Shown here: one piece after another, positions 1 to 64,000 of the stretch
How the letters are laid out: every line of letters starts with the position of its first letter
How positions within the stretch are numbered: the stretch's first letter is position 1
DNA from: Octopus sinensis
Taxonomy: Eukaryota
Length of the DNA: 64,000 nt
Direction of reading: 5' to 3'
Assembly (NCBI RefSeq): GCF_006345805.1
Contig: NC_042999.1
Span: 58,466,001-58,530,000 of the forward strand
Position numbers and translations under genes: made by a program
The notes under the pieces: generated by a model
Database searches by the model: none
Seen by the model: only the letters and a program-made list of their open reading frames with translations
What the model was told of the DNA's origin: nothing

Positions 1-495
1 AATCTGGCGTGTGATTGAGTGGATTTCATCCAGATAGTTTTGGCTGACGAAGCTACAAGTGGATTTTTTTGTAAGTAAAATTACATTTAATTCATTAATA
101 GCGAAACAATTGTCCCAAAATAATCTGTATTTTTGTTATTTTTTATTTGCCCTGTCCGTGTGAGCTAACATCGTACTGACTTTCATGGAAACATGTATTT
201 TTGTGGGTGAAACCTTTGGATTAACTGGTGCTAGAGTGAGCAATATAGTGACCACTCTCTTATATTTATTTTGTAAAAATATTATAATATATTATAAAAT
301 ATTATAATAAATCCAGTTTCTCGGAGCACTAGGCCACTTGGTGTTGAATAGATATACTATTAAATTAGTATCTAATTCTCTCACCCTTATTAATTAATTA
401 TATATATATATATATACATACACCAATGCAGTCCGAAGATGGCAGAAACTTTCGAAGTCTCTGTCAATGATATTCTTATTGAAGAAGAATAAATG

Positions 496-533
<38 letters not shown>

Positions 534-1697
534 CACATGTCGTTTTACATACACACTGGTGCATATATATGTATATTCAATGATGCATGTATACATTTAT
601 ACATTCAATATATATATATATATGTGTGTGTGTATATATATACACACACACACCACACACACACTTATACATACATATAATATATATATATTATATATAT
701 ATATATATATAATGTATTTGTATATGTATATTTACATACTTGGGATGCTTTCTTTGACTTAAGTATAAAATCCAATCCTTGCAGGAGGTTTGAAAAGAAA
801 ATGCAACTGTATCTGCCTTATTGAAGTATCTGGTTGTATTCCAAAGCTATCAAACTAACTCACAGTACGCGGCATGTTTCCGTCCTGCCACACAAACATA
901 TGTTATCTCTTCGAAGTCGAGTTCCCAGAACACACATCCTATCCTCTTTCTCCCAAGTTTCATTCTTCTGGGACTCTTTTTAGCGTTAAAACTTTTCGAA
1001 AATAATACTAACTGTGTTAAACTAACACAAAAGTCGACCAATGTGCTTAGAGTGTGTTTTAGGTTTCATTCGAAAGTAAAACAAAATCAAAATAAACTAT
1101 ATAAGTCAAATAACTTCAAAACTTCAAATGCTTATCGTATACGTGATTAAATGGAATCCTACAATCTAACTTGACTAACCATCATAAATACATCAAGCGC
1201 AAGAAGAAATGGAACAGGTCCAAAAATAAACATTCTGTTTTTAATAGAAAAAACATAAAACGTGGATGATTTCACTTGAAATAGTGATAAAGAGCGACTG
1301 TCGGTAGTTGAAAGATTCTGGTAACTACAGTAAAAAAAAATTAAAAAAAAAAGCAAAACAATATTTATAGAATACAACCTTTGGAAAGGAAGTTTTAACT
1401 CATAAAACAATACGAAACGACATATCAATGAACAATTTTGGGTAAATATTTAGTTACAGAAATATTTACTTCCCATCCCTCGTTATACTGCGCCATCTCA
1501 AACCCACATTATTTTTATCACAGTCAAATAAAATTCTGACTTGTAGTCATAAATTATACCACACATCGTTGTCTGAATGGGTTGACATAAGCATATACAT
1601 ATATGCCTATATGTATGCACAATGAAAATGTCATAAACACACACACACACACACACACACATGCACATACATATATATGTATACATATTAATATTTG

Positions 1698-1738
<41 letters not shown>

Positions 1739-1818
1739 GTATATATATACATTGTTGTATTTAGGAATGGTCATTCCAACAATATCTGTTTCAACACACG
1801 ATTTCACATAAAAAATCT

Positions 1819-1855
<37 letters not shown>

Positions 1856-1875
1856 TATATATATATATATATATA

Positions 1876-2330
1876 GTTAATCCAAACAAGAAAGCACAAA
1901 AAAAACAAGAAACGCGAGGACGTGGAACAAATATAGTATTATTGGACGCTCAGGAAAGACGGAAAGAAGGAGGGTTTAACGTTTCGAGCGGAGCTCTTCG
2001 TCGGAAATATAGGAAAAGGAAAGATCCAAAGAAGGGAAGACGGAGGAAAAAAATCGCCAACGGTACACACGCGTTCAGTAGTGAATGTCTGTGTAGGTGT
2101 AAGTGGTGGCGACACAAGTGGAAAAGTGGAAAAGTGGAAGTAGAAGAAGAAAGGTAAAAGAGGACGAGGAAAAAGTGGAAGAGTCAAGGACAATTGTTTT
2201 GATTTCCAATCACGATTTCAGTGGCGTACTCCGGAAGAATGGTAACAATAATCCGTAGGTGTAACAATCCAGGAATTGGTATCCAAGGCACTCAGAGGGT
2301 CGGGGTCCGTGTGAGCGTGCGGTATATAAA
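1876..2330 (-). repeat. Interspersed repeat flanked by (TA)n, probably a PLE pseudo-LTR fragment, with a variant hammerhead-like motif at 1976-2007
   Basis: Minus strand reads TTT-CCGACGA-A-GAGC-TCC-GCTC-GAAACGTT-AAA. A related motif with the same GAGC/GCTC stem and flanking 'acgctcaggaa' occurs at 32070-32220. Confidence 0.45.
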
Positions 2331-2468
2331 GTTATATATATATATGTGTATGTATATATATATAGCATACAGAAAATAGCACTACTACCAGTAGTCTAAC
2401 AATTGTCATTCCGTAATACTGACATAGCCGTACCTGCCTTTTGGGTCTTCTGGATACCAAACCCCCTC

Positions 2469-2859
<391 letters not shown>

Positions 2860-2899
2860 AGTATTACGGAAGGACCATTGTTAGACTTCCGGTAGTAGT

Positions 2900-3195
2900 G
2901 CTATTTTCTGTATGCTATATATATTTGTAAGTCCTGGTGTTTTTATTATGTATTTGTCTGAATATATTTTTATCATACCTAATGCGCCCACTATGATAGG
3001 AATTGTTTCTGTTTTCAGACTCCACTTTCGAGTTACCTCTATATCCAAGTTTTTGTATTTTGAAAGTTTCTCCATTTCTGTTAGATAAACATTGTCGTCT
3101 GTTGGTATTGATACATCATTTAGAAAACATTTTTTTCTTCACGATCTCTGACAACTATATCTGGCCTATTGGCCTTAATTTCTCTATTTGTGTGT
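2900..3195 (-). mobile_element. R4/Dong-like non-LTR retrotransposon, restriction-like endonuclease (REL) fragment
   Basis: Minus strand translates ANRPDIVVRD...DVSIPTDD...EKLSKYK...IPIIVGALG...SIQKIALL, the PD..D..EK REL signature. Confidence 0.8.
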
Positions 3196-3308
3196 ATTAG
3201 CATATCTTGCTTTCTCGTTTTCTGTTCAAAATTACGAATATTCATATGCAAATTTTGTATATAAGCAGATATTTACATACGGTACGTATCTATTCACTAA
3301 ATCTTTCT

Positions 3309-3653
3309 TATTTCTTTACTGCCCACAAGGGTCTAAACACAGAGGGGACAAACAAGGACAGACAAAGGGATTAAGTCGATTACATCAACCCCAGTGCGTA
3401 CCTGGTATTTAATTTATCGTAGGGTTGTGAGCTGGCAGAAACGTTAGCACGCCGGACGAAATGCCTAGCCGTATTTCGTCTGCCGTTACGTTCTGAGTTC
3501 AAATTCCGCTGAGGTCGACTTTACCTTTCATCTTTTCGGGGTCGATAAATTAAGTGCCAGTTGCGCACTGGGGTCGATGTAATCGACTTAATCCGTTTGT
3601 CTATCCTTGTTTGTCCCCTCTGTGTTTAGCCCCTTGTGGGCAGTAAAGAAATA
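3309..3653. mobile_element. tRNA-derived SINE family A: inverted 3' fragment (3309-3419, minus) joined to a near-full copy (3421-3653, plus)
   Basis: A-box-like TGGCAGAAACGTTAG and B-box GAGTTCAAATTCC, core GCCTTTCATC..GGGGTCGATAAATTAAG, 3' end GTAAAGAAATA. The left part is the reverse complement of the right 3' end. Confidence 0.85.
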
Positions 3654-4119
3654 AGAAAGATTTAGTGAATAGATACATAAAGAAATAAGTACTTAATAGA
3701 TACGTAAAGAAATATGTATTTAATTTTTTTTATATATATTTTTAATATATTTTTTATAATTAAAATTAGTCAGACCTCTCTATTTCTGTGATACGAAAGA
3801 ATCAATCTCAGTAATTATGATAATTAATTTTTTAAAATTATCATCGTATTATGAGAGACATTCTGAAAGCGTTATAACTTAAATACTTTTGAATAATGAT
3901 AAATTACTTAGTTTTCTATGAGAATACATAGATATAGCAGTAACACGCCTAAATTAAAGGCACTTATTAAAGCAATGGTTTGGCAGAAACATTCGCGCTT
4001 CGAAAACGAAAACAAAAATCCCCTGCGGTAAGTGCTCCCGTTTTTTTCTTTCTTTCTATTTTTTTTTACTCACAGGCTTCAAATTCTTTTGTGCAGTTTA
4101 TATTTCGGGTTCACTTTTA

Positions 4120-4385
4120 TTCTATGCTATCGGTCTGTTTTGCCGAACCGCTAAGTTACGGGGACGTAAACACACCAGCATCGGTTGTCAATCGATGTTG
4201 GGGGGAAGGGGGTGGACAAATATAGACACACAAACACACACACATACATATGTATATATATATATATATATATAAATACATACGACGGGCTTCTTTCAGT
4301 TTCCGTCTACCAAATCCACTCACAAGGCTTTGGTTGGCCCGAAGCTTTAGTAGAAGACACTTGCACAAGGATTGAACCCGGTTCT
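4120..4385 (-). mobile_element. tRNA-derived SINE family B (CORE-like), partial
   Basis: Matches copies at 45511-48502 and 57417-57796 (caaatccactcacaaggctttgg, gacgggcttctttcagtttccgtctac). Confidence 0.8.
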
Positions 4386-4554
4386 TTAAAATAAATTGTC
4401 ATTTAATTACTGTGTTTTTGCTTTTTACTTTACATGATCTTTCGGACTCAAAGTCGGCCACCCGGTTTCTGTAGCGTATAAATAACCGAGATCACTACAT
4501 CCTGCTGAACGGGATACCCGTTTGTTTCAGGATTCAATGTCGACAATTCTGAGG

Positions 4555-4735
4555 GGATGGGATAAATCAATTACATAAACACCGCCTCCAGAGTACTTGA
4601 CTGGTACTTTATTTACCTCGAAGAGATGAAAGGCAGAGATGGCTTCGGCGGAGATTGAACCCAGAAACGTAGAGTCTGAAAAAATGCCACTAAGCATTTT
4701 GTCCGATGTGCTATCGATTCTGCCGGCAGTGCACC
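4555..4735 (-). mobile_element. Degenerate SINE family A
   Basis: gatgaaaggcaga...ttgaacccagaaacgt...gattctgcc aligns with family A by eye. Confidence 0.6.
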
Positions 4736-5036
4736 TCAAGTTCTAGGGTCGATTTAATTAACTGTCGATCTGTGCCCTTGGGCTAGCATGTTACAGTCGA
4801 GTCCAAATACCTTCACCACCGTGCAATTCCGACGACAAGTGGTGTAACACCCTGGCTGGAATATACTTCCGTCAGATCAATCTTATTTATCTGTAGCATT
4901 CTAAATTGTAGCCATCGCGATGCACATATACGCACGCACACTCACATGCTCATAGACATGCTTCCTTCTAAAAGTAGACACCACTGAAGATGAGAACGCG
5001 AAAGAAAAAAAAAAAGGTTAAGATGTATAGCAATAC

Positions 5037-5456
5037 TATTTCTTTATTACCCACAAAGGGCTAAACACAGAGAGGACAAGCAAGGACAGACAAAGGGATT
5101 AAGTCGATTATATCGACCCCAGTGCGTAACTGGTACTTATTTAATCGACCCTGAAAGGATGAAAGGCAAAGTCGACCTCGGCGGAATTTGAACTCAGAAC
5201 GTAACGGCAGACGAAATACCTATTTCTTTACTACCCACAAGGGGCTAAACACAGAGAGGACAAGCAAGGACAGACAAAGGGATTAAGTAGTCGATTATAT
5301 CGACCCCAGTTCGTAACTGGTACTTATTTAATCGACCCTGAAAGGATGAAAGGCAAAGTCTACCTCGGCCCAATTTGAACTCAGAACGTAACGGCAGACG
5401 AAATACGGCTACGCATTTCGCCCGGCCTACTAACGGTTCTGCCAGCTCGACGCCTT
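5037..5456 (-). mobile_element. SINE family A dimer (head plus two bodies, 184-bp period) with 21-bp TSD
   Basis: Body repeats at 5037 and 5221. Flanks GGTTAAGATGTATAGCAATAC (5016-5036) and GGTTAATATGTATAGCAATAC (5457-5477), 1 mismatch. Confidence 0.9.
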
Positions 5457-8140
5457 GGTTAATATGTATAGCAATACATCTTCATGAGTGTTTTCTTTTT
5501 GTATAGTGGCGAAAGAGCGATATATATGAAAAGAAGTGTATTTATAACTATTAAAACATAGTTATCTTCATATCTCGACATTTGTTAAAACAATTATACA
5601 AATACAAGCAGTGTATGTTTAATTAATTATGTAGTAGATCAAAACTAACTTAAGGAATATACACCAAAGATTCCTAAGAGTCCTGGCGCGCAGATACTTT
5701 CCCTGTAAATTCCTTTGAGGGTACAACACTTGCCAAAATATTCGGGAAATATTTAAAGGCATAATATGAATCATTGAAATTCTTGTAAGTGAGAACTTTT
5801 CGTCATTTAAACTCTAAGTTAGAATATAGGATACCTAACAGGTTTACTTTAGTATGGTTAGGTCAACTAGTGCTTAACACAGAATTCCCTGTCAGATTGC
5901 CAAATCTAGAAAACATAAAAATTATTAATTGTTAAATATTGAGACTGAGAGCGATTTCATGTCTTAAACTCAATATGTATTTGTATAGCTCTTTATATAA
6001 TTAGCTTATGGCTACTGTAGAATTATTTCTGAGATCATAATAACTTTCAAAACTGAGATGAATAAAAGAAGAGCGTTGTAGTTTGCTTGAAGCATTCTAA
6101 TATAACAGCCAAATAGCAAATAATGAAGACGGACAGCTCCTAACAATGTGAAAAGGGTGTAGAACGGTTTAGAAGCGTGAGTTCGTGTATGTCCTGCTAT
6201 TTTGATTCCTTACCAGGCAGTGAAGATGCACCTTTGTGCCTGAAATATATATGAAAGTTACTTAACTTTCCCTTTTCGCATTGTTAGATGAATAAATATT
6301 TATTCGAACCTTCGGCTCGGTGGTCTTTGGCCATGTGTACGGAAAATTTGGGTCATGAAAGTTTAAAGCAATGGTTTTATCAAAGAAAGTAATCCACCCA
6401 AGTTTTGAAAAAAAAAAAAAAAACTTTGGGAATCTAATCTGCCTATGGTAATGGAACTTGATATTCTGGGTGTTACCACGGACATGCAGGTGATCACAAC
6501 AAAATATATATACAATCTCTGTAACAGAGCTGCACAGAAACATGGAATGGAATGTAATGACTGATTAGAAGGAAGGTCACCATTACCAACGTGAAAGTCT
6601 GAAATAGCAGAAAGCTCAGCTTTCTATCCTGAATTAATGCTTAATGACTCACTTAATTTAACCCAGGAGAAATTTCTTAAAAACATTAAACTTGATAGTG
6701 ATGATACTGCGACGAGATTTCTTCATTAAAATAATATGTTGCTTGAAGAATATCTATTAAATAGATACAAACTATGAGCCATTGGGACTATGATACCATT
6801 GCAGTATGATATACGTATCATATTTCATCCACTTTCTGCCAAGATCGAAGTTCAGTACTTTCATATTCCACAAGCCCCATCCACGCTTGTTGCCACGATA
6901 CAAGCAATTGCAACGAGGTTCTAAATTTGAGATTTAATATATCAATTTATTGAATAAATTAAAATTATAGTGCAGTGTAGAATGAGCATAATCATGGATA
7001 TTATGGTGGACTCCAGACATTTTGGTATCATTAGTCCTCACCAGCGAAGCGTAGCCGGGTTGGAAAGACCATGATGGAAATTACGCATAACAAACGGAGA
7101 TAATTTCCTGACAAACAAAAGCTCGATCTATTCCAGTACAGTTTTCATTTCAATTATCAATAATTCTTCTTACCTAGAACTGAATGTATAAACCTCTCTT
7201 TTGTGATCACCGTGTTCTTAGTGTTTATAAGAGAAAACACGTATTTGTTTACTTGTGAACAGTGCAGCAATATCTGAACGTTAAAATGTATTAGCATATC
7301 AGATAAACAACAAAACCTTATTTGGAACTTTTTAAATGGCTTACTCAGATGTAAGAAGGCAGTATCCATGATCATCTGCAGTCGAAGGAAAGGAGCAAGT
7401 TATCCTAAAATCAGAAATCCATGTGGAATGCAGTAAAAGTACCCCAAAATGGGTGTTTAACTAGGGGACGGGTTAAGTCTAACACTAAAGGACAGGAATG
7501 CTCCCTTCCTCAGGCTACGCCGCAGCTTCCAATTTGCCAAATTTTACCCACAAGTCTTTGACTGATTTAAAACTATAACGAGATTGAACTTAAAACTACT
7601 TGGTTGTAGGGCAAACTTCTTAGCCACCCAGCCTATAACGAACTACATAAATTTACTCCATCTAATTCTATAAACTGCCAATATCTCTTAACATCATGAT
7701 AATAACGTAAACAAATGAAGTTGCTGGTAATGTATTCAAAAGGGAAAATAATAGGATTATACAAGTTTTAACATCTAATCAGGTGAATGAAATAATATCT
7801 CTTATTATAAAAGGCAGATTTTATCTGCCTCCCTTTGGGAGTTATACAAATCTACAATATAGGATTTCTTCAATTACAATTTACCTAGCAATTTTAAGAG
7901 TACAATGCATCGCGTCATGCCAGGTCCAGTTTTTAAAATTTAAACTCCAATTAAGCAAAATTTACAGAAAACTCACATTCTGGTGTGTGTGTCAAATGCT
8001 TTTCTTAGTCTGGTTTACACCACACGCAAACGCAACACACACACAAAGGGAGCGAATTGTTTCACTGACGCTATCACCCTTCTCCTCCTTTGTCTTTGCA
8101 AGTTGGCAGCTATTAAAGTGAAAACAGTGAATCCGACAGC

Positions 8141-8330
8141 GATAAAGAAAACGAATTGGTACCTGAATGGAGTGAAAATTTAAAAACTGTTTCTTTCGGT
8201 GAGTTTTCTGAAGAAACTGGACCAAGCCACAGACTTTCCCAGAAGAGTAAAGCCTTAGACTATTTCTATTTACTTTTTCGAATGAGCCTATTTGAAATCA
8301 TTACGCTAAACGTAAACAAACCGAAAGAAA
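8141..8330 (+). pseudogene. piggyBac-like transposase N-terminal remnant
   Basis: Translates FGEFSEETGPSHRLSQKSKALDYFYLLFRMSLFEII, resembling the PGBD F.E..GP...LP...PLD(Y/F)F.L.F motif (recalled, not searched). Confidence 0.55.
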
Positions 8331-8401
8331 GGATAGTTTGTTATTTCCCACAATCTAAATGAAATTAAGGCCTATTTTGCCATAAATATTATTATGGGTA
8401 T

Positions 8402-8773
8402 CAGAAAGTTACCCAGAATAACAAATTCTATTGTAAAATTTTGTTGTATACCCAATTGAATATTAGCTAATAACCCATTTTCTATAGCGATGTTTGAACA
8501 AAATTTTAATAATTTTACAGAAAATTACCCAGAATAACAAATTCTATCGTAAAATTTTGTTGTATACCCAATTGAATATTAGCTAATAACCCATTTTCTA
8601 TAGCGATGTTTGAACAAAATTTTAATAATTTTACAGAAAGTTACCCAGAATAACAAATTCTATCGTAAAATTTTGTTGTATACCCAATTGAATATTAGCT
8701 AATAACCCATTTTCTATAGCGATGTTTGAACAAAATTTTAATAATTTTACAGAAAGTTACCCAGAATAACAAA
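8402..8773. repeat. 116-bp minisatellite, ~3.2 copies
   Basis: ACCCAGAATA recurs at 8411, 8527, 8643 and 8759; units nearly identical. Confidence 0.95.
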
Positions 8774-9053
8774 CGAGCCCTTCTGGGTATTAGCGCGCGT
8801 CTACGATGAGTCTACGATTTAAAAAAAAATTACCATCATATTTTTCCATTTTAATGCATTTTTTTCGCTTTTATATAAGGGAAGTAACTCTCTAAAAATA
8901 TCTACGATGTGTCAACGATTTAAAGAAAAATTTACCTTAATTTTTTTTCAATTTTTAATGCATTTTTTTGCTACTTTTTGGCTATAACTCTCTAAAAATG
9001 CTTATATAGTTATTTCCCTTACAATCCGAGCAACGCCGGGCGATACTGCTAGT
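8774..9053 (-). mobile_element. Non-autonomous Helentron/HINE-like element
   Basis: Minus-strand terminus ACTAGCAGTATCGCCCGGCGTTGCTCGG (ACTAG plus short GC hairpin), internal ~95-bp duplication, no ORF. Confidence 0.5.
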
Positions 9054-9336
9054 GTATTATAGTTGTGACGAATCGTATATGTCGAATATCCACATCAACA
9101 TGACACTCCTTTCTTGTGCTCCTTTTAACCTTTTATCAAGTTGACGGATTAGATTTTACTGGACGTTCTTGAGGAATATTCCTAATGTAACTTAGATTTA
9201 TGTCTGATTAATACTCCATTGATTTCGACTTCGAAATATAGGGTATAATTGTAGTGCTATACAACCGAGCTGATGTGGAAGCTTCTACATGTTCGCGCGG
9301 TTTGTTAGAAAGAGCAAGAAAATCTTACTCGAATTA

Positions 9337-9652
9337 AAACGATAAACGTCGCCCTTTTCAAGCCTATCCAGGCTCACGGGCCCGGTTCCCCGGTTTCTGT
9401 GGCGTATTTGTCCCCCCCACAGCTGGACGGGACGCTAGTCCATCGCAGCGTTACTCAAGAAACAGGAAAAGAGAGTGAGAGAAAGCTGTGGCGAAAGAGT
9501 ACAACAGGGGTCGCCCCGCCTCTGCCGGAGCCTCATGGAGCTTTTAGGTGTTTTCGCTCAATAAACACACACCACGCCCGGTCTGGGAATCGAAACCGCG
9601 ATCCTTCGACCGCGATTCCGCTGCCCTAACCACTGGGCCATTGCGCCTCCAC
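9337..9652 (-). mobile_element. tRNA-derived SINE family C with 11-bp TSD
   Basis: Head GGAGGCGCAATGGCCCAGTGGTTAGGG...GGTTTCGATTCCC; TSD TACTCGAATTA at 9326-9336 and 9653-9663. Confidence 0.88.
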
Positions 9653-10429
9653 TACTCGAATTACACTTACTTAAAAAACGAAATGAGTTTCTTAATTAGA
9701 CACTGTCCTTCCTGATAGAAAAAAAAAGGCTGGTTACCTCTTTGAGAAGAGATCTCCCTGAAAATGGTATTTAGTGTTGTTAAACAGCAACAATATCAAC
9801 AACAACAATAACTGCTGCTATACAATAGTTCTCAGAGAAATTAGTACCAGTCGATATGGTTATTCGTAGAAACCTTGATGTTTTAGAATTGCAGATTGGT
9901 GGCATCTGTAGGGAATCGGACAAAATGCTTTTGGTAATTTAGTTTTAATTTCGTTGCTTTATTCTTTGATTTCAAAACCCATCATCGATTTTGCCATTCA
10001 TCGTTACAAGCTTTAAGTGCTGAAGGCAATATAATCGACGATACTCCTTCTGAAGTTAGCGGTTTTATGTTTCATGATAGAATAAATTTAGAATGGGATA
10101 ATATTTATAAGATACCCCTAGAGTACTCCAACCCATCCCTCTACGCTCTGAATAGTATCAGGAATTCTTTCTATTAACAAGAAGCAGGTTTCTAACAAGG
10201 AAACGAAGCTTCATCGAATGCATAATTTAAAAAAAATAGGAAATGTTTTGCTTACTTTCAATTTCGCGCTCAATTTTGATTTCCCAAGGGCAATGTATTT
10301 ACATTCTTTGCATGAAATCTCCACCGTATTATGTCTATTTTGAATATATTTCACTAAAATTATTGTTAGAAGGACTGGGCTTCAACCTAGAAACAATTCT
10401 CTTTAATCTGAATTTTCACAATTTAAAGT

Positions 10430-10515
10430 TGGTATGTATGTATGTATGTATGTATGTATGTATGTATGTATGTATGTATGCATGTATGTATGTATGTATG
10501 TATATATAAATATAT

Positions 10516-10559
<44 letters not shown>

Positions 10560-10900
10560 GCATGTATGCATAAATATATATATGCAGGAATGTATATAAA
10601 TATATACGCAAGTATGTATATATGTATATATATGTATATATATATATGTGTATATATATATGTGTGTATATATGTGTATATATATCTATGTATGTACATA
10701 TATATACATGTATATATATGCATATATATATGTACATATATATTTATATATATATCTATGTATATATGTATATATATAAATATGTATATATATATATATA
10801 CGTATCTATGTATGTATGTATATATATATGTATGTATATATATATATATATGCGTGTGTGTATATATATATATACATACCTATATATATATGTTCTCTAT
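10430..10900. repeat. Compound (TATG)n/(CA)n/(TA)n microsatellite field
   Basis: Direct reading; source of the YVCM/IYIY pseudo-ORFs. Confidence 0.95.
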
Positions 10901-10968
10901 TTAATATCGAGGCCATTCTTTTGTTGGTACTTTTTATTGTCATTATATATGTCCATATATGTATATAT

Positions 10969-11698
10969 CTCCTTTACTGATGAACGCGTTGGCCTTTGGA
11001 AGATTGACTTGATTAAGTTTAATTTAATTTAATCGGGCTGGTTTACCATTAAAAAACGCTGAAACAATGCATTGTCTAAAGAAGAATAGGGTAAATGATT
11101 TTTAAAAATTTTTCTCTGATTTCGGAATTACTACTATTTGCGGTTGGAGCCCTGGCTGCTGTTTCTAGTGGGTCGAACGGCCTATTATAGCCGTTCCTCA
11201 ATTGCTGTTGAATTTATTAATAGTCTCTGACTATTTCCTCTTTCTCACTAGACAGCTGGTGGCAAAATAATTTCTATTGAAATTTTTGCTACCCTAATAT
11301 TGATTAATTGATAATTTTCCGATTAATTCTGAAATTGAATCGGCAGTTTATATTTGCTGCCAATAAGTTGGCGCGAGTACGATGATTTTGAAAATTTTAG
11401 GTCAGATATTACCGAGGCATGAAGGTAGCTGCCTCGTGTAATTTCTGTCTCTTCTGGCTCCTTTACTGATGAACGCGTTGGCCTTTGGAAGATTGACTTG
11501 ATTAAGTTTAATTTAATTTAATCGGGCTGGCTTACCATTAAAAAACGCTGAAACAATGCATTGTCTAAAGAAGAACAGGGTAAATGTTTTTAAAAATTTT
11601 TCTCTGATTTCGGAATTACTACTATTTGCGGTTGGAGCCCTGGCTGCTGTTTCTAGTGGGTCAAACGCCCTATTATAGCCGTTCCTCAATTGTTGTTG
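10969..11698. repeat. ~240-bp direct repeat (10969-11210 and 11458-11698) with ~245-bp spacer
   Basis: ctcctttactgatgaacgcg...ccgttcctcaattg present twice, period 489, few substitutions; bounded by TA-rich tracts. Confidence 0.9.
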
Positions 11699-11736
<38 letters not shown>

Positions 11737-11817
11737 ATAATAAATATTAGGGAATAAATCCAAATTTACAGGGAAAAAATCAGATTTAGGATTAAATCCA
11801 ATTTTATAGTAAAATAT

Positions 11818-14800
11818 TATATAATATTATTAGAGACAAAACCACTATTTTGCAAAACAAACAAGGAAAGACTTAATCAATACATAAAATTTTAATAAAA
11901 AGTAAAAAAAAACCGCCACTACAATTGTTTCTTGTCCTGATCGACAATCTTCAGGTGGACTTCCAATCTAAAATATCAATATTTTAAAATATAAAAATAA
12001 TAATTTAAAATAATTAAAGTTTTAATGAATATAAATATATAATCTATATATAACCTATATATAATCCATATATAATCAATATATAAACTAAAATAAACCT
12101 ATTAACAATTAAATATAAAACAAAACAAAAAATAAACTATATATACACCCATACACATATAACTAATTATATATAACCATATCTAAATACATACACTAAA
12201 TCACACACCTATATATATATCCCTATACATACACATAAAAACGTCTAGGCAACGATAAATAAATAAAATAGCCAAATACTTCAACACAATACTTATTCAT
12301 ACTCCCTCACACACACATACAACCCACATTCCCGCTCTAGAAAACGAACATCATTTAAAATTATGAATGGAGAAATGGAATAAATGGAATTAAAAATTAT
12401 ATTCACTTGGTAAAACGAACATTACTAAAAATTATGAATGAAATAATGTAATAAAATAACAGACATCGTAAATAGACATAAATTACTACGAATTCTTAAT
12501 AAAAACTACCATGATAAACTAAAACTCATAAAAACATATAATGATAAAATCTCCCTTTACTAAACTCTATAACATACCTATATAGAAATCCCCCTAACCT
12601 AAACATTCACACACAAATACACACAAGTAAACCACACACCCACGACATATACAAATACCCACCTCACTCACACATACCTATACATACATATAAACCTCAA
12701 TATATACTCCAAAAACCACTCCCACCCCACACAGATAAATAAACACATACATCCCCAAACCTATATAGCAAACCCATAAACACATTCACACACAAATATA
12801 CATACGTAAAACACACACCATATACATATACATACTCACTAAACTCGATATATACAACAATATTAACACACCCACACTCATACAGATAAATAAATTATAC
12901 AACTAAAATACGCATACACTCACACACAATCCCCCATACATAAACACTCCAAAGAAAAACAACATTATTACACATAATACGATATATAAAATACATCGTA
13001 AGTAACCAGAATATCAAAAATAACAATATGACATAAGGAGAAATAATATAATACTTTCAAGTCAGTTTCAAATTATGAAGTGAAATTAAATTCTAAGCCG
13101 TTAAAAACGTCAAACCAAAATTACGTTACCATAGGAACCTAACATATGTATAAAAAGAATACGCGCTATGGAAGCAAACGTCATTTAAAATTATGAATGG
13201 AGAAATAGAATAAATGGAATTAAAAATTATATTCACGCGGTAAACTAACATTATTTTAAAAAATTATGAATGGATTCTTTAATAAAAACTACCATGATAA
13301 ATTAAAACTCATAAAAACATAAATGATAAAACCTCCCTTTACTAAACCCTATAACATACCTAGATAGCAATCCCTTTAACCTATACATTCACACACAAAT
13401 ACACACACGTAAACCACACACCCATAACAAATACAAATACCCACCTCATTCACACATACCTATAAGTACATATAAGCCTCGACATATACACCAAACAAAA
13501 TTACGTTACCAAGGAACCTAACATATGTATAAAAAGTATTCCCGCTCTGGAAACGAACATCTTTTAAAATTATGAATGGAGAAATGGAATAAATGGAATT
13601 AAAAATTATATTCACGTGGTAAAACGAACATTACTAAAAATTATGAATGAAATAATGTAATAAAATAACAAACATCGTAAATAGACAAATTACTACGAAT
13701 TCTTTAATAAAACTACCATGATAACTAAAACTCATAAAAACATATAATGATAAAATCTCCTTTGCTAAACTCTATAACAAACCTATATAGCAATCCCCCC
13801 AACCTAAACATTCACACACAAATACACACACGTAAACCACAGACCCACGACTTATACAAATACCCACCTCACTCACACATACCTATACTAACGTATAAAC
13901 CTCAATATACACCAAAAACCCACTCCCACCCCACACAGATAAATTAACACATACATCCCCAAACCTATATAAAAAAACCCATATACACATTCACACACAA
14001 ATATACATACGTAAAACACACACACACAACATATACATATACTCCCTCACATATACACATATACATACTCACTAAACTCGATATATACAACAATATTTAC
14101 ACACCCACACTCATACAGATAAATAAATTATACAACTAAAATACGCACATACTCACACACATTCCCACATACATAAACACTCCAAAGAAAAACAACATTA
14201 TTACACATAATACGATATATAAAAACCTCATAAGTAACCAGAATATCAAAAGTAACAATATGACATAAGAAGAAAAAATATACATACTTTCAAGTCAGTT
14301 TCAAATTATGAAGTGAAATTAAATTCTAAGCCGTTAAAAACGTCAAACCAAAATTACGTTACCATAGGAACCTAACATATGTATAAAAAGAATACGCGCT
14401 ATGGAAGCAAACGTCATTTAAAATTATGAATGGAGAAATAGAATAAATGGAATTAAAAATTATATTCACTCGGTAAACAAACATTACTTAAAAATTATGA
14501 ATGGAATAATGTAATATCATAAAAAGACATAAATTACTACGAATTCTTTAATCAAACTACCATGATAAATTAAAACTCATAAAAACATAAATGATAAAAC
14601 CTCCCTTTACTAAACTCTATAACATACCTATATAACAATCACTTTAACCTATACATTCACACACAGATACACACACGTAAAACACACACCCATAACAAAT
14701 ACAAATACCCACCTCATTCACACATACCTAAAATTACATATAAACCTCAACATATACACCAAAAAACCACTCCCACCCACACGGACAAATAAACACATAC

Positions 14801-15220
14801 ATCCCCAAAAATGGGCGCAATCCCACTCACACCAATCATACATATACAATTACACACACAAGAACAATACATAACTAACCCAAATATACAGAACATACCA
14901 CAAATCACCAACAAACCACCATGACAAATGAAACCCACACCCATACAATGACAAAACTCCCCCTCCATACCCAATTACACCCACATAGCAATCCCCATAT
15001 ATACATCCACCACAAACACACATACGCAAAACACACACACACAACACATACTTACAACCCCCCAAACACACCCATATACATACGTATCAAACTCGACATC
15101 CACAACAATACGCTCACACCCACTCACACCCAGATAAACAAACTACACAACCAAAAAACGCACACACACACGTGTGCGTATCTTAATTGTGCAATTCACC
15201 CATCCGCATGAATGCGGGCG
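11818..15220 (-). repeat. Left arm of giant inverted repeat (inverted copy of the PLE 3' region)
   Basis: Reverse complement of 18757-22153. Inner boundary ...ATGAATGCGGGCG(15220) vs (18757)CGCCCGCATTCAT. Differences seen are mostly 1-nt indels. Confidence 0.95.
11916..11958 (-). ncRNA. Type I minimal hammerhead ribozyme (left-arm copy)
   Basis: Reverse complement of the 22013-22055 motif. Confidence 0.85.
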
Positions 15221-17312
15221 ATGTTAAATTATATGATAAACTATTAGGGAAAGAAATAATTAAAAAATATAAAATTGTTCCAGATGATATTCTTTATAAT
15301 ATTAATAAGGCCTCTAAATTAGTAATGTTAAAATATGAGTTGGATAATAAAACTGAACCTTATGTACCTTTGCACCCCAGAATTACTCTTAAAGACCATA
15401 AAGATAATTTTTATTCAGACCCTAAAGTTAGATTAATTTGCCCATGTAAATCGGACCTAGGTAAATTAAGTAAATTTATTTTAGATAAATATATCGATAA
15501 GTTAAATAAACTTAATTATTTAAAATTATGGTTTAGTAATAAAAATACATTGAAATGGTTTAATAATATTAAAGATAAAAATCGTTATAAATTTATTCAA
15601 ATAGATATAGGTAATTATTATTCTTCTATTAATGAAATTGTGTTTAATAAAGCGCTTATTTTCGCAATGAATAAAGTGGGTATGTCACGTGAAGAAGTTA
15701 ATGTAATTAAAATGGCTAGGAAATCGCTAATTAAATATAAAAATAAATATGGGCTAGGAATGATACTAGAGATTGTTTTGATATACCTATGGGAGCACCA
15801 GATTCTGCACAGGCTACTGATTTAGTAGGTATTTTTCTTTTATCTGAACTCCAATTAGAAAATCTTAAGATAGAGGGTGGCTTATATAGAGACGATCTTC
15901 TACTAGTTACAAAGAATTGTACTAATAGGAATCTAGAAGTATATAAGAAAAAACTATATAGTTTCTTTAAAAGATATGGTTTAAGTATTACTATATATAA
16001 GGAGAATTATAATGTTAATTATTTAGATGTTAATTTTAATCTTATTACTGGTAAAACACAACCATATCATAAACTTAATGAGAACCTTAGATATATAAAT
16101 GTTAATAGTAATCACCCATTTTCTATTAAAAAATCGTTGATTAATAATATAAGTAAACGTATTTCATTACTCTCTTATGATATAGAGATTTTTAATAAAC
16201 ATGCTAATTATTATAATGAGGCCCTTAGAGGGGCAGGTTATAATAGGAATATTAAATTTTATAATATTAGTGATAAAGATTTAAATGATAATTTTCGAGA
16301 TACTTCTAATAATAATTATAATTTTGTTAGGTTTAGTGGTAAAAATAATAGATATTATAAAAATAATAATAAAAATGATAAAAATATAAATAAGAATAAA
16401 AATAATAATAATAATAATACAAATAAGAATAATAAAAATAAAAATAAATTTAATAATTATTATAATAATTATATTGATAAAATTAATAATATTAATAATT
16501 CCTTAAATGCTGTACATAGATATAATTCTGATAATAATTTTAATAAAATAAAGAATTATAAATATATTTATAATAATGATAATAATAATAAGGTTAATAA
16601 GAATAAAATTTGGTTAATAGTTCCTTATGGAGATCAAGTAAAAACGAATATTATTAAAGAGATTTTAGATGTTATAGAACTATTTATTAGAGATAATCGT
16701 AAATATAGAAACATTTTCTCTATTAATAATTTTGGAGTGGGTTATTCTACCACTAATAATGTAGGTAACATATTTCTTCATTTAATAAATATAAACTGAA
16801 TAATTTTTATAAAGAAATTATTTGATAATAATATTAATAATGATAAGACTTATATTAATTGTACATGTAGAGATAAATCTAATTGTATATTAAATAATAA
16901 TTGTGATATTAACGATGTAGTGTATAAATGTATAGTTACATTACATGATAATAACTTTAAGAATAATAATTACCCAAAAGCGGTTTATATAGGTTCTACT
17001 TCCTCAAAAATAAAATTAAGTATCGCACAACATATGAATTCTTTTAAAAATAAAAACTTAATCAACTCAACTGGACTTAGTAAGTACATTTGGAGTCCAA
17101 AATCACTAAATATTAATTATAGTTTAATTTGGGAAATAATTTGTAAAACTAAATCATATACTATAGGAGCTAATTGTTGTTATTTATGCTCTAATGAGTT
17201 TAAAGAAATTTTATTTTATAAGTATGATAATTTACTTAATACTGGTGAAGAGCGCAAAATAAAATGCAGACATAAGTTACTTTACCTATATAATAAGTTT
17301 CATGATAAATAG
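15221..17312 (+). pseudogene. PLE reverse transcriptase plus GIY-YIG endonuclease, 5'-truncated, with a frameshift near 15750 and an in-frame TGA at 16797
   Basis: ITLKDHK..F...PK.RLI, FIQIDIGNYYSSI (catalytic D at 15604), PMGAPDS, YRDD (15885-15896), YLDV; CxC linker CTCR (16860), VVYKC..YIGST (YIG 16986-16994), CCYLC, KCRH. Confidence 0.92.
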
Positions 17313-18756
17313 CATTAATAGTTCCCTATTAAGGTTACTTTAGTTTAGTTTAATTTAGTTTAGATAATTATATTTATTTGGTTATGTAGTCTAGGTTTTA
17401 ATTATAGTTAGTCTTTATTGATATTTCTTTGTTTTAATTAGTTCATTTTTAATGTATATTAATATAACAGTTTATGGTACGTTAAAACTTTAATAATTTA
17501 TATTAGATTTTTTATTTTCTTTAATTATATATTTTTTTATTTTTATTTTATTTTATTATGTATTTTTATTATGCATTTGTTATATGTATATTGGAGGATA
17601 TTTTTATATGGATGATGGGTGTTATTTAGTGGTGTATATATTGAGTTTTGTATGTGTGAATGTTTACGATCCCTTTGTTTTTTATTTGGTATGTTGAATT
17701 GACAGATTTTATTTGGGTATTGTCTGTTATAATAAAGTTTATATAGACATTTGGGTGATTGTCCGTGAATATGTAGGTATAGGTGTGTATGTATGTGTGC
17801 ATGTGTACAAATGTAAGTGTAGATGCGGGAGTGTATGAGTACTATGTAATTGAGTGGGATTATTTATGCACTTGTATATATGAATGTTATGAAAGTGCGT
17901 GTTGTTGCACCTGTCTGCGTGTACACACTTTTAAATATATTAATTTTTATTTACTTTTTTGAAAGACTGTTTCTTATATATATGAGTATGTGATGTTATG
18001 TGTGAATGTATTTTTATATATATATATTGTTTTTTTTAATTAAAAAAATTTTTTTTTATATACATATACATATACATACATATTTTTTAAATATTTTTTT
18101 ATATTGGTGCATATGTCGAGGTTTGTAAGTATGTATATGGTTTTTGGTGTATATATCGAGGTATATACGTATGTATAGGTTTGTGTGAGTGAGGTGGGTA
18201 TTTGTATTTGTGGGTGTGTGGTTTATGTGTGTGTATTTGTGTTTGAATGTATAGGTTAGGGGGATTGATATATAGGTTTGTTATAGAGTTTAGTAAATGG
18301 AGGTTTTATCATTATATGTATTTATGAGTTTTAGTTTATCTTGGTAGTTTTAATAAATAATTTGTAGTAATTTATGTCTATTTTTGATGTTTGTTATTTT
18401 ATTACATTTTCCATTCTTAATTTTAGGTAATGTTAGTTTACCACCTGGTTATAATTTTTAATTCCATTTTTTCCATTCATAATTTTAATGTCGTTTGTTT
18501 CCATAGTGCTACGTATGAGCCTCAATATATGCACCGGTGATTCGCTTCCACATCCGTGCGGATGGGTGAGAGTATGCATTGAGTGTAGTGATGGGGCTCC
18601 CTTTGCTATGCACGTTTGTACCTGTGTGGTAGTCTCCATGTGTACATTCGCGCACGGGTATACGTGCGGGGGGCATACGCGCACGGCATGTGCGTGTACC
18701 CCCTCACATGTACATGTGCATGCTTGTTGGGCTCGATATGTGCAACGGTGTGTTCG

Positions 18757-21700
18757 CGCCCGCATTCATGCGGATGGGTGAATTGCACAATTAAGATACG
18801 CACACGTGTGTGTGTGCGTTTTTTGGTTGTGTAGTTTGTTTATCTGGGTGTGAGTGGGTGTGAGCGTATTGTTGTGGATGTCGAGTTTGATACGTATGTA
18901 TATGGGTGTGTTTGGGGGGTTGTAAGTATGTGTTGTGTGTGTGTGTTTTGCGTATGTGTGTTTGTGTGTGGATGTATATATGGGGATTGCTATGTGGGTG
19001 TAATTGGGTATGGAGGGGGGAGTTTTGTCATTGTATGGGTGTGGGTTTCATTTGTCATGGTGGTTTGTTGGTGATTTGTGGTATGTTCTGTATATTTGGG
19101 TTAGTTATGTATTGTTCTTGTGTGTGTAATTGTATACATGTATGATTGGTGTGAGTGGGATTGCGCCCATTTTTGGGGATGTATGTGTTTATTTGTCCGT
19201 GTGGGGTGGGAGTGGTTTTTTGGTGTATATGTTGAGGTTTATATGTAATTTTAGGTATGTGTGAATGAGGTGGGTATTTGTATTTGTTATGGGTGTGTGT
19301 TTTACGTGTGTGTATCTGTGTGTGAATGTATAGGTTAAAGTGATTGTTATATAGGTATGTTATAGAGTTTAGTAAAGGGAGGTTTTATCATTTATGTTTT
19401 TATGAGTTTTAATTTATCATGGTAGTTTGATTAAAGAATTCGTAGTAATTTATGTCTTTTTATGATATTACATTATTCCATTCATAATTTTAAAGTAATG
19501 TTTGTTTACCGAGTGAATATAATTTTTAATTCCATTTATTCTATTTCTCCATTCATAATTTTAAATGACGTTTGCTTCCATAGCGCGTATTCTTTTTATA
19601 CATATGTTAGGTTCCTATGGTAACGTAATTTTGGTTTGACGTTTTTAACGGCTTAGAATTTAATTTCACTTCATAATTTGAAACTGACTTGAAAGTATGT
19701 ATATTTTTTCTTCTTATGTCTATTGTTACTTTTGATATTCTGGTTACTTATGAAGTTTTTTATATATCGTATTATTTGTAATAATGTTGTTTTTCTTTGG
19801 AGTGTTTATGTATGTGGGAATGTGTGTGAGTATGTGCGTATTTTAGTTGTATAATTTATTTATCTGTATGAGTGTGGGTGTGTAAATATTGTTGTATATC
19901 GAGTTTAGTGAGTATGTATATGTGTATATGTGAGGGAGTATATGTATATGTTGTGTGTGTGTGTTTTACGTATGTATATTTGTGTGTGAATGTGTATATG
20001 GGTTTTTTATTATAGGTTTGGGGATGTATGTGTAATTTATCTGTGTGGGGTGGGAGTGGGTTTTTGGTGTATATTGAGGTTTATACGTTAGTATAGGTAT
20101 GTGTGAGTGAGGTGGGTATTTGTATAAGTCGTGGGTCTGTGGTTTACGTGTGTGTATTTGTGTGTGAATGTTTAGGTTGGGGGGATTGCTATATAGGTTT
20201 GTTATAGAGTTTAGCAAAGGGAGATTTTATCATTATATGTTTTTATGAGTTTTAGTTATCATGGTAGTTTTATTAAAGAATTCGTAGTAATTTGTCTATT
20301 TACGATGTTTGTTATTTATTACATTATTCATTCATAATTTTTAAGTAATGTTCGTTTTACCACGTGAATATAATTTTTAATTCCATTTATTCCATTTCTC
20401 CATTCATAATTTTAAAAGATGTTCGTTTCCAGAGCGGGAATACTTTTTATACATATGTTAGGTTCCTTGTAACGTAATTTTGTTTGGTGTATATATTGAG
20501 GCTTATATGTACTTATAGGTATGTGTGAATGAGGTGGGTATTTGTATTTGTTATGGTGTGTGGTTTACGTGTGGTATTTGTGTGTGAATGTATAGGTTAA
20601 AGGGATTGCTATCTAGGTATGTTATAGGGTTTAGTAAAGGGAGGTTTTATCATTTATGTTTTTATGAGCTTTAATTTATCATGGTAGTTTTTATAAAGAA
20701 TCCATTCATAATTTTAAAATAATGTAGTTTACCGCGTGAATATATTTTTAATTCCATTTATTCTATTTCTCCATTCATAATTTTAAATGACGTTTGCTTC
20801 CATAGCGCGTATTCTTTTTATACATATGTTAGGTTCCTATGGTAACGTAATTTTGGTTTGACGTTTTTAACGGCTTAGAATTTAATTTCACTTCATAATT
20901 TGAAACTGACTTGAAAGTATGTATATTATTTCTCCTTATGTCATATTGTTATTTTTGATATTCTGGTTACTTACGATGTATTTTATATATCGTATTATGT
21001 GTAATAATGTTGTTTTTCTTTGGAGTGTTTATGTATGTGGGATTGTGTGTGAGTGTATGCGTATTTTAGTTGTATAATTTATTTATCTGTATGAGTGTGG
21101 GTGTGTTAATATTGTTGTATATATCGAGTTTAGTGAGTATGTATATGTATATGGTGTGTGTTTTACGTATGTATATTTGTGTGTGAATGTGTTTATGGGT
21201 TTGCTATATAGGTTTGGGGATGTATGTGTTTATTTATCTGTGTGGGGTTGAGTGGGTTTTTGGAGTATATATTGAAGGTTTATATGTATGTATAGGTATG
21301 TGTGAGTGAGGTGGGTATTGTATATGTCGTGGGTGTGTGGTTTACGTGTGTGTATTTGTGTGTGAATGTTTAGGTTAGGGGGATTGCTATATAGGTATGT
21401 TATAGAGTTTAGTAAAGGGAGATTTTATCATTATATGTTTTTATGAGTTTTAGTTTATCATGGTAGTTTTATTAAAGAATTCGTAGTAATTTATGTCTAT
21501 TTACGATGTCTGTTATTTTATTACATTATTTCATTCATAATTTTTAAGTAATGTTCGTTTTACCAAGTGAAATAATTTTTAATTCCATTTATTCCATTTC
21601 TCCATTCATAATTTTAAATGATGTTCGTTTTCTAGAGCGGGAATGTGGGTGTATGTGTGTGTGAGGGAGTATGAATAAGTATTGTGTTGAAGTATTTGGC

Positions 21701-22153
21701 TATTTTATTATTTATCGTTGCCTAGACGTTTTTATGTGTATGTATAGGGATATATATATAGGTGTGTGATTTAGTGTATGTATTTAGATATGGTTATATA
21801 TAATTAGTTATATGTGTATGGGTGTATATATAGTTTATTTTTTGTTTTGTTTTATATTTAATTGTTAATAGGTTTATTTTAGTTTATATATTGATTATAT
21901 ATGGATTATATATAGGTTATATATAGATTATATATTTATATTCATTAAAACTTTAATTATTTTAAAATTATTATTTTTATATTTTAAAATATTGATATTT
22001 TAGATTGGAAGTCCACCTGAAGATTGTCGATCAGGACAAGAAACAATTGTAGTGGCGGTTTTTTTATACTTTTTATTAAAATTTTATGTATTGATTAAGT
22101 CTTTCCTTGTTTGTTTTGCAAAATAGTGGTTTTGTCTCTAATAATATTATATA
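18757..22153 (+). repeat. Right arm of giant inverted repeat (distal PLE 3' region / pseudo-LTR)
   Basis: See left arm; G/T-rich; internal ~1.2-kb higher-order repeat. Confidence 0.95.
22013..22055 (+). ncRNA. Type I minimal hammerhead ribozyme at the PLE 3' end
   Basis: CCAC-CTGAAGA-TTGTC-gatcag-GACAA-GAAA-C-AATT-G-TA-GTGG. Confidence 0.88.
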
Positions 22154-22189
<36 letters not shown>

Positions 22190-22202
22190 TGTATGTATCT
22201 GC

Positions 22203-22964
22203 CTGCATCAGCGTCATGAAAAGGAGAGCCGAAATATAGAAGCTTGGGTTGTAGAAAATAACAAGTCATACCCTAAAGCTCATTTCACCTTTTCGGATAG
22301 ATTTGTGACTGGTGACGAAAAAATGGAACTTCTATAGAAATGTTAAACGTCGTAAACAGTGGCTTGGTAAAAGAGATAAAGCTCAACCACAACTGAGAAG
22401 GTAACTTCATGGGGAAAAGGTTCTTCTCTCTATCTGGTGGGATTGCAAGGGAGTAGTTCACTTTGAATTGTTACCACCTAATGCAACAATCAATGCTTAA
22501 GTCTACTGTCTGCAATTAGAGCGTTTGAATCAAACTTTGAAGAAAAAACAACCCGCTTTAGTGAATCGAAAAGGAGTGATGTTTCATCAGGACAATGCGC
22601 GACTCCACACTGCAAATATCACATCACAGAAAGTCGAAGAGCTTATTTGGGAAAAGATTTCTCATCCGCCTTATTCTCTCGACCTTGCTCTTCAGACTAC
22701 CATTTTTTCGTAGTTTACAGAATCATTTAGGGGACATAACTTTCGCGAGCCAGGAGGGGGTCGAAAGTGATATTTCAGAGTTATTTGCTTTGAAATCAAA
22801 AGAGTTTTACATTAATGGGATTAAAAAGCTTGTAAATAGATGGAAGGAAGTCATAGATAATCAGGGAAAGCACATTGATGATTAAATTTCAATTAAATAT
22901 AAAATTTGATCACTTGTTTTCTATTTTCAAAATTCGAACAGAATTTATGGGATGACCATAAATA
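22203..22964 (+). mobile_element. mariner (DD34D) transposase remnant, 5'-truncated, with 3' TIR
   Basis: FVTGDEK, MFHQDNAR, HPPYS.DLA, FRSLQNHL, RWKEVIDNQG across frameshifts; terminus ...CAGAATTTATGGGATGACCATAAATA. Confidence 0.9.
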
Positions 22965-22971
22965 TGTATAT

Positions 22972-23020
<49 letters not shown>

Positions 23021-23049
23021 TTCTATCTCTCTCTCTCTCTTTCTCTCTA

Positions 23050-23082
<33 letters not shown>

Positions 23083-23225
23083 GAATAATTTATAAATGTG
23101 TGTGTGTGCGTCTGTCTCTCTGTATCTGTATTTGTGTTAGACTAGCGATTACACTAGTGTACACAAGTATCGTGTAAATATTTTTCTTTTATGACATGGG
23201 ATTATAATTTTGGTATGCTTTATTG

Positions 23226-23264
<39 letters not shown>

Positions 23265-24019
23265 ACACACACACACTTACACATATACACATGCGATACT
23301 ATCGTCTTTCGTTTTCATGTTGTTCTTGATAGGATAATACTAGGTACCCACCTCATCGTCTTTTCCCTCTTATTTACTTAAATGTAATGTATATGTTGAT
23401 GTATATTATTACTATTTCCTTTGGCATGCAATGTAGTCGCTAGAAGCTGAAGACAGAATATGAAATATCTTTCTGTCAGTGAGAAAACCATAAACATTGA
23501 AGACAACGTTTTTAGATTTGTCAATTTGTATAACAAAAACCAACATAACAAGATACATACAAAAGTGTTGGAGATTTTGATTTTGCATTTTTATTTTGGT
23601 TGTTGATTATTTTAGTTGATGTATTTATCACTGTATTTTCTTTATTCAGAGAAAGAAAATATACCGAAAGAAAAATAACGCAATAAAGAAAATAATAATG
23701 TTAGTCAGTAATTCAACAATGGCCACATGCTATGCATAAAGCATCGCGGGATACAATCCATATATTTCAAATGCACACACGGCCCATTTTGTGTTTTGTC
23801 ACAAAGAAATAAACATTGACTGTCAAATGTAGCTAGCACAGAAAGAGAGAGAGAGTTAAAACTCATACACGTATAAACATTCGCATACTCGCATACGCAT
23901 ACTCATTTACTTACATACACACACGTTAATTGGCTCGCACAAATACACATACCTACATACACAGATTATATACAGCTATGTAAACAGCTTTGGTGCACAC
24001 GCATTTCATCTATCTATCT

Positions 24020-24070
<51 letters not shown>

Positions 24071-24424
24071 GCGCCCGCGCACACATACACTCTCACGCAC
24101 ACAAGTTTGATGGTAGTCAACAGAAATAGCAGAGACACCGGATAGAAAGCCTTGTGATATATTTTCTGATTCTTTATGTTCTGATTTCATTTCTCGAAAT
24201 ACCAGTTAACTACTCGGGCGCAACTTTCTTTCTTTTCATTTGCGACATCTCATCTGGGATATTCCTCTGGGTTAAGGGATGGGGAGTGCTGAGTGTTTGT
24301 CTCTATCCTTTCAGAACCACATAGATTGATAAAGCTGTCACGGTGCATGCGCATCGTGACAGTAAGTAATAACCAACTGTAATGGTAGCCGCAGTACATG
24401 TCAGTCTGACGGTTTTCTTTTTCA

Positions 24425-24745
<321 letters not shown>

Positions 24746-25675
24746 TTAACTATCAACCTATCCATATATGTATACACACATATTTATATACATGCAGAAA
24801 TACATACATACTTACATTCATATGTGTACATGCATGAACGCACACTCATACACATAAATACACATACACATGCACACATGTATGCACATATGTTTGCGAT
24901 CAAAGTAATTCTTCGTGACATAACAGTCCAAGATAGAATATAATCCATGATAGAAGAGTTCTTCGTTTATACAGGCAATGGATAGTTCCGGTGCCAGTAA
25001 GTCTTCTAATTTGAATGATAATCTTTGATATGTCATTCTCTCCTTTAAGTTCTGGAATATTTCAAAACATGATCAATCGTTGCTCGAGAACAAATTCCTG
25101 CGGGGATTTCGGCTGATAATTGATTTGCATTTTCATTATCGTTTTTCTTTTTTGCATTTTCACTCTTTTTCCTTACGTCTTTGAAAATAATATTGAAGAA
25201 CGATTTTTAAAAATCTGATAAGGAATCTGAAAATACACTATGTTCTAATTTTATATTTCCTTCTATTATGATTTTTAAGTTGATAGAATATTTCCCTTGA
25301 GGCTAATATAACTTTAAGTTTCCGAAGAATATGTAAATAACCGTAGGAGAATTCTCTCTCCATGTGACATACGTTTGATTAATTTGGAATATTTCAGTTG
25401 CGTATACATAAGGGAGGCTTGATTGATATGCATACAACCACGAGAAGAAAAGGGAAATTGTAAATGAAAGATAAGTATAAAAGAGAGAAGACAGAAAATG
25501 ACAGTAAAACTTGCTTGTAACTAAGATTCGTATCGGGAGTACATAGTATGAAATACATGTTTCCTGAGATAAGCAAAAAAAAAAAGGCCAAATTGACACG
25601 ATTCCATGACTGTGCAGTGTGATTTGCGATAAAGCAGTGTTTCACAAAAGACACCATACACGCACGCATAGAAAG

Positions 25676-25733
<58 letters not shown>

Positions 25734-25861
25734 AAGAATAGAGAATCCCGATTCCTATCCTCCCTCTTGAGTGAAGTGTGAAGATTAAATGTGTTGAACT
25801 TAGCGTGGGAGTTGCTTCCCTTGCTTTTATAGAATAGAATTGTTATTTAAGCTTATTCTTA

Positions 25862-26776
25862 ACTAGCTGATGTACCCGGTAATTCCCGGGAAAGCGGGGC
25901 TTATCCCTTGGTTCCGTTCTCATAAGTGTTTCGCTAATCCAATAACATCCAATAACATCAATACAAAGTATGTAGCCCTTAAAACGATTTTTGTGCATTT
26001 ACAGAGAACACCGAACTGTCTTACACAGTATCTTGTTTTTTGGAATTCCCAATAAGTTATGAATACCCAAATTGTGAAGTCAATTATGTAATAACATGAA
26101 TTTAGTTACCCGATAGTAAGAATTCAAATAAAGTATCCCCCAAAAGGACTTTAATGCGTTCCCAGAGTATATAGAACTTAGAAGGAAATACTAATAAGGT
26201 GTGCATATTAAAATCGTGAAGCATGTTACGTAATAACAGGCTAATCAGATTTGAGATAACAATTCAACGTAAATAATTCTGAAAAGGGCTTTTGTGCGTT
26301 CCCAGAGAATATTACCCTCAGGGGTGCTGGTGTTGGTATATTCGTGAATAAGTCACTAACCGAAATAAGTAGATCTATTGTTTAGGAAAATGCTATTTAC
26401 TGGTTTAAGGGTTGTACTGGATAAATTGCGAAAATAACTCTAACAGTTTAAATACTGAGAAATAAGCCTGCTCAATTTTTATTTCTGCCAAATAATTCAG
26501 GAAAATGAATAGGTTATTTTCTTTGGCTATATATAATGAACCCTTCCAAAGGCGAATGGGTTATTTCCCATGGATTTTAAAATAAAATATATTATATATA
26601 TATATAAGGATCCCTTCCATGGGCCCTATTATCTATTTTTCAACAATCTGAGTATGCCATGAGGTTTCCAGGCATGAGTTCTACTCACGTGTCTAGTTTC
26701 ATCAAAATCGATAAAACGATACAGGAGGAGTTAGCTAACACATCCATAGACAGAAATTTCCACATATGTAGTAGAT
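25862..26776 (+). mobile_element. Non-autonomous Helentron/Lep1-like element
   Basis: 5' ACTAGCTGATGTACCCGGTAATTCCCGGG; 3' TTTCATCAAAATCG...GGAGGAGTTAGC...ACAGAAATTT...TAGTAGAT, resembling Lep1/HINE termini from memory. Confidence 0.55.
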
Positions 26777-28479
26777 TGTAACTGACTGAAAATTTTCACT
26801 TGACTACATAAAGTATATTAGCACAGATCTTACAATTAGGGCTCAATGCAGAACATGTCCTTGGGTATATTCCACTAGTCCTAAATATTTTATAGTTCAG
26901 TTAGTGTTAGCATTTTCAATGTAATGAGCATTAAATAGGTAACTAGAAATATCTCTGCAGCAAAGATAATACAAGTTCAATGAGTGATATCATTATCATT
27001 TCTCCGGTTTATACGGGAGACAAATCTGAATAGGTTTTGGCCTAATGAGTCTTCTTCAGTGAGGTATACACATCACAGTACTCAGTAAAGTCTTGAGGAA
27101 AGATTTACTATATAGATATACACAATATTGTACACAAGTAAACCTGAAGATAATTAAAAAAATATTTTCTAAGGATAAGTACAAATTTTATTGCTCAAAC
27201 TGCAACAGATCTTTCGAAGATGATAAAAGAGGCGGCGTCGGTATTTAAATCCTCTAACAATTAGTTGTTAAAATTTGAATCTAGTTGTTATGCTTTATTG
27301 TGTTTTAGCACTAGGAGAGCCTTGACCCGGTAAACCATGATCAAAAGAGTATTATTTGTGATCAGCTCTAGACATAGTCAGTGTAGGACTTCACTGTCCA
27401 ATGTATGCTTTTCTCTTAAAGAGAAAAGGGTCCATTTATGAGAGTAATTTGCCTGCTATTTCTAGTTGGTTCAGCTTGTTAGCTCTTCAGGTTCTTATAT
27501 CTCTATCCACTGGTTTTTGCCCAGTCGATGGATCCCTATATGGAAACGCTGATAAGATAGCACGAAAGTGTTGAATAATTTTTGAAATGCAGGGTTGGTA
27601 ATAAACGAAGTTTCAGACAATATGTAAACTTGGCAAATCCTCCAATATAATCTGGCAATCAACCAAATAACCCCTGCAATGTCACTGAAATAAGCAATAA
27701 CGTTACGCTATATACAGTGGAAGGGTGAAAGAAATATAATTCAGCATCATCGATGTTTTTAACGACCATATCGTCATCTATCTTTGTCAGCGTGTAGCTC
27801 TACTACAAAGCTTCTCTCAGCACTTTTAAATGATTCGGCTACGAGATATGACATTGCTAAAACTGATTGCAGTAAACTTATAAGCAGCTCCTCAAATCTG
27901 TTTAGTCGTTCAAATTGTGGTTCTTTCTATGATTTCTTGAGGGTACGATAGCCAGAAAGAGGAACCAAGGATGCAAGGATGCCTAGCATGTAGAGAGATC
28001 AGATCCTAAAATGGTCTCAAGGTCAATCTTGGATAGACCTCAATGTAATGACAGCATGTAGTGATTGATGGAGGAAATACATTCGTGAGGTTTCACTCTC
28101 TCCTGCAAGCAGAAATATCTGTTTCTCATTTGGGCACAAGGCCAGCAATTTTTGAGAAGGCTTTGTCCATTATATCGGCATTAGAAGTTATCGAAGTGAT
28201 AAAAGGTAAAGTTAATCTCGGCGGGATTTGAACTTAGAACGCAGAACCAGAAGATATTGTGCCCGTCGCTCTAATGATTCTACCAAATCATCGCTGAAAT
28301 ATAATATCACCAAGTGATGTTGCCAAGTTGACTGCGTGGCCCCCAATTCAATCTAGACTGTATTATCATACATTGAAAGACATTACATCCATAGTAACTT
28401 TTATTGTTTGAGGTAACATTATCTAAAGTGTCCTGTCATATTTTAAAATGATAAGGTGTAATTTGATGGAGATTCGGAT

Positions 28480-28740
28480 GTCATTTCTATTTGGGAAGAA
28501 GAGTAGTTAAGGTAACAATACCGGAGTTCAACCTGAGCTAGATCTCTTTTGGGTATTGACAAGAATCGTGTTGAAGAAGAGTGAAACTTTAGTGGATTTG
28601 AAGAAAACAGGGGGAGAGAATTGATTTGGGACCACATCGGATGTCCTTCACCATGTAAAGCACGAGAATTTAGAAAGGACCACAAAACTCACCTCCTTGA
28701 TGAATGGGATGGAAGTATAAGTAATTGAGGAGGGAAGACG
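28480..28740 (-). mobile_element. Old CR1-like LINE 3' remnant
   Basis: Minus-strand peptide ...WSQINSLP.F resembles the CR1 C-terminal LWNSLP; heavily decayed. Confidence 0.35.
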
Positions 28741-28926
28741 AATGAGATGCAACGTCTGTAGAAACAAAGACCATCTCAGAACTTTCTGCTCACACAACCA
28801 AAACTAAAAAGCATGTACAATATCAGAATCAGTAGCAGCAAAGAAAATGGAGCTACAATGAATGCTTCTGGACCCGTATCAGCAATAGCAACAACAGCAA
28901 CACTCAACAATAGTAGCAGCAACAAT

Positions 28927-28969
<43 letters not shown>

Positions 28970-29999
28970 CCAAAAACAGCAATAACAACAAAACCTATAG
29001 CCGCAACAGAAATTATGGAAACTTATGTAAGGCCACCTACATCAACATCAACTTCGTCTGCACTAGCGACTGAGGTAGTACCTTTAGACCAGTTTCTTTA
29101 TATGCCAAGGCTCGTACAGAGCGGGCACATTTTTCAGGTATTTGGAGGTTTTCGTAGGATTGTCCTATCTTTTAGTGCAAGTGGGCAATTGGAACACCTT
29201 ATTTTATGCACTTTTGGATTATGTGGAGCTAGCTGATAGGAGAATTGGATGTAAAAGACTCGAGAAACTACTTCGTTTTTCCAATTGGCTGACAGGTACT
29301 GACCGTAGTTCCCGAATACACTAATGTGAACATGGGTAAACTGCATCTGGTCATCCAGATCATATTTACACAAAGTATTGTGTAAGCCAGAGAATATAGG
29401 TAGCATATGGTGTCCACAATTTAAATAGGTAAGTTATAGAGACCATTAATTTGTAATTTGTACGGAGGGCCTACATAGACTGCGTAAACAGGGACCCAGT
29501 TACTGGAAATTTAACGCGTCTTTCCACGGCTCACCAAGTTTATCGAGACCAAACGAGAAAACTAGTTAAGCCTGAGTTGGCGGAGGCAATCGTCAACAAC
29601 TGATGGTAACTAACCCAGAAATGTCTCTGGGTATAGTAACGAAATACTGAAGTAGTAATAGAGAAATCTATTACTAGAGAAGGAGGCAGAGAAAGAGAGA
29701 GAGAGAGAGAGAGGGAGAGAGGGAGAAAGAGAGGGAGAGAGAGAGAGTTAGGAATCTAGAAGAGAAGCTTAAGAAAGGGGTTGCGACAGGTACTGGCGGT
29801 GAGACTGACTCTTGACTAATTCTTCAACACGAAGCACAGAGGTTGCATTTTCAGAGGCAACGCTCATATCCTAAAGCTCGGGGAGAACGAAAGCTGTCTG
29901 ATAGGTGCGGTTGACAGAGCTACCATTCGGTTTTTGGTTATTCTGAAGTGGTGCCTGCAAGTAGATTCTAAGTAGATGAGTGCAGCTTTTTAGTGGTGC

Positions 30000-31100
30000 T
30001 TCGCTCAGCAGCTAGTGTGGGTTGCCGATCGGAGACAGAGATGGACTTTACTCCCAGTTACAAGGACCGGCAGTGGTTCTTGGATAAGGATGCGAAATAC
30101 GGTAAGTGTTGACTCTCTGCATGAAGAAGGAGTAACCATGGCTGGATGGTCTCTCATACAACATTTATATTCATATATCAGACTTGTTCGCAACCTCTTG
30201 CCAGATGTCTTCTGAAATTGACAGAAAAATGGGAAAATTTCTAGTCCTGTGAAACGATGTGTGGTGGTATCGCTGACAAAGAACATAAACATGGGGAGTC
30301 ATTTTCACAACTTCAGACCTATAACTCTGCTAAATGCAGAGGTAAAATTTTTGGACGTAGTGTTAGCCAAGAGGTTGATGTTGGTGGTCTGTAAGGCACA
30401 TACATGTTTTATCCCAAACAAATAGATCTACAACAAACTCTACTTCACGTGATGCGTCATAGAAAGGGAGGGTAAAGAACCTGGCATGGGTAGAGACTTG
30501 ATCAATTTGCATCATTCGAAAGCTTTTGATTTGGTTGAACATCAATACACCACAGCTGACTTCACGGTGGTCGGTTTCATTTCCGTCTTGGAGATTGGAT
30601 TGCTGCAACGTAAAAAGGTAAAGGCCTCCTTCAGTCATGAACGACCATAGGATTGCACCTAGAAATTTACCCTCCGATGCTTAAGTCCGGGCACGGTTGT
30701 TTATGGAAGATCAGCAGTCACCCATGTACACAAGCCTCTCCTCTCTACACCACTGATGTTATCCGAGGGAAAAGCAAAGACCAATACAGCTTGGCACCAG
30801 CGATGTTGCAACTCATTTCTACTGCTGAGTTAACTGGAGCATCGTGAAATAAAGTGTCTTGCACAAGAATACAACTCGCTGTCCTGTCGAAAAATCGAAC
30901 TCAGTACCTTATGATTGTGAGCCCGACTCTTTAACCTTAGAGCCATGTGCCTTCATTATGCGCCTTCACATTGCTGCAATGTGTAGCGACATTTACTCGG
31001 TTGTCAGAAAAATTGTGTATCCATCGGAATGTCTTAGTATCATGCGTTCAGTCTGTTAAGTTTGTTCCTCCTCTCCCATTCTGTACGAAGTGACACTCAA
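30000..31100 (+). mobile_element. Old L1/Tx1-like LINE RT remnant
   Basis: NFRPITLLNAEVKFLDVVLAKRL (from 30309) and SKAFDLVEHQY (~30516). Confidence 0.6.
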
Positions 31101-31289
31101 GCTAACTGGTTGGACTGTTGCTGAGGGCTTTCAGTTCAGGACTTATAAATAATTTTCAGAAATCCGAGACCTGGTAACGTTACCACTTCTCTAAAATGTT
31201 ATATATAATTCCTTTTAGAAAACGACAAGTGTAAATTGAAACGAATATTATTATTATTATTATCATTATTATTATTATTATTATTATTA

Positions 31290-31343
<54 letters not shown>

Positions 31344-31382
31344 GCATTATTATTATTATTATTAGCATTATTATTATTATTA

Positions 31383-31595
31383 AGACGGCGAACTGGCAGA
31401 ATCGTTAGCACACCGGGCGAAATGCTTAGCGGTATTTCGTCCGTTTTTACGTTGAGTTCAAATTCCGCCGAGGTTGACTCTGCCTTTCATCCTTTCGAGG
31501 TCGATAAATTAAGTACCAGTCAAGTGCTGGGGTCAATGAAATCAACTATCTGCTCCCCACAAATTCCACGCCTTGTTCCTATAATTGAAAGGATT
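31383..31595 (+). mobile_element. SINE family A variant
   Basis: ggcgaactggcagaatcgttagc...gagttcaaattccgccgagg...; (TTA)n flanks. Confidence 0.8.
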
Positions 31596-31747
31596 ATTAT
31601 TATTATTACTAGTAGTAGTAATATTTTCATCCTCTTTCTCCTCCTCCTCCTCCTCCTCCTCTTCCTCCTCCTTCTCCTCGTCATCGTTATCATTATCACT
31701 ATTAAAACTATATATTTTGTAACCAGCAGCGTAGACTTTCAGATGGC

Positions 31748-31786
<39 letters not shown>

Positions 31787-31791
<5 letters not shown>

Positions 31792-32033
31792 AGGTTTGGA
31801 GATGATGTACAGGTATTATATATTAGAAGAAATGAGGTAATCAGAAGATCGGATGGTTTATATTTACAGATATTTATTTATATATTACATTTTTTATATA
31901 TATATCATATCACTTAGATCATTAGCGCTTTCTCCCATTCTAGTGGGGTTTTCAAATCAAAATAAGTTCCTTTGTAATATATAAATAAATATCTGTAAAT
32001 ATAAACCATCCGATCTTCTTATTACCTCATTTC

Positions 32034-32045
<12 letters not shown>
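31787..32045. mobile_element. Small back-to-back inverted element in (TA)n (67-bp arms at 31817-31884 and 31978-32044)
   Basis: Arms are reverse complements with one mismatch; the left copy extends ~30 nt further. Confidence 0.75.
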
Positions 32046-32072
<27 letters not shown>

Positions 32073-32837
32073 AGAGTTTACGAAGAAAACAGAAGACGAA
32101 GACAGGTGGTGTGCAAAACAAACAGATGTATTAGTATAACGCTCAGGAATAGAAAAAGTATTTTACGTTTCGAGCCTACGCTCTTCTACAGAAAGGGACA
32201 CAGAAAAAACAAGGAGAGAAATATATATATATATTCTTTTTATTATTTTATTTTTACTTGTTTCAGTCTTTTCGGCCATGCTGGAGCACCACATTATATA
32301 TATATATTAGATGAATTACATTACTCGAAACGTCTGTACTCATATCTGCGTACGACATATGAACTTTTGTAACTTTACGAACCTCACCAAATGACTTTTA
32401 TCGAAGCATATAATCACTAGCTTTCTCAGTTTCAGATTCTGTTTACTATTTCTCATATGGCTATATTTTTGAATAGCCATTTGCCAAAATATAATTACAT
32501 TTAGATAAATATACATATTAAATGGAAGGCAGCACATTTTTTTTGTATTTATTTACCTTGAAGTAAAATAAAGTAATTTGTTTGTAACAATTTTGCTTCT
32601 TTTCATTTTTTACTCTTCGACCTCTCTTCGTTATAAATTTGACGTGTTTACTGAATATTCATATAGTACTGTTATGCGCATACTAACTTCATAAACTGCC
32701 TTTGGATATGTACTAGACAATCAATTAGAATAGAATTTTTTCAAATATTACAATATTATGCCAACAATATATAAACTGATTGCTGTACATTTTATATTGT
32801 ATTCACGTGCATATGGATGCATATGCATGTATGTATG

Positions 32838-32917
<80 letters not shown>

Positions 32918-33171
32918 TACATACACATATAAATGCACACACACATACATATATACAAATGGGGATGAAAATTTACAACACCTGTTTCGATATCTCCCGT
33001 ATGAAACAGCTGTCGTAAATTTTAAATGCCATTTGTGTTTACTCTTTACACAGGGCCTATGAATAATTTGTTTTTGTTGTTGTTGTTATTATTATTATAT
33101 TATTATTATTATTATTGTTGTTGCTGTTGAAGTCGTCGCACAGTATTCATTATTATTATTATTATTATTAC

Positions 33172-33258
<87 letters not shown>

Positions 33259-33259
33259 T

Positions 33260-33480
33260 GAGGTTGGCGAGCTAGCAGAATCATTAGTAAGCCGGGCGAA
33301 ATGCTTTTTGATATTTCGTCCGTCTTAACGTTATTGATATTTCGTCCGCCGAGGTTGACTTTGCCTTTCATCCCTTCGGGGTCGATGAAGTAAGTACCAG
33401 TGAAAGACTGGGGGTCGATGTAATCGACTATTCTCCTCCTCCAAAATTTCAGGACTTGTGCCTATAGTAGAAAAGATTAT
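33260..33480 (+). mobile_element. SINE family A variant
   Basis: ggcgagctagcagaatc...gcctttcatcccttcggggtcgat. Confidence 0.8.
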
Positions 33481-33489
33481 TTTTATTAT

Positions 33490-35390
33490 TGTTGATGTTG
33501 TTGTTATTATTATTATACACTCAACATATTAGACTTAAATGCCAAGAGCCCCCTTATTGGGTAATCTTAGGTGCCAAGAACCCTTCTACGTATCCTAACT
33601 GTACCTGATAAAACTGTTTCTGCTTCAGTACTAAACTGGGTTTTATGCCTATTTCCTCCATTCATCTGTTCAGATTTTTAAGCCATTTTCCCAGTGCACC
33701 AGTATCTACTGGGATACATTTTACCCGCACTTTCCATAGTCCCTGTAGCTAGGTCCTGGTACTTAGCTATTTTTCTATACTTCTCATATTTATGTTTACA
33801 TCATTTGGGACTGTAAAGTCAATTATCTGGCACTTTCTATTCTCTATATTTGGTGAGGTTCGTAATCAGGCCTTCTAGCTTCTATTATTTTGTCAGTCTG
33901 AATGTTAAAGTCCCACAGGATCTTCTATGTCTTACTTTCTAGTACTTTACTAAGTTCATGTTCATACCATTTATCAGTATGTTCAAATCCTAGCTTTCTA
34001 CATAGCTCCCAGTGGATTGCTCTCCCTAGATTGTCGTCTTTCCTTGCAGTCTTTCTGTGCCAGCATGTTACATTCACTTACTATATAAGTAACGCTTTCC
34101 TATTTTGATTTGTATAATATACATTGGGAAGGGCGGCGAGCTGGCAGACACGTTAGCACGCCGGGCGACATGCATAGCCGTATTTCGTCTGTCGTTACGT
34201 TCCAAGTTCAAATTCCGCCGAGGTCGACTTTGCCTTTCATCCTTTCGGGGTCGATAAATTAAGTACCAGTTACGTACTGGGGTCGATATAATCGATTAAA
34301 TCCCTTTGTCTGTCCTTGTTTGTCCCCTCTGTGTTTAGCCCCTTGTGGGTAGTAAAGAAATATATAATATACATTGGGAATCTACTTGGTTTTTGCCTAT
34401 CTTGGCTTTTACCGATCATGTGCAGCCACTAACAACTTTCTGCCTCCTTTTTCAGCTTTCCTTTCTGCAACCACAGCCATGTCTCACTACTACTATTTTC
34501 TGAAGCTATCATTGAGAACTACTATGCAACGCCTTCTCCTGCCAGTCAGATAATTTCTGTTATTTTTTTCTGGTTTTTAAGTTCATTTGATGTTTAAGTT
34601 TCCCTATTTCTTGCTGTGACTCTAGTAGCTTTTAATAAACTCTCCTCACTATTAACTACATAGGAGCCTATATCTACTGATATTAACCCTCTTCCACCTT
34701 TCTGCCTTTGTAGGTATGATCTTGCTACTCCTGCCTTTGGGTGGAATCCTCTATTCATATTGAATTCCTTCCTAGTTCTGTCTAGCTTTGCTAGTTCAGT
34801 TTTCATCCAATCTATAAAAGCTACTGAGTATGTAAGTAATGATACTGTCCAAGTATTTACAACCTTACTAGATTCGGACCATTTAGCTTTGACTTCATTA
34901 GCTTCCTCACTCTTCTTATGTACCCCTTCTCAATTTTCGTTTTCATTTCTGTAGTTAGTACTCTGTCATATTTTAATGCTCCTAGATATTTATAACTCTC
35001 TCCTCCTTTCTTTGATTTTAACGTCTGGCCATCTGGTAATTGGATGCCTTTGCTGTTGACTACCTGTACCCTTCTCATGACTAATATTGCACAGTTATCT
35101 ATGCCAAATTCCATGCATATAACTTTGCTGAAAATTCTTACTATGTTTTTCATTCTTACTAAAACACTTCAGATCATCCATGTAGAGCAAATGGTTAATT
35201 TTTCCATTACTATTTCTGAACTGATACCCTGCATTTGTCTACCTTAATACTAAACTGAGAGGGATCAGTCAAGACAAATATTAAAGGGGACAATGAGCGC
35301 CCCTGGAAAATTCCTCTTTTGATATTAACTTTCCCTTAGAGTGTGTCACCTGAGAAGAGATCTACGTTGAGGTTCCACATTTTGCCAATT
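33490..35390 (-). mobile_element. R4/Dong-like LINE remnant 1 (RT to REL), interrupted by a SINE
   Basis: GIFQG.SLSPL (~35300), HLLYMDDLK (~35180), ESYKYLG, RGFHPKAGVARSYL, and REL IDF.VP..KYQDLA..GALG (~33700-33850). Confidence 0.85.
34131..34362 (+). mobile_element. Full-length SINE family A with 18-bp TSD
   Basis: TATAATATACATTGGGAA at 34113-34130 and 34363-34380. Confidence 0.95.
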
Positions 35391-36640
35391 CCTATTTCCA
35401 TGTCTTATACTTGCTCAGTTTTTGGTAGGACTTGACAGATACAGTTATGTCGATTGGGACAGTCACATCAATGCGGAAGCATGATTTCTGTCTGACGTCT
35501 TTCAATATAATGTCTGGCCTATTCGCATCTATCTTACTGTCAGTTTGAATGGTGAAGTTCCAGAGGAATGAGATGTGATAATTTTCAAGAACTGGAGATG
35601 GTTTGTGTTCCCACTAGTTTTTAACATGGGAGAGGTCTAGGATTTTGCAAATTACCCAATGAATATATTGTACTGCTCTATCTTGCCTGTTGAGATATTC
35701 TGTAGACGCAAGAAGGCTGCACATGGAGACAACATTATCAATGGTTTCATTTTGTTGTTGACATACACGAAATGTTGGGCTACTGCCGCTCTTTAATATG
35801 TTGGCCTGGTAGTTCCATGTAGGTAGGCATTGATCTTGGGCTGGTATGATAAACCGTTTTGTTTCTGATTTTAAGCCAGAAGATACTAACCATTTATGGG
35901 TAAGGGCTTTGTCAACATCAGCATTATTAGCTCTCTTTGGGTATTTTGCCATTAAGAGTTTTTTCTTGCCATTTATCAGTAAAAATGTCTAACGCAGCAA
36001 TTTTAGCACAGGTTTTCTTACGCTTAGCTTTTTCGGTGCTTGTTTCTAGTACGTCTAATTCTGGAATTTGTTGTATTTGGAATTCACTTAGATATTCCTT
36101 TGCCTGTTTTGTTACTGAGAGTATGATGCTTTCTTTCTTTCAAGCTTTGAGACAAGTTTTAACATCCAGTACTCAGAGTTTTTGAGGTAGGTGTCTAGGT
36201 CAACTGTGGCAATCTTCATTGTTAATTCCAGTTGTAAAAGTTCACGGCCTCCTTCTTTTCTTGACAGGTAAAGTTGTTCTTTATCTGCCTTAAGGTGGTG
36301 CATTCTATACATTGTCAACAATTTTCGTATTTTTCTGCCAAGATTACATATTTCAGTAATTAACCAGTTAATGATATTGAAACTGTAAGTCACGACTGGT
36401 ATGGCTAAAGTATTGGTCGCTTCGATTCTGTTTCTTGCATTCATCTCTGTCTTGAGTATTGTCCTTACCCTGCGATAACATTCTCTTCTGATCCTTTTCC
36501 TCACCACTGAATGTTTGATTCTGTCTCCTTCAAATACCCCTAGGTATTTGTAGCTCTCCGTTGGTTCTAACTCCTTTATAACGTTTTGTACTCCAGGTAT
36601 GGTACAGATTGATCCACAGATTTGAGCGTGTATTGAGGAC
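35390..36640 (-). mobile_element. R4/Dong-like LINE remnant 2
   Basis: ESYKYLG...NTLAIPVVTYSF, LKSET..FI..AQDQ, zinc-knuckle region RVCQQQNETIDNVVSMC, ANRPD..IDVTVP..KLSKYK. Confidence 0.85.
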
Positions 36641-36735
36641 ACACACATAGACAGGGTATTTTATATATTAAGATATATATACAATTATACAATTATACAT
36701 ACATACATACATACATACATACATACATACATACA

Positions 36736-38323
36736 TTATGGCTGCCCCCTCGTTATCGAGTATGGCCATTGCACGAAGCTTAACTGTTACTGGTGCTGTG
36801 ATCGAATGTGACTTTTTAGCCCAGCTAAAGATCTACAATGTCTTGTACAAAATTGGCAACTAAAACCTTTACTGGTAATAGCCGGCTGTAGTTTTAATTG
36901 GGCTTCATGTACCTTTGCATGTCGTTTAAGCCCTCCTGCCGAATTACACACTCTTCGACATGCCCGACAGATATGATTAGTATGGTGTGTTACACCACCA
37001 CCAGTGGCCAGGTTGTCACTCATCTGTCTCGTTTTACGACTACGAAGATGACTCATGAGTCCAGCTCTACTGAGGCAGGGTCTTGCACAGACATTGCATG
37101 TCAGAATCAAAGGAAGACCCTTCCCTTCTGGAAGTGTAACAGCAATGCCCTTCCTGACATCCCTCCTTACTTTCTCATGTGGAACTCGAGATTTCTCAAA
37201 CGTGGCTGTCCCCTCATGCACAATCCTTCTCCACCTGCTACGATCAATAGCTATACCTTCCCATGTGTCAGGAGAGATGCAAGCATCTCTTAAGGAAGCC
37301 CTCAGCAATACCTTATACCTCTTTTTTGGTTTATGTGGAGGTCGTTCTCCTTTAGCTAACTCTCCATAAAAGAGTTGTTTAGGCATCCTTGAATCCTTCA
37401 TTCTGACCAGATGACCACTCCATCTGAGCCTTTGCTTTAACACAAGTGCTTCTATACTTTCACACCGAGAGCCTTCGAGTATTTCAAGATCACTGATGCG
37501 GTCCTTCTACTTAATGCCATAGATCTGTCTGAGGCACATCTGATGGAAACGTTCCAGTTGTTTAAGGTGGTATCGATATGTGACCCACGTCTCGCAGGCA
37601 TAGAGAAGAGGAGGGTGCACACATGCCTTGTACACCTTTATCTTTGTCTTTCTGCATATGTCTCGCCGACTCCAGAGGCGCTTTTCTAGCCTTCCGAAAG
37701 CAACACTTGCTTTCCTAATTCTATATGGAATTTCATCATCCACATTGCCATATCTATTAATAGTGCTTCCCAGGTAGACAAACTGATCGACTACATCAAG
37801 TCGTTTACCATTCACATAGATATTTGGTACATTATACTGCCTACCAGGGGCAGGTTGATGCATGACAACAGTTTTCTTGAGATTGATTGTCAATTCTAAA
37901 GCAGTGCAAGCATCAGAGAATGCATTCAAAATGTGTTGCATATCAATCTCTGTGTGTGCTACTAGCTCACATCATCAGCATACAAAAGGTCTCTTATGAT
38001 AGAGGTAAATATCTTTGTTTTTGCAGCAAGGCGCCTGATATTAAATATGCTGCCAGAGGTTCGATAATGGACGTAAACACCGTATCTGCAGTTTCTGAAT
38101 GCAATACAGAACACCATCGCGAAATATATGGAAAATAGGGTCGGTGCCAGAATATCCCCCTGTTTCACTCCATTTTGTATTGAAATGGGCTCCGACATCT
38201 TCCCTCTAACATTCACCCTACCATTCATGTCTTCATGAAAAGACCTAACCAAAGCAAGGAACTTTTCAGGACACCCAAATTTCTGGAGGACTTTCCACAA
38301 AGCTTTTCTATTGACGGTATCGT
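36736..38323 (-). mobile_element. RTE-clade LINE, 5'-truncated, with three C-terminal C2H2-like fingers
   Basis: YDTVNR, GVKQGDILAPTLF, LLYADD, YLGS, RLRWSGH, PKQLFYGEL; 1-nt frameshift near 37965 and TGG>TAG at 37507; (TGTA)n tail. Confidence 0.95.
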
Positions 38324-38392
38324 ACATACATACATACATACATACATACATACATACATACATACATACATACATACATACATACATGCATA

Positions 38393-38459
<67 letters not shown>

Positions 38460-38699
38460 GTATACAAGAAAAAATTGTATAAAGTTGTATTATTACCGTT
38501 ATATACAGTAATAATAAGGTGGTTAGCAAGTTCAGACCTTTACAAGCACAATATAAAGTAATTTAAGAAAAGCAGGGTATATATACCACTTACTAAAATC
38601 AAAGCCATAGCTCCATAAACCACCATAAAGATACACACGAGCAATGCAATGAACATTTCAGAAATTATATATATATATATATAGATATATTTACCAAAA

Positions 38700-39900
38700 A
38701 TTACATAAAAATATCTTGAAATACTAAAGAGTAAAATTATTCAATAAAATCGCCGTTGGCTTCAACCACGGCCTTCAGACGACTTCGGAATCTCCTGCAA
38801 CTCTTCTGGACGGTTTCCTTGTTTAAGTTGGTGAATGCTGCTTTAATCCTTGCCTTCAGTTCCTCTTCACAAGGAGTTTTGTTGATCTCTCGCTCAACTG
38901 CGCCCCACACATAATCAAGGGGGTTGCAGTCTGGGGAGTTAGAGGTGGCCTGATGTTAGGGTTGATGTGGTTGCAGAAATAGTCTGAAGCCATGACTGGG
39001 TTCTCCTGCCTGTGTGGCATGGTGCAGAGTCCTGTTGTCAGAAATAGGGTCTTCTAGCAGCCATCCTCTTGACCTAGGGCAGCACTGCCTCCTCCATGCA
39101 CTTGATGTAGGCCACCGTGTTGAGTCCGAGGCCGTGTGGGAAGATGAATGGAGCCATAACATAGTCATCACTAGTGATCTCTCAAGACATCAGGATGTTG
39201 ACTGGGTGTTTGATTTTTATTAGTCTCGGTACATGTTTTGGGGCCACGGCTAGCCAACAGTTGTTCTGTGTGTTCTCCACCTGATCCTGGCAGAAAATTT
39301 TCTCGTCTGAGAAAAATTAAAGCATGTTCGAATGGAGGGGATGCTTGAGTTTGTTCAAAAGCTTCGTAGCGCTGTTTTTCCTCTTGTCCCTCTTGGCTTG
39401 GGATAACAAATGGCCCTTTCTCATCTTGTTTGAGAAATATCGAATGTCTTCCTGCACTACCTGCCTGATAAGGATCTCAGATACTCCCATGTCTGGCGAT
39501 AGACCTGATTGACTTGGAGGGATCGTTGTCAATCATGGCCTGTATCTCACCAACAAATTCAGGAGTTCTTTTCTTATCAGAACGACGAGAATGAATTTTT
39601 TGAGCTGCTGTATCTTAGTAATCGCCATTAGGCTTATTCAACTCCTTCCGAGTCACCTGCATGCCCTCAGATTGACACTCAAGTCCACTGAAATGTTCGT
39701 GGTGGAGTTTCCGGTCTGAATACCAAGCAGTAAAGCATGTCATTTTCAAATTTCTGGCAGAGTTAATTGCGTCTTGGTGCTGATTTTCTCAAAGACGGTG
39801 CCCAACTGACCCTACTATATTGTGTAGTTAGTTGACAAAATCAAAAACAGAGTGCATGCGCGAAATTAAAAATATAAAATGGCAACAGTTTACCCATCAC
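38700..39900 (-). mobile_element. Tc1/mariner DD37D (maT-like) transposase remnant
   Basis: Minus strand gives SDEK.FCQDQV, QQDSAPCH, NSPDCNPLDY.WGAVE, RFRSRLKAVVEANG across frameshifts. Confidence 0.8.
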
Positions 39901-39904
39901 ATCT

Positions 39905-40034
<130 letters not shown>

Positions 40035-40281
40035 GATTGATCGAATGCTTTTGATTTAAGGAAAGGTCGGTATAATGTCCTGTCTGACGTGAGACCCCAT
40101 GTTAGTATACAAAAAAAACATCAAGTGAACCAATACCTACATATGTATGTGTGTATGTGTTTGTATGTATGTATGTGTTTGTATGTATGTATGTATGTAT
40201 GCATGTATACGTTTGTATGTATGTATCTTTGTATGAGTTATGCACGTACGTATGCATGTAAGTCTATATATATATAATGTA

Positions 40282-40323
<42 letters not shown>

Positions 40324-41389
40324 GTTATGTATGTCTAAATATGTATGTGCGCGCACGCACACACACACACGCATAAATATGTGTATTATTATGTGTTCAT
40401 GTCTGTATGTGAGAGTTCGTCTATAGATATGCAGAGATGCAAGTGTTAGAATGTCTATACGAATCTATATAAATATATTTCTACTTAATATTTAACGTAT
40501 GTTATTCAATTAATTTTATATTTTTACCTAAAACCCCAAGAGAGGGGAAAAAATGAAACAAACATTATTACTTAGTGGTACTGTTATTGATTTTCTTTTT
40601 AAAAAAAAAAAAATAATAATAATGAAGATAATAATAATAATATAATAATAATAATAATAATAATGATAACAATAATAACAATAATAATAATAATAATAAT
40701 AAAATAGCTGTTTATAAAATGCGAAGTGGAATTTCGTGAAATGAAAAATTTTATTACAGCAAACGACGTTGATAAAACAAAATTGACAAACTATCACTTA
40801 ATTATTGATAAACGTTTATTTAATTATTAAACCCATACTTGGAAATATATAGAGAAAAGTCTGAAACAACTATTTTTGTCTATGCCTGTGTGTAATCAAC
40901 ATTATTTATAAACAAGTGGTTTGTCATGCGTTGTTGTTGTTGTTGCTGCTGTTTTTGTTGTTGTTGTTTGTGTTTCTGCGTTTGTTGTTATTATTTCTAA
41001 TGTTTTTTTTTACTACCGCTGTTGTCGGTTTTGTTTTTGCTGTTATTGCATTCGTTATTGTTGTTTTTGACGTTGCTGTGTTTTGTTGTCGCTGTTGATA
41101 TAATTTTGCTGTTAATGTTTTCGTTGTGATTCTTATTGTTGTTGTTGTTGCCATTGTTCGTATTTAGTACCAAGTCGGCACTGAGCAATTATATTTCCGA
41201 ACAAAGAATTCCAGCTATGACCAACCGAACCGGTGTCATCTCTAAGACATGGCTACACTGGGCAGTTGCCCGGGGGCTTCAGAGGTCCCGGTGTGAGGCC
41301 CAATTCTAGTCTAAGTATAATACTTTAGATTCCAGTGAACTGATTTGGCCGGCGGCCTATAATGCTCATAACACGACTCTGTTGCTGTC

Positions 41390-42044
41390 TTCTTCTTCTT
41401 CTTCTTCTTCTTCTTCTTCTTCTTCTTCTTCTTCTTCTTCTTCTTCTTCTTCTTCTTCTTCTTCTTCTTCTTCTTCTTCTTCTTCTTCTTCTTCCAAATA
41501 TTAGCCACAAAGAATAATCTCTAATTCGTGCCTACTCAAAGCTACTAAGAATGCGTGTGGCAATTTGAAGATCCACCCACCACATGCGATAGACTTGCGG
41601 TTACACGGGCGCGAAAGCTACGTTGTTATCCTCATTCCGTAAACGGTGGGTTTTAACGGGTGTAGAACTGAACCATCCCGGGGTATAGAGGATTCGCAAT
41701 CTAGACTAGGGTCTGAAAGTTTACCACACCATAATGGGTTACACCATGGTTCCTTTTCTTTATGGCAGAAGTAGGAAGAAAGAATGAGAGAAAGTTGTGG
41801 TGAAAGAGTACAGCGGGGTTTATTGTAGATTTGATATACCCAATTGTCATTTTATATTTTTACTACAATGCTGTTTGCTAATTTTTTCTTTGTTTACTAA
41901 TCTTTTTTCTTTTCTTCTCTTCTTTTTTCTTTTCTTCTCTTCTTTTTTCTTTTTTTTTCTTTTTCTTTTCTTTTCTGAGAATCGAAACCGCGTTCTTACG
42001 ACCGCGAGTCCGCTGCCCTAACCATTGGACCATTGCGACTCCAC
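41390..42044 (-). mobile_element. Long SINE family C variant with (GAA)n tail; middle replaced
   Basis: 41502-41820 is the reverse complement of 43320-43638; 41965-42044 is the reverse complement of the head at 43174-43255. Confidence 0.75.
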
Positions 42045-43173
42045 TCTGTTGCTGTCTTAAACAAATCCCACCACTCCAACACTTCACTCAGCAGACATTT
42101 ATTTATCTCGAAGTACATTAGTCCATGTATCCTATTATAAACCAGGGTGATAGGGGGGGAAATTTGGTTGTTATTACTAGCAGATCAAGAAAAAACTTAG
42201 AGATCACTTCATTGACTTAAAAATGTTGTTGTTGTTGTTGTTATGGTTGTTGATGCTGTTGTAGCTGTGCTTCTGCTGTTCTCCAACTTAACTGTGATAC
42301 AATAAAGCCTTTCATCAAAGTCTTTTTAACCGTGAATATCATTACAATTTTTCTACCACGGTGCACCTAGGATTACATTATACAATGTGTCCGTTCTTCG
42401 CTTTTTCTTTTTAACGTCAGTTGGATATGATTTCTGAGCAGGTCGGAAGTTCTTTATTGATTCGCCTTTTCCTCATTCTTTTCTGATTCAATGGACGCTT
42501 CTTCTTTTTTCTATTTTTCATAAACGTTGGGCGTAATTTGAAGTCGATATGGATTATAGGCGATCTTCTAGAAGTTACAACCCTTGCCTTCATTTCCACA
42601 AACGGGATCAACAGTACTGACATTAATTCGAAGACGTATCGGGAATCGAAGTTAAGTAAACTGCTTCCAACTGATCGAAAGTTTATCTCCATTGTATGAC
42701 TCTCATGTTTCAAAGATACAAGGACTGGTATTTGAAATAGATCATGAAAGAAATTTCGCTATTGTTTTTGGTTGCCGATACGCTTCCGTGTTTAAAGTCT
42801 CAATGGTGAACATATTTACTGTCCCCTGTTGTTGTGTCGTCACTCTGTCGTCATCTGCTGCACGACTAACGTCCACCGTTCTTGTTCTCGGTTGCCAAAT
42901 TGCCAACGCTCTGCTTGCTGCCGCTTCTTCAAACACAGAAGCGAAAATGCCTGAAATCCAGTCAGTGTAGGAGATCCTACATAATCACTCGACCTGCTAG
43001 CAAAAATAGCCACCAGACATATTCAAATTCCCCTACACCGTCTTATAAGCAAGAACATTTTGGACATTGTAGCCCAGGTATACAAATCTATGTGATGGTA
43101 GTGGCTAGAAAGCCTTCCTCTAAGGTATTCTCAATCAAAACTAACCACAACTAACAACAACGACAACAACAAC

Positions 43174-43690
43174 GTGGAGGCACAATGGTCCAGTGGTGAG
43201 GGCAGCGGACTCGCGGTCGTAAGAACGCGGTTTTGATCCCCAGACCGGGCATTGTGTGTATTTATTGAGCAAAAACACCTAAGTTCCACGAGGTTCCGAC
43301 GGGGGTGGTGGTGGTGGTGAACCCCGCTGTACTCTTTCACCACAACTTTCTCTCACTCTTTCTTCCTACTTCTCCCACAACGCAGAGGAGCCATGGTGTA
43401 ACCCATTATGGTGTGGTAAACTTTCAGACCCTAGTCTAGACTGCGAATTCTCTATACCCCAGGATGGTTCAGCTCTCCACCCGTTAAAAACCACCGTTTA
43501 CGGAATGAGGATAACAACGTAGCTTTCGCGCCGGGCAACCGCCAGTCTATCGCATGTGGTGGGTGGATCTTCAAGTTGCCACACACATTCTTAGTAGCTT
43601 TGAGTAGGCTCGAATTAGAGATTATTCTTTGTGGCTAATGGCGTGTGTCCCGATTGGGAGAAGAAGAAGAAGAAGACAACAACAACACAC
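43174..43690 (+). mobile_element. Long SINE family C variant (tRNA head, ~300-bp distinct body, (GAA)n tail)
   Basis: Head matches the 9337-9652 head up to ~ctcactcttt, then diverges into a body shared with 41502-41820. Confidence 0.8.
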
Positions 43691-43929
43691 TGGGCACCAT
43701 ATTGGTGTCTACCAGAGGCTAAGTTGGCATTTTTATGCCAAGGAAAAAATTGGGAGGATGGAATTTATTTGGTTTAATCCATCACCACTTCTACGTGAGT
43801 GTTATATATTTCATCGAGACGGAAAGGATAAAAGTCAGTTTGAAGACATAGTGAATACCGGGAGGAGTTTCGTCCGACTGTCCTGTCTGAGCATGCTTTC
43901 AGTCGAATGCTGGGAACAGATGTGTGGGT

Positions 43930-44086
43930 GTGGGTGTGTGGTAAGAAGTTTACTTCTCAACCACATGGTTCCGAGTTCAGTCCCACTGTGTGGCAACGTG
44001 GCAACTTGGGTGTCTTCTGCTATGTCCTCGGGCTGACCAAAGCCTTGAGAGTGGATTTGGCGGCTTGGAACTGAAAGAAGCCCGTC
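43930..44086 (+). mobile_element. SINE family B 5' fragment
   Basis: gtgtggtaag...catggttccgagttcagtcccactg...ctgaaagaagcccgtc. Confidence 0.75.
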
Positions 44087-44468
44087 TTCTACGGTGAACT
44101 CAGCCAGGGCAAACGCAAAGTCGGAGGGCAGAAGAAGCGCTTCAAGGACAGTCTCAAAGTATCTCTCAAAGACTTCTCCATCGGCACAGAGACTTGGGAG
44201 ACACTTGCTGCCGACCGCTCATCCTGGCGTAGCGCAATCACCACAGGAACAAAGACAGCCGAGGAGAGACGGATTCAGTCAGCAGAACAGAAACGCCAGA
44301 TGCGGAAAGCCAGAGCCACCTGCACCAATAGCACAGCCCCTACCCACTTCTGCCCCACCTGTGGGAGGGGCTTCCTTGCCCGGATTGGCCTCACCACCCA
44401 CTTCCGGTCTCATATCAGCAATTCCACCAAATGATGTCAATGGTCATCTTCGAACCCGAAGGACGAAC
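44087..44468 (+). mobile_element. RTE (BovB-like) LINE 3' end
   Basis: Stop-free 115 codons FYGELSQGKRKVGGQKKRFKDSLK...CPTCGRGFLARIGLTTHFRSH to TGA at 44432; short 3' UTR ending CGAAGGACGAAC. Confidence 0.9.
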
Positions 44469-44470
44469 AT

Positions 44471-44501
<31 letters not shown>

Positions 44502-44767
44502 TTAGCAATTAAGGACAACTACTTAATAAGGAAAACTTAACAAGAAATTGTCAGGTAGATAGCGTAAAAACCTCATAAGAGAAAAAATTTCGAAAATAAT
44601 TATTTCTTATTGAACATATTAATTTATATATAGAGGGCATTATACATACATGCCAGAAGGCATTATACATACATGCCAAACGCTAAGAGGGACAATCAGT
44701 CATTTCTACCAAAAATATTACTAATCCCACCGAATGCAATTTTTCAAAGTAAGACATTTAAAAATAT

Positions 44768-44814
44768 AGCCTGTATCACAGTGATTTCATACTTACGTAA
44801 TCATCAGCAGGCCT
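44768..44814 (-). ncRNA. Type I hammerhead ribozyme
   Basis: Reverse complement of the 45305-45352 motif (1-nt difference in distal stem I). Confidence 0.7.
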
Positions 44815-45304
44815 GAATGTATTATAAATAAACAACGACCCTGCCCCGCTTAAGCCGATCAGCTAACTGATCAACATCAACGAAGCACATGGGTGAGTTT
44901 ACATATATTACATCCGGGTAAATGGCAAACTTTTACGAATTGCATTTCGGGAGAGGAAAAGTTTTTTCGGAATAAAAATTTAGCAATAAGGACAACTACT
45001 TAATAAGGAAAACTTAACAAGAAATTGTCAGGTAGATAGCGTAAAAACCTCATAAGAGAAAAAATTTCGAAAATAATTATTTCTTATTGAACATATTAAT
45101 TTATATATAGAGGGCATTATACATACATGCCAGAAGGCATTATACATACATGCCAGAAGGCATTTACATACATGCCAAACGCTAAGAGGGACAATCAGTC
45201 ATTTCTACCAATATATGTAAACGCACCCATGTGCTTCGTTGATGTTGATCAGTTAGCTGATCGGCTTAAGCGGGGCAGGGTCGTTGTTTATTTATAATAC
45301 ATTC

Positions 45305-45352
45305 AGGCCTGCTGATGATTACGTAAGTATGAAATCACTGTGATACAGGTCT
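45305..45352 (+). ncRNA. Type I hammerhead ribozyme
   Basis: AGGCCTG-CTGATGA-tTACgtaaGTAt-GAAA-TCACtGTGA-TA-CAGGTCT: 7-bp stem I, core, weak stem II, palindromic stem III, AUA triplet. Confidence 0.75.
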
Positions 45353-45510
45353 ATATTTTTAAATGTCTTACTTTGAAAATTGCATTCGGTGGGATTAGTA
45401 ATAATTTTGGTAGAAATGACTGATTGTCCCTCTTAGCTTTTGGCATGTATGTATAATGCCTTCTGGCATGTATGTATAATGCCCTCTATATATAAATATA
45501 TATATATATA

Positions 45511-45937
45511 TACTCATTTACTCTTTTACTTGTTTCAGTCATTGACTGTGGCCATGCTGGAGAACCGCCTTTAGTCGAGCAAATCGACCCCAGTACTTAT
45601 TCTTTGTAAGCCTAGTACTTATTCTATCGTCTCTTGTGCCGAACCGCTAAGTTACGGTGACGTAAACACACAAGCATTGGTTGTCAGGTGATGTTGGTGG
45701 GACAAACATAGACACACAAACACACACACACACACACACCACACACATATATATTATATATATATATATATATCATAGATACGACGGGCTTCTTTCAGTT
45801 TCCGTCTACCAAATCCACTCACAAGGCTTTGGTCGGCCCGAGGCTATAGTAGAAGACACCTGCCCAAGTTTCACGCAGTGGGACTGAACCCAGAACCATG
45901 TGGTTGGTAAACAAGATACTTACCACACAGCCACTCC
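45511..45937 (-). mobile_element. SINE family B, full length
   Basis: Minus-strand head GGAGTGGCTGTGTGGTAAG...GGGTTCAGTCCCACTGCG; 3' end gaaacaagtaaaagagta. Confidence 0.9.
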
Positions 45938-45952
45938 TATATATATATATAT

Positions 45953-47176
45953 AATTTAGCAATTAAGGACAACTACTTAATAAGGAAAACTTAACAAGAA
46001 ATTGTCAGGTAGATAGCGTAAAAACCTCATAAGAGAAAAAATTTCGAAAATAATTATTTCTTATTGAACATATTAATTTATATATAGAGGGCATTATACA
46101 TACATGCCAGAAGGCATTATACATACATGCCAAACGCTAAGAGGGACAATCAGTCATTTCTACCAAAAATATTACTAATCCCACCGAATGCAATTTTTCA
46201 AAGTAAGACATTTAAAAATATAGACCTGTATCACAGTGATTTCATACTTACGTAATCATCAGCAGGCCTGAATGTATTATAAATAAACAACGACCCTGCC
46301 CCGCTTAAGCCGATCAGCTAACTGATCAACATCAACGAAGCACATGGGTGAGTTTACATATATTACATCCGGGTAAATGGCAAACTTTTACGAATTGCAT
46401 TTCGGGAGAGGAAAAGTTTTTTCGGAATAAAAATTTAGCAATTAAGGACAACTACTTAATAAGGAAAACTTAACAAGAAATTGTCAGGTAGATAGCGTAA
46501 AAACCTCATAAGAGAAAAAATTTCGAAAATAATTATTTCTTATTGAACATATTAATTTATATATAGAGGGCATTATACATACATGCCAGAAGGCATTATA
46601 CATACATGCCAGAAGGCATTATACATACATGCCAAACGCTAAGAGGGACAATCAGTCATTTCTACCAATATATGTAAACGCACCCATGTGCTTCGTTGAT
46701 GTTGATCAGTTAGCTGATCGGCTTAAGCGGGGCAGGGTCGTTGTTTATTTATAATACATTCAGGCCTGCTGATGATTACGTAAGTATGAAATCACTGTGA
46801 TACAGGTCTATATTTTTAAATGTCTTACTTTGAAAAATTGCATTCGGTGGGATTAGTAATAATTTTGGTAGAAATGACTGATTGTCCCTCTTAGCTTTTG
46901 GCATGTATGTATAATGCCTTCTGGCATGTATGTATAATGCCCTCTATATATAAATATATATATATATATACTCATTTACTCTTTTACTTGTTTCAGTCAT
47001 TTGACTGTGGCCATGCTGGAGAACCGCCTTTAGTCGAGCAAATCGACCCCAGTACTTATTCTTTGTAAGCCTAGTACTTATTCTATCGGTCTCTTGTGCC
47101 GAACCGCTAAGTTACGGTGACGTAAACACACAAGCATTGGTTGTCAGGTGATGTTGGTGGGACAAACATAGACACA

Positions 47177-47215
<39 letters not shown>

Positions 47216-47395
47216 TATATATATATATATATACATAGATACGACGGGCTTCTTTCAGTTTCCGTCTACCAAATCCACTCACAAGGCTTTGGTCGGCCCG
47301 AGGCTATAGTAGAAGACACCTGCCCAAGTTTCACGCAGTGGGACTGAACCAGAACCATGTGGTTGGTAAACAGATACTTACCACACAGCCACTCC
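45953..47395. repeat. Near-identical tandem duplicate (~1455 bp) of 44498-45937 (hammerhead element plus SINE B)
   Basis: Same inversion junction at 46667; hammerheads at 46222-46269 (minus) and 46762-46809 (plus). Confidence 0.92.
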
Positions 47396-47429
47396 TATAT
47401 ATATATATATATATATATTTTCTTTTATT

Positions 47430-47645
47430 TTTTTATTTGTTTCAGTAATTTGACTGCAGCCATGCTGGAGCACCGCCTTTATTCGAGCAAATCGACACCA
47501 GGACTTATTCTTTGCAAGCCTAGTACTTATTCTATCGGTCTCTCTTGCCGAACCGCTAAGTGACGGGGCGTAAACACACCAGCATCGGTTGTCAAGCGAT
47601 GTTGGGGTGACAAACACAGACACACAAACACATACACACACACAA

Positions 47646-47717
<72 letters not shown>

Positions 47718-48321
47718 GATACGACGGGCTTCTTTCAGTTTCCGTCTACCAAATCCACTCACAAGGCTTTGGTCGGCCCGAGGCTATAGTAGAAGACACC
47801 TGCCCAAGTTTCACGCAGTGGGACTGAACCAGAACCATGTGGTTGGTAAACAAGATACTTACCACACAGCCACTCCTATATATATATATATATTATATAT
47901 ATATATATATACATAGATACGACGGGCTTCTTTCAGTTTCCGTCTACCAAATCCACTCACAAGGCTTTGGTCGGCCCGAGGCTATAGTAGAAGACACCTG
48001 CCCAAGTTTCACGCAGTGGGACTGACCCAGAACCATGTGGTTGGTAAACAAGATACTTACCACACAGCCACTCCTATATATATATATAATATATTTTCTT
48101 TTATTTTTTTATTGTTTCAGTAATTTGACTGCAGCCATGCTGGAGCACCGCCTTTATTCGAGCAAATCGACACCAGGACTTATTCTTTGCAAGCCTAGTA
48201 CTTATTCTATCGGTCTCTCTTGCCGAACCGCTAAGTGACGGGGGCGTAAACACACCAGCATCGGTTGTCAAGCGATGTTGGGGTGACAAACACAGACACA
48301 CAAACACATACACACACACAA

Positions 48322-48368
<47 letters not shown>

Positions 48369-48502
48369 TATATCGAAGGCTTCTTTTAGTTTCTGCCTAC
48401 CAAATCCACTCACAAGTCTTTGGTCGGCCCGAGGCTATAGTAGAAGACACCTGCCCAAAGTACCAGTGGGACTGAACCCGGAATCATGTGGTTGGTAAGC
48501 AA
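47430..48502 (-). mobile_element. Stack of three more SINE family B copies (47430-47876, 47909-48072 partial, 48100-48502)
   Basis: Repeated family B segments joined at (TA)n. Confidence 0.85.
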
Positions 48503-49229
48503 TATATATATATATATTTGTGTGTGCGTGTATGTGTGTTTGTCTTGCACCAACACTTGACAACCAATGGGTTCGGCAAAAGAAACCGATAAAATAAGTA
48601 CTAGGCTTAAAAAAAAAGTACCGGGGTAGATTCGTTTGACTAAAAGCTCTTCAAGGCTGAAACAAGTAAAAGATAAAACATATCCTCCTAATTCGTGGTC
48701 TTTTATTTTGTACTGTACACTAAAGGCGGCGAATTGGCCGAGTGTGTTCCGTATTGGACGCTAGGGAATTAGCAAGGTGTGTCCGTGTCTTGGTGGCGCG
48801 CGGAGTAGGTAAAGCAATATATGTAATGTCTGGTAGTATTTGCTCTACTTCTCCGCTGAGTTTAAATCCCACCAAGATAAAACAGGTTTGCTTGTAATGC
48901 TTCTGAAGTTGATAAATAAAATATCCGTCAAGTGCTGGCGTCACTTTATTCACTCTCCTTCTCTCCTCGTCCATTTCTCTCTATCTTTTGAAACCCTCAT
49001 AACTGATTACATAACTGATCTCAGCCGACAAATAGTGTCTTCGAAACAAAAACAAAAAAACAAACAAACAAAAAATAAAACAAACCAAAACAAAAAAACA
49101 TTAAATTGAAAAGAAAGATAACGCCATCGAAGGAAGGTATTCTCTCACGGTAATTTCATGACAAACACAGTGATTGTCTTTAAAGTCACAAGGGTTGTTC
49201 GTTGACCAGATAACGTAATGAATGAATGA

Positions 49230-49246
49230 ATGAATAATAATAATAA

Positions 49247-49291
<45 letters not shown>

Positions 49292-49325
49292 TATGATGAT
49301 AATGATAATAATAATAATAATGATG

Positions 49326-49372
<47 letters not shown>

Positions 49373-49388
49373 GATAATGATGATGATG

Positions 49389-49434
<46 letters not shown>

Positions 49435-49448
49435 TGATGATGATGATG

Positions 49449-49480
<32 letters not shown>

Positions 49481-49636
49481 TATGATGATAATAATAATAA
49501 TTATGATGATAATAATAATGATAATGATGATAATGATAATAATAATAATGATGATGATGATAATAATAATAATAATGATGATGATGATAATAATAATGAT
49601 GATGATGATATAATAATAATAATAATAATAATAATT

Positions 49637-49671
<35 letters not shown>

Positions 49672-49672
49672 A
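49230..49672. repeat. ~440-bp interrupted (ATA)n/(ATG)n microsatellite
   Basis: Direct reading. Confidence 0.95.
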
Positions 49673-52499
49673 AAACAAAAATGCAAAGGAAAACACATGA
49701 AGATTTCAAATAAATTGGAAGCAGGTTTTTTTTTACTCCAATAACGTAATCTAGTGTTTGGTAACACCAACAGAACGAATCAAATAATTCTAAATCATCT
49801 GATATTGTTCTTTTCTAAATAATCAGAAATGTATTTTTTCTGTTCTTTACACATTGCGCTAATGGGAATAAACGGAACAACATGACAAGTTTGGTGAGGT
49901 GGATGTATGTCATAACTCAATTTTAGCTGATAAAACTTTGATTTTTATGCTTTAGAATTGTAATAAATCATTAGACAGTCACAAAATCGTTTGCAGCTAA
50001 TTAATAATCATTCATTTTATTTTAGGCATATATAGTCTGATATCAATAGATCGCTTCTGTTTTTGATGTTATTGCTGTTGTTTAGCCTTAAATCAACTCA
50101 GATCGAATAAATATTTGATCAAAAGCATTCCAGCCATGACCTCCCCGTCTTTCTGTTTATCTAAGGCTGGGTCGTTCAATGCATACTTCATCCTCTTTTT
50201 GAGTCGGCGAATTGGGTGGGTTGTTAGAACGTCGTACAGAATATTTTGTATTATTTGTTTCAACTGTCTGTGCACTGAGCTCAAATCCTGTCTAGGCCAA
50301 CTCTGGCATTTATTTATTTTTTTCCCGAAGTAGATAAAGAAAGTATCAAGCCAGGCAGTAAATTAGCAGAATTGGTAGAGCGTCGGACGAAATGCTTTGT
50401 GACATCTCTTCCGATACTTTGCGTTCTAGATTAAATCTCATATTAGGTGCCAATGGCCACAGCTAATCACCAGACTATTGTCCAATTCACAAGCAGCATG
50501 GGCATATAGTCCGGCCGACAACTTATATAGACAGACCTATAATAACATTAAGAATCTGGAATGTTAAGTCTGTTAATGGATGATGCGAGACAACGCCATA
50601 ACATGTAATGCGTTCAGATTGATTAAAATTGGCAATTGATTTGGTTCCACTTGATTGGTTTATGAAATGACAATGACAAAAAGAAAACAAAATGAATAAA
50701 GGGGGTAAGATTTGACTGCTACTTCCAGTAGGCGAGGCTGCCATGTAGACGCCTCCTTACTGGCTCGTCAGTACAATGTTAGAACGCTGAGCTGAAAGAT
50801 GACACATTATTGAATAGCGATTAGTCATTCTGACTATCACATAACATTTGGATTTTTGCGTTATACACTAGGATGATCTAACAATTACAAATAATTTAAT
50901 TTTTGTACGTGTGAATACATAAGTCTTGAAAGTCGCTTGATCTGCTTCATATTAACAAGATGTTAATAAATGATGCAAGAGAACGCCTTAGCATGTAATA
51001 TGCTCAGATGGATGAAAGAAGGCTTTGATTCGGTTCCAATTGACTTGTTCATCAAAATACTGTAATTTCACAAAATTGAGAGCATCACGATGAGAGCGTC
51101 ACCAAAATACTTGCATGGAATTTCTTAGGAGATAGTGCTGCTGGTTTTCCCTGTGCCCTATAATTATTGCTCATGAGTTAACCAATAAAAGAAATCCAAT
51201 TTAATGAATGGAATTAGAAAGATCCAAGCTCATCTACTACCGTCTTCTCACGGACGGCCTAAGCATATTTGCTGTAAATGGTTCTGCGATTCAAAAGAGT
51301 CTCATTATTATCAATCAGTTTTGAAAAAAAACATTAAATATGTCGTTAATGTATTATTCATTCGGTACATCACTTCGTTTTCAGTTTGATTCCTTTCTTC
51401 TATCAGGGCATCGTAATTGCTTTCCCCTTTCTATTTTGAAACGAATGTAACTAATTAATGTTCAAAGTTCGAAAGATCTAGATTAGCAAGAAGCCGCCAA
51501 TTCCCACACTAGCTAATTTACCATAGCTACCAGTCATAGAAAATCTATCTACACTTTGTTGCGAAAGGAAGTCAGGGAAGCTATCTTTTCTTCATACCAT
51601 AACTGACATTCAGTTTAATTCAACAAGTTAGCAATCTATGGACACTGACTGAGTGCATGGAAAACTGTTCTGTTGTTCTTTCCTCCTAGAAGAGATCGGA
51701 CAGACGGTACTGTTGAAATTATAGAGTTTATCTCGAATCCGCAATGCCTTTCAGTAGCACTATTACGGTGAAAGATTTCAGGAAATTAACCATAAGCACC
51801 TGATAAAAACCCTAGAAAAAGATCGTTCCATACATTCTCCTCTCGTCGGTACCCAGAATACCTTCATCCAAACGTCATTACGGATATACTGGAATAACCT
51901 ATAAAATACAGAGGCTTACCTTCAACTGACTACATTTGCCAAAAATTCTTTGAAATTTAGGCACGACTCCAGCATTTGACTAATATTTTATTTTACAACC
52001 CAGGAAGGATGAAAGGCAAATTTGACTTCGCAGGATTTAAAATTAGAAAGTAAGAAATCCGAAGAATTATCGCAAGGCCGCTTCTATCAAACATCTACCA
52101 TAGCTCCATGCTTTACACAGATTTTCCACATTTTGTGTTGAAACCGAGTGCATTTAAAGGTGCACGTAAGAGTTTTCTGAGTTTGCCATGGTGAAAGTAC
52201 CCAAACCATCGCCTTCAGGGTGTCGGCTGTTTTAGGGAATCGGTGTTTTTGTTTTTGGTGCCGTCACCACTATGGCGAATATCTCCTACCGTTCACCCAG
52301 TGCAAGAAGCTACTGGAAATATGGCAATGTGAAAGGAAATAAATTAGCTAATTCAGAATTGCCTTTTATTCTCATTCAGGGAAAAAAATTTTAAGCACTT
52401 TCTACCCTTCACTGGAATAAGGGCAAATGAAAAACACCACAGCCACGATGATGATGATGATGATGATGATGATGATAATAAAAACAACAAAAACAATAA

Positions 52500-52780
52500 C
52501 AGCACCTGCTTACTGATAGACATTGCAGTCTCTTCCGACCAAAATATTGCCCTAAAAGAAGTGGAGAAATTATGTAAGTACAAAGACCTCGAAATTGAAG
52601 AATTCAAGATGTGATGCATGAAGGTGAAAACAATACCAGTAATAACTGTAGCAGTGGGTATGATAAAAAATACATATGAACGAAAACGTAGAAGATATAC
52701 CTGAGCATGAACACTACACATAATCCCCAAATCGCCTGCTAGGAATTTCCACATCCTTCGCAAGACACTATTGATTCAAT
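52500..52780 (+). mobile_element. R4/Dong-like LINE REL 3' fragment
   Basis: CLLIDIAVSSDQNIALKEVEKLCKYKDLEIE...VKTIPVI. Confidence 0.75.
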
Positions 52781-53237
52781 AATACAACCCAAACAAAACA
52801 ATCCAGAAACACAAGACGCATTCTATACAGTAAATATCCAATAAAATATTCAGCCACCACAGGTACTCTACAGGACGGAAACCCAACAGAAGAACACAAT
52901 TCCGCGCCTGTGCCTGATCAAATTCTCCTGAATTTTTATTTTGTCCACTATACCGTATAATACAGATTCTACTAGCAAAGAGATGTCCGCTTCAAGTGTT
53001 ACCTCCGTTATCTTTATTTTGACAACTGTCTGACAGAGGTATGTCATAATTAGCCATAAATCCTCACCTTTGAGGGTGGTTGTGGAAAATGTTTTTTGCT
53101 AATTCATTAGTTGGGAATCTTACCTAAACTGTGCCAAAGCGTCTCCCACGGGCAACATAAGATTTCAAAACCTAGACCAGTTTAAGTCATTTTCCGATTT
53201 GAGCCTATGTTGCTCGCTTCAGTTTTTAAGTCTTTAA

Positions 53238-53458
53238 CCCTTTAGTGTTAGCATTATTCTGCCAAAATTAATCCTTTTTTATCCACATTGCCTTGAACTA
53301 ATCAGGCATTATATTGGTGCTATGAGATTTTGATGAGGTAGCTGTTAATTTTTAAAACAATATTGTAGGGCTGGTGTGAGAGACCAGATCTGGCCAGTCT
53401 GAACATAAAACAGGTAGAATACTTTTGGCCGGATATGGCCGGTTTAAATGCTAAAGGG
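53238..53458. mobile_element. piggyBac-type MITE
   Basis: TTAA|CCCTTTAG...CTAAAGGG|TTAA: TTAA TSD and CCCTTTAG TIRs. Confidence 0.88.
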
Positions 53459-53899
53459 TTAATGATATACAGTTATATATAATGCTTTTTTTCTTAGCGT
53501 CTTCTTGCACTTCCTCCGATTTGTCAATGTATACTGTTCTGTCATTCTTTGGTTAAGTGCATCTTAGCGTCGCTCAATATATTTTCTGTCAATTTGATTT
53601 TCACCTTGTTCGTACAGGCTCGTGCCAAACATTTCCATTCAGCTTAGAGAAAAGAACTGCCGCTGTTATTACGTTATTGTTTGTGTGGTAGTGGTGGTGT
53701 TGGTGTTGGTGTTAGGTACGGTGGTGGAGGTCGTGCTTGCGTCGTCTTTCTCGTCGCTGCTACTTCTGTTGTTGTTGTTGTTGTTGTTGTTGCTGCTGCT
53801 GCTGTTGTCTTTGCTTCGTTTATCGACCACATCATCTAGTGGTGGGGAAAGAATGCCATAGCAGCTATTCCATAAAAGTAGTAGTAGTAGTAGTAGTAA

Positions 53900-53952
<53 letters not shown>

Positions 53953-56475
53953 TGATGATGATGATGATGATAATTTGCTTTATTGTTAAAGGAACGGGAG
54001 ATGATGGAGGTTATAAAAGAGATTACAAAATCGCGAGTGTTTAGATCATATGTAGGAAATAGGATTGGAAAAAAAATGTGATTTCTTAACTGAACATGAA
54101 GTCATAAGACTACAAGCAAAGAAATCATGAGGGATTTTTCTTTCAATAATAAAAATGTGGAATAAATTGACTCGCTTCAGCTTTAGTGTAATGTTCTTTT
54201 TCTGTAAGCATGTCTGATGACTTACGAACTAAACAATGCTGACATAAAATGCTAAAATTTTCCTCAGTAATAAAACACTCGCCGGTATTTATTATAACCG
54301 ACACATCTGATAAACATTCGATAGTATTTTATCATAAACAAGTGAAAGATATCATAAAACTCGAATATAATAAAGAGTAATTTCGACATGTTATTTAATA
54401 CTACGTTGCGGATATTAAAATATGATTCCCTGTATCAGGCATTATCGCCTGAATCTGGTCAAAAAGATTATAAAATAGAGCTTGTAAAACAAACAAACAC
54501 ACAATGAAGTTTTTTTTTTTTTTAAGATAAGCAGCAACATCATCAGCAACAGAGAAACAGTCAAAACGTTATGTTCGTATTAATTAACAGGAAAACGGCT
54601 TTTCACGGCTTTACATCAACTAAGTCTGCAATAAATTGATACGGTAATAAAATAGTTTGAAGAACCATAAAACATTTTAATTCAAAATATTTTAATGATT
54701 TGACTTCGAACTATATATGGCGAGATAGTTGCCGTTGTGAGGCTTATATTGGTATAACACTTGCTGTCGGCGTTGTAGCAATGGTAGTGGTAATGTTGTT
54801 TAATGAACCTATAGTAAAGTTAGTGGTTATAATAGTGGTAGCAGGTATTGCCTGTTATCTTGTTTGATGCTGATGTTGATGCCTATTAAAATAATTAAAG
54901 GCATTTCAGCCATTACTTCCCCCCGCTTATTTTCAGACATTGCATTCTGGACTACATTGTCTAATGTGTCTTTCCTGTGTTTTCTTTTTAAGACGGTAGA
55001 TTGTGGTTAAAAGGATGTTCAGTTGTTGTTTGTAGTTCTTCCTTGATATGACATGATTCGTGTTGGCAGTCGTGGGGAAAATAACGCCACGGGTGTTAAT
55101 GGAAAGTTGTGCTGTTAATATGCTAAATGGGTGTCGGCGCGATCAATACAGCCATATTGTTTGAGGGGTAGTCGTGAAGGTGCTAATAATTTTGATGATT
55201 AGTGGTGATGGTAGCCGTTTTGATATTGGCCATATATATATCTATGGTGTTCACACACGTCATAAAGCTGCTACCACTGCTGCTTATGTTGCTGCTACTG
55301 TTTTTGCTGCCAGTTGCAGTCATATTCTTTAAATATGGTAATATTTCTATATCTCTGTTTGTATTGTCTTTTGTATATAATTCTTTGAGATTTTAATGCG
55401 ATTATGTAAATATTTATTGTTTTATGTGTGCATTCTTAAAAATTAAAATTACCAAAAAAGATAAACAAAAAGAAAAGCACATATTTGAACTATGGCGGTA
55501 ATATTCTTTTCTATTAGCGCAAAATTTATTGAGAAACACGTCGAGAGTGATATAAATTATTTCTTGTGGAATAATGTGTCGGTAGCGGATTATATTTTTT
55601 TCTTTTTCACCTCAACAGCTCGTAGCTTTGTAATCAATGTTCCTATCATCGGTTTATTTCTTTATACTTGAATGTACAACTGGGCGTAAAAATATTTCAA
55701 CAATGTATAAATTGGTTTAATGATAATTATCAAACCGATCGATAGGGAATATATATAGATTAGAAATAATGACCTCATGTGGGACTATCGGCTTCCACAT
55801 CTACGTTGACATTCGTTTTGCTAGAAGTAGTAGTCAACTCTCCCACAAACCTCACCGAACTGTCTTCAAAAGGGAAGGAGACATCGGAAAATGTCTGCAA
55901 ATACACTATTCAAGTAAAAAAAATAAAGGGTATGATTTTTAAAGTTGGACGCTTTTTTGGTCATAGATTTCCTTAATGAGTCCATACCTGAAGCAAAACA
56001 ACAAAGGCAAAAACTACAAGACCTATGCTTTTTACGTTTAAAGTCTTATATAGTAAGTAGTAGCAATAACTAAAAGTAGTGAGCAGTTATCGCTGGAATT
56101 CAAAGAAATAGGATATTTCTAAAGTCGACTTCGGTGAGAGCACTAGGAAACAATCAGTTTCTTATAAAATGAAGCACATACATGACTGTATAAAATTCAT
56201 TTTTAGATATAAATAAATTGAAAAGGCAGCTTGTAACAGAATGCAATGAGGTGTACAAACATCTGTTTAGTCACGATGACAAAACAGAAGCGTTAAAATA
56301 TAAAAAGAGTACTGTTATTCGAGTTCGGCTGTTAGGTTACTACTATTGTAATCATTCTTGATGTTTAGCCCCCAGGTCAGCGCTGATTCAGCAGACCTAC
56401 AGCTTAAAGAATTCTTGCCTGTGATTAACCAGTTTTTCGTTTTGACACTCCAAAAGTTACACAACATTATATCGG

Positions 56476-56520
<45 letters not shown>

Positions 56521-56521
56521 T

Positions 56522-56561
<40 letters not shown>

Positions 56562-57416
56562 CGCAGTTATTTTATTCCATACGGATAGAAATATAGGAAA
56601 AACAGAAGTTGAAAACGCACTGAGAATATTTAAAATATTTTTTATCAATATATTTAAAGTTTTAACCGGTTTCACAGTTTACACTGATTTTCAAAAAGTT
56701 CAAATAGAAAGACGTGGCTTATGTCGCAGCTGTCTTGCTTCTGACCAGTGTTTGAAGCTTGCCCTATTTTTATAGGGAGTTCATGGCTTAAATTGGTATA
56801 TATTTTGAATAGGATTTCATTGGTAGAAGATAGTCGCATGACTGGTTTTAGAAATTTTTGTAGGTTCCCCGCTACGTCCGTGTGTTAGTATCAAGTGACA
56901 ATGTTTGGTGTCGTAAGTTAAGGCTGACATGGCTGACTGAACATGTCCCAAACAATCAATACTCTGAATGTTTTCTGTCAAGTGTTTGTAGAGAATGAAC
57001 ACATGGTTAAGTTTATAACCTTTTGTACGTTTCCTGCTACGTCCGTGCGTTGTTGTCACGTGACACTATATTTTGCGCCTAAAAAGAAGTCCGTCACAGT
57101 TGAGTGAACATGTTTAGTTATCATCAAGGCACTCCAAATTTAATCTGTCTGGTGAGAGAGTGGACAGGAATCGTTTTGTGTAGTCCAGTGGCTATAGCTT
57201 AGGTTGTTAGCTGTGCAGGTTCTTCATCATAAGTGACAGAATGAGTCTTATATGTGAATTGTTATTTGTGTATGTACTCTGTTAAAGTTTGTTAAGTTTT
57301 GGTTTGTACTTTTGTATGAAAGTATTTTTTTGTTTGTCCGTGCTTCATCTGTAACTGAAACCGGTTAAAGCTTTAAATATATTAATAAAAAACATATTAT
57401 AAACTATTCTCAGTTA

Positions 57417-57566
57417 GGCGTAGGAGTGGCTGTGTGGTAAGTAGCTAGCTTACCAATCACATGGTTCCGGGTTCAGTCCCACTGCGTGGCACCTTCTTAC
57501 TATAGCCTCGGGCCCACCAAAACCTTGTGAGTGAATTTTGTAGACGGAAACTGAAAGAAGTCTATC

Positions 57567-57638
<72 letters not shown>

Positions 57639-57796
57639 ATATGTGTGTGTCTGTGTTTGTCCCCCCAACATCGCTTGACAAACGATGCTGGTGTGTTTAT
57701 GTCCCCGTAACTTAGCGGTTCTTCAAAAGAATAAGTCCTGGGGTCGATTTGCTCGACTGAAAGCCACAGTCAAATGACTGAAACAAGTAAAAGAGT
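57417..57796 (+). mobile_element. SINE family B with internal deletions
   Basis: ggcgtaggagtggctgtgtggtaag...gggttcagtcccactgcgtggcacctt...gaaacaagtaaaagagt. Confidence 0.88.
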
Positions 57797-59410
57797 GCAT
57801 TTTCAACTTCTACTTTTCCTACAACCGCTCACACCCACACCACCCCACACACAAACACTTATATCTTTTTCAAGGTAGAGGGAGTATGATCAGAGGAAGT
57901 TTTGGATGTAATTTCCAGAAGATCCATCCATCTCATAGTTACTTCTTGGACCCGGTTAAGGCTATCGTTTTAAACAATGAGTTTTCTGTAACATGCAATT
58001 AGACAAATTTGACACCACAATTGCGATCAGAAGGATACTAAAAACACTTTTGAAAATCTGCCCAACATAAATGTAGTTGATTTTCTCTTCAGGTTTCATA
58101 TCTCCCAGACTTTTGCTGCATCTGTGTAGTCCCAGACGAATTACAAATTGATTACAAATTGAGCAAATTTGTAATTAAAGCCGTTTAAGTCGTTATTATC
58201 GCATTCCATCTTTTATTCAGACATAAAGTATTTAAGACTGCAATCTTGCTATATCTTTTTGAAACGATCTGCTGCGATTTGAGAGAAATTTGGCTACTGT
58301 TTAGAGATTGAGTAGAGGTTCCTAACCGAAAGGTTATTGCATGCAATGTACTGCTGCAGAGTGAATTCTACGATGAGATATAGGACATAGGAAGAATTAA
58401 AAACAAAGGTAGATTTTTGAACAAACAAAATGATCTAATATGATTTGGAACATCTACTTGTTCACTATTTGCAAATTTAATATAAATATAAATATGAATT
58501 TAATATACTGATTAAGATGTTGATGTAATTTAAACTTTATATGAAATATTGAGATGTAATTTAGTAGGTGTGATTTATGAAACATCTTTATTTTTTATAT
58601 GTTCCTTCTCATATGAAATATAATTTGTTATCTCTGAAAATGAAGACATTCAGAGTTAACTAAAAAGCAATGTTATTTAATTACAATTTATAATAAGTTT
58701 AGATATACTACAAGATAGATAACAATAAACAAAGCTGTTGACACAAACAACGTCGAAAATACGTGACTCTTTTCTTAAAAATCGTGCAATGTATAAGAAC
58801 CGAAAAACATTTTTCTCAAACTTTGTTGTTATAAAACAAGCTGCTGTAGCAGCAGCAGTATTTGTTGTATATCTCCATTTTCATACAAGAACTGACTGGT
58901 TGTGTTTGCACTTTTAAAATTTCTCTCTGTAAGTGAACCTTCCTTCATACCTGTTCATCCCACTTCTCCATACATTTTAATTGACATATTTCTCATATGT
59001 TTTAATCATCTTCCACAGCTGTTCATTACATGTACTTCAGAGGTCATACAATGTCTTAATCTGTCTTACGAATTGACATTACACATCCAATTAAATATAC
59101 TCAACTTAGAGCATTATAGCTGCTGTGAATATTGTTTGTAAACTATTACATTTCACTATATCATCCTCTCACTTGGCATTTCAAGGAATCCAAATGTGTG
59201 AACATTCCTCATCTAGAGAGTGAGTGTGTCTGAGTTTGTTAATCACTTCGAAAGATTGCTGCCGGATTGCAATTATATTTATTCATATATTTATTCTCAT
59301 GAAATTCGATCGGCAACACGCTTCAGCTTCTGATTCACAGGCGTTTTGTAGCCTCACACTTCCTGGGTGGTCGAGTGTTACTTTTACACTTGCTTTCCAG
59401 AATTACTCAC

Positions 59411-59626
59411 CTCTTACGTCCATCTCAAACCTTGCACTAAACAATTCGTCTAGATGGTCATCCACTCTAGAATGCCAACCCACTGGAATTTCCTCTTCAC
59501 CTGTTATTTCTGCTGCAAACGATGTATAACTATTCACGAAAAACGTCGACCGCGTCAATCTCACTAGTCTTTAAGGGTCTGTAAATGTGATGAGTGCAGC
59601 TTCTTACTGAGTACCTTACCAAGGTA
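59411..59626 (-). CDS. Candidate coding exon of an unidentified host gene
   Basis: Minus strand: polypyrimidine tract plus TTTAG acceptor (59627) and AG|GTGAGT donor (59410); open frame ..NSYTSFAAEITGEEEIPVGWHSRVDDHLDELFSARFEMDVR running into the donor. Confidence 0.35.
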
Positions 59627-60539
59627 CTAAAGTAAAAAAAAGGAAACAAACAACGTCAGTAATTTATTAATTACATTGATTCCAAATTAATAATCTCTCC
59701 ATCGAACAAGTAATGTTTTAACAATAAAACATCCTTTATAATTACTTTAAATAAAAGTTTTGTAAATATTTGTTATGCAATTCACAGAAGGATGGAATAT
59801 AAACACGATATGTTTATTGGTAAAATATGCACGAAATGGCTATGCACATAGTCTTTGCAAGCTTCCTTGTAGAGAGTTAGTGTATAGTGGGAGATTAAAT
59901 ATTTCCTGACGGTAGGTGTTTTAAGTTGAGAACATATGTTTGTCAGGAGAAATCTGTAACGGCCTTGAAGCCTAAGTTTTCCAACAATCTTGAAGTTTAT
60001 AGATGTGTGTATTCATGTTTAGTGAGAATGTCATGTTTTCTTGTTACGTGCTATCTCTGTGTCTTTTTGTAGTTGAAGGGGATAAGATTATTATCATCCC
60101 ATTGGAGGACGCTTCTGAAGTTTCTGCTCATGGAATCGTTGCAGATATTGGATGAGGTATTTAAGTTGCATGTGGCTATCGTTTTGGTACTGAAAGTTTG
60201 GGGGAGAATGAAAGGTGTCATCGTATCTGTTCGAAGAGATGTCGATAGGTTCCTGACTTTGGGTAAAAGAAAATGGATGAGGATAAATTTATCATGATTT
60301 TATTCAGCATATTCCCCTCTCAGGTTCACACGCTTATTGCAGTGGTCCTCCAGTCTTTCTAAGCCTGTGAAAGAACTTGGAAGGTTTGGCCTCCAGACAA
60401 GCCCTTCGCGATACCTTTAAAACCAGGAACTTTTCATCACCTCCTTGCAGGAATGGGTGTTGTTAGAGCACATAGGTAGTTGATGCATAAATGCAAGAAT
60501 AGAGTAGACAAAACTGAATCCTTAGCCACATCAGGGTGT

Positions 60540-60830
60540 TAGAATGTGGATCCAAAGAGGTTTACCGGCATAGGTTGCAATGGTGGGATCTGACAGAAAG
60601 CGTCCCATCCAGATGAAAGCACAAGATATTTTCATGCTAGAAACGATCGAAAACCTTATATCAAAAGCAGTACCAGGGTGTTCACTAAATTTTCGCGAGT
60701 TTAGAGCCCACTGGGAAGTGATATAAAAAACCAAATCTCCTGTAGTGCTGGTTTTTTTGGGAAATGTGATCGTTATGGAGAGAAAAATTTTCAAGGTGGT
60801 GGAGAATAATGTCTCCCTCACCTTTGAGTT
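60540..60830 (-). mobile_element. Old CR1-like RT remnant
   Basis: AFD..........W...FLSD.TI pattern resembling KAFD..W..SFL.DR. Confidence 0.4.
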
Positions 60831-60920
60831 GTACGAAGTAAATGGTATTGGATGATATCCGGTAGGGTCAGAACAATTTCCCTCTTAAGAATGGGGCTTA
60901 CTATAATGTGTAAAATGATC

Positions 60921-60998
<78 letters not shown>

Positions 60999-62598
60999 GA
61001 CAGAGACAGAGAGAGAGACAGAGAGTGTGGAGGAAGAGAGTACAAAAGAGGAGGAGAAAGAGGGAAAAGAGTTTGGTGAGTGTAGAGACTAAGTACGAGG
61101 CGTGTTGTTTGAAGTTAATGGAAAGAAATAATGTTGGACTTGCGACTTGGTGGCATTATTGGCGTAAAATGACCAGAGGTTCCGTTACATTTGGCGAGTA
61201 TGTATGCACAATAGTCTGGTGTGGTGGAAAGAGATAGTTTTAGAGAAATGTTTTCGAATATGTGCAGTGTTGAGTTGGATTCAAGGTGTTCGGTAAATGT
61301 GTAGGTTTACAGATGTGTCGGGCCGAATATTGAAGTAAAGAAGATTCTACTTGAATCATGGGACTAGGTAGAATCATGAATTTTGTAGAGTTGGGACATT
61401 TCCTTGAAGCGTTATTATCTACGGTGTTTGTCTGAACTATTGAGATACAACTCTTGGAGTCTTTTAGGTGGCAATATTTCGGTTATAGTTAACTTGGAAA
61501 CAACGCAAAAGAAAAGATACCCCAAAAGCGTTAAGTTTTCCGCAGCATACTTTTAGATGATCTATATAAGAAATTGAATTAAGTTTTCTTTTCAGTTTAA
61601 TGACATGGAACTCTATTCTTATGCCATGAAATTTGTCTTTCTGATGAGTTAAAATCATTGAAAATTAAATAACAAACTATAGATTAGCGGTAATTTATTG
61701 TACCGAAAAATTCACTGTTAATAGTATATAGTATAGAATTGCAAGTCTTTTTATTATTTCAAACCAGCTCCATCAGTACTCTCACACGATTAGAATACTA
61801 TAGATTGAAAATAAAATCTTATCAAGTACAGCAAATTTACAATTTTACAAAGCTTTTTCTTTTTTAGTGAATCTCTGGATCTGATATTGCCCCAATCACT
61901 GTGAACTTAATTTTACAGTTAGAAAGAGCTTTTATATACAATATATATACATTAATTTGTCTACATCAATGATGTAAATTTCCAAACATTTTTCTTTTAA
62001 ATTGACAAAGGTATAAGTAGTGAATGTCAGTCGTTTATATTTGGTCAGGTAATTCTATTGTAAATCCATTAGGAATATGATATCTAATCTTGGTACATAA
62101 CCAGACCATGGTTTACTAAAATCTATATTGCATTAACGCTAACACGGCTTTTACTTACGCTGTGATGAAACTGTATTTGTTTCAACTCAAACGCATTAGT
62201 TTTACATTTAAAACCTTTTACCATAAGGAATAGACAACTATCTTTGAAATGGTAGTCAAATAAAAATCTCACAAGTTAATATCTTCATTTACCGATTTAC
62301 GATTTCGGCATATCTATACAACTACATCTGACTATGCCCGAAGCTATGTTTGATTAGGAGAGATTCAATCAAACCTATGACAGAATATTACTTGTACTTG
62401 TTTTATCGGCTTAATAAAGGTGGAAAGCCAAATCGATCAGTTCATACTCTGGTTTGATTCAAAATGTAAAGGAATGTAACTATATACTGTAAATAATTTA
62501 GTTCTAAATCAGTCTTCTGCCATCCGTCAATACTCTCACGTAGGCATATCACGTAGACACACTAATGTACTTGAACATCGCCGTGCTTTCTTTTTATT

Positions 62599-62630
<32 letters not shown>

Positions 62631-63031
62631 GTTTATGCAGTTTTACTTATTTGCTGGTTGTAAGCAATAACGTCGGCAACAGTTGCACAATCAATAGTGC
62701 ACAGCTTTTCCGATTGCACAAGCGACGAGGGATTGTCGACAACTTGGTGCTGAATATCTATTCTAAAGGACTTTTTCCCTTTTGTTGCTGATGTTAACGT
62801 TGTGCTACGAGTTACAGTGGCGACAGATATAGATCTACTTTCATATGCAGAAACACCCAGTAAAACACACACACACATACACACATACATACTCGGTGGA
62901 TTTATACACAGCTTCCATCTAACCAACTTTCATTTACAAGGTTAGTCGAGCCTGTTATGGGAAATACTTTTCCAAGGTGTAGCGCAATGACAACGAGCCT
63001 GGAGCCAAGTCATTGTGAAACAAGCTTTTTA

Positions 63032-63445
63032 TATTTCTTTATTGCCCACAAGGGGCTAAACACAGAGGAGACAAATAAGGACAGACAAACGGATTAAGTC
63101 GATTACATCAATCCCAGTGCGTAACTGGTACTTATTTAATCGAACCCGAAAGGATGAAAGGCAAAGTCGACCTCGGCGGAATTTGAACTCAGAACGTAAC
63201 GGCAGACGAAATACCTATTTCTTTACTACCCACAAGGGGCTAAACACAGAGAGGACAAACAAGGACAGACAAAGGGATTAAGTCGATTATATCGACGCCA
63301 GTGCGTAACTGCTACTTATTTAATCGACCCCGAAAGGATGAAAGGCAAAGTCGACCTCGGCGGAATTTGAACTCAGAACGTAGCGGCAGATGAAATACCG
63401 CTAAGCATTTCGCCCAGCGTGCTAACGTTTCTGCCAGCTCACCGG
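63032..63445 (-). mobile_element. SINE family A dimer (184-bp period) with 13-bp TSD
   Basis: Same junction GAAATACC|TATTTCTTT as 5037-5456. Flanks AACAAGCTTTTTA (63019-63031) and AACAAACTTTTTA (63446-63458). Confidence 0.9.
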
Positions 63446-63689
63446 AACAAACTTTTTAACTACACAACTGTACCTATACTTAAAATATAAAATGAATAGT
63501 CAATTTCTTAATTAAAGAAACAAAAATGCGTATTTGTTTATAAAACAAACTGTTTACACGACAGGCATGAGAAAGTGAAGTTTTATTTTCTCAACTCTTC
63601 ACGAATAAAAGAGGAGAACGATATAAGTTATCTGATGGTCTGTTTGCTACGTCTGACACCACCTTCACACAGCTTTGCTGTAATTTTGT

Positions 63690-63903
63690 TGTTCATGATA
63701 GGCTCACGGAGATGGTTGGATGAATTATTTGCCATGAAACCACCTCAATTCTGGGAAGAGGGTATTTTCAAGTTAAAGGAAAGTTGGAGACGCATTGTGC
63801 AACAAAATGGTTCATATTTGGTTGATTAAAAATGTAATGGCAAGTATTTATTGACGTTTTTCTTTCCTTTAAAATCGGCTCGAACTTTCCTGACCACCCA
63901 ATA
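63690..63903 (+). mobile_element. mariner transposase C-terminal remnant with TIR
   Basis: WLDELFAMKPPQFWEEGIFKLKESWRRIVQQNGSYLVD*, then ...GAACTTTCCTGACCACCCAATA. Confidence 0.8.
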
Positions 63904-64000
63904 ACTATCAAATATTGCGTACAATGTATCGGTCAATCCCAAGCTAAAATAAAAGCCACTTGCCCAAAATGCCGTGCACTGAAATCAAACCCGGAATGAC

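What the first reader, a model, noticed from the sequence alone, without database searches (positions are those of the whole stretch)
11741..22153. Giant Penelope-like element whose RT-endonuclease ORF is enclosed by 3.4-kb inverted arms, each ending in a hammerhead
Seen: arms 11818-15220 and 18757-22153 are near-identical reverse complements around a 3536-bp core holding the RT and GIY-YIG frame. The left arm truncates the ORF at 15221. Known: PLEs form 5'-truncated insertions capped by an inverted pseudo-LTR, carry hammerheads and favour microsatellites; C-terminal-EN elements with a CxC linker and KCRH end fit the Hydra clade (Craig et al. 2021, from memory). Unusual: pseudo-LTRs I know are a few hundred bp, whereas here ~4.8 kb lies 3' of the stop codon and 3.4 kb of it is duplicated. 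Inference: a possibly undescribed long-UTR PLE lineage (full unit over 7 kb). Read-through transcription would give a 3.4-kb dsRNA hairpin with ribozyme-trimmable ends, a potential small-RNA or ADAR substrate.
Basis: partly seen in the sequence, partly recalled or inferred. Interest (0 to 1): 0.92.

Follow-up and report, generated by a model that had tools for sequence, protein, structure and literature searches.

The report
Head-to-head octopus Penelope-like retrotransposon insertion
This is a dead, doubly truncated insertion of a Hydra-clade Penelope-like retrotransposon in an octopus-type genome; its 3.4-kb inverted arms are the known head-to-head insertion pattern of these elements, made large only by an unusually long, repeat-filled 3' untranslated region.

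Summary
Arms 11818-15220 and 18757-22153 are reverse complements (98.6% over 3.4 kb) around a 3536-bp core. The core carries a 5'-truncated reverse transcriptase / GIY-YIG endonuclease frame. A hammerhead motif lies about 100 nt inside each outer end.

The protein is a Penelope-like element (PLE) of the Hydra clade. It has the CxCX5C linker and CxxC...CxH around the endonuclease E and N, and it sits in (TA)n. Its closest relatives are octopod proteins (56-59% identity) and a 90.6%-identical Octopus vulgaris copy.

The arms are not giant pseudo-LTRs. They are two 5'-truncated copies joined head to head, with a one-sided 77-bp "tail". This layout is already described for PLEs, and it recurs in this family with about 125-bp arms in O. 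vulgaris. It fits priming of reverse transcription from both cut target strands.

The unusual part is the 4.8-kb 3' UTR, 3.5 kb of it an array of ~0.4-kb GT-rich modules. Hydra elements are usually under 3 kb. I could not test whether this UTR is a family trait. The idea of two ribozyme-trimmable ends fails, because only one hammerhead is sense on any one transcript. Interest is low to moderate.

The parts
11703..11740 (.). Left target microsatellite, (TA)n then (ATA)n, at the end of a SINE-like repeat.
   Evidence: Sequence read. Window 11600-11747 matches L004 14337-14490 at 81%, so the flank is itself a dispersed repeat.
11741..11817 (-). The 'tail': a ~77-bp family-specific extension found only at the left end of the insertion. 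Its left boundary is uncertain by about 6 nt because it merges into (ATA)n.
   Evidence: The tail occurs only three times in the window plus four octopod loci, always next to a PLE end: 11735-11817, 2563-2640 (97.5%) and L004 7970-7903 (92.8%). A one-sided tail is a described PLE feature.
11818..15220 (-). Inverted 5'-truncated copy: the last 3.40 kb of the element's 3' UTR (the left arm).
   Evidence: Its outer end coincides with the element's 3' terminus (...GGTTTTGTCTCTAATAATATTATAT), which the solo copy shares.
11920..11954 (-). Hammerhead ribozyme motif of the inverted copy.
15204..15217 (.). Short palindrome CCGCATGAATGCGG, 3 nt from the head-to-head junction at 15220|15221.
   Evidence: Read. 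Any role in the junction is speculation.
15221..22153 (+). Direct 5'-truncated copy, 6.93 kb: ORF remnant plus the complete 3' UTR. The right arm is 18757-22153.
15221..17312 (+). ORF remnant. It lacks about 130 N-terminal residues.
- RT motifs: ITLKDHK, FIQIDIGNYY, MGAPDSAQ, YRDD.
- Thumb region.
- N-rich low-complexity insert (~16300-16600).
- Linker CxCX5C (Cys codons at 16860, 16866, 16884).
- GIY-YIG endonuclease (~16917-17312, ending ...KCRH...).
The frame is broken by three small deletions, near 15748, 16771 and 16812.
17313..22153 (+). 3' UTR, 4.84 kb. The sense strand is C-poor (5-8% C).
18139..21650 (+). Array of GT-rich modules. Five ~0.4-kb 'A' modules start at 18139, 19213, 20059, 20483 and 21255, interleaved with 'B' modules at 18806, 19826 and 21049. 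A 1224-bp higher-order repeat (19477-20441 / 20701-21644) is 92% identical.
   Evidence: The modules differ from each other by 8-17%, while the arms differ by at most 1.4%, so the array predates the insertion.
22017..22051 (+). Hammerhead ribozyme motif of the direct copy. The predicted cut is after GUA at 22051, 102 nt from the 3' end.
   Evidence: It meets the cuganga-N7-17-gaaa descriptor of Craig 2021.
22154..22200 (.). Right target microsatellite, (TA)n then (TATG)n.
2563..2806 (+). Separate small insertion of a sister subfamily in another (TA)n. It consists of the tail (2563-2640) plus the last ~165 bp of the element (2642-2806, 86% identical), with its own hammerhead at 2661-2696.

Best explanation
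One integration event of a Hydra-clade Penelope-like retrotransposon into a (TA)n microsatellite of an octopod genome. I infer that the element's GIY-YIG endonuclease cut both target strands and that each free 3' end primed reverse transcription near the 3' end of element RNA.

One cDNA started at the distal start site and so includes the 77-bp tail. It stopped after 3.40 kb and became the inverted left copy. The other cDNA started at the proximal site and stopped after 6.93 kb, inside the RT coding region. It became the direct right copy. The two incomplete cDNAs were joined head to head at 15220|15221.

The inverted 'arms' are therefore just the part of the element that both copies contain. 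They are long because this element's RNA carried a 4.8-kb 3' UTR holding a 3.5-kb array of ~0.4-kb GT-rich modules that had expanded before this insertion.

The copy cannot move by itself. It has no promoter-bearing 5' part, it lacks about 130 N-terminal residues, and three small deletions break the frame.

Shown: the anatomy, the protein family, the recurrence of the layout, and that the array is older than the insertion. Inferred: dual-strand priming and the two start sites (by analogy with the Anolis Poseidon element), and hammerhead activity.
For: 1. Anatomy: arms, core and junction are as described.
2. Clean termini: the left arm ends exactly at the element's 3' terminus, followed by the tail and then (ATA)n(TA)n. 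The right arm ends at the same terminus, followed by (TA)n(TATG)n.
3. Recurrence of the layout [(TA)n][tail][inverted truncated copy][direct truncated copy]:
- in O. vulgaris locus L004 7991-7640, with ~125-bp arms;
- in the window at 2563-2806, as tail plus a 165-bp direct copy;
- the tail occurs only at such ends.
4. Literature:
- An inverted 5'-truncated copy next to the 5' end and a 30-40-bp tail at one end only are described as typical PLE features (PMC8557442).
- Purified Poseidon protein cleaves and extends both target strands and starts reverse transcription at two adjacent internal sites that bracket the tail (PMC11167929).
5. Protein identity:
- 3055 homologues at E <= 1e-3, the best from Octopus bimaculoides, O. 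sinensis and Argonauta hians.
- 24 relatives of at least 650 aa carry DKT (never DKG), RWK/R, YRDD, CxCX5C and CxxC..E..N..CxH. These are the Hydra diagnostics.
- GIY-YIG Pfam hit in relative P0213.
6. Array age: modules are 83-92% alike while the arms are 98.6% alike, so the array was already in the template.
7. Hammerhead: 3 motifs against 0.01 expected by chance. Between the two subfamilies, helix II keeps pairing through a U-A to A-U swap while every core nucleotide is retained.
Against: - No read-level data, so the assembly of a 3.4-kb inverted repeat cannot be verified.
- The arm differences are dominated by 1-bp indels (31 against 13 substitutions). That looks more like unpolished long-read consensus than evolution, so assembly quality is imperfect here.
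- Dual-strand priming has been shown only for an Anolis Poseidon element in vitro, not for a Hydra-clade element.
- Rfam finds no hammerhead, and the monomer minimum-energy fold does not form it.
- No second copy links the RT to the long UTR. The O. vulgaris coding copy diverges shortly after the stop codon.
- Placement in Hydra rests on motifs and nearest neighbours, not on a tree with reference sequences.
Confidence: 0.8

Rival explanations
1. Assembly artefact: a fold-back or chimeric long read, or a mis-join, created an inverted duplication of one ordinary 5'-truncated insertion.
For: The arms differ mainly by 1-bp indels, the error type of long-read consensus. PLE tandem and inverted structures are said to trouble assemblies. 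No reads are available here.
Against: A fold-back artefact would break at an arbitrary point and carry flanking DNA into the palindrome. Here the left arm stops exactly at the element's 3' terminus, is followed by the family-specific tail and a (TA)n target, and the two flanks are different sequences. The same tail / inverted copy / direct copy layout exists in an independent assembly of O. vulgaris.
Confidence: 0.07
2. Two separate insertions: a second copy of the same family later landed in inverted orientation exactly at the 5' end of an older truncated copy.
For: The family targets AT-rich or (TA)n DNA and could revisit a site. Inverted neighbours can arise this way for any abundant element.
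Against: No target microsatellite or other spacer lies between the two copies at 15220|15221. The arms are 98.6% identical, with only 13 substitutions in 3.4 kb. By contrast, another copy in the same window differs by 14%. The layout recurs at small scale.
Confidence: 0.05
3. The long 3' region is not the native UTR of this RT. The template was a chimera, for example a template switch onto a non-autonomous partner RNA that shares the family's 3' end and tail, or a satellite captured once. The 'long-UTR lineage' would then be a single accident.
For: - The only other coding copy found (O. vulgaris, 90.6% identical, open frame) shares only a few tens of bases after the stop codon.
- No other copy of 17350-21650 occurs in the rest of the window or in 108 kb from four octopod genomes.
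- Related elements are short: the Argonauta unit is 3754 bp, and Hydra elements are usually under 3 kb.
- PLE-dependent non-autonomous repeats (retrozymes) exist.
Against: - The O. vulgaris copy has no family 3' terminus within 15 kb downstream, so it is simply broken there and says nothing about the native UTR.
- ORF, proximal UTR, array and terminus share the same unusual C-poor sense-strand composition: 8.5%, 5.7%, 7.9% and 4.6% C against 17-18% in the flanks. This argues for long co-residence on one RNA.
- PLE length increase by internal tandem repeats is documented.
Confidence: 0.25
4. Post-insertion DNA rearrangement: a replication template switch or palindrome formation at the short hairpin CCGCATGAATGCGG duplicated the 3' part of a single insertion in inverted orientation.
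For: A 14-nt palindrome sits 3 nt from the junction.
Against: Such a duplication would not end precisely at the element terminus, and it would not add a family-specific tail next to a (TA)n.
Confidence: 0.03

Closest known systems
Hydra clade of C-terminal-endonuclease Penelope-like elements (Craig, Yushenova, Rodriguez & Arkhipova 2021, PMC8557442)
   Same: C-terminal GIY-YIG endonuclease, CxCX5C linker, CxxC and CxH around the conserved E and N, no CCHH finger, hammerhead motif, (TA)n target, aquatic invertebrate host (Mollusca is listed among the host phyla). Full-length relatives carry RWK/R and DKT.
   Different: Hydra elements are described as generally under 3 kb. This copy is already 6.93 kb without its 5' end, because of a 4.8-kb 3' UTR. 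It also has an N-rich low-complexity insert in the ORF and a coding region of only 21% GC.
Canonical PLE insertion architecture (Penelope of Drosophila virilis; Poseidon PAc of Anolis carolinensis, PMC11167929)
   Same: 5' truncation, an inverted 5'-truncated copy at the upstream end, and a tail at one end only. Cleavage and extension of both target strands, together with two reverse-transcription start sites, explain both features.
   Different: The tail here is ~77 bp rather than 30-40 bp. No direct pseudo-LTR is present at this locus. The clade is different, and the mechanism has not been tested for Hydra elements.
Chlamys-clade PLEs lengthened by tandem repeats
   Same: PLE units of 3.3-8.2 kb whose length is increased by internal tandem repeats.
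   Different: Chlamys elements have an N-terminal endonuclease, live in green algae, plants and protists, and target (CA)n.
Related octopod element in Argonauta hians (locus L003)
   Same: 51% identity in the RT, the same domain order and linker, and insertion into (TA)n.
   Different: A compact 3754-bp unit with 932-bp direct pseudo-LTRs that are 99.9% identical. It has no inverted copy, a 1.3-kb 3' UTR, and a sense strand that is not C-poor.
L1 twin-priming inversions (Ostertag & Kazazian 2001; cited from my own knowledge)
   Same: Both DNA ends at the target prime cDNA synthesis, giving head-to-head segments in a single insertion.
   Different: In twin priming the second primer anneals internally, so the two segments do not overlap and no inverted repeat results. 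Here both segments start at the element's 3' end and overlap by 3.4 kb.
Metazoan type-I hammerheads of PLEs and non-LTR retrozymes (Cervera & de la Pena 2014, PMC4209133; Li et al. 2026 preprint)
   Same: Conserved core, helix I of 4 bp, helix III of 2 bp (including 15.1-16.1) capped by a 4-nt palindromic loop, together reading as the 6-nt palindrome CAAUUG, location in the terminal repeat region.
   Different: The 10.1-11.1 pair is U-A or A-U rather than the usual G-C. Activity is untested. The internal UTR modules carry no hammerhead core, so the array is not a retrozyme array.

Membership tests
Penelope-like elements (PLE) | Reverse transcriptase of the PLE type with catalytic motifs A (D) and C (YxDD). 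| tested here: met
   FIQIDIGNYY and YRDD are present. 3055 homologues, the best at E = 9.5e-48. The relatives share the whole N-terminal, RT and thumb layout. Pfam RVT_1 does not hit either the window ORFs or the relatives. The PDB profile search gives only a marginal retron RT match, E = 0.2.
Penelope-like elements (PLE) | GIY-YIG endonuclease fused to the RT. | tested here: met
   All invariant residues of the relatives' C-terminal domain are kept: VYK..., YIG, K, H, W-I, E, N. Pfam GIY-YIG PF01541 is above cutoff in relative P0213 and weak in P0004. The window piece alone gets no Pfam hit.
Penelope-like elements (PLE) | Insertion architecture: 5' truncation, inverted or direct partial copies, one-sided tail. 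| tested here: met
   compared with the description.
Penelope-like elements (PLE) | Hammerhead ribozyme motif in the terminal repeat. | tested here: inconclusive
   For the motif: it is complete and far above chance, and it shows one compensatory pair change. Against: Rfam does not recognise it and the monomer fold does not form it. Cleavage was not tested.
Hydra clade | Linker Zn-finger modified to CxCX5C. | tested here: met
   CTCRDKSNC is translated from 16860-16886. The motif is invariant in alignment A2 and matches the strict pattern in 14 of 24 long relatives.
Hydra clade | [quoted passage not shown] | tested here: met
   The sequence reads CYLCSNE ... LLN ... KCRH. No CCHH pattern lies between the GIY and the E.
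Hydra clade | N-terminal RWK motif, and DKG changed to DKT. | not testable with these tools
   The copy is truncated about 8 residues after the DKT position. Long relatives have DKT and RWK/R, and none has DKG.
Hydra clade | Insertion into (TA)n. | tested here: met
   (TA)n lies on both sides of the large insertion, the solo copy, the O. vulgaris mini pair and the Argonauta relative.
Hydra clade | Short element, generally under 3 kb. | tested here: not met
   The direct copy is 6933 bp even though it is 5'-truncated. This is a typical property rather than a defining one.
Hydra clade | Groups with reference Hydra RTs in a phylogeny and apart from Neptune, Nematis, Penelope/Poseidon and Naiad. 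| not tested
Indirect support only: the neighbours include Apostichopus japonicus proteins, a species named as a Hydra host.
   No direct repeat flanks the ORF here. The upstream repeat is an inverted truncated copy. Compare the true 932-bp direct pLTRs in Argonauta.

The most novel reading that the evidence does not exclude
Octopods may host an undescribed long-UTR sublineage of Hydra-clade PLEs, with a full unit above 7.3 kb. In this reading the RNA carries, as a stable and co-mobilised feature, a multi-kilobase array of ~0.4-kb GT-rich modules. The element also uses an unusually long (~77 nt) tail that is more conserved than the neighbouring terminus: 97.5% against 86% identity between subfamilies. 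That difference would point to the tail as the cis signal recognised by the RT-endonuclease. Head-to-head insertions of such elements would seed kilobase-scale inverted repeats in a genome known for heavy A-to-I editing.
Probability: 0.35. Interest if true: 0.4.

Novelty: new member of a known kind. Interest (0 to 1): 0.27.

Why it matters
PLEs are among the least understood retrotransposons, and they make up about 6.8% of the Octopus vulgaris genome. This locus is a clean, young example. It shows the tail, the inverted copy and the direct copy at nucleotide resolution for the Hydra clade, where the integration mechanism has not been studied.

If the long repeat-bearing UTR proves to be a family trait, the known size range of Hydra elements would more than double. 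It would also give a natural source of kilobase inverted repeats. Otherwise the locus is an ordinary dead transposon copy. The practical lesson is that long inverted repeats around a truncated RT in invertebrate genomes should first be read as PLE head-to-head insertions.

Tried and rejected
- Pfam on the three window ORFs: nothing. Pfam on eight relatives: only GIY-YIG in two.
- Rfam at gathering score on the whole window, at E <= 10 on 11600-22400, and on a 101-nt slice: no hammerhead family.
- Monomer minimum-energy folds of the two hammerhead variants: no better than shuffles.
- Word-indexed protein search with the endonuclease piece: no hits in the allowed length range. With the N-terminal piece: five distant hits only.
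- Exact-product look-up of the 336-aa ORF: not on record, so the source assembly could not be named.
- Metagenome scan with an 18-mer from the hammerhead: 11 hits, none with a CUGANGA upstream, so all are chance.
- Search for further copies of the 3' UTR in the rest of the window and in four octopod loci (108 kb), including a permissive blastn: only low-complexity matches plus the solo terminus.
- Search for hammerhead cores inside the UTR modules, to test a retrozyme-like array: none.
- tRNA scan of 11-23 kb: none.
- PDB profile search: only marginal retron RT matches.
- O. bimaculoides copy 1 as a measure of UTR length: its downstream region is an assembly gap, 84% N, so I dropped it.
- ADAR-like bias among the arm mismatches: not seen, only 1 A>G and 1 G>A among 13.
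- My guess that the ORF at 22595-22885 is a mariner remnant: no Pfam support.

Full report
**1. The observation**

The window is AT-rich (about 35% GC), microsatellite-rich animal DNA. The repeat finder gives the innermost inverted pair as 15011-15220 / 18757-18966, with 3536 nt between the arms, and the outermost pair as 11818-12023 / 21948-22153. One colinear blastn alignment joins the whole of both arms: 98.6% identity over 3422 columns. A global alignment counts 13 substitutions and 31 indel events, almost all of 1 bp and often in short homopolymers. Arm homology stops exactly at 15220|15221.

**2. The protein**

Pfam does not recognise the three ORFs in the core. Translation shows one frame running from 15223 to about 15750. 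After a 1-nt shift, a second frame runs from about 15768 to the stop at 17310-17312, interrupted by one in-frame stop at 16797.

The stretch 15768-16310 was scored by phmmer against 1.84 billion representative proteins:
- 3055 hits at E <= 1e-3 and 920 at E <= 1e-10.
- The best hits are Octopus bimaculoides XP_052826861 (56-59% identity), O. sinensis XP_029653623 and Argonauta hians GAB1597860.
- Near-full-length relatives are 700-800 aa. The query region aligns at about residue 315 of these, so the window copy lacks about 130 N-terminal residues.

The relatives carry RWK/R, DKT (never DKG), YRDD, a CxCX5C linker, and CxxC..E..N..CxH at the C-terminus. One relative has a Pfam GIY-YIG hit above cutoff. 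The window piece 16800-17309 keeps every invariant residue of that linker and endonuclease, including CTCRDKSNC, CYLC and KCRH.

These are the features by which Craig et al. 2021 defined the Hydra clade, together with canonical hammerheads and insertion into (TA)n (PMC8557442). The host is therefore an octopod, and the element is a Hydra-type PLE. PLEs are abundant in octopus: 6.8% of the O. vulgaris genome in 190 families (PMC13282606).

**3. State of the copy**

An O. vulgaris copy (L004 26723-28369) is 90.6% identical to window 15630-17311. It is open from its own 5' truncation to the stop codon. Against it, the window ORF has three frame-breaking deletions, of 1, 1 and 2 nt, near 15748, 16771 and 16812. 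All other ORF indels are multiples of three and lie in an N-rich low-complexity insert.

The in-frame stop lies in the short out-of-frame stretch between the second and third deletions. Small indels also dominate the differences between the arms, so some of these breaks may be consensus errors of a long-read assembly. That is an inference. Either way, the copy is 5'-truncated and cannot be autonomous.

**4. The ends, the tail and the target**

The right copy ends ...GGTTTTGTCTCTAATAATATTATAT at 22153 and runs into (TA)n(TATG)n. The left arm ends at the same terminus at 11818. It is followed outward by a 77-bp sequence (11741-11817) and then by (ATA)n(TA)n.

A third, independent insertion lies at 2563-2806. 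It has the same 77-bp sequence (97.5% identical), directly followed by the last 165 bp of the element in direct orientation (86% identical), inside another (TA)n.

In O. vulgaris, L004 7991-7640 read on the minus strand shows (TA)n, the tail (92.8% identical), an inverted copy of the last ~125 bp, and a direct copy of the last ~125 bp. The tail occurs nowhere else in the window or in the four octopod loci.

The layout [(TA)n][tail][inverted truncated copy][direct truncated copy] is therefore a recurrent product of this family. Only the length of the copies varies.

**5. How this compares with what is known**

Craig et al. 2021 state that PLE insertions are highly 5'-truncated. [quoted passage not shown]

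A 2024 in vitro study of the Anolis Poseidon element gives two further facts. The protein cleaves and extends both target strands, unlike R2 and L1. Reverse transcription starts at two adjacent internal sites, and the sequence between them is the tail (PMC11167929).

Applied here, one strand primed at the distal site (tail included) and gave 3.40 kb. The other primed at the proximal site and gave 6.93 kb. The two cDNAs were then joined head to head.

There is no direct partial-tandem repeat at this locus. The Argonauta relative, by contrast, has true 932-bp direct pLTRs, 99.9% identical, around a 3754-bp unit.

**6. Hammerheads**

A structure-aware scan required:
- CUGANGA;
- helix II of at least 4 bp;
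- GAAA;
- a paired helix III;
- UH;
- helix I of at least 3 bp.

It finds exactly three sites in the window: 22017 (+), 11954 (-) and 2661 (+). The expectation is 0.01 per window from 200 dinucleotide shuffles.

Between the two subfamilies every core nucleotide is kept. The pair closing helix II swaps U-A for A-U, and N7 and loop 2 change. Helix III is the 6-nt palindrome CAAUUG, and helix I has 4 bp. This is the metazoan type-I architecture, which is thought to work only as a dimer (PMC4209133).

Three further motifs of the same build, with other helix sequences, occur in the 108 kb of octopod loci. Rfam does not report any of the window motifs, and the monomer fold is no better than shuffles. 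The call therefore rests on the motif, and activity is unproven.

The motifs lie about 100 nt inside the arm ends. Because the two copies are on opposite strands, a read-through transcript would contain only one sense hammerhead. The idea of two ribozyme-trimmed ends does not hold.

**7. The long 3' UTR**

After the stop codon come 4841 nt, in three parts:
- 17313-18138 is T-rich.
- 18139-21650 is an array. Five ~0.4-kb modules are interleaved with a second module type, and a 1224-bp higher-order repeat is 92% identical.
- 21651-22153 is the terminal region with the hammerhead.

Module copies differ by 8-17%, while the arms differ by at most 1.4%. The array therefore existed in the RNA template before this insertion. 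There is no hammerhead core inside the array and no tRNA.

The sense strand of the ORF, proximal UTR, array and terminus is uniformly C-poor: 8.5, 5.7, 7.9 and 4.6% C, against 17-18% in the flanks. The O. vulgaris copy shares this composition in its ORF, but the related families do not. This argues that the parts have travelled together for some time.

I could not show linkage in a second copy. The O. vulgaris coding copy loses homology a few tens of bases after the stop codon and has no family terminus in the 15 kb that follow, so it is broken there.

Hydra elements are described as generally under 3 kb. Chlamys PLEs reach 8.2 kb, partly through tandem repeats. A unit above 7.3 kb is unusual for the clade but not for PLEs.

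**8. Rivals**

An assembly fold-back is unlikely because of three points:
- the exact terminus, tail and (TA)n at the left end;
- the two different flanks;
- the independent O. vulgaris example of the same layout.
It cannot be excluded without reads.

Two separate insertions, or a later DNA-level palindrome, fit the clean junction and the tail less well. A one-off chimeric UTR remains a real possibility; I put it at about 0.25.

**9. Verdict**

The identification as a Hydra-clade PLE in a microsatellite, with hammerhead motifs and a truncated ORF, is supported.

The striking inverted arms are explained by the known head-to-head insertion mode of PLEs and are not a new structure. The only point beyond the literature is the long, module-bearing 3' UTR, and to a lesser degree the 77-nt conserved tail. 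Whether these are general to the family is untested.

I file it as a new member of a known kind, of low to moderate interest.

Noticed in passing
window 2410-2872: The small tail-plus-165-bp PLE insertion sits in a long (TA)n. That (TA)n is itself flanked by inverted 14-mers, CCGTAATACTGACA on the left and TGTCAGTATTACGG on the right. This may be a MITE-like or fold-back repeat with a central (TA)n that served as the PLE target.
   Followed up: no
window 16300-16600; proteins P0001, P0002: The ORF has an N/K-rich low-complexity insert between the RT thumb and the linker. The Octopus relatives have one too. This is probably why RefSeq names them 'GATA zinc finger domain-containing protein 14-like' and 'uncharacterized protein DDB_G0282133': they are mis-named PLE fragments.
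   Followed up: partly
window 15221-22153; L004 26723-28369: The sense strand is extremely C-poor (5-9% C; coding GC 21%) in this family. The O. vulgaris copy shares this, but related octopod families (15-25% C) do not. The cause is unknown; it could be a mutational bias or a past editing or deamination episode.
   Followed up: partly
L004 10001-33618 (O. vulgaris gene model P0163): The annotated 233-aa 'hypothetical predicted protein' spans 23.6 kb. It splices a fragment of this PLE's thumb region onto unrelated exons, so it looks like a chimeric gene model built on repeats.
   Followed up: no
window 11818-15220 vs 18757-22153: The differences between the arms are 31 mostly 1-bp indels against 13 substitutions. 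This ratio is typical of unpolished long-read consensus in a duplicated region. It suggests the true arms may be nearly identical and the insertion very young.
   Followed up: partly
window 15204-15217: A 14-nt palindrome, CCGCATGAATGCGG, lies 3 nt from the head-to-head junction. It might mark where the shorter cDNA stopped.
   Followed up: no
window 36100-38430 (- strand): A degenerate LINE: one ORF fragment has an RVT_1 domain (37962-38429) and another carries C2H2 zinc fingers (36787-37443). It is unrelated to the PLE.
   Followed up: partly
L001 4101, L003 1772, L004 41747: Three more hammerhead motifs with the same build (6- or 4-nt palindromic helix III) but different helix sequences occur in the octopod loci. 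Such ribozyme motifs appear to be common in octopod genomes.
   Followed up: no
window 49145-49700: A ~550-bp run of ATT/ATA-type trinucleotide repeat reads as poly-isoleucine in two frames. It is the lowest-GC kilobase of the window (22%).
   Followed up: no
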